A DNA stretch of 12,688 nt from Nitrospirota bacterium (GTDB taxonomy: Bacteria; Nitrospirota; Thermodesulfovibrionia; Thermodesulfovibrionales; Dissulfurispiraceae). How positions within the stretch are numbered: position 1 is the stretch's first letter; each line of letters starts with the position of its first letter. Location of the stretch: positions 1-12,688 of the forward strand of contig JBFMCP010000058.1 of NCBI GenBank assembly GCA_040754455.1, given 5' to 3'. This document shows positions 1-12,688 of the stretch, piece by piece. The notes beneath the pieces are model-generated. The model ran no database searches and was not told the origin of the DNA. It saw nothing but the letters and a program-made list of their open reading frames with translations. The position numbers were made by a program, and so were the translations under genes.

Positions 1-255
1 AGACGCGTATAACTGTAACAGGCGGGGTAGATGTTTTATTGTCGGCTTATGCGAGTATCTACTGTCAGACAGAGCGAGCACTGTTTGACTGACGTCATGG
101 AATATTTGACCATGTTTTTAGGAACGGCTGATGCGACGAAATGCAGAGCGCCTGCCACTCGGCTCATGTCCGTCCTGATGCGTTTGCCCTCGAAAAAATG
201 CTTGAATGAGAGCAGGAAAAGGAGGAAAATTTAGGTGAGAGAGGAGGTGAGAGAT

Positions 256-432
256 ATGTTGAAATGGGCGTTGATATTTCTCATTATCTCACTTATCGCC
301 GGGCTCTTCGGCTTTTACGGTATCGCCGGCGTCGCCGCTTCAATAGCGAAGTTCCTGTTTTACCTCTTTTTGCTCGTGTTCGTTATTTTCCTGGTACTCG
401 GGATTACCGGCTACAGGAGGGTCACACGGTAG
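256..432 (+). CDS. DUF1328 (UPF0391/YtjA-like) small membrane protein, 58 aa
   Basis: [38 protein letters not shown] matches the DUF1328 pattern ([38 protein letters not shown]). Strong SD GAGGAGGT at 241-248 precedes ATG 256. Confidence 0.93.
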
Positions 433-511
433 TATCTGCGTCGCTGGCGTGTGTGTAATCACCATAGATGGTGCTGTTCCGGATTGACATCCAGGGTGCT
501 GTGCAGCGTGG

Positions 512-545
512 TGCATAGCATGTATTCCTCCATGCTATGCATTTT
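512..545 (+). terminator. Probable intrinsic terminator between convergent genes
   Basis: Perfect 11-bp inverted repeat TGCATAGCATG (512-522) / CATGCTATGCA (531-541), 8-nt loop, then TTTT. Lies between the DUF1328 stop (432) and the quinone reductase stop (572). Confidence 0.6.
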
Positions 546-571
546 GTGTATCATTATGCCTTAAGCTCTGC

Positions 572-1534
572 TTAAGGGATGAGTACAATTTTCCCGAGAG
601 CGCTCGATTCGATGATGTCATGGTGAGCACGGGGAGCTTCGGATAACGGGAGCTCTCTGGTCACAACCGGATGCAGTGTCCCGTTTTCCAGCCCCGCTCC
701 GAGTGCCGCGTGCATACTGTAGAGCTCACGTTCTGTTGCACTGAGAAGGAGCATCCCGAGGATTGAGGCGTTGCGACGCATGGTATCGCGGGGATCGATC
801 TCGACAGTGCCGCGGCTCCCCACGACGATGACGCGGCCCCGTTCGGCAAGGATACCGAGGTCCCTGCCGAGATTGACATTGGCGAGCATCTCCAGGATCA
901 CCTCCACCCCTCTTCCCTCCGTCAAGGCGAGTATCTGTTCGAAATGACGGGGATCGCTATGATCGAGGACGTGGTGGGCTCCCTGTTCTCTAACGAGGGC
1001 TCGACCTTTTTCGGTACTGCTTGTCCCGATAACCCTCATCCCCGCACTCCTGGCAAGCTGCACGGCGGCAGTGCCGACGCCGCCGCTGGCGCCATGGACG
1101 AGGACCGTTTCTCCCGGCAGTGCATGGGCCCGGTAAAAGAGTGCATAATAGGCAGCGCCGTAGGGGACAAAGATCGAAGCTCCTTGAGCGAAGGAGACAT
1201 GCTCGGGAAGACGGTGTACCTGTGTTTGGCTGCAGAGCGCTTTTTCAGCATAGGTGCCGCTCAGCGACCCCGCGGTATATACCTTGTCGCCCGCAGCAAT
1301 ATCACGCACTCCCGAACCGACTGCTTCAACGACGCCTGCTCCGTCCATTCCCGGGGTATAGGGCAGACCGGGCTTTGATGGATACGCTCCCGAGCGGATA
1401 TATGTATCCACCGGGTTCACGCCTGCAGCGTATATCCTGACCACAATCTCACCGGCGCCGGGCGTTGGGTCAGGAACCTCTTCCAGTTGCATCACTTCCG
1501 GAGCCCCGAATGCATGCACCCTGATTGCTTTCAC
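572..1534 (-). CDS. qor: NADPH:quinone reductase (zeta-crystallin/Qor-like, MDR superfamily)
   Basis: MKAIRVHAFGAPEVM start, GVNPVDTYIRSG, PYTPGMDGAG, nucleotide-binding VLVHGASGGVG and C-terminal GKIVL. GTG start with GGAGAG SD. Confidence 0.92.
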   Translation of the reverse strand: MKAIRVHAFGAPEVMQLEEVPDPTPGAGEIVVRIYAAGVNPVDTYIRSGAYPSKPGLPYTPGMDGAGVVEAVGSGVRDIAAGDKVYTAGSLSGTYAEKALCSQTQVHRLPEHVSFAQGASIFVPYGAAYYALFYRAHALPGETVLVHGASGGVGTAAVQLARSAGMRVIGTSSTEKGRALVREQGAHHVLDHSDPRHFEQILALTEGRGVEVILEMLANVNLGRDLGILAERGRVIVVGSRGTVEIDPRDTMRRNASILGMLLLSATERELYSMHAALGAGLENGTLHPVVTRELPLSEAPRAHHDIIESSALGKIVLIP

Positions 1535-1622
1535 TGAGCTCTCCGCGTTAGTTTTTGATTAAACGATATCACGTTGCCTGTGTATTGTCAACGAGAAGCG
1601 ATATTTCCAGGGCTTAACTGTT

Positions 1623-1650
1623 TTGGAATTTGCGTACGTTGCTGTATAAT
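1623..1650 (+). promoter_or_regulatory. Putative sigma70 promoter of rsmE
   Basis: TTGGAA (1623-1628), 16-nt spacer, perfect TATAAT (1645-1650), 26 nt before ATG 1677. Confidence 0.45.
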
Positions 1651-1676
1651 TCTTTTGCTTGTTACGGGAAGACTCT

Positions 1677-2384
1677 ATGAACCTTATCATCCTTTTCGAA
1701 ACAGATTTCATTGACACTAACAGGGTACGGCTGGGAGGGCGTCGTTTCAGGCATGTCCTGGAAGTACATCGCGCCCGGGCAGGTGATGAGCTTACGGTCG
1801 GATTATTGAACGGCGGAATAGGTGCGGGGAGAATAACATTCCTCGATGAAGGTCGCCTTGAAATGGAGGTGTCCCTTGATCGTGAGCCCCCTCTACCTCT
1901 CCCGGTGACACTTGTACTGGCACTCCCCCGGCCCAAGGTGCTGAAAAGGGTGCTCATCGCCGCAAGCTCGATGGGGGTGAAACGAATCTATCTAATCAAT
2001 GCCTTTCGGGTCGAAAAGAGTTTCTGGAAAAGCCCGGTGTTGTACAGCGAGAGTATCAATGAGCAGCTGGTCCTCGGGCTCGAACAGGCACGTGATACGC
2101 TGTTGCCGGACGTCGTGCTTAAGCCGTTATTCAAGCCCTTTGTTGAGGATGAATTGCCCGGGATCATGGAGGGCACGCTTCGGCTTGTAGCGCATCCACA
2201 CGCTGCCGAACCTTGCCCGTGCGCAGTTGCTCGCCCGGTAACCCTTGCGGTGGGGCCCGAAGGCGGCTTTATTCCGTATGAGATTGAAAGATTAAAAGAG
2301 TGCGGGTTTAGACCGGTCTACCTGGGAGAGCGTATTCTCCGTACCGAAACAGCAGTGCCTGCACTCCTGGCAAAACTGTTCTGA
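1677..2384 (+). CDS. rsmE: 16S rRNA (uracil(1498)-N3)-methyltransferase RsmE
   Basis: RHVLEVHR, LVLALPRPKVLKR, LGLEQARDT, and SPOUT motifs AVGPEGGF and LGERILRTETAV. ATG 1677 preferred over TTG 1659. Confidence 0.93.
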   Translation: MNLIILFETDFIDTNRVRLGGRRFRHVLEVHRARAGDELTVGLLNGGIGAGRITFLDEGRLEMEVSLDREPPLPLPVTLVLALPRPKVLKRVLIAASSMGVKRIYLINAFRVEKSFWKSPVLYSESINEQLVLGLEQARDTLLPDVVLKPLFKPFVEDELPGIMEGTLRLVAHPHAAEPCPCAVARPVTLAVGPEGGFIPYEIERLKECGFRPVYLGERILRTETAVPALLAKLF

Positions 2385-2387
2385 CCT

Positions 2388-2660
2388 CTATGTCCCTTCC
2401 TCAGGTACTCCCTCCAGGAGCGCACCTATGCCTTTCAAGGCATTTATCTCATCGTCGGTAAAGCCGATGGCATTTTTCAGTTCCTCCCAGCTGGTGAATG
2501 AGCCGTTTTTATCCCTGTAGTCGATGATCCTCTCTGCCCGTGCCGCACCGATAAAGCCGATGGAGGCCAGCGTTTCAATGTCACTGAGGTTTATGTTTAT
2601 CCCTTCGGTTAAAGCCTCGGGCATTCTCCCGTCTACTCCCTTTAGCTCGGATCCTTGCAT
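2388..2660 (-). CDS. ComEA-family helix-hairpin-helix DNA-binding protein, 90 aa, no membrane anchor
   Basis: ININLSDIETLASIGFIGAARAERIIDYRDKNGSFTSWEEL matches the HHH_3/ComEA pattern (ININtAsxeeLxxlpGIGxxxAxxIixYRxxnGxFxsxeeL). SD AAGGAGG lies 5 nt before ATG 2660. Confidence 0.85.
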   Translation of the reverse strand: MQGSELKGVDGRMPEALTEGININLSDIETLASIGFIGAARAERIIDYRDKNGSFTSWEELKNAIGFTDDEINALKGIGALLEGVPEEGT

Positions 2661-2711
2661 GATATCCTCCTTCTGGAGCGCAACTGCGGTACGCATCCCC
2701 TCTTTTCTTCC

Positions 2712-2740
2712 AGTTTAACCGCAATCCCACATGCCTTCAA
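2712..2740 (-). promoter_or_regulatory. Possible internal sigma70 promoter for the HhH gene
   Basis: Minus strand TTGAAG (2740-2735), 17-nt spacer, TAAACT (2717-2712), in the gap between the SbcC-like stop and the HhH start. Confidence 0.35.
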
Positions 2741-2759
2741 CGATAGGGGAGTGCAATCG

Positions 2760-5186
2760 TTACCCGGCCTGCGGCGTACGGCCGAAGGGGTTCTCATGAG
2801 TCCCTGAATGCACATCCTTGCCGGCGAGCTCATCCATGGAGAGCACCTCATCAGCCAGTGCGACGACCTCGGGCGTATGGGAGATGAAGAACTCCCGTTC
2901 GTAGCCGCCGAGCTCCAAAACCCGCCGCTTTATGTGGATGAAGTCCTTCTTCTTCTCAGCATCGAGACCGCCGTCCTCCTCATCCGTGAAGAGGGTGCCA
3001 TAGGGGATGCCGCTTCTCCGCGCATTGAAGATGCATAAGGCATTCTTCACCGCAGCTTCGATGAGAATCTTCTCGCCGCCGGACATTGACCTTAGCGACT
3101 TCTGCTCGTTCCGTTCCGCATCAAAGACCACGATGTCGAAAATCTCCTTTGTTCCATTGCCTTTAGCCCTGTCCCCCTGCGTATCAATGCGCAACGAGAA
3201 CCTGCCGCCGAAGCAGGTATGAATGAGATCATTCGCGATCCCTGCTACGCTGGGGCCTGCATCGTCGATTTCGAGCGCAATCAGTCCGTCGTTGCCGAGC
3301 GCTTTTTCGAGAAAGGCCCACTCGGTAATATCTTTGCTCAGTATCGTGATCTGCTCGTTAACGGCCGCCAGGCGCCCTGCTGCTGCAGCTATCTGCCTGA
3401 GCTCCTCTTTGACCCGGCCTCTTTTTTCGAAGAGCCGCATCTGTTCATTCCGTACATCGGCAGTTGCCTTTGAGACGAGGGCATTGCGGTGCCGTGCCTT
3501 CTGCAGCGCTTCTTCGAGCCCCCCGGCATCGCTCATCGAATCAAGCTCTTTTCTGATATCATCCCTTTCCCGCTCAACAAAGGACAGTTCTCTGCGGAAT
3601 TCTTCTACGGTCCTATTCCCCTCCTCAATCAGTTCCCTGCGCTCCTGCTCGAGGAGGGGAAGCGCTCTCTCGGCCAGTTCTGCCTCAGGGAGCATTCTCA
3701 TCTTTTCACGAATGGCGACAAGTTTTCTTTCGAGTGCCATCAGCGATATTTTCACATGCTCCTTTGCAGCGAGGCAGCGCTTTACCTCGGCTTCGAGCTC
3801 CTGCTTTCGGACACTTTCTGCTTCAAGCGCCCTGATCTGCTCCTCGATGCGCTTCTCTTCGGCCTCTTTTTTGTCCAGCATGCTGAGGCGTTTCCGGAGT
3901 GAAGGCAGCGCCCTTCGCTCTTCTACAGCGGCTTTAACGAACGTGCATTCCGCAGCAGCAGCCGTCGTACCGCAGGGTAGAGCTCCGAGCTTCTCAGCAG
4001 CCTCTTCCGCCCGGCGGATATTCTGCTCCACTATTTCCTTTGCATGGCTCCGGTTAAGACGGAGGGTAGAGAGCTCTTTGGCGAGCTCCTCCATCCTTGT
4101 CTCAGTCTGTGCGGCTTTGGTGAGGAGCGCAGAGCATGAGACATAATGCGCATCGAGCTCCGCCTGTTTTTCTTTGAGGCTTTGAAAGGTCTGAGCAAGG
4201 GCCTCCTCGTCTTTTGCAGCGCTTCGCAGCGAGGCGACGGACCCGGCACGCTCTTTAGCCTCTTTCAATTTTGCGGTGACGGCCCGGTGTCTGGCATTGT
4301 AGAGCTCTCTCTTCTGCCGGAGCTGCGTATCGAGCTCCTTTGCCCTCGCCTCTTTCTCCGCAAGGCTCTTCAGCAGCAGTTCTCTCTTCTTCTCGTGATC
4401 ACGATGAAGGGTGATATGTACTTCAAGAACTTTGATCCTCTCATTGAGACAGGTCATCTCTTCCTCTAAGGCCCTGAGAGAGGTTTCCGTTTCTTCGAGT
4501 TTCCTCTCGATCTCCGCAAGACCGGCCTCCTTCTCCGGTGCGGCAGCGATGATCTCATTCAGATGCTGCTGCTCCTGGCGGAGCTCTTTGAGCGTACCAG
4601 AGAGTGCATCTTTCTGTCCCTTGGCGTGCTCGGCTTTTCTCTTGAGGTCTTCCGCATCGAGAAGCTCGGTGAATATCTCCTTCATCTCTCCCTTGGTGTA
4701 GCCGCTCAGTTCACGCGCCCTTTGGCGGCGGAATATGTAGGTAAAGAACCCGCGGGGGCTGCCGAGGAGCTCATGGACGGCGCGGTCGTAATCATCGAGC
4801 CTCCCGTCCCTCGTATCGCCGTATACCATCCATTCCTCTCCGTCCTTGAGAAACAGATATGCCTCCTGGCTCTTTCTTTGTGCATCGATACGCACCACGC
4901 TTTTGTACGTGCGGTCTCCGACAAGGAATTCCAGCTCTTTGCAGGCATCGCGGCCGTAGGTTTCATTGTAGAAGCTGAATGAGCCTTCGGAGTAGTCTCC
5001 TGACCGGTACGGCATGATCCGGTAGGGATGAAGGTTATCGAGCAGTGTTGTCTTACCACTCCCGATGGGACCGGTGATCGCCACCAAACCTTTCGACAGA
5101 TGAGAAAGGTCGATCTTCAGCTCATCCACGCCGCAGGCGGACCTGATTCCCTTGAACCCTTTCAAACGAATTTTTAGCGGAATCAT
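2760..5186 (-). CDS. SbcC/Rad50-like SMC-family ATPase, 808 aa
   Basis: N-terminal Walker A GPIGSGKTT, long coiled coil, central LPC-X8-C, ABC signature MSGGE, Walker B/D-loop LFTDEEDGGLD, H-loop FFISHT. Starts 15 nt after the SbcD-like stop, with GGAG SD. Confidence 0.93.
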   Translation of the reverse strand: MIPLKIRLKGFKGIRSACGVDELKIDLSHLSKGLVAITGPIGSGKTTLLDNLHPYRIMPYRSGDYSEGSFSFYNETYGRDACKELEFLVGDRTYKSVVRIDAQRKSQEAYLFLKDGEEWMVYGDTRDGRLDDYDRAVHELLGSPRGFFTYIFRRQRARELSGYTKGEMKEIFTELLDAEDLKRKAEHAKGQKDALSGTLKELRQEQQHLNEIIAAAPEKEAGLAEIERKLEETETSLRALEEEMTCLNERIKVLEVHITLHRDHEKKRELLLKSLAEKEARAKELDTQLRQKRELYNARHRAVTAKLKEAKERAGSVASLRSAAKDEEALAQTFQSLKEKQAELDAHYVSCSALLTKAAQTETRMEELAKELSTLRLNRSHAKEIVEQNIRRAEEAAEKLGALPCGTTAAAAECTFVKAAVEERRALPSLRKRLSMLDKKEAEEKRIEEQIRALEAESVRKQELEAEVKRCLAAKEHVKISLMALERKLVAIREKMRMLPEAELAERALPLLEQERRELIEEGNRTVEEFRRELSFVERERDDIRKELDSMSDAGGLEEALQKARHRNALVSKATADVRNEQMRLFEKRGRVKEELRQIAAAAGRLAAVNEQITILSKDITEWAFLEKALGNDGLIALEIDDAGPSVAGIANDLIHTCFGGRFSLRIDTQGDRAKGNGTKEIFDIVVFDAERNEQKSLRSMSGGEKILIEAAVKNALCIFNARRSGIPYGTLFTDEEDGGLDAEKKKDFIHIKRRVLELGGYEREFFISHTPEVVALADEVLSMDELAGKDVHSGTHENPFGRTPQAG

Positions 5187-5201
5187 AATGTCTCCATTTC
5201 T

Positions 5202-6920
5202 CTATTTACACTTACACTGAGCAGGCCCTCTCATTTCATCTTCTTCAAGCACCGTCAGCTTCGAAAGTATCCCCTCGGAAAGAGAGAGCCCATTGATCTC
5301 GGCATACTTCCTCAGTTTCTCCTCGAGGGAGCGTATCTGCGAGATGCCGGCTGCGCGCACCCGTTGCTGTGGAATTACCGACCGCTCGAACAGTACCTCG
5401 ACAGCTCCCTTATCCCTGAACGCACGCTCGATCGCTCGTTCGTCGACGGTCGCGAGTTCCTCTTGCCTGACCTTGTATTTGATGCGCACCGATGCTCCTG
5501 AAGTGATCTCAGGGATTCTGTGCAGAAGTGAGAGGTCCGGCTTTTCATTGAACTCGAATGTGAGGCGCGGTCTCGTGGGAATGATGATGAACCGTGACAG
5601 GAGTCCATCGGGCGAGAACTCGTGCACCCAGAAGCCCTTGTCCTCCTCTTCGCCGTAATTGAGCCGCGCGATCGAGCCGGAGTAGAAGACATTGTCCCGG
5701 TATTGCATCTTGTGCACATGGCCGAGGAGCACAAGATCCGCTCCCGATTGCTGCAGATCCTCGGTCCCGAGATCGATCGTCCGGCCTGTCGCCTGCTGGC
5801 CGGTGCTCATAACCGAGCCTTTTACCATCAGATGTCCTGCAAGGATGACCGGGATGCCCGCAGTCCGTGCCGCTGCCGAGAGATCATTCCAGAGCGTGAA
5901 TGTGCTTCTGAGGAGGTCGAACGGCTCTTTGTTCCCTTTCTCGAGAGAATGTTGCGCGCGCGAGACAAGCTCGGCCTTGCTTACCGGCGGGATGGCATAG
6001 ATGAGTGCATCGAGGGTGTCGATATCTTCAATGCCGTCGAACGTGCCCTCACGGAGGCCGATGCATCCGATGCGGTCCATGACGCGGACCGCATGTCGGG
6101 CTCCAATGTGGGATAAGACCTCGACGGTGCGGCCGTCGTGGTCGGAGGTGCCCTGGAGTACGAGCACCGGAGCGGTATTCGCGAGCGTCTTTATAAACGC
6201 AACCGCTTTCCGGAATGCGGGGGTATCATAATACTGCCGCTCATCGAGCAGGTCGCCTGCTGAGATAATGAGGTGAGGCCGCATGTGCTTCGCCGCTTTG
6301 ACAATAAACGCCGCGCTCTTTTTGATCTCCTCAAGGTCCTTGTCCCTGAAATGCTGGTCCGCAACATGGAGGACCCTGAGCTTCCGCGCGCCGCCTTTAT
6401 AGGAGAGGGTACGCACGACGAGGCCTTCGATGCCCGAAGGAAAGGAGCTCGTGCTGTATCCCATTGAGATGATCAGTCCCTCTGCCTGCGGCTTCACCTC
6501 GTCAGGTAGGTCGTGGAAGTGTTCGATCAGAATATCCACCTTATCCTGGGTATTCTCTATATCCTTCATGAAGGCGCTCCAGAAGGAGACCGCCTCCCTG
6601 GCATTCCCCACAGGAGGACGGGAGAATTCCTTCACGAGTCCTGACCACGAGAGAGTGCGGCGGCGCGCCTTGAGCCGCTCAAAGCCCGCTTCTCCCCCGA
6701 TTGCCTTATAGACCCTGTAGACCTGCGACAGGAAATCGGGGGGCACAGGGCAGCCCTCCTTTGCAAGGGCAATGGCAAGGCCCGGGAGTTTCTCCTCGCC
6801 GTTTCCGTGATATCGTTCGTGGAGGATCCTGCCGAGTTGGATATTCGTAGAGGCTGTTTCCATGATACTCTCGGACCGCTCCCGCAAGAGTTCCTTGAGA
6901 CTGTCCAAAAAGTCAGACAT
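5202..6920 (-). CDS. SbcD/Mre11-like metallophosphoesterase nuclease with a ~180-aa N-terminal extension, 572 aa
   Basis: Calcineurin-like motifs HVADQH, AGDLLD, QGTSDHD, LAGHL, LGHVH and YSGS..YGEEEDKG. SD AAGGAG precedes ATG 6920. Directly upstream of the SbcC-like gene. Confidence 0.9.
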   Translation of the reverse strand: MSDFLDSLKELLRERSESIMETASTNIQLGRILHERYHGNGEEKLPGLAIALAKEGCPVPPDFLSQVYRVYKAIGGEAGFERLKARRRTLSWSGLVKEFSRPPVGNAREAVSFWSAFMKDIENTQDKVDILIEHFHDLPDEVKPQAEGLIISMGYSTSSFPSGIEGLVVRTLSYKGGARKLRVLHVADQHFRDKDLEEIKKSAAFIVKAAKHMRPHLIISAGDLLDERQYYDTPAFRKAVAFIKTLANTAPVLVLQGTSDHDGRTVEVLSHIGARHAVRVMDRIGCIGLREGTFDGIEDIDTLDALIYAIPPVSKAELVSRAQHSLEKGNKEPFDLLRSTFTLWNDLSAAARTAGIPVILAGHLMVKGSVMSTGQQATGRTIDLGTEDLQQSGADLVLLGHVHKMQYRDNVFYSGSIARLNYGEEEDKGFWVHEFSPDGLLSRFIIIPTRPRLTFEFNEKPDLSLLHRIPEITSGASVRIKYKVRQEELATVDERAIERAFRDKGAVEVLFERSVIPQQRVRAAGISQIRSLEEKLRKYAEINGLSLSEGILSKLTVLEEDEMRGPAQCKCK

Positions 6921-6935
6921 AAAATCTCCTTCCAA

Positions 6936-7023
6936 GGCCCTCAGCGATCAGCTTTCAACGGTCAGCAAGGAAATGTGCGGCTATGTATCATGGTCTTTTG
7001 CTGATTGCTGATCGCTGAGGGCC
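6936..7023. repeat. Intergenic 17-bp perfect inverted repeat with inner 7-bp stem
   Basis: GGCCCTCAGCGATCAGC (6936-6952) / GCTGATCGCTGAGGGCC (7007-7023); inner TCAGCAA (6962-6968) / TTGCTGA (6998-7004). Confidence 0.9.
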
Positions 7024-7029
7024 GACAAC

Positions 7030-7884
7030 TTATTTCTGCTTCTGCAGGTGATCGATCAGGGCGCTCGCCTGTCCCTTCGACAGCTCTTTGAGTGACTCAA
7101 AGGGCTCGATGTCGAGGTCGAGGCTGGGGTTGAAGAATTTGTTCACCTCTTCGAGCATTCCGTCCTCTTCGTACCCCTTGCTCCGCAGGATTGCGTAGAT
7201 TGCTTTGATCTGCGCTTCTGTTGCCGGCGCATGGGGGTTCTTGATCACGCCGAAGCTGCCCCTTGTCTGGGGCTGCCGGGGCGGTGTCTTCGCAGTGCTT
7301 CCCTCAGACGCCTTGCCGCGCTCGAAGAGCTCTTCGGGCATGTCTTCGATGTCCTGCGTGAAGATGTCCGATGCAGCGGTCGAGGTGAGCACCGCATCGA
7401 CGAGCGCTCTCTTCTTGGCCATCTTGAGAATGGTATTGGCGAGATCGTAAGGATTGTTTCTTACCTGCCTGAGCTGTATGCCGCGCATATATTTGATACG
7501 GCGGTTTGTTTCAGACATCGCCTCCCACTCGTCGTCGCTCGCCGCCATCCTCCATTTGTACTTGTCCTCTTCACTCGAGCACTCGCCCAAACCTGCTCCG
7601 AAGAATATCCCGCTCTTGGTCGTAAGCCTGACCTTTACCCGATAGCGGATAACGTCATCGTGCGAAAGATCGACGACCTCGGGATCAGCCGAAAGCCTGA
7701 AGGTCGACATGATCTTCTCAGCACCGGGTTTGAACAGGGTCGGTTTGTCGCCCGCGCCGGGAATCTTTCCGTAATGCTGGCCCTCCTGCATGACGGTGCG
7801 CATCACTTCCTGGATCAGGTTGATCTGCTCTCTTATATCGTGTACGGTCAAAGGTTTCTCCTCATATACGGCTACTTCTGCCAT
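7030..7884 (-). CDS. Putative phage-type single-strand DNA annealing protein (Rad52/ERF/RecT-like) with small C-terminal helical domain, 284 aa
   Basis: HYGKIPG..KPTLFKPGAEK, YRVKVRL..GAGLGECSSEE and DLANTILKMAKKRALVDAVL..SDIFTQDIED resemble phage-associated conserved proteins with a Rad52-like layout. A Pro/Gln linker precedes ATEAQI...LSKGQASALIDHL. Strong SD AAGGAGG. The CDS is confident; the function is inferred. Confidence 0.7.
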   Translation of the reverse strand: MAEVAVYEEKPLTVHDIREQINLIQEVMRTVMQEGQHYGKIPGAGDKPTLFKPGAEKIMSTFRLSADPEVVDLSHDDVIRYRVKVRLTTKSGIFFGAGLGECSSEEDKYKWRMAASDDEWEAMSETNRRIKYMRGIQLRQVRNNPYDLANTILKMAKKRALVDAVLTSTAASDIFTQDIEDMPEELFERGKASEGSTAKTPPRQPQTRGSFGVIKNPHAPATEAQIKAIYAILRSKGYEEDGMLEEVNKFFNPSLDLDIEPFESLKELSKGQASALIDHLQKQK

Positions 7885-8124
7885 TATGTCCCTCCTTGAA
7901 TGGGTTTCGCTGTTTTTTCAGCGCACAAAGCCGCTCGCAATGCCATAGGGCATGCGATAGTTCCATCTCGGGCTGTGCGCAACCTGAGCGTGCAGTATGG
8001 CCGATATCGGCGGCATGTACGGATACATCCGTGAGTATTGCTTTTTTCTGCTGCTGCGGCCGTCGGAAGAGAGGGAGAAGCACAACATAACTGCAGGAAA
8101 ATCAAGCGGAATACTGCATCGTCT

Positions 8125-8154
8125 ATTATGACCTATTTGTCTCTGAAAACGCAA
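8125..8154 (-). promoter_or_regulatory. Putative sigma70 promoter of the SSAP-sbcD-sbcC cluster
   Basis: Minus strand TTGCGT (8154-8149), 18-nt spacer, CATAAT (8130-8125). Would give a leader of about 230 nt before ATG 7884. Confidence 0.4.
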
Positions 8155-8415
8155 GTAGAAGGTGTATTCCACGGCACTCTTCACAGTTGTATAAAGAGGT
8201 CATTGTAGCACACGCATTGTTCATTATCACCCGCTTTCGAGCGAGTAAACTTCATTGGGTATCCAGACGTCGTCCCCGTGAAAATGGAAAACCAGAACCT
8301 GTTAAGAATACCGGATTCCCGTTTCCACCGGAATGTGTGCGACCATGGCTTATACATTTTGTTACGTGCTCGTTGTTTGTAAATGTCTCTGCCTCTCAGT
8401 GTCCCTGTGGTTACA

Positions 8416-8424
8416 TGGTATAAT
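8416..8424 (+). promoter_or_regulatory. Extended -10 promoter of ppnP
   Basis: TGGTATAAT (TGn + TATAAT) at 8416-8424, followed by SD AGGAGG (8447-8452) and ATG 8464. Confidence 0.6.
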
Positions 8425-8463
8425 GGACAGTTGTACTACTTTCATCAGGAGGTTTTAGCAAGT

Positions 8464-8778
8464 ATGTCAGAGTTTAAAGGAGTGACTGTTGCTAAGAAAG
8501 CGAATATTTATTTCGATGGTAACGTGACGAGCAGGACGGTTATTTTCAATGACGGCTCGAAAAAGACGCTCGGTATAATGCTTCCGGGCGAATATGAGTT
8601 CGACACAGGAGACAAGGAGATAATGGAGATACTCTCCGGTGACCTCGATGTGCTGCTGCCGGATGAGACTGCTTGGAAGACGATAAAGGGCGGCGAATCG
8701 TTCGAGGTACCGGCACATGCGACGTTCAAACTCAAAGTGAAGAGCCTCACCGACTATTGCTGCTCGTTTATTAAATAG
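8464..8778 (+). CDS. ppnP: Pyrimidine/purine nucleoside phosphorylase (DUF1255/YaiE cupin)
   Basis: [44 protein letters not shown] and DYCCSF are the family signature. Confidence 0.93.
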
Positions 8779-8916
8779 AATGAGTCAAGAAGAACGAACC
8801 TCGGAGATACCGTCGGGTTGACGCAGACTAGAAGCATGAACTGCCTGTGTTAAGATGATTTTGGTGAGCAAAATCCGGCTTTCGGGATTCAGTGTCTCAG
8901 AGGTTGGCGGATAATT

Positions 8917-10437
8917 ATGATTCTCATCTATCCCCCTGTTGCAAAGCCTTGTGAGCCGCCGGCAGGCGTTGCGAAACTTTCGGGGGCACTCAGCCGCTGT
9001 GGAATAAAACACAAGGTCATCGATGCGAACATCGAGGGGCTCTTGTCGCTCCTGCAGCAACCACAGGTGCGGTTCGATACCTGGACGAATCGGGCCTCTC
9101 GAAACCTTGAGAAAAACCTTGCTGCACTGCGAGACCGGACAATATACAGCAACGTTGCGCGCTATAAACGCGCGGTCATGGATATCAACCGGGTTCTTGA
9201 GAAGTCCACACGGGACAGCAGTACAGCAGTGAGCCTTGCGAATTACCGGGATAACAACCTTTCACCCTTGCGGAGCAGGGATCTCCTGCGTTCCGCCGAG
9301 TATCCGGAGCGCAGTCCTTTTTATACCTACTTCGAAAGGCGCCTTTCGAGTGTTATTGAGCGGGAACAGCCGTCAACCGTTGGCATTTCGATCAATTTCC
9401 TGAGCCAGGCATTATGTGCCTTCGCGATGATCGGCTTTCTGAAAAAGAGGTATCCGGACATAACGATTGTCCTCGGCGGTGGGTTGGTGACCTCATGGGT
9501 CAGGGGCCCGAAGTGGCATAATCACTTTAGAGGATTGGTTGACCGGTTCGTTGCCGGGCCGGGTGAATATGAGTTGCCTGCTCTCCTCGGCAGCAAGGAT
9601 ATGGGTAAAGAACATGTTGCCCCTCGGTATGATCAATTGCCGCTTGCCGAGTATGTTGCACCAGGTCTGATCCTTCCCTACAGCGGATCGAGCGGCTGCT
9701 ACTGGAACAAATGTTCGTTCTGCCCTGAAAGAGCAGAGGGCAATCCTTATATTCCCGTAGCAGACGATATGGCTGCCGAAGACCTGAGGATGCTTGCACG
9801 GCTGACACGACCGGCGCTTATCCATATACTCGACAACTCGATGCGTACGGGGCTTATGAGAGCATTGATGCATAATCCCTCCGGTGTACCGTGGTACGGC
9901 TTTGCGAGAATCGGCAGAGAGCTCACCGATGATGATTTCTGTATGGCCTTGAAGCGTTCGGGATGCGTTATGCTCAAACTCGGATTGGAATCGGGAGACC
10001 AGGGAGTGCTTGATCATATGCACAAGGGTATTGATCTTGAAACCGCATCGCGGGCGCTCAGGGCCCTGAAGAGGGCAGGTATCGCCACCTATGTGTATCT
10101 CCTTTTCGGGACCCCTCCGGAGACAGAAGCGTCGGCGAGAATGACGCTCGAATTCACCGCCCGGCATAGCGACGCAATCAGCTTCCTGAATCTTGCGATC
10201 TTCAATATGCCCCTCTATGGACCGGAAGCGGAGCAGTTCGGCACCGGGAGTTTTTACGAAGGCGACCTCTCGCTCTACACCGATTTCAGACACCCGAAAG
10301 GGTGGAATCGAAAGCAGGTCCGGCTGTTTCTTGAAAACGATTTCAAGAGACATCCTGCCATTGCTCCGATCACGCAACAGGAACCCCCGTTCTTCACCTC
10401 CAACCATGCACCGCTTTTTTCAATGGAACAGAGATAA
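8917..10437 (+). CDS. Radical SAM protein with N-terminal B12-binding-like domain, 506 aa
   Basis: CxxxCxxC motif SSGCYWNKCSFC, LGLESG and YVYLLFGTPPET. N-terminal LIYPP, VGISINFLSQ and IVLGGG are typical of B12-binding radical SAM enzymes. Substrate unknown. Confidence 0.9.
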   Translation: MILIYPPVAKPCEPPAGVAKLSGALSRCGIKHKVIDANIEGLLSLLQQPQVRFDTWTNRASRNLEKNLAALRDRTIYSNVARYKRAVMDINRVLEKSTRDSSTAVSLANYRDNNLSPLRSRDLLRSAEYPERSPFYTYFERRLSSVIEREQPSTVGISINFLSQALCAFAMIGFLKKRYPDITIVLGGGLVTSWVRGPKWHNHFRGLVDRFVAGPGEYELPALLGSKDMGKEHVAPRYDQLPLAEYVAPGLILPYSGSSGCYWNKCSFCPERAEGNPYIPVADDMAAEDLRMLARLTRPALIHILDNSMRTGLMRALMHNPSGVPWYGFARIGRELTDDDFCMALKRSGCVMLKLGLESGDQGVLDHMHKGIDLETASRALRALKRAGIATYVYLLFGTPPETEASARMTLEFTARHSDAISFLNLAIFNMPLYGPEAEQFGTGSFYEGDLSLYTDFRHPKGWNRKQVRLFLENDFKRHPAIAPITQQEPPFFTSNHAPLFSMEQR

Positions 10438-10483
10438 TGGTGTGCGCCCTGTCGGACTTCTTGATGCGACTGCTCATAGCACT

Positions 10484-10511
10484 TTGTTCCGCTCAGGAAT
10501 AGAAGTATAAT
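10484..10511 (+). promoter_or_regulatory. Putative sigma70 promoter of the DUF3243 gene
   Basis: TTGTTC (10484-10489), 16-nt spacer, TATAAT (10506-10511). Confidence 0.4.
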
Positions 10512-10647
10512 TTAATTAACTCCGCACTCCATCTCATCCTCACGTGATTATATGCGAGCGCAAAAGGCGTATGTTCCTCCGGATACCCTGGTTTAGACAA
10601 GGAAAGGGGAGATGTACCTGTACACCTTTGTAGTCAAGGAGGGAACC

Positions 10648-10929
10648 ATGGAGAAAGTAATAGAAAAAATGAAATGTGTCGATTTGCTGGACGTGACAAA
10701 GGATTGGGATACCTTCAGAAAGACCCTGCACGAGGGGATAGCACAGGCGCGCCAGCTCGGTATGTCCGACGAGGAGATTCAGGAACTGGCAACGACCGTC
10801 GGCGACTTCCTCAACGAGAAGGTCTGCCCTGCAACAAAAGAGGAAGCGCTTCTGAAAGAGATGTGGGATGTTGCTTCGACAGACGAAAGAAGGTGCATGG
10901 CCACCGTCCTTTTCAAGATGATGAAGTAA
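10648..10929 (+). CDS. DUF3243 (YmfJ-like) family protein, 93 aa
   Basis: WDTFRKTL..ARQLGMSDEEI..ATTVGDFL..VCP..EEALLKEMWDVA..ERR.MA.VLFKM follows the DUF3243 pattern. SD AAGGAGG precedes ATG 10648. Confidence 0.82.
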   Translation: MEKVIEKMKCVDLLDVTKDWDTFRKTLHEGIAQARQLGMSDEEIQELATTVGDFLNEKVCPATKEEALLKEMWDVASTDERRCMATVLFKMMK

Positions 10930-10987
10930 TGTGAGTGCTCCCCTTTCTTTTCTAAACATTCGGGAATTACGTGTTGGGACAGTGGAT

Positions 10988-11034
10988 GGCAACGGCAGGA
11001 AGGGGCGGAGGGAGTGCCCCTTTCTGCCGTTGCC
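10988..11034 (+). repeat. 19-bp intergenic hairpin
   Basis: GGCAACGGCAGGAAGGGGC (10988-11006) / GCCCCTTTCTGCCGTTGCC (11016-11034): 18 Watson-Crick pairs plus one G-U on the + strand, 9-nt loop, no U-tract. Confidence 0.85.
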
Positions 11035-11088
11035 TGCTGCGGGAATTCATAATGGAGCACGAAGGGAGGAATCTGATATTATAGAAGA

Positions 11089-11694
11089 ATGGGTGAACGA
11101 CAACTTTATCAACCGCTTACCAAAGAGGACAGGATAACGGTACTCCTCTACCGTATCGGCATCGGGCTCTCGACGCTTATTATCACTTTCGCCGCTTATC
11201 TTTCATTCGGCCCCTCACCCTTTCACTATGCCCTGTCGCTCAATAGCGTGGCGAATATATTGCTTATCCTGCTCTCTCTGTCGGTAGGCTGCAGCGTTCT
11301 TTTCATACATCTCTATGTGAGCAGATTCCACAGGGCACTGAAGAAGCTCTACTATGTTTCAATAGCTGCGCTCCTGCTCCTCTTTATTTTAGGAAGAGGG
11401 GATGCCTTCGGCATCATTATCGGTGAGCCCTACGGTCCTCTCCTGCTCATTCCGCTCTCGGGATGTCTGGGGTTTATTACCGCAAAAGAGGCCTTTTGCT
11501 TCAGACTGACCGAAGGGTACCTCCTTGCGCTCATTATGCCGTTGTATCTTCTGGCGCTGTCAATGGGGGGGATGACCACAAAAGGAGCATCGTACGGCCT
11601 TCTGTTTATAGCGGCAATGCTCGTCTTCTTTACTCTCAGAAAAGTATTCATGCCGATCCATTACGATATCGGCGATAAATCCGCATACGTCTAG
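11089..11694 (+). CDS. DUF2301 family integral membrane protein
   Basis: EDRITVLLYR, FIHLY..FHRALK, AKEAFCFR..E and LRK...P...DIGDKSAY match DUF2301 motifs; several hydrophobic helices. Confidence 0.82.
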   Translation: MGERQLYQPLTKEDRITVLLYRIGIGLSTLIITFAAYLSFGPSPFHYALSLNSVANILLILLSLSVGCSVLFIHLYVSRFHRALKKLYYVSIAALLLLFILGRGDAFGIIIGEPYGPLLLIPLSGCLGFITAKEAFCFRLTEGYLLALIMPLYLLALSMGGMTTKGASYGLLFIAAMLVFFTLRKVFMPIHYDIGDKSAYV

Positions 11695-11740
11695 CTCTTC
11701 GCCTTGATTCTGTCCCCTCCCAGGCTGGAACATAGTGGTG

Positions 11741-12440
11741 TTAGGACAATACCTTCTCGATAAGACCCGCGACATCGGTGATGCAGAGGTCCTCGGCAAT
11801 TTCATTCCCCTTAACTCCTGATCCGCTGATAATAAGCGGCAGATAGTCCTGTTCGGTGAGGGGCGGGTAGCCGTGGGAGCCTTTTATCAGGCCGGTATCC
11901 TGGGGTACTTTGAAGGTGCCCGGCTCGATAAAGAGTTCGAGGGGATCATACCCCGGCTTCCGGTGAATATCCACGTGGGGAGCGAAGTGCGGCTCTTTTG
12001 CCCGGTCCTCCCACCAGTAGTAGGAGAACCGGGAGGCCCTTGAGCTTACGGCGATGAATGTCCCTGCACGAGGATGGTCGATGTGGTAGTCTGCCTTACT
12101 GCGGGCATCGAGGAGCATATCGATCCCCTCCACTTTCTCGACGGCGCTTCGTACCTCGTGCTCATGTCCTGCTTTTACTATAGATATGGGCAACCTGGTG
12201 ATCCACCATGGCAAAGGCAGGGCTAAGCTCGAAATCGAGGTATTCCCTTCCGCCGATCATACGCACGGCCCCAGAAATAAAAGAGATTGAAATCGCCGAT
12301 CGCTGAACAGATATCTTCATAGAGGCCGGCGGGCTTGGAGTAGCACCATTGGACCAGGCCCTGCACGGTGTAGAGCGGCTTTGGTGTAATGACCGAACCC
12401 ATGAGTGATTGTTCATTGCAGCTCGACGGCGGGTGACGGA
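11741..12440 (-). pseudogene. Decayed alkaline phosphatase/nucleotide pyrophosphatase family (EboF-like) gene
   Basis: Family motifs are split over three frames: VITPKP..CYSKPAGLY..GDFNLFYFWG; AVRMIGGREYLDFELSPAFAMVDHQVAHIY; and VKAG..HPRAG..YYWW..VDIHRKPGYDPLELF..IKGSHG. Frameshift near 12179, large deletion near 12270, 5' end cut by an IS. The 5' limit is approximate. Confidence 0.82.
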
Positions 12441-12446
12441 AAGGGG

Positions 12447-12688
12447 GGTATAAACTGTTAAACTTTTTATACCCAAATATACTATAATATACCCATGAAG
12501 TTAAGTGTATGGGCAAAACAAAAAGGAATAGCGTATAAAACTGCGTGGCGGATGTGGGAAATAAGAATTCTTAAAGACCCTACAGTTACTACCATCATAG
12601 TAGAACATAGAGATAGACTTATGCGATTTGGGATAGAGTATGTAGAAGCGGTCCTGGCTGCTCAAGGCAGAAGACTTATTGTTATAGA
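12447..12688 (+). mobile_element. IS607-family element, left end (continues past the window)
   Basis: Abrupt switch to AT-rich sequence after the G run at 12443-12448 (IS607 elements recombine at GG). Phased TATAC repeats are followed by a TnpA-like ORF. Confidence 0.8.
12495..12688 (+). pseudogene. tnpA: IS607-family serine transposase TnpA, internally deleted in frame, 3' end outside the window (absent from the ORF track)
   Basis: Translates as MKLSVWAKQKGIAYKTAWRMW|EIRILKDPTVTTIIVEHRDRLMRFGIEYVEAVLAAQGRRLIVI. The MerR-like HTH start is joined directly to the IVVEHRDRLxRFG segment; the YARVSS and GSG motifs are missing. Confidence 0.88.

Follow-up and report, generated by a model that had tools for sequence, protein, structure and literature searches.

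Gene organization of the locus

The stretch of DNA that was analysed, referred to here as the window, comprises 12,688 nucleotides, and its minus strand carries four co-directional genes, coding for a candidate single-strand annealing protein (SSAP), an SbcD-like protein, an SbcC-like protein and a helix-hairpin-helix (HhH) protein, bounded by rsmE and ppnP:

1659-2384, plus strand: rsmE-type RNA methyltransferase gene (Pfam PF04452, E 9e-34)
2696 or 2660..2388, minus strand: HhH protein gene, 102 or 90 aa
5186..2760, minus strand: SbcC-like ORF, 808 aa
6920..5202, minus strand: SbcD-like ORF, 572 aa
7884..7030, minus strand: SSAP candidate, 284 aa
8383 or 8464-8778, plus strand: ppnP (Pfam PF06865, E 2e-40)

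The original prediction of a co-directional quartet with good SD sites, gaps of about 110, 15 and 100 nt, rsmE/ppnP flanks and no gene typical of mobile genetic elements (MGEs) agrees with the measurements, as SD-like sites precede all four start codons, the gaps amount to 109, 15 and 99 nt (the last shortening to 63 nt with the HhH start at 2696), and a Pfam scan of 21 window ORFs gave no match to integrase, capsid, replication or conjugation families. Within the window no phage or plasmid genes and no tRNA genes were found, the two cluster borders share no repeat of 9 nt or longer, and the coding strand has no terminator-like site from 8500 to 2200. The outer flanks encode, according to Pfam, a zinc-type dehydrogenase, a B12/radical-SAM enzyme, DUF3243 and DUF2301.

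The first gene and the Rad52 superfamily

Since no Pfam or NCBIfam family was matched by the product of the first gene, and hence the SSAP label was confirmed by no family library, its identification required the fold together with gene context. It does match the profile phrog_10048 (E 5e-47). An AlphaFold (AF2) model with a pLDDT of 87 retrieved human RAD52 from the PDB by Foldseek (E 7e-4, probability 1.0), with Mgm101 and the 80alpha Sak SSAP among the other PDB matches, and 66 viral models of BFVD at E <= 1e-3, whose named members include ERF, Rad52/59/22, SAK3 and RecT. The model runs from a helix through short strands, a second helix, three long strands, a hairpin and a long helix to a C-terminal three-helix bundle, an order in agreement with the published five-element Rad52 SSAP fold followed by a C-terminal interaction domain (PMC9870868). 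Two domains are predicted from the model:

7884..7360, minus strand: SSAP annealing domain, approximately residues 1-175
7227..7033, minus strand: SSAP C-terminal three-helix bundle, approximately residues 220-284

The small C-terminal domain resembles that of Red-beta only weakly (E 0.1). By its modelled fold, and because its relatives adjoin exonuclease and SSB genes, the first gene product is a predicted Rad52-superfamily annealase, belonging to a large family that is mostly viral or MGE-borne and with viral proteins as its nearest relatives.

Divergent SbcD- and SbcC-type proteins

The SbcD-like ORF opens at TTG 6935, and the ATG at 6920 is preceded by the SD sequence GGAAGGAGA. Its product matches PF00149 (E 5e-9) and phrog_100 (E 8e-26), aligns to Thermotoga Mre11/SbcD (E 2e-10), and reaches TIGR00619 with E 6e-10 at a score of 39.5, below the cut-off of 77.65, and the curated model NF008206 with E 2e-6. 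Residues D188, H190, G222, D223, G257, T258, H261, H363, H401 and H403 are invariant in 17/17 sequences and D262 is kept in at least 90% of those aligned. Relatives of this protein are common on plasmids (78 records), with E values of 1e-30 to 1e-41 for plasmid and phage relatives. The catalytic domain is preceded by a clade-specific helical extension, a candidate coupling or DNA-binding adaptor:

6920..6456, minus strand: extra all-helical SbcD N-domain, residues 1-155 (model pLDDT 73)
minus strand, about residues 160-185: disordered SbcD linker

The third gene product matches phrog_77 (E 3e-43), and SMC_N and AAA_23 only below their cut-offs; its score against TIGR00618 is 28.7 with a cut-off of 478.5, while its family profile finds E. 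coli SbcC with E 3e-10 and archaeal Rad50 with E 8e-10. Invariant in 21/21 sequences are the Walker A residues G39, G42, K45 and T47, as well as Q155, S702-G703-G704, D735-E736, C405 and C414, the two cysteines belonging to the putative apex of the coiled coil:

3977..3945, minus strand: hook-like apex P404-C405...C414 of SbcC, of a non-canonical PC...C type

None of the 37 close SbcC relatives (E <= 1e-22, P0285-P0321) matches PF04423. From these motifs and family matches the second gene product is identified as a divergent SbcD/Mre11-type metallophosphoesterase, predicted to be a nuclease with intact catalytic motifs, and the third as a divergent SbcC/Rad50-type ABC ATPase with a coiled coil and likewise intact motifs. 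They have the phosphoesterase and ABC ATPase motifs and the Cys-apex coiled coil in common with housekeeping SbcCD (E. coli, PDB 6s6v; Thermotoga Mre11/Rad50), but differ from it in scoring far under the curated TIGR00619 and TIGR00618 cut-offs, in the 155-aa SbcD N-domain, in a motif III that reads GTxxHD in place of the usual GNHD/E, in the PCG-x(n)-C instead of CxxC hook, and in an SbcC chain of 808 aa compared with 1048 aa in E. coli.

Conservation of the gene order in relatives

Three Nitrospirota MAG loci related to the window (L004, L005 and L006) have the same order SSAP-SbcD-SbcC, there in a MlaA / NUDIX / RecD2 ... Crp context, unlike the rsmE / ppnP surroundings in the window; as these three share a single context, the triad is documented in two independent genomic contexts only. 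The SSAP-SbcD gap in L004 and L006 is about 20-26 nt, and SbcC of L004 is cut off by the contig end. Two further contigs, with lengths of 14205 and 6923, probably carry all three genes, as suggested by the recurrence of these lengths in the match lists of the three proteins. In the wider SSAP family, a lambda-Exo/RecE-type exonuclease (a YqaJ, PD-(D/E)XK/RecE-like or PHROG 'exonuclease' ORF, co-directional and at most three ORFs away) accompanies the annealase gene in 47 of 80 genome loci, SSB in 19/80 and SbcCD in 3/80, the last being L004-L006. Two of three phage records examined have the homologue directly 5' of 'exonuclease' and SSB genes, whereas in the third it is preceded by a Sipho_Gp157 / Mu Gam-like gene. 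No SbcD relatives were found at E <= 1e-3 in the genera to which the 15 phage records with this SSAP family belong.

The fourth gene behaves differently. Of its two possible starts, ATG 2660 has the SD sequence GGAGG 6 nt upstream and ATG 2696 has no SD at a proper distance, and the 90-aa product from 2660 is predicted to be a small cytoplasmic, ComEA-like HhH DNA-binding protein (PF12836, E 3e-13; TIGR01259, E 6e-11, below cut-off). In L005 and L006, the two relatives with sequence downstream of SbcC (2/2), no such gene was found after SbcC and a Crp-type regulator gene occupies its place, so it probably falls outside the conserved unit and is most likely an unrelated neighbour. Taken together, the original prediction stands for an annealase as the first gene (with a Rad52-type fold found by Foldseek and exonuclease and SSB neighbours in relatives), for SbcD/Mre11 and SbcC/Rad50 as the second and third, whose family matches and invariant motifs agree with it, and for the triad as a unit co-conserved in a second chromosomal context; membership of the HhH protein in the system, which it had also proposed, is not upheld.

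The same loci bear on the question of whether the three genes adjoin by chance, SbcCD being the ordinary end and hairpin nuclease of the lineage and the SSAP a separately acting domesticated phage gene. L007 retains an SSAP of 77% identity and the conserved upstream block amid housekeeping neighbours and has no SbcCD, hence the SSAP can stand alone and the pairing is not obligatory; in the window SSAP and SbcD are 109 nt apart with a stable hairpin between them, and RecD2, a housekeeping-type repair gene, lies near the triad in L004-L006, pointing to a general tendency of repair genes to cluster. Against this, the gene order is kept in two contexts with short gaps in L004 and L006, SbcD sits in the slot that is held by an exonuclease in most of the 80 relatives, its matches to phrog_100 and to relatives from plasmids and phages are stronger than those to TIGR00619 and NF008206, and it bears the clade-specific N-domain. 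Chance adjacency is thus regarded as rather unlikely.

Selection and chromosomal residency

All three genes of the triad are under purifying selection, with dN/dS of 0.05-0.08 for SSAP, 0.16-0.20 for SbcD and 0.155-0.175 for SbcC, from pairs that include unsaturated ones (dS 0.55-0.75), and the RSCU codon usage of the cluster correlates with that of the flanks (r 0.81; 0.60 between the two flank halves). The original prediction had considered that homologous loci might always lie inside prophages with this copy under relaxed selection, whereas the triad loci are located outside prophages and under constraint. A decaying prophage or integrative-element remnant without selected function would fit the chiefly viral or MGE-borne nature of the SSAP family and the fact that plasmids and Leptospira phage LE1 carry divergent SbcCD relatives, but it is disfavoured by dN/dS and by flank-like codon usage, by the integrity of the three ORFs, both in the window and in those relatives whose contigs span them in full, with invariant catalytic motifs, and by the failure to find other MGE genes, tRNA or border repeats; it is considered very improbable.

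Pairing of an SMC-like ATPase with a nuclease is common among defence systems, and an anti-phage or anti-plasmid activity, in which the ATPase and nuclease would attack invading ends or hairpins with the SSAP as an accessory, would also be in line with the frequency of SbcD relatives on plasmids and with weak PADLOC matches of SbcC (mad3, E 4e-7; LmuB, E 8e-4). However, no single stretch of these matches passes alone and they reflect generic P-loop and coiled-coil similarity, no PADLOC family matches SSAP or SbcD, the flanks in both contexts are of housekeeping type rather than a defence island, and an annealase is not known to be a component of such systems. A defence role is accordingly held to be improbable.

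Upstream region and intergenic hairpin

Three features precede SSAP or separate it from SbcD:

8125..8154, minus strand: promoter-like block, TTGCGT (8154..8149), 18-nt spacer, CATAAT (8130..8125)
7885..8124, minus strand: SSAP 5' leader of approximately 240 nt, with conserved blocks in 4-5 loci
6936..7023, no strand assigned: long hairpin in the SSAP-SbcD gap, a perfect 17-bp inverted repeat with 0 mismatches between its two arms

Across the window and L004, L005, L006 and L007, the sequence CTACTTGCG...CATAATA of this putative promoter shows little or no variation; a consensus promoter scan missed it, since its -35 hexamer matches at 3/6 positions only. Within the leader, for which Rfam gave no match, CCCTCTCTTCC (8075..8065) is complementary to the SSAP SD sequence AAGGAGGG (7897..7890), and RNAalifold pairs this CU-rich block with the SD in 4/4 sequences without covariation. 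The hairpin (RNA fold -42.9 kcal/mol, z -5.1) is specific to the window genome, being absent from L004 and L006 and replaced by a different insert in L005; no T-run lies 3' of it, and such a strong structure in the 109-nt gap could uncouple the expression of SSAP and SbcD.

A putative recombination module and its relation to known systems

The reading we favour, to which we give somewhat better than an even chance, is that of a domesticated Red-like recombination or repair module, in which SbcCD takes the position of the 5'-3' exonuclease of the relatives and which is chromosomal and vertically maintained in a Nitrospirota (Thermodesulfovibrionia-like) clade. The adjacency of the genes suggests co-operation of the three proteins; the direction of hand-over and the independence from RecA are likewise inferred. 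An SbcC dimer linked via its Cys-Cys hook would bind DNA ends with SbcD, and the complex, judged by the activity of the SbcCD/Mre11-Rad50 family, would open or trim blocked, hairpin-capped or broken ends in an ATP-dependent manner. The single-stranded DNA exposed, possibly with the aid of a helicase, would be coated by host SSB, and the SSAP could be recruited through its Red-beta-like C-terminal bundle, oligomerise on ssDNA through the Rad52-type N-domain and anneal it to its complement, which may be another processed end or a gap on the lagging strand, such that DNA would be repaired or recombined without RecA strand invasion. As a nuclease, bacterial SbcCD trims ends and acts on hairpins; it is not known to resect 5'-3' processively, and thus would not be an exact equivalent of lambda Exo.

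No description of an SSAP-SbcCD pairing was found in the literature. As in lambda Red Exo/Beta, Rac RecE/RecT and their phage and ICE kin, an SSAP with a C-terminal bundle adjoins a co-directional DNA-end nuclease, and relatives of the same SSAP family adjoin YqaJ or RecE-like exonucleases and SSB. In contrast to these systems, the nuclease here is a predicted two-subunit, ATP-dependent complex of Mre11/Rad50 type instead of a PD-(D/E)XK 5'-3' exonuclease, the window has no Gam-like gene, and the cluster is chromosomal, flanked by housekeeping genes and conserved within a bacterial clade. In phage T4, gp46 and gp47, homologues of Rad50 and Mre11, serve a recombination pathway with UvsX, UvsY and gp32, the likeness being an Mre11/Rad50-type nuclease dedicated to a recombination pathway from the same genome segment, and PHROGs 77 and 100, matched by the cluster genes, group phage proteins of SbcC- and SbcD-like type; the T4 partner is, however, a RecA-type strand-exchange protein and not an annealase.

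Burkholderiales megaplasmids and Leptospira phage LE1 (gp76-gp75-gp74) encode SbcD-like proteins 26-32% identical to that of the window (E down to 2e-41). Downstream of each lies an SMC/SbcC-like ATPase gene and upstream a co-directional gene of a different type, and these 'X - SbcD-like - SbcC-like' clusters are MGE-borne, unlike that of the window. Their upstream protein, Gp3-like (PF18897) or unassigned, is unrelated to the SSAP of the window, with hhalign probabilities no higher than about 1%.

The combination of a phage-type annealase with a divergent Mre11/Rad50-like nuclease, with a function that we infer, recalls eukaryotic break repair, since Mre11-Rad50-Xrs2/Nbs1 and Rad52 present the same pair of folds, an end processor and an annealase. 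At the cluster no counterpart of Xrs2/Nbs1 or Sae2/CtIP was identified, and in eukaryotes there is no linkage between the Mre11/Rad50 and Rad52 genes, and Rad52 has a second role in mediating the loading of Rad51. The likeness to eukaryotic MRX and Rad52 is a functional one, the nearest relatives of the SSAP being viral.

Organization and genomic setting of the gene cluster

The cluster located between rsmE and ppnP is composed of four genes on the minus strand, which encode a candidate single-strand annealing protein (SSAP), SbcD-like and SbcC-like proteins and an HhH protein, with the following positions and translation starts.

7884..7030, minus strand: SSAP, 284 aa; ATG 7884, SD AAGGAGGG
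6935/6920..5202, minus strand: SbcD-like protein, 577 or 572 aa; properly placed SD GGAAGGAGA at ATG 6920
5186..2760, minus strand: SbcC-like protein, 808 aa; ATG 5186, SD GGAGA
2696/2660..2388, minus strand: HhH protein, 102 or 90 aa; ATG 2660, SD GGAGG

The four genes are co-directional as originally predicted, with the gaps claimed to be about 110, 15 and 100 nt amounting to 109, 15 and 99 nt when measured from the SD-preceded starts, and the good SD sites that had been claimed are indeed properly placed at ATG 7884, 6920, 5186 and 2660. Pfam searches revealed that the flanks of the cluster consist of housekeeping genes, namely those for a zinc-type dehydrogenase, an rsmE-type methyltransferase (PF04452, E 9e-34), ppnP (PF06865, E 2e-40), a B12/radical-SAM enzyme, DUF3243 and DUF2301. 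Since the Ppnp domain does not start until residue 38 in the longest ppnP ORF, this gene probably starts at ATG 8464. The divergent intergenic region separating SSAP and ppnP genes (7885-8463) is unusually long, about 580 nt, and its GC content drops to 0.45.

None of the 21 ORFs in the window matched Pfam families of integrase, capsid, replication or conjugation genes, in agreement with the claimed lack of a phage context, and no Rfam family reached the gathering score in the window. A mobile-element boundary around the cluster was rejected, since no direct or inverted repeat of at least 9 nt is common to both cluster borders and no tRNA gene is found in the window. The GC content of the cluster is similar to that of its flanks, and codon usage (RSCU) of the cluster correlates with the flanks at r 0.81 as compared to 0.60 between the two flank halves.

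The first gene encodes a predicted Rad52-superfamily annealase

The Rad52 SSAP superfamily is defined (PMC9870868) by an N-terminal annealing domain of ~180 aa with a five-element fold, comprising a three-stranded antiparallel sheet, alpha3 packed across the sheet, alpha2, a beta-hairpin and alpha1. The AlphaFold2 model of the SSAP (mean pLDDT 87, alignment of 66 sequences), a predicted and not a solved structure, contains these five elements in the same order: N-domain helices at residues 14-30, 52-61 and 145-168, short strands after the first helix, three long strands (65-72, 80-88 and 94-103) and a hairpin at 128-142 followed by the long helix 145-168. A three-helix bundle (223-283) forms the C-terminus of the model. 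When this model was compared with the PDB using Foldseek, human RAD52 was the top match (E 7e-4, probability 1.0), and yeast Mgm101 and the Sak SSAP of phage 80alpha were also retrieved, with modest TM-scores of 0.25-0.49; the annealase fold proposed for the first gene is thus borne out at the level of the model. Among predicted viral structures 66 matches were obtained at E <= 1e-3, those with names including ERF-superfamily, Rad52/59/22, SAK3 and 'RecT family', and viral proteins make up 84-88% of the Atlas look-alike clusters.

At the level of sequence, the SSAP belongs to none of the curated SSAP families (Pfam Rad52_Rad22, ERF, RecT, Sak and others). Searches of Pfam, NCBIfam and PDB sequences gave no match at E <= 0.01 except GemA (Pfam E 0.0095), which was disregarded as it reaches 17.3 bits vs a cut-off of 27, and phmmer and family-profile searches against the PDB yielded nothing meaningful. 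The sole family match is phrog_10048 of 'unknown function' (E 5e-47), and hence the SSAP defines a distinct uncurated family inside the Rad52 superfamily. A word-indexed search recovered 6050 proteins at E <= 1e-3, the top 120 being named 'hypothetical protein' throughout, and an exhaustive search 9580 representatives at 50% identity; the family, for which Pfam has no model, could be included in SSAP catalogues and recombineering screens. Conservation lies within residues 1-185, the linker and C-terminal domain beyond them being variable. It is by predicted fold and gene context, and not by sequence, that the first gene can be assigned to the annealases of the Rad52 superfamily.

A divergent SbcD/SbcC pair follows the annealase gene

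The assignment of the next two genes to SbcD/Mre11 and SbcC/Rad50 held up in family matches, in alignments to Mre11, E. coli SbcC and Rad50, and in motifs that are largely intact. The SbcD-like protein matches PF00149 (E 5e-9) and phrog_100 (E 8e-26), aligns to Thermotoga Mre11/SbcD (E 2e-10) and matches TIGR00619 at E 6e-10 with 39.5 bits, under the cut-off of 77.65. Of the five phosphoesterase motifs (DxH, GD, GNH(D/E), H and GHxH), four occur without variation in all 17 sequences, as D188xH190, G222-D223, H363 and H401xH403. Motif III is G257-T258-x-x-H261-D262 and not GNH(D/E), due to the replacement of Asn and the insertion of two residues; D262 is conserved in at least 90% of the 17 family members. 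An extra N-terminal domain occurs in 12 of these 17 members, and in the window protein it covers residues 1-155, is predicted to be all-helical (pLDDT 73) and precedes a disordered linker. Foldseek against the PDB gave no match for this domain at E <= 1e-3 (best 0.46), and an Atlas feature search returned merely unnamed clusters and low-value leads. Complex prediction using SbcD residues 1-160 and the full SSAP gave a score of 0.00, which as a value obtained without controls is neutral on binding.

The SbcC-like protein matches phrog_77 (E 3e-43), and the profile of its family (21 members) detects E. coli SbcC (E 3e-10) and archaeal Rad50 heads (E 8e-10). It contains a split ABC ATPase head and a long coiled coil, with G39, G42, K45 and T47 of the Walker A motif GPIGSGKTT, Q155 of the Q-loop, the S702GG signature and D735E736 of Walker B all invariant in 21 of 21 sequences. 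H770 of the H-loop is kept in the window's clade; most distant relatives have Gln at this position. The CxxC zinc hook (PF04423) is absent from the 21 sequences; among SbcC relatives, PF04423 assignments were precomputed only for distant matches (E >= 1e-8). At the apex, residues 404-414 (window 3977-3945), all 21 sequences retain P404-C405 and C414, with an inter-Cys loop of variable length. This Pro-Cys...Cys apex may be a variant hook, for which a hook-like function is plausible. Both families are small, with 18 SbcD and 48 SbcC proteins at E <= 1e-3 in word-indexed searches of ~8000 scored candidates. Judged from their sequences, the second and third genes form a divergent SbcD/SbcC pair, the motifs of which are intact apart from motif III of SbcD and the CxxC hook of SbcC.

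Function of the cluster as a defence system was also considered, and is improbable in view of the PADLOC searches: SSAP, SbcD and HhH proteins each matched 0 families, and SbcC gave just weak generic matches (mad3, E 4e-7; LmuB, E 8e-4), with no stretch passing a model.

Conserved linkage of three genes in two chromosomal settings

In three related Nitrospirota MAG loci (L004, L005 and L006), the gene order is the same as in the window, with identities to the window proteins of 80% for SSAP, 68-70% for SbcD and 65% for SbcC, and the SSAP-SbcD gap is ~20-26 nt in L004 and L006. SbcD and SbcC genes follow immediately after the SSAP gene in four of the five close-clade loci (the window and L004-L006), L007 being the exception. 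The SSAP is hence found in conserved adjacency to a co-directional DNA-end nuclease in these four loci, and this partner is not a 5'-3' exonuclease of the lambda Exo/RecE/YqaJ type; a calcineurin-like phosphoesterase and an ABC ATPase are present instead. Contigs of equal length (14205; 6923) in the match lists of SSAP, SbcD and SbcC only hint at two more contigs with these three genes. L004-L006 have in common a context of MlaA, NUDIX (opposite strand), RecD2, the three genes and a Crp-type regulator, which shares nothing with the window flanks, and therefore the three genes are held together in two different chromosomal settings.

The proposed four-gene unit stands for SSAP-SbcD-SbcC, which are co-conserved in L004-L006, but not for the HhH gene, which is not kept after SbcC in L005 and L006; homology of both loci to the window stops just past the SbcC stop codon. 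The HhH protein itself matches PF12836 (E 3e-13) and scores 42.3 against TIGR01259 vs a cut-off of 152.35, and the N-terminal membrane anchor or export signal of ComEA was not found, as at most 30 residues precede the domain and no hydrophobic segment is seen.

A RecD2/YrrC-type helicase gene is located upstream of the three genes in L004 (3790-6153), L005 (6944-9667) and L006 (5528-7792). It lies directly upstream of the SSAP gene, ~320 nt off, in L004 and L005. RecD2 was rejected as a part of the module due to an intervening opposite-strand GGDEF gene in L006 and the lack of a remnant in the window (best tblastn E 0.3), and it is probably a mere neighbour.

The dN/dS values are 0.05-0.08 for SSAP, 0.16-0.20 for SbcD and 0.155-0.175 for SbcC and hold in pairs with dS of 0.55-0.75, and all three genes are under purifying selection. 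The predicted retention on the chromosome is consistent with the housekeeping contexts and dN/dS of 0.05-0.20, as opposed to a constant location inside prophages with relaxed selection. By the same measure, that the cluster is the decaying remnant of a mobile element is very improbable, being contradicted by these dN/dS values, by the invariant catalytic and ATPase motifs and by the flank-like codon usage.

In L007, a close relative, a 77% identical SSAP (3292-4149) occurs without SbcCD, its neighbours being pheT, a GntR-type regulator, TauE and a citrate transporter, and it resembles a solitary annealase that has been domesticated. A tree built from 20 SSAPs places the Nitrospirota proteins in one clade (10 rows, support 99/99), which includes L007 and is internally a polytomy; loss or relocation of SbcCD is the simplest reading for L007, on which the tree has no power to decide. 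An explanation by neighbouring genes with independent functions is regarded as unlikely, while deserving some weight; the findings would then comprise a new SSAP family and a divergent SbcCD clade, of value for annotation and otherwise ordinary.

Gene partners within the SSAP family

A genome-contig search seeded with the SSAP alignment gave at least 520 confirmed loci, of which the best 80 were analysed. Plus-strand ORFs of at least 60 aa were taken from both sides of the SSAP gene (two upstream, three downstream), which gave a partner set of 371 ORFs from 82 of 83 loci (80 genome and 3 phage), L076 being left out as its SSAP ORF was not recognised. After clustering by BLASTP, 60 of the 83 chosen representatives were annotated with Pfam and 28 with PHROGs; among the other 23, five were covered by an earlier Pfam scan and the rest were mostly singletons without annotation. 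The counts are lower bounds due to such unannotated representatives and to several loci ending at contig ends.

Table. Genes found beside the SSAP gene in the best 80 loci (at least 520 confirmed)
Co-directional YqaJ, PD-(D/E)XK/RecE-like or PHROG 'exonuclease' ORF: 47 of 80 loci
Co-directional SSB: 19 of 80 loci
Co-directional SbcD and SbcC: 3 of 80 loci (L004, L005, L006)
Neither exonuclease nor SbcCD recognised: 30 of 80 loci

The premise that annealases are normally paired with an exonuclease applies to this family as well, in 47 of these best 80 loci. It follows from the partner counts that SbcCD fills the slot held by a Red/RecE-type exonuclease in most relatives; among the best 80 of at least 520 loci, this is confined to the window's own clade. 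Three of the 15 phage records with an SSAP homologue were opened: in two the homologue is immediately upstream of 'exonuclease' and SSB genes, and in Geobacillus virus E2 it comes after a Sipho_Gp157/'Mu Gam-like' gene. The genera of the 15 SSAP-bearing phage records do not overlap with those of the 416 with an SbcD relative (E <= 1e-3), nor are the genera of five SSAP-bearing plasmids among those named for 78 SbcD-bearing plasmids, two genera being unlisted.

Two further arrangements were observed. In 16 Geobacteraceae/Desulfuromonadales loci (L038, L045, L046, L048, L050-L052, L054, L056, L057, L060, L061, L064-L067), a block of SSB, SSAP, a 69-70-aa ORF, a 324-aa PD-(D/E)XK/RecE-like nuclease and a 78-aa ORF is kept, and a TraH conjugation gene upstream in L056 and L061 places at least some of these copies in conjugative elements. 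In nine Chthoniobacterales/Verrucomicrobiota MAG loci (L053, L055, L062, L069, L071-L073, L079, L080), a GT4 glycosyltransferase gene precedes the SSAP homologue, as does a gene for an uncharacterised 251-aa protein in seven of them, and no recognised exonuclease or SSB is nearby; here the family may occupy a further chromosomal setting outside phages.

SbcD-SbcC clusters on plasmids and in a phage

Beyond the clade, the nearest SbcD relatives are encoded by Leptospira phage LE1 and by Burkholderiales plasmids, the latter with 78 records at 26-32% identity and E down to 2e-41. In each locus opened, a co-directional upstream gene precedes the SbcD-like and SbcC-like genes.

L084, Piscinibacter plasmid, 5807-11147: upstream protein - SbcD-like - SbcC-like
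L085, Burkholderia plasmid, 5430-13139: upstream protein - SbcD-like - SbcC-like
L087, Caballeronia plasmid, 4262-10830: upstream protein - SbcD-like - SbcC-like
L086, Leptospira phage LE1, 3752-8201: upstream protein - SbcD-like - SbcC-like

The upstream gene encodes a 464-474-aa Gp3-like protein (PF18897, 'recombination directionality factor-like') in two of the three opened plasmids, Piscinibacter and Burkholderia, and an uncharacterised protein in LE1. The Piscinibacter and LE1 upstream proteins were rejected as SSAPs at the sequence-profile level (hhalign 0.1% and 1.1%). A tblastn match on the Piscinibacter plasmid that extended into the upstream gene was the basis for the idea of a fused gene; origin of the SbcD N-domain from the C-terminus of the upstream Gp3-like protein was likewise rejected (BLASTP E 0.16, hhalign probability 0.1%). 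Coupling of a DNA-handling protein to a divergent SbcCD may be a wider theme of mobile elements.

A conserved promoter-like block and leader

A promoter-like block, TTGCGT - 18 nt - CATAAT (8154..8125), lies upstream of the SSAP gene and is kept in all five loci, as is a leader of ~240 nt, which is conserved even in L007 without SbcCD.

Window, 8154-7885, minus strand: promoter-like block and leader
L004, 6154-6496: promoter-like block and leader
L005, 9668-10015: promoter-like block and leader
L006, 9660-10015: promoter-like block and leader
L007, 2960-3312: promoter-like block and leader

A CU-rich leader block (8075..8065) is complementary to the SSAP SD (7897..7890), with neither covariation nor an Rfam family, and this complementarity suggests translational control of the SSAP. 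Rfam searches of the leader and the SSAP-SbcD gap returned just chance-level microRNA/snoRNA matches.

Proposed function and relation to known systems

The reading we lean towards, with modest confidence, is that of a domesticated Red-like module, in which the three proteins would co-operate independently of RecA: SbcCD would process DNA ends and the SSAP, probably recruited via SSB by its C-terminal bundle, would anneal the exposed strands. What the analysis establishes are the folds (at the level of models), families, motifs, linkage and selection, and the co-operation, the substrate and RecA independence are inferences. Bacterial SbcCD trims ends and cuts hairpins and does not carry out processive resection, so that the module may depend on a helicase or a further nuclease. 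More tentatively, and with considerable doubt, the Nitrospirota clade could have fixed a bacterial counterpart of eukaryotic Mre11-Rad50 and Rad52, with a phage-derived annealase and a specialised SbcCD synthesized from a conserved leader-controlled promoter and the novel helical SbcD N-domain coupling end processing directly to annealing, dedicated in these anaerobes to RecA-independent repair of breaks or hairpins or to the integration of linear DNA.

If the three proteins co-operate, this would be, as far as the searches made here show, the first bacterial Rad52-fold annealase to be genetically wired to an Mre11/Rad50-type nuclease and not to one of the lambda-Exo/RecE type, and a phage recombination gene would have been domesticated into a host repair pathway. 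It would also offer a compact operon-encoded model for the passing of Mre11-Rad50 products to an annealase, a hand-over that is hard to isolate in eukaryotes. In full-text literature searches, no paper came up in which an SSAP gene is paired with SbcCD, a claim on which the SSAP neighbourhood tables of Iyer, Koonin and Aravind 2002 may bear. RecE-like exonucleases are discussed as SSAP neighbours by Lopes et al. 2010 (PMC2896510), and SbcC, SbcD, Mre11 and gp46 are absent from that text as well as from Bobay et al. 2013 (PMC3784561). In jumbo phages SbcC/SbcD are reported as nearly universal, in passages that make no link to annealases (Iyer et al. 2021, PMC7824862).

Additional features of the window

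The SSAP-SbcD gap (6936-7023) contains a perfect 17-bp inverted repeat with a 54-nt spacer (-42.9 kcal/mol, z -5.1). A role as a conserved regulator was rejected, as the hairpin is absent from L004-L006 and no other copy was detected in the window or among 87 loci. With no T-run behind it, it does not qualify as a classical terminator, and no terminator-like site was found on the coding strand of 2200-8500. The hairpin may represent a small inserted palindromic element or an RNA-processing/stability signal. At 11741-12516 on the minus strand, a 157-aa ORF without Pfam or NCBIfam match is accompanied by two upstream ORFs (104 and 97 aa) that overlap in different frames, which together may correspond to one frameshift-disrupted gene or reflect a sequencing error.

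Follow-up and report, generated by a model that had tools for sequence, protein, structure and literature searches.

The window analysed here, a 12,688-nucleotide contig of a Nitrospirota bacterium, carries on its reverse strand (positions 5202–6920) a nuclease gene whose single open reading frame of 572 amino acids (aa) combines an N-terminal helical domain, a linker, and a phosphoesterase with capping and C-terminal regions. Taken as a whole, our observations are probably best explained by a divergent DUF1016_N domain that sits on a phage Mre11 nuclease and would act as its recognition or recruitment module. The identity of the parts and the homology of the domain, considered together, we regard as highly likely. 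An extension of this kind on an Mre11-type nuclease is a rare architecture: the literature that we searched on DUF1016, YhcG, SbcD extensions and phage SSAPs does not describe it, in keeping with the first-pass annotation of this DNA, which had called the architecture unfamiliar.

Mre11/SbcD nucleases normally begin directly with the catalytic motif. In the present protein the core occupies residues 181–572 (5202–6380, reverse strand), and the first-pass annotation had rightly noticed that the phosphoesterase starts only near residue 181. The Pfam Metallophos model (PF00149) matches residues 181–404 (E = 4.8e-9; 37.3 bits against a cut-off of 21.5) with its first position on residue 181, the NCBIfam model TIGR00619 (sbcd) likewise begins at residue 181, and position 2 of NF008206 falls on residue 182. 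That motif I normally lies at the very N-terminus of SbcD, as had also been claimed, is borne out by extension-less relatives (P0012–P0015, 397–417 aa), which begin at or a few residues from this motif, with MKILHCGD as the N-terminus of P0012 and P0013. The extension placed earlier at 6381–6920 corresponds exactly to residues 1–180. Reading the frame by eye, we found no ATG, GTG or TTG just ahead of residue 181, and thus no obvious codon at which the core could start independently. The 572-aa frame begins with the ATG at 6920, which has GGAG in front of it; an in-frame TTG lies upstream at 6935, but all four other assemblies compared lack 14 nt at about 6945, which makes it an unlikely start.

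The catalytic motifs of this superfamily are defined as DxH (I), GD (II), GH (IV) and GHxH (V). The core contains motif I as L184-H185-x-x-D188-x-H190, motif II as G222-D223, the histidine of motif IV as H363 and motif V as H401-x-H403, and D188, H190, G222, D223, H363, H401 and H403 are invariant among the 15 sequences of our alignment A1. Motif III is usually GNH(D/E) in SbcD/Mre11, whereas the present family has G257-T258-x-x-H261-D262, a variant with no Asn that is invariant across the family. The best-fitting description appears to be PHROG 100, annotated as the ‘SbcD-like subunit of palindrome specific endonuclease’ (7.5e-26, residues 180–546), with which the protein shares a calcineurin-like phosphoesterase core that retains motifs I, II, IV and V. 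Its score with the bacterial SbcD model TIGR00619, 39.5 bits, falls short of the cut-off of 77.65, and that with NF008206 is 27.2 bits against 450. Judged by these profiles, the core is of a phage-type branch and not a canonical bacterial SbcD, and 168 of its relatives were found in viral contigs. Among the known relatives are T4 gp47 and bacterial SbcD, each with an SbcC/Rad50 partner. What sets the present protein apart from other phage SbcD/Mre11 nucleases is the additional 155-aa N-terminal domain with its linker.

The fusion is found well beyond this contig. Of 16 homologues, 11 cover 97–100% of the query including its N-terminus (565–614 aa, 38–99% identity), and the same single fused frame occurs in four other genomes of the order (G202, G338, G312 and G316). 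A search with the domain profile, which answers the earlier suggestion to look for the same architecture elsewhere, placed the domain on the same phosphoesterase in 16 of 38 cluster representatives: 15 have a Metallophos match, and the 16th (P0019), which is truncated, ends in motif I when read by eye. The domain itself, residues 1–155 (6456–6920, reverse strand), has 25 columns that are invariant among nine fused proteins. In comparison with G202 the dN/dS ratios are 0.085 (domain), 0.127 (core) and 0.30 (linker), so that purifying selection acts on the domain no less strongly than on the catalytic core. The linker (residues 156–180; 6381–6455, reverse strand) varies in length and is poorly conserved in alignment A1; its identity to G202 is 56%, compared with 83% for the domain.

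The fusion is rare but old and occurs in two distinct SbcD lineages; the extension-less P0012 and P0013 are nested among fused members. An AU test on a 34-row subset of the core tree (LG+G4), in which all fused rows were kept in one group, gave this constraint a p-AU of 0.040, a value to be read with the knowledge that the group was named after inspection of the tree and that long branches are involved; a single origin with losses may still apply. In 79 viral loci that encode the same nuclease core the domain was absent throughout, whether as a fusion or nearby, so the nuclease generally does not need it. The same survey gave no support to the idea of a split gene, in which a standalone domain gene would lie beside an extension-less SbcD. 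The standalone form was not found on viral contigs, and on two short metagenome contigs that carry a standalone copy there is no SbcD start downstream of it.

The first-pass annotation had likened the extension to DUF1016_N, the helical N-terminal domain of YhcG, and proposed an HMM search and a structural comparison as checks. The likeness holds up as remote homology, not as a direct Pfam match, and neither of the proposed checks returned the family. PF17761 (DUF1016_N) was not matched by the present domain at E≤0.1 nor by the other fused representatives at E≤0.001, and a scan at E≤10, in which the filters of HMMER would have removed most matches weaker than about 0.1, found it in none of nine fused members. 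Residues 1–180 match nothing in Pfam, PHROGs, PADLOC or NCBIfam. AlphaFold2 predicts an all-helical domain of nine helices (pLDDT 82.7, pTM 0.62), and Foldseek searches with this model gave best E values of 1.2 in the PDB and 0.56 in BFVD, with no YhcG-type structure among the matches, and are usable neither for nor against any fold. The case for homology is therefore one of sequence profiles, the fold searches having yielded no match. The best match of the domain profile to PDB sequences, a magnesium channel at E = 0.73, we took as noise. In the ESM Atlas the domain was matched by unnamed clusters at 0.94 (159–164 shared features) and by one DUF6192 cluster at 0.92.

The profile evidence comes from a chain of intermediates. 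Searched against 1.84 billion sequences, the domain profile (alignment A2) retrieved 14 proteins of 230–304 aa with E values from 1.4e-13 to 1.1e-5. Eight of these match DUF1016_N over the same residues (E down to 4.2e-8), and two exceed the Pfam cut-off: P0036 and P0038, at E = 1.5e-10 and 5.6e-10 to A2, both score 33.8 bits against PF17761, for which the cut-off is 32.8. In profile-profile comparisons with hhalign, 30 SbcD-type domains (fused and standalone) aligned to 15 canonical YhcG N-domains at 83.4% (E = 8.5e-6, 105 columns); other comparisons with the canonical domains gave 95.6%, and 96.0% for the intermediate group, and the SbcD-type domains aligned to the intermediates at 99.9% (E = 1.9e-33, 159 columns). 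The motifs singled out earlier (IGR, LAxxL, RxxY and LSW) do align. Together these comparisons place the domain, as a divergent member, in the DUF1016_N superfamily, with the homology covering approximately the first 105–120 of its 155 residues. The hhalign match to canonical YhcG domains stops short of the helix that ends the domain, a conserved P-x6-A-E-G-x5-G element (P139, A146, E147, G148 and G154) that, by eye, the present domain has in common with the standalone and intermediate groups.

The YhcG/DUF1016 family is defined by PF17761 followed by the PD-(D/E)XK nuclease PF06250 (COG4804). Canonical YhcG has its N-terminal domain ahead of the PD-(D/E)XK nuclease (PMC1189080), an arrangement of helical domain and nuclease, with IGR, LAxxL, RxxY and LSW, that the present protein resembles. 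A second account places DUF1016 on mobile or defence-linked DNA, with enrichment beside restriction-modification genes (PMC9881135). We found DUF1016_N in 33 of 151 genomes sampled from the phylum. The present protein differs from YhcG in that its nuclease is an Mre11-type phosphoesterase, with a C-terminal part that matches Metallophos/SbcD and not PF06250 in the Pfam scan, and in that its N-terminal domain fails the Pfam model and is not basic. Outside SbcD, the closest relatives of the domain are the 230–304-aa intermediates (P0036 and genes in loci L114 and L115 among them), which have no SbcD fusion and extend for about 70–140 residues past the domain. In the domain tree they group apart, as a clade with SH-aLRT 100. 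Two genomes of the same order encode them in ICE-like regions, where the gene immediately upstream is that of an SF1 helicase. One of them, P0036, matches HNH weakly (E = 0.0017, below the cut-off). The folds that carry domains of this type are PD-(D/E)XK in YhcG, the Mre11-type phosphoesterase, possibly twice independently, and perhaps HNH.

The surroundings of the gene indicate the setting in which it may act. Sixteen nucleotides past the stop of the nuclease gene begins a gene for an 808-aa SbcC/Rad50-like ATPase (2760–5186, reverse strand; phrog_77 ‘SbcC-like’ 3.1e-43, with weak SMC_N and AAA_23 matches). An SbcC-like gene adjoins the fused gene in all four other genomes and was found in 40 of the 79 viral loci. 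The protein resembles phage SbcD/Mre11 nucleases in having an adjoining SbcC-like ATPase and a phage replication-module context, and by sequence it is a phage-type nuclease that works with the adjacent ATPase. On the other side lies a gene for a 284-aa annealing protein (7030–7884, reverse strand) with a Rad52-fold N-domain (residues ~11–176), in which we recognise the Rad52-type beta-beta-beta-alpha core, and a Red-beta-like C-terminal domain (~216–284). The spacer between these two genes holds an inverted repeat (6936–7023) with 22-nt arms that are 91% complementary and 44 nt apart; the 14-nt indel at about 6945 falls within one of the arms, as seen in contigs of all four other runs.

In three relatives the fused gene lies inside phage replication/recombination modules, and at loci L111–L113 the gene pair is surrounded by genes for a helicase, dUTPase, clamp, ribonucleotide reductase, SSB, RuvC, HNH protein and methyltransferase. 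In the present genome it survives as a 5.1-kb three-gene cassette of annealing protein, fused nuclease and SbcC-like ATPase. As in lambda Exo/Red-beta, a DNA-end nuclease is combined in the cassette with an annealing protein of the Rad52 superfamily, and the C-terminal domain of this annealing protein is of the Red-beta type; in contrast to lambda Exo, a PD-(D/E)XK exonuclease, the cassette nuclease is of the Mre11-Rad50 type, and its interaction with the annealing protein is only putative. We saw no convincing att-like direct repeats flanking the cassette, and a promoter and terminator scan returned counts at shuffle expectation. A reading of the cassette as a defence system was set aside: PADLOC matched neither the nuclease nor the annealing protein, and the SbcC-like protein only weakly (mad3 3.7e-7, LmuB 7.6e-4).

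We propose that the ~155-residue helical domain, joined to the N-terminus of the nuclease by a variable 25-residue linker, would serve, on its flexible tether, as a module for recognition or recruitment. The Mre11-Rad50-type machine would thereby gain a further surface with which to locate its substrate or the site where it acts, in the setting of phage recombination-dependent replication or repair. As to the specific mechanism, our leading reading, which is tentative, is that the domain may recognise nucleic acid or a particular DNA structure; it is drawn by analogy, because the domain occurs repeatedly at the N-terminus of nucleases. The literature we searched holds no experiment on any DUF1016_N domain. 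DNA binding, which the first-pass annotation had offered along with targeting, is not clearly favoured over the docking of a partner, because the present domain is not basic (pI 5.6), unlike canonical DUF1016_N: the pI is below 8 in 24 of 30 SbcD-type domains and 8.4–10.1 (about 9.5) in all 15 canonical ones.

A somewhat unlikely alternative is that the domain does not bind DNA and serves as a docking adaptor, tethering the nuclease to a recombination or replication partner such as the C-terminal domain of the annealing protein, SSB or a replisome protein, and coupling resection to annealing in the manner of lambda Exo/Red-beta. The neutral to acidic character of the domain and its flexible linker agree with this, as does its existence as a standalone protein (P0022, P0023, P0025 and P0026). 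In G000 and G202 the fused gene directly follows that of the annealing protein, and the two proteins share the longest-contig figure in three metagenome contigs, which is a weak indication. However, blastp and HMMs of the whole annealing protein and of each half detected its family neither in the 20-kb surroundings of the fused gene of G338, G312 and G316 nor in any of the 79 viral loci, and it therefore cannot be the general partner.

It is improbable, in our view, that the domain instead regulates the very nuclease that carries it or helps in its assembly, by autoinhibiting or gating the active site or by adding an oligomerisation contact to the SbcD dimer, so that the phage's own DNA is protected until a signal arrives. 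Such a role would fit the strong purifying selection and the constant N-terminal position beside motif I. Only SbcC is kept alongside in all five genomes, so that any partner may be within the complex. On the other hand, the long and variable linker speaks against a fixed intramolecular contact, and relatives of the domain occur as standalone proteins or elsewhere, downstream of the SF1 helicase gene in ICE-like regions and ahead of PD-(D/E)XK domains.

More improbable still is that the DUF1016_N likeness is convergent or spurious and the extension an unrelated, lineage-specific helical domain. Weak profile matches are common among helical proteins, neither Pfam nor structure provided a direct match, and the hhalign value was 22% when a nine-sequence profile was used alone and reached 83% with 30 sequences. 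Against this, both steps of the chain through the intermediates are significant and fall on the same residues of those proteins, the most conserved positions of both families align together, and reversed and 20 column-shuffled controls reached at most 0.6%, with scores of at most 15.9 against 39.4–59.4 for the real comparisons. Finally, that the fusion is an artefact of a lost stop codon, a frameshift, a chimeric assembly or a wrong start can be dismissed almost entirely: the source contig is short (12.7 kb) and from a 92-contig assembly, but the same frame recurs in the 16 cluster representatives and four other genomes, the domain is under purifying selection in frame, and two other studies each provide a single contig (X2, 12.3 kb; X5, 12.1 kb) that covers 5900–7100, crosses the junction free of indels and differs inside the gene by substitutions only, in place of the two separate genes or assembly error that the first-pass annotation had named as the result to watch for.

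DUF1016_N is now linked to a second, unrelated class of nuclease, which suggests that the domain serves nucleases generally and not PD-(D/E)XK chemistry in particular. The targeting of eukaryotic Mre11 is left to separate partners, Nbs1 and CtIP, and an accessory domain welded to a phage nuclease offers a simple system for studying how such machines are directed. Through the neighbouring gene, PHROG 10048, with more than 6000 unannotated proteins, gains a fold: its member here is an annealing protein of the Rad52 type whose partner-binding domain is like that of Red-beta. More speculatively, and with considerable doubt on our part, DUF1016_N-like domains may be a general, portable front-end for nucleases of unrelated folds, which in the present phage lineage would couple an Mre11-Rad50 machine to a specific DNA feature or to the annealing or replication machinery. 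If true, this would be the first function for a widespread domain found in restriction and defence loci.

The phosphoesterase of the 572-aa fused protein does begin at residue 181, as proposed in the first-pass annotation, which had described an SbcD/Mre11 nuclease with a 180-aa N-terminal extension resembling DUF1016_N. The first positions of the Pfam Metallophos, TIGR00619 and NF008206 profiles align to residues 181-182, and PHROG 100 ('SbcD-like subunit') matches residues 180-546 (7.5e-26). Since 11 of 16 homologues (565-614 aa; 38-99% identity) align over 97-100% of the length, with the N-terminus, and four shorter ones (397-417 aa) align over no more than the final 67%, starting at motif I or a few residues off, the extension is a conserved trait of a subgroup; one further homologue aligns over just 9% of the query. 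The extension consists of a domain of ~155 residues followed by a linker variable in both length and sequence. The gene (5202-6920, minus strand) starts with an ATG preceded by GGAG, and its fusion junction is intact: two contigs from other studies (X2 and X5) span the whole region and show substitutions only inside the gene, the sole indel being a 14-nt difference in the spacer upstream of it. Architecture, age and constraint of the fusion can be regarded as established; compared with the orthologue in the congeneric genome G202, dN/dS comes to 0.085 (domain), 0.127 (core), 0.159 (SbcC) and 0.30 (linker), values that are rough because dS is ~1.4, near saturation.

The proposed likeness to DUF1016_N stands as remote homology, detected by hhalign and through intermediate proteins, but not as a direct Pfam match. 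Residues 1-180 match nothing in Pfam, PHROGs, PADLOC or NCBIfam, PF17761 (DUF1016_N) is absent from nine of nine fused members even at E<=10, and a PDB sequence search with the domain found nothing. The AlphaFold model of the domain has nine helices (pLDDT 82.7, pTM 0.62), with no convincing fold match in PDB or BFVD. A profile built from the nine fused domains retrieved only 38 proteins from 1.84 billion representatives: 16 fused to the same phosphoesterase (with a Metallophos match in 15, and including the truncated P0019, whose sequence by eye stops in motif I), four standalone proteins of 147-211 aa, three short fragments, and 14 'intermediates' of 230-304 aa (E 1.4e-13 to 1.1e-5). A plant PPR protein was rejected as a false positive. 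Eight intermediates match Pfam DUF1016_N across the same residues (E 4.2e-8 to 7.5e-4), two of them exceeding the Pfam gathering cut-off; one intermediate, P0036, also has a weak HNH match (E 0.0017, under the cut-off).

Fifteen canonical YhcG-type proteins, taken from genomes elsewhere in the phylum, served as an independent reference for hhalign. Against their N-domains, the nine-sequence profile A2 reached a probability of 22% (P 9e-4, 89 columns), 30 SbcD-type domains 83.4% (E 8.5e-6, 105 columns), the 14 intermediates 96.0% (E 4.2e-9, 95 columns), and SbcD-type domains plus intermediates 95.6% (E 1.3e-8, 100 columns); the 30 SbcD-type domains aligned to the 14 intermediates at 99.9% (E 1.9e-33, 159 columns). 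Controls with one reversed and 20 column-shuffled templates gave probabilities <=0.6% and scores <=15.9. Conserved positions of both families are paired, with G30 falling on the G of IGR, L52 on LAxxL, R69 on MRxFY and L90/W92 on LSW. We conclude from these alignments that residues ~1 to 105-120 probably form a divergent DUF1016_N domain, which lies outside Pfam DUF1016_N as defined, yet is its remote homologue. The match to canonical YhcG domains stops short of the last helix (P139, A146-E147-G148, G154), which by eye is common to the standalone and intermediate groups. As characterized in a 2005 account, the YhcG N-domain is helical, ~200 aa long, and had neither a structure match nor an assigned function (PMC1189080); DUF1016 genes are enriched next to restriction-modification and invertible loci (PMC9881135).

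The nuclease itself belongs to the phage SbcD/Mre11 branch and not to canonical bacterial SbcD, scoring under the NCBIfam cut-offs for the latter. Its motif III (residues 257-262) is a variant, G-T-x-x-H-D, invariant in 15 relatives; the customary form is G-N-H-D/E, the Asn of which binds metal. In the marker-complete source genome (G000; 3.27 Mb in 92 contigs, the window being the whole 12,688-bp contig C58), the fused phage-type gene is the sole SbcD-like match, and the whole genome holds no canonical SbcD above the TIGR00619 cut-off and no canonical DUF1016_N. IMG/VR contains 168 relatives of the core. For the closest ~40 of the 79 viral loci fetched the match begins at query residue ~160-183, SbcC is present in 40 of the 79, and the domain is absent from all 79, within up to 8 kb. 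Five viral loci (L055 7980-11720, L076 348-3938, L077 1365-5786, L088 8001-11531 and L089 7827-11558) carry a single open frame of ~1200-1470 aa matching both SbcD and SbcC, a hint that some phages naturally encode the two as one fusion protein.

The fusion is rare, with 16 clusters (50% identity) among the 1.84 billion representatives, and the literature searched yielded no published account of SbcD or Mre11 carrying a DUF1016_N-like domain. The domain occurs in eight of 401 genomes sampled from the phylum, all eight in the window's own order: fused in five (G000, G202, G338, G312, G316), as the intermediate type in two (G160, G062) and as a pseudogene in one (G235). A tree of 70 cores splits the fused proteins into a long-branched clade of eight (support 100) and a clade of 18 (support 99) that also contains the unfused P0012 and P0013 and nests among viral sequences lacking the fusion. 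An AU test against a single fused clade (p 0.040, on a 34-row subset and post hoc) is suggestive, not decisive, of two fusions or domain transfer. The domain tree places all SbcD-type and standalone domains together in a single clade, separated from the intermediates with a support of 100 on either side. Standalone SbcD-type copies lie on two short metagenome contigs (L100 291-773, L101 592-1227), preceded by a gene whose conserved C-terminus bears a C-x10-C-x3-C-x5-C cysteine cluster and with no SbcD gene start downstream on either contig. Two genomes of the order encode ~236-aa standalone DUF1016_N-like proteins (L114 9471-10184 and L115 9699-10409, both minus strand) directly 3' of a helicase gene of the SF1 type (AAA_30/UvrD_C_2); their ICE-like surroundings also encode TraT, a TraG/TraD coupling protein, a ParB-like protein and a pair of HTH and IrrE proteins.

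The phage origin of the fusion is likewise established. Phage replication genes, including those for a RecG-like helicase, dUTPase, sliding clamp, ribonucleotide reductase, SSB, RuvC-like resolvase, HNH endonuclease and methyltransferase, surround the fused gene and SbcC in G338, G312 and G316. The pair, usually adjacent, is ~3.7 kb apart in G338 (L111 11820-13310), where an endonuclease-like gene, one for a DNA methyltransferase and two more ORFs lie in between. In the window, three consecutive minus-strand genes encode a 284-aa protein (7030-7884), the fused nuclease and an 808-aa SbcC/Rad50-like protein (2760-5186; phrog_77, 3.1e-43). By eye, the coiled-coil apex of this SbcC (residues ~405-416) reads P-C-G-T-T-A-A-A-A-E-C, a C-x9-C; the Rad50 zinc hook is usually CxxC. 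Because DNA similarity to G202 (74-77%) is confined to these three genes (window 2813-7902, L110 6514-11762) and the flanks differ, the trio behaves as a cassette of 5.1 kb whose chromosomal setting varies. No att-like repeats were seen flanking it, and by Pfam the genes flanking it in the window have ordinary cellular identities (zinc-type alcohol dehydrogenase, RsmE-type RNA methyltransferase, ComEA-like HHH protein, Ppnp, B12/radical-SAM enzyme, DUF2301). Between the 284-aa and nuclease genes, the spacer is taken up by a 22-nt inverted repeat (6936-6957 / 7002-7023; arms 91% complementary and separated by 44 nt), a candidate attenuator, terminator or mobile palindrome; 14 nt at ~6945, inside one arm, are missing from the contigs of all four other runs compared.

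As to function, which we infer, the domain is tethered through the flexible linker to the beginning of the phosphoesterase and may help an Mre11-Rad50-type machine as a module for recognition or recruitment. This reading is suggested by the tethering and by relatives found ahead of other nucleases or as standalone proteins of mobile elements, namely canonical YhcG, P0036 with its weak HNH match, and the intermediates directly 3' of the SF1 helicase gene. In canonical YhcG, DUF1016_N lies ahead of a PD-(D/E)XK nuclease, whereas here it lies ahead of an SbcD/Mre11 core. The target could be either DNA or protein. All 15 canonical DUF1016_N domains are basic (pI 8.4-10.1) and SbcD-type domains mostly are not (pI <8 in 24/30; 5.6 for the window's domain), but the latter retain a basic segment ahead of LSW (RLKARRR, residues 82-88) and an invariant R69.

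The 284-aa protein falls in PHROG 10048 ('unknown function'), with >6000 homologues and without a Pfam family. Its model (pLDDT 78.6) has two recognisable parts and makes it a Rad52-superfamily annealing protein of Rad52 fold, with a Red-beta-like C-terminal domain that would bind a partner. With such a domain in the neighbouring gene product, it is an attractive alternative for this cassette that the DUF1016_N-like domain docks a protein partner instead of DNA. The annealing family joins the fused nuclease solely in the window's own sub-clade; none of the 79 viral loci has it, nor do the surroundings of the fused gene in G338, G312 or G316. PHROG 10048, a large phage family without annotation, thereby gains a predicted fold.
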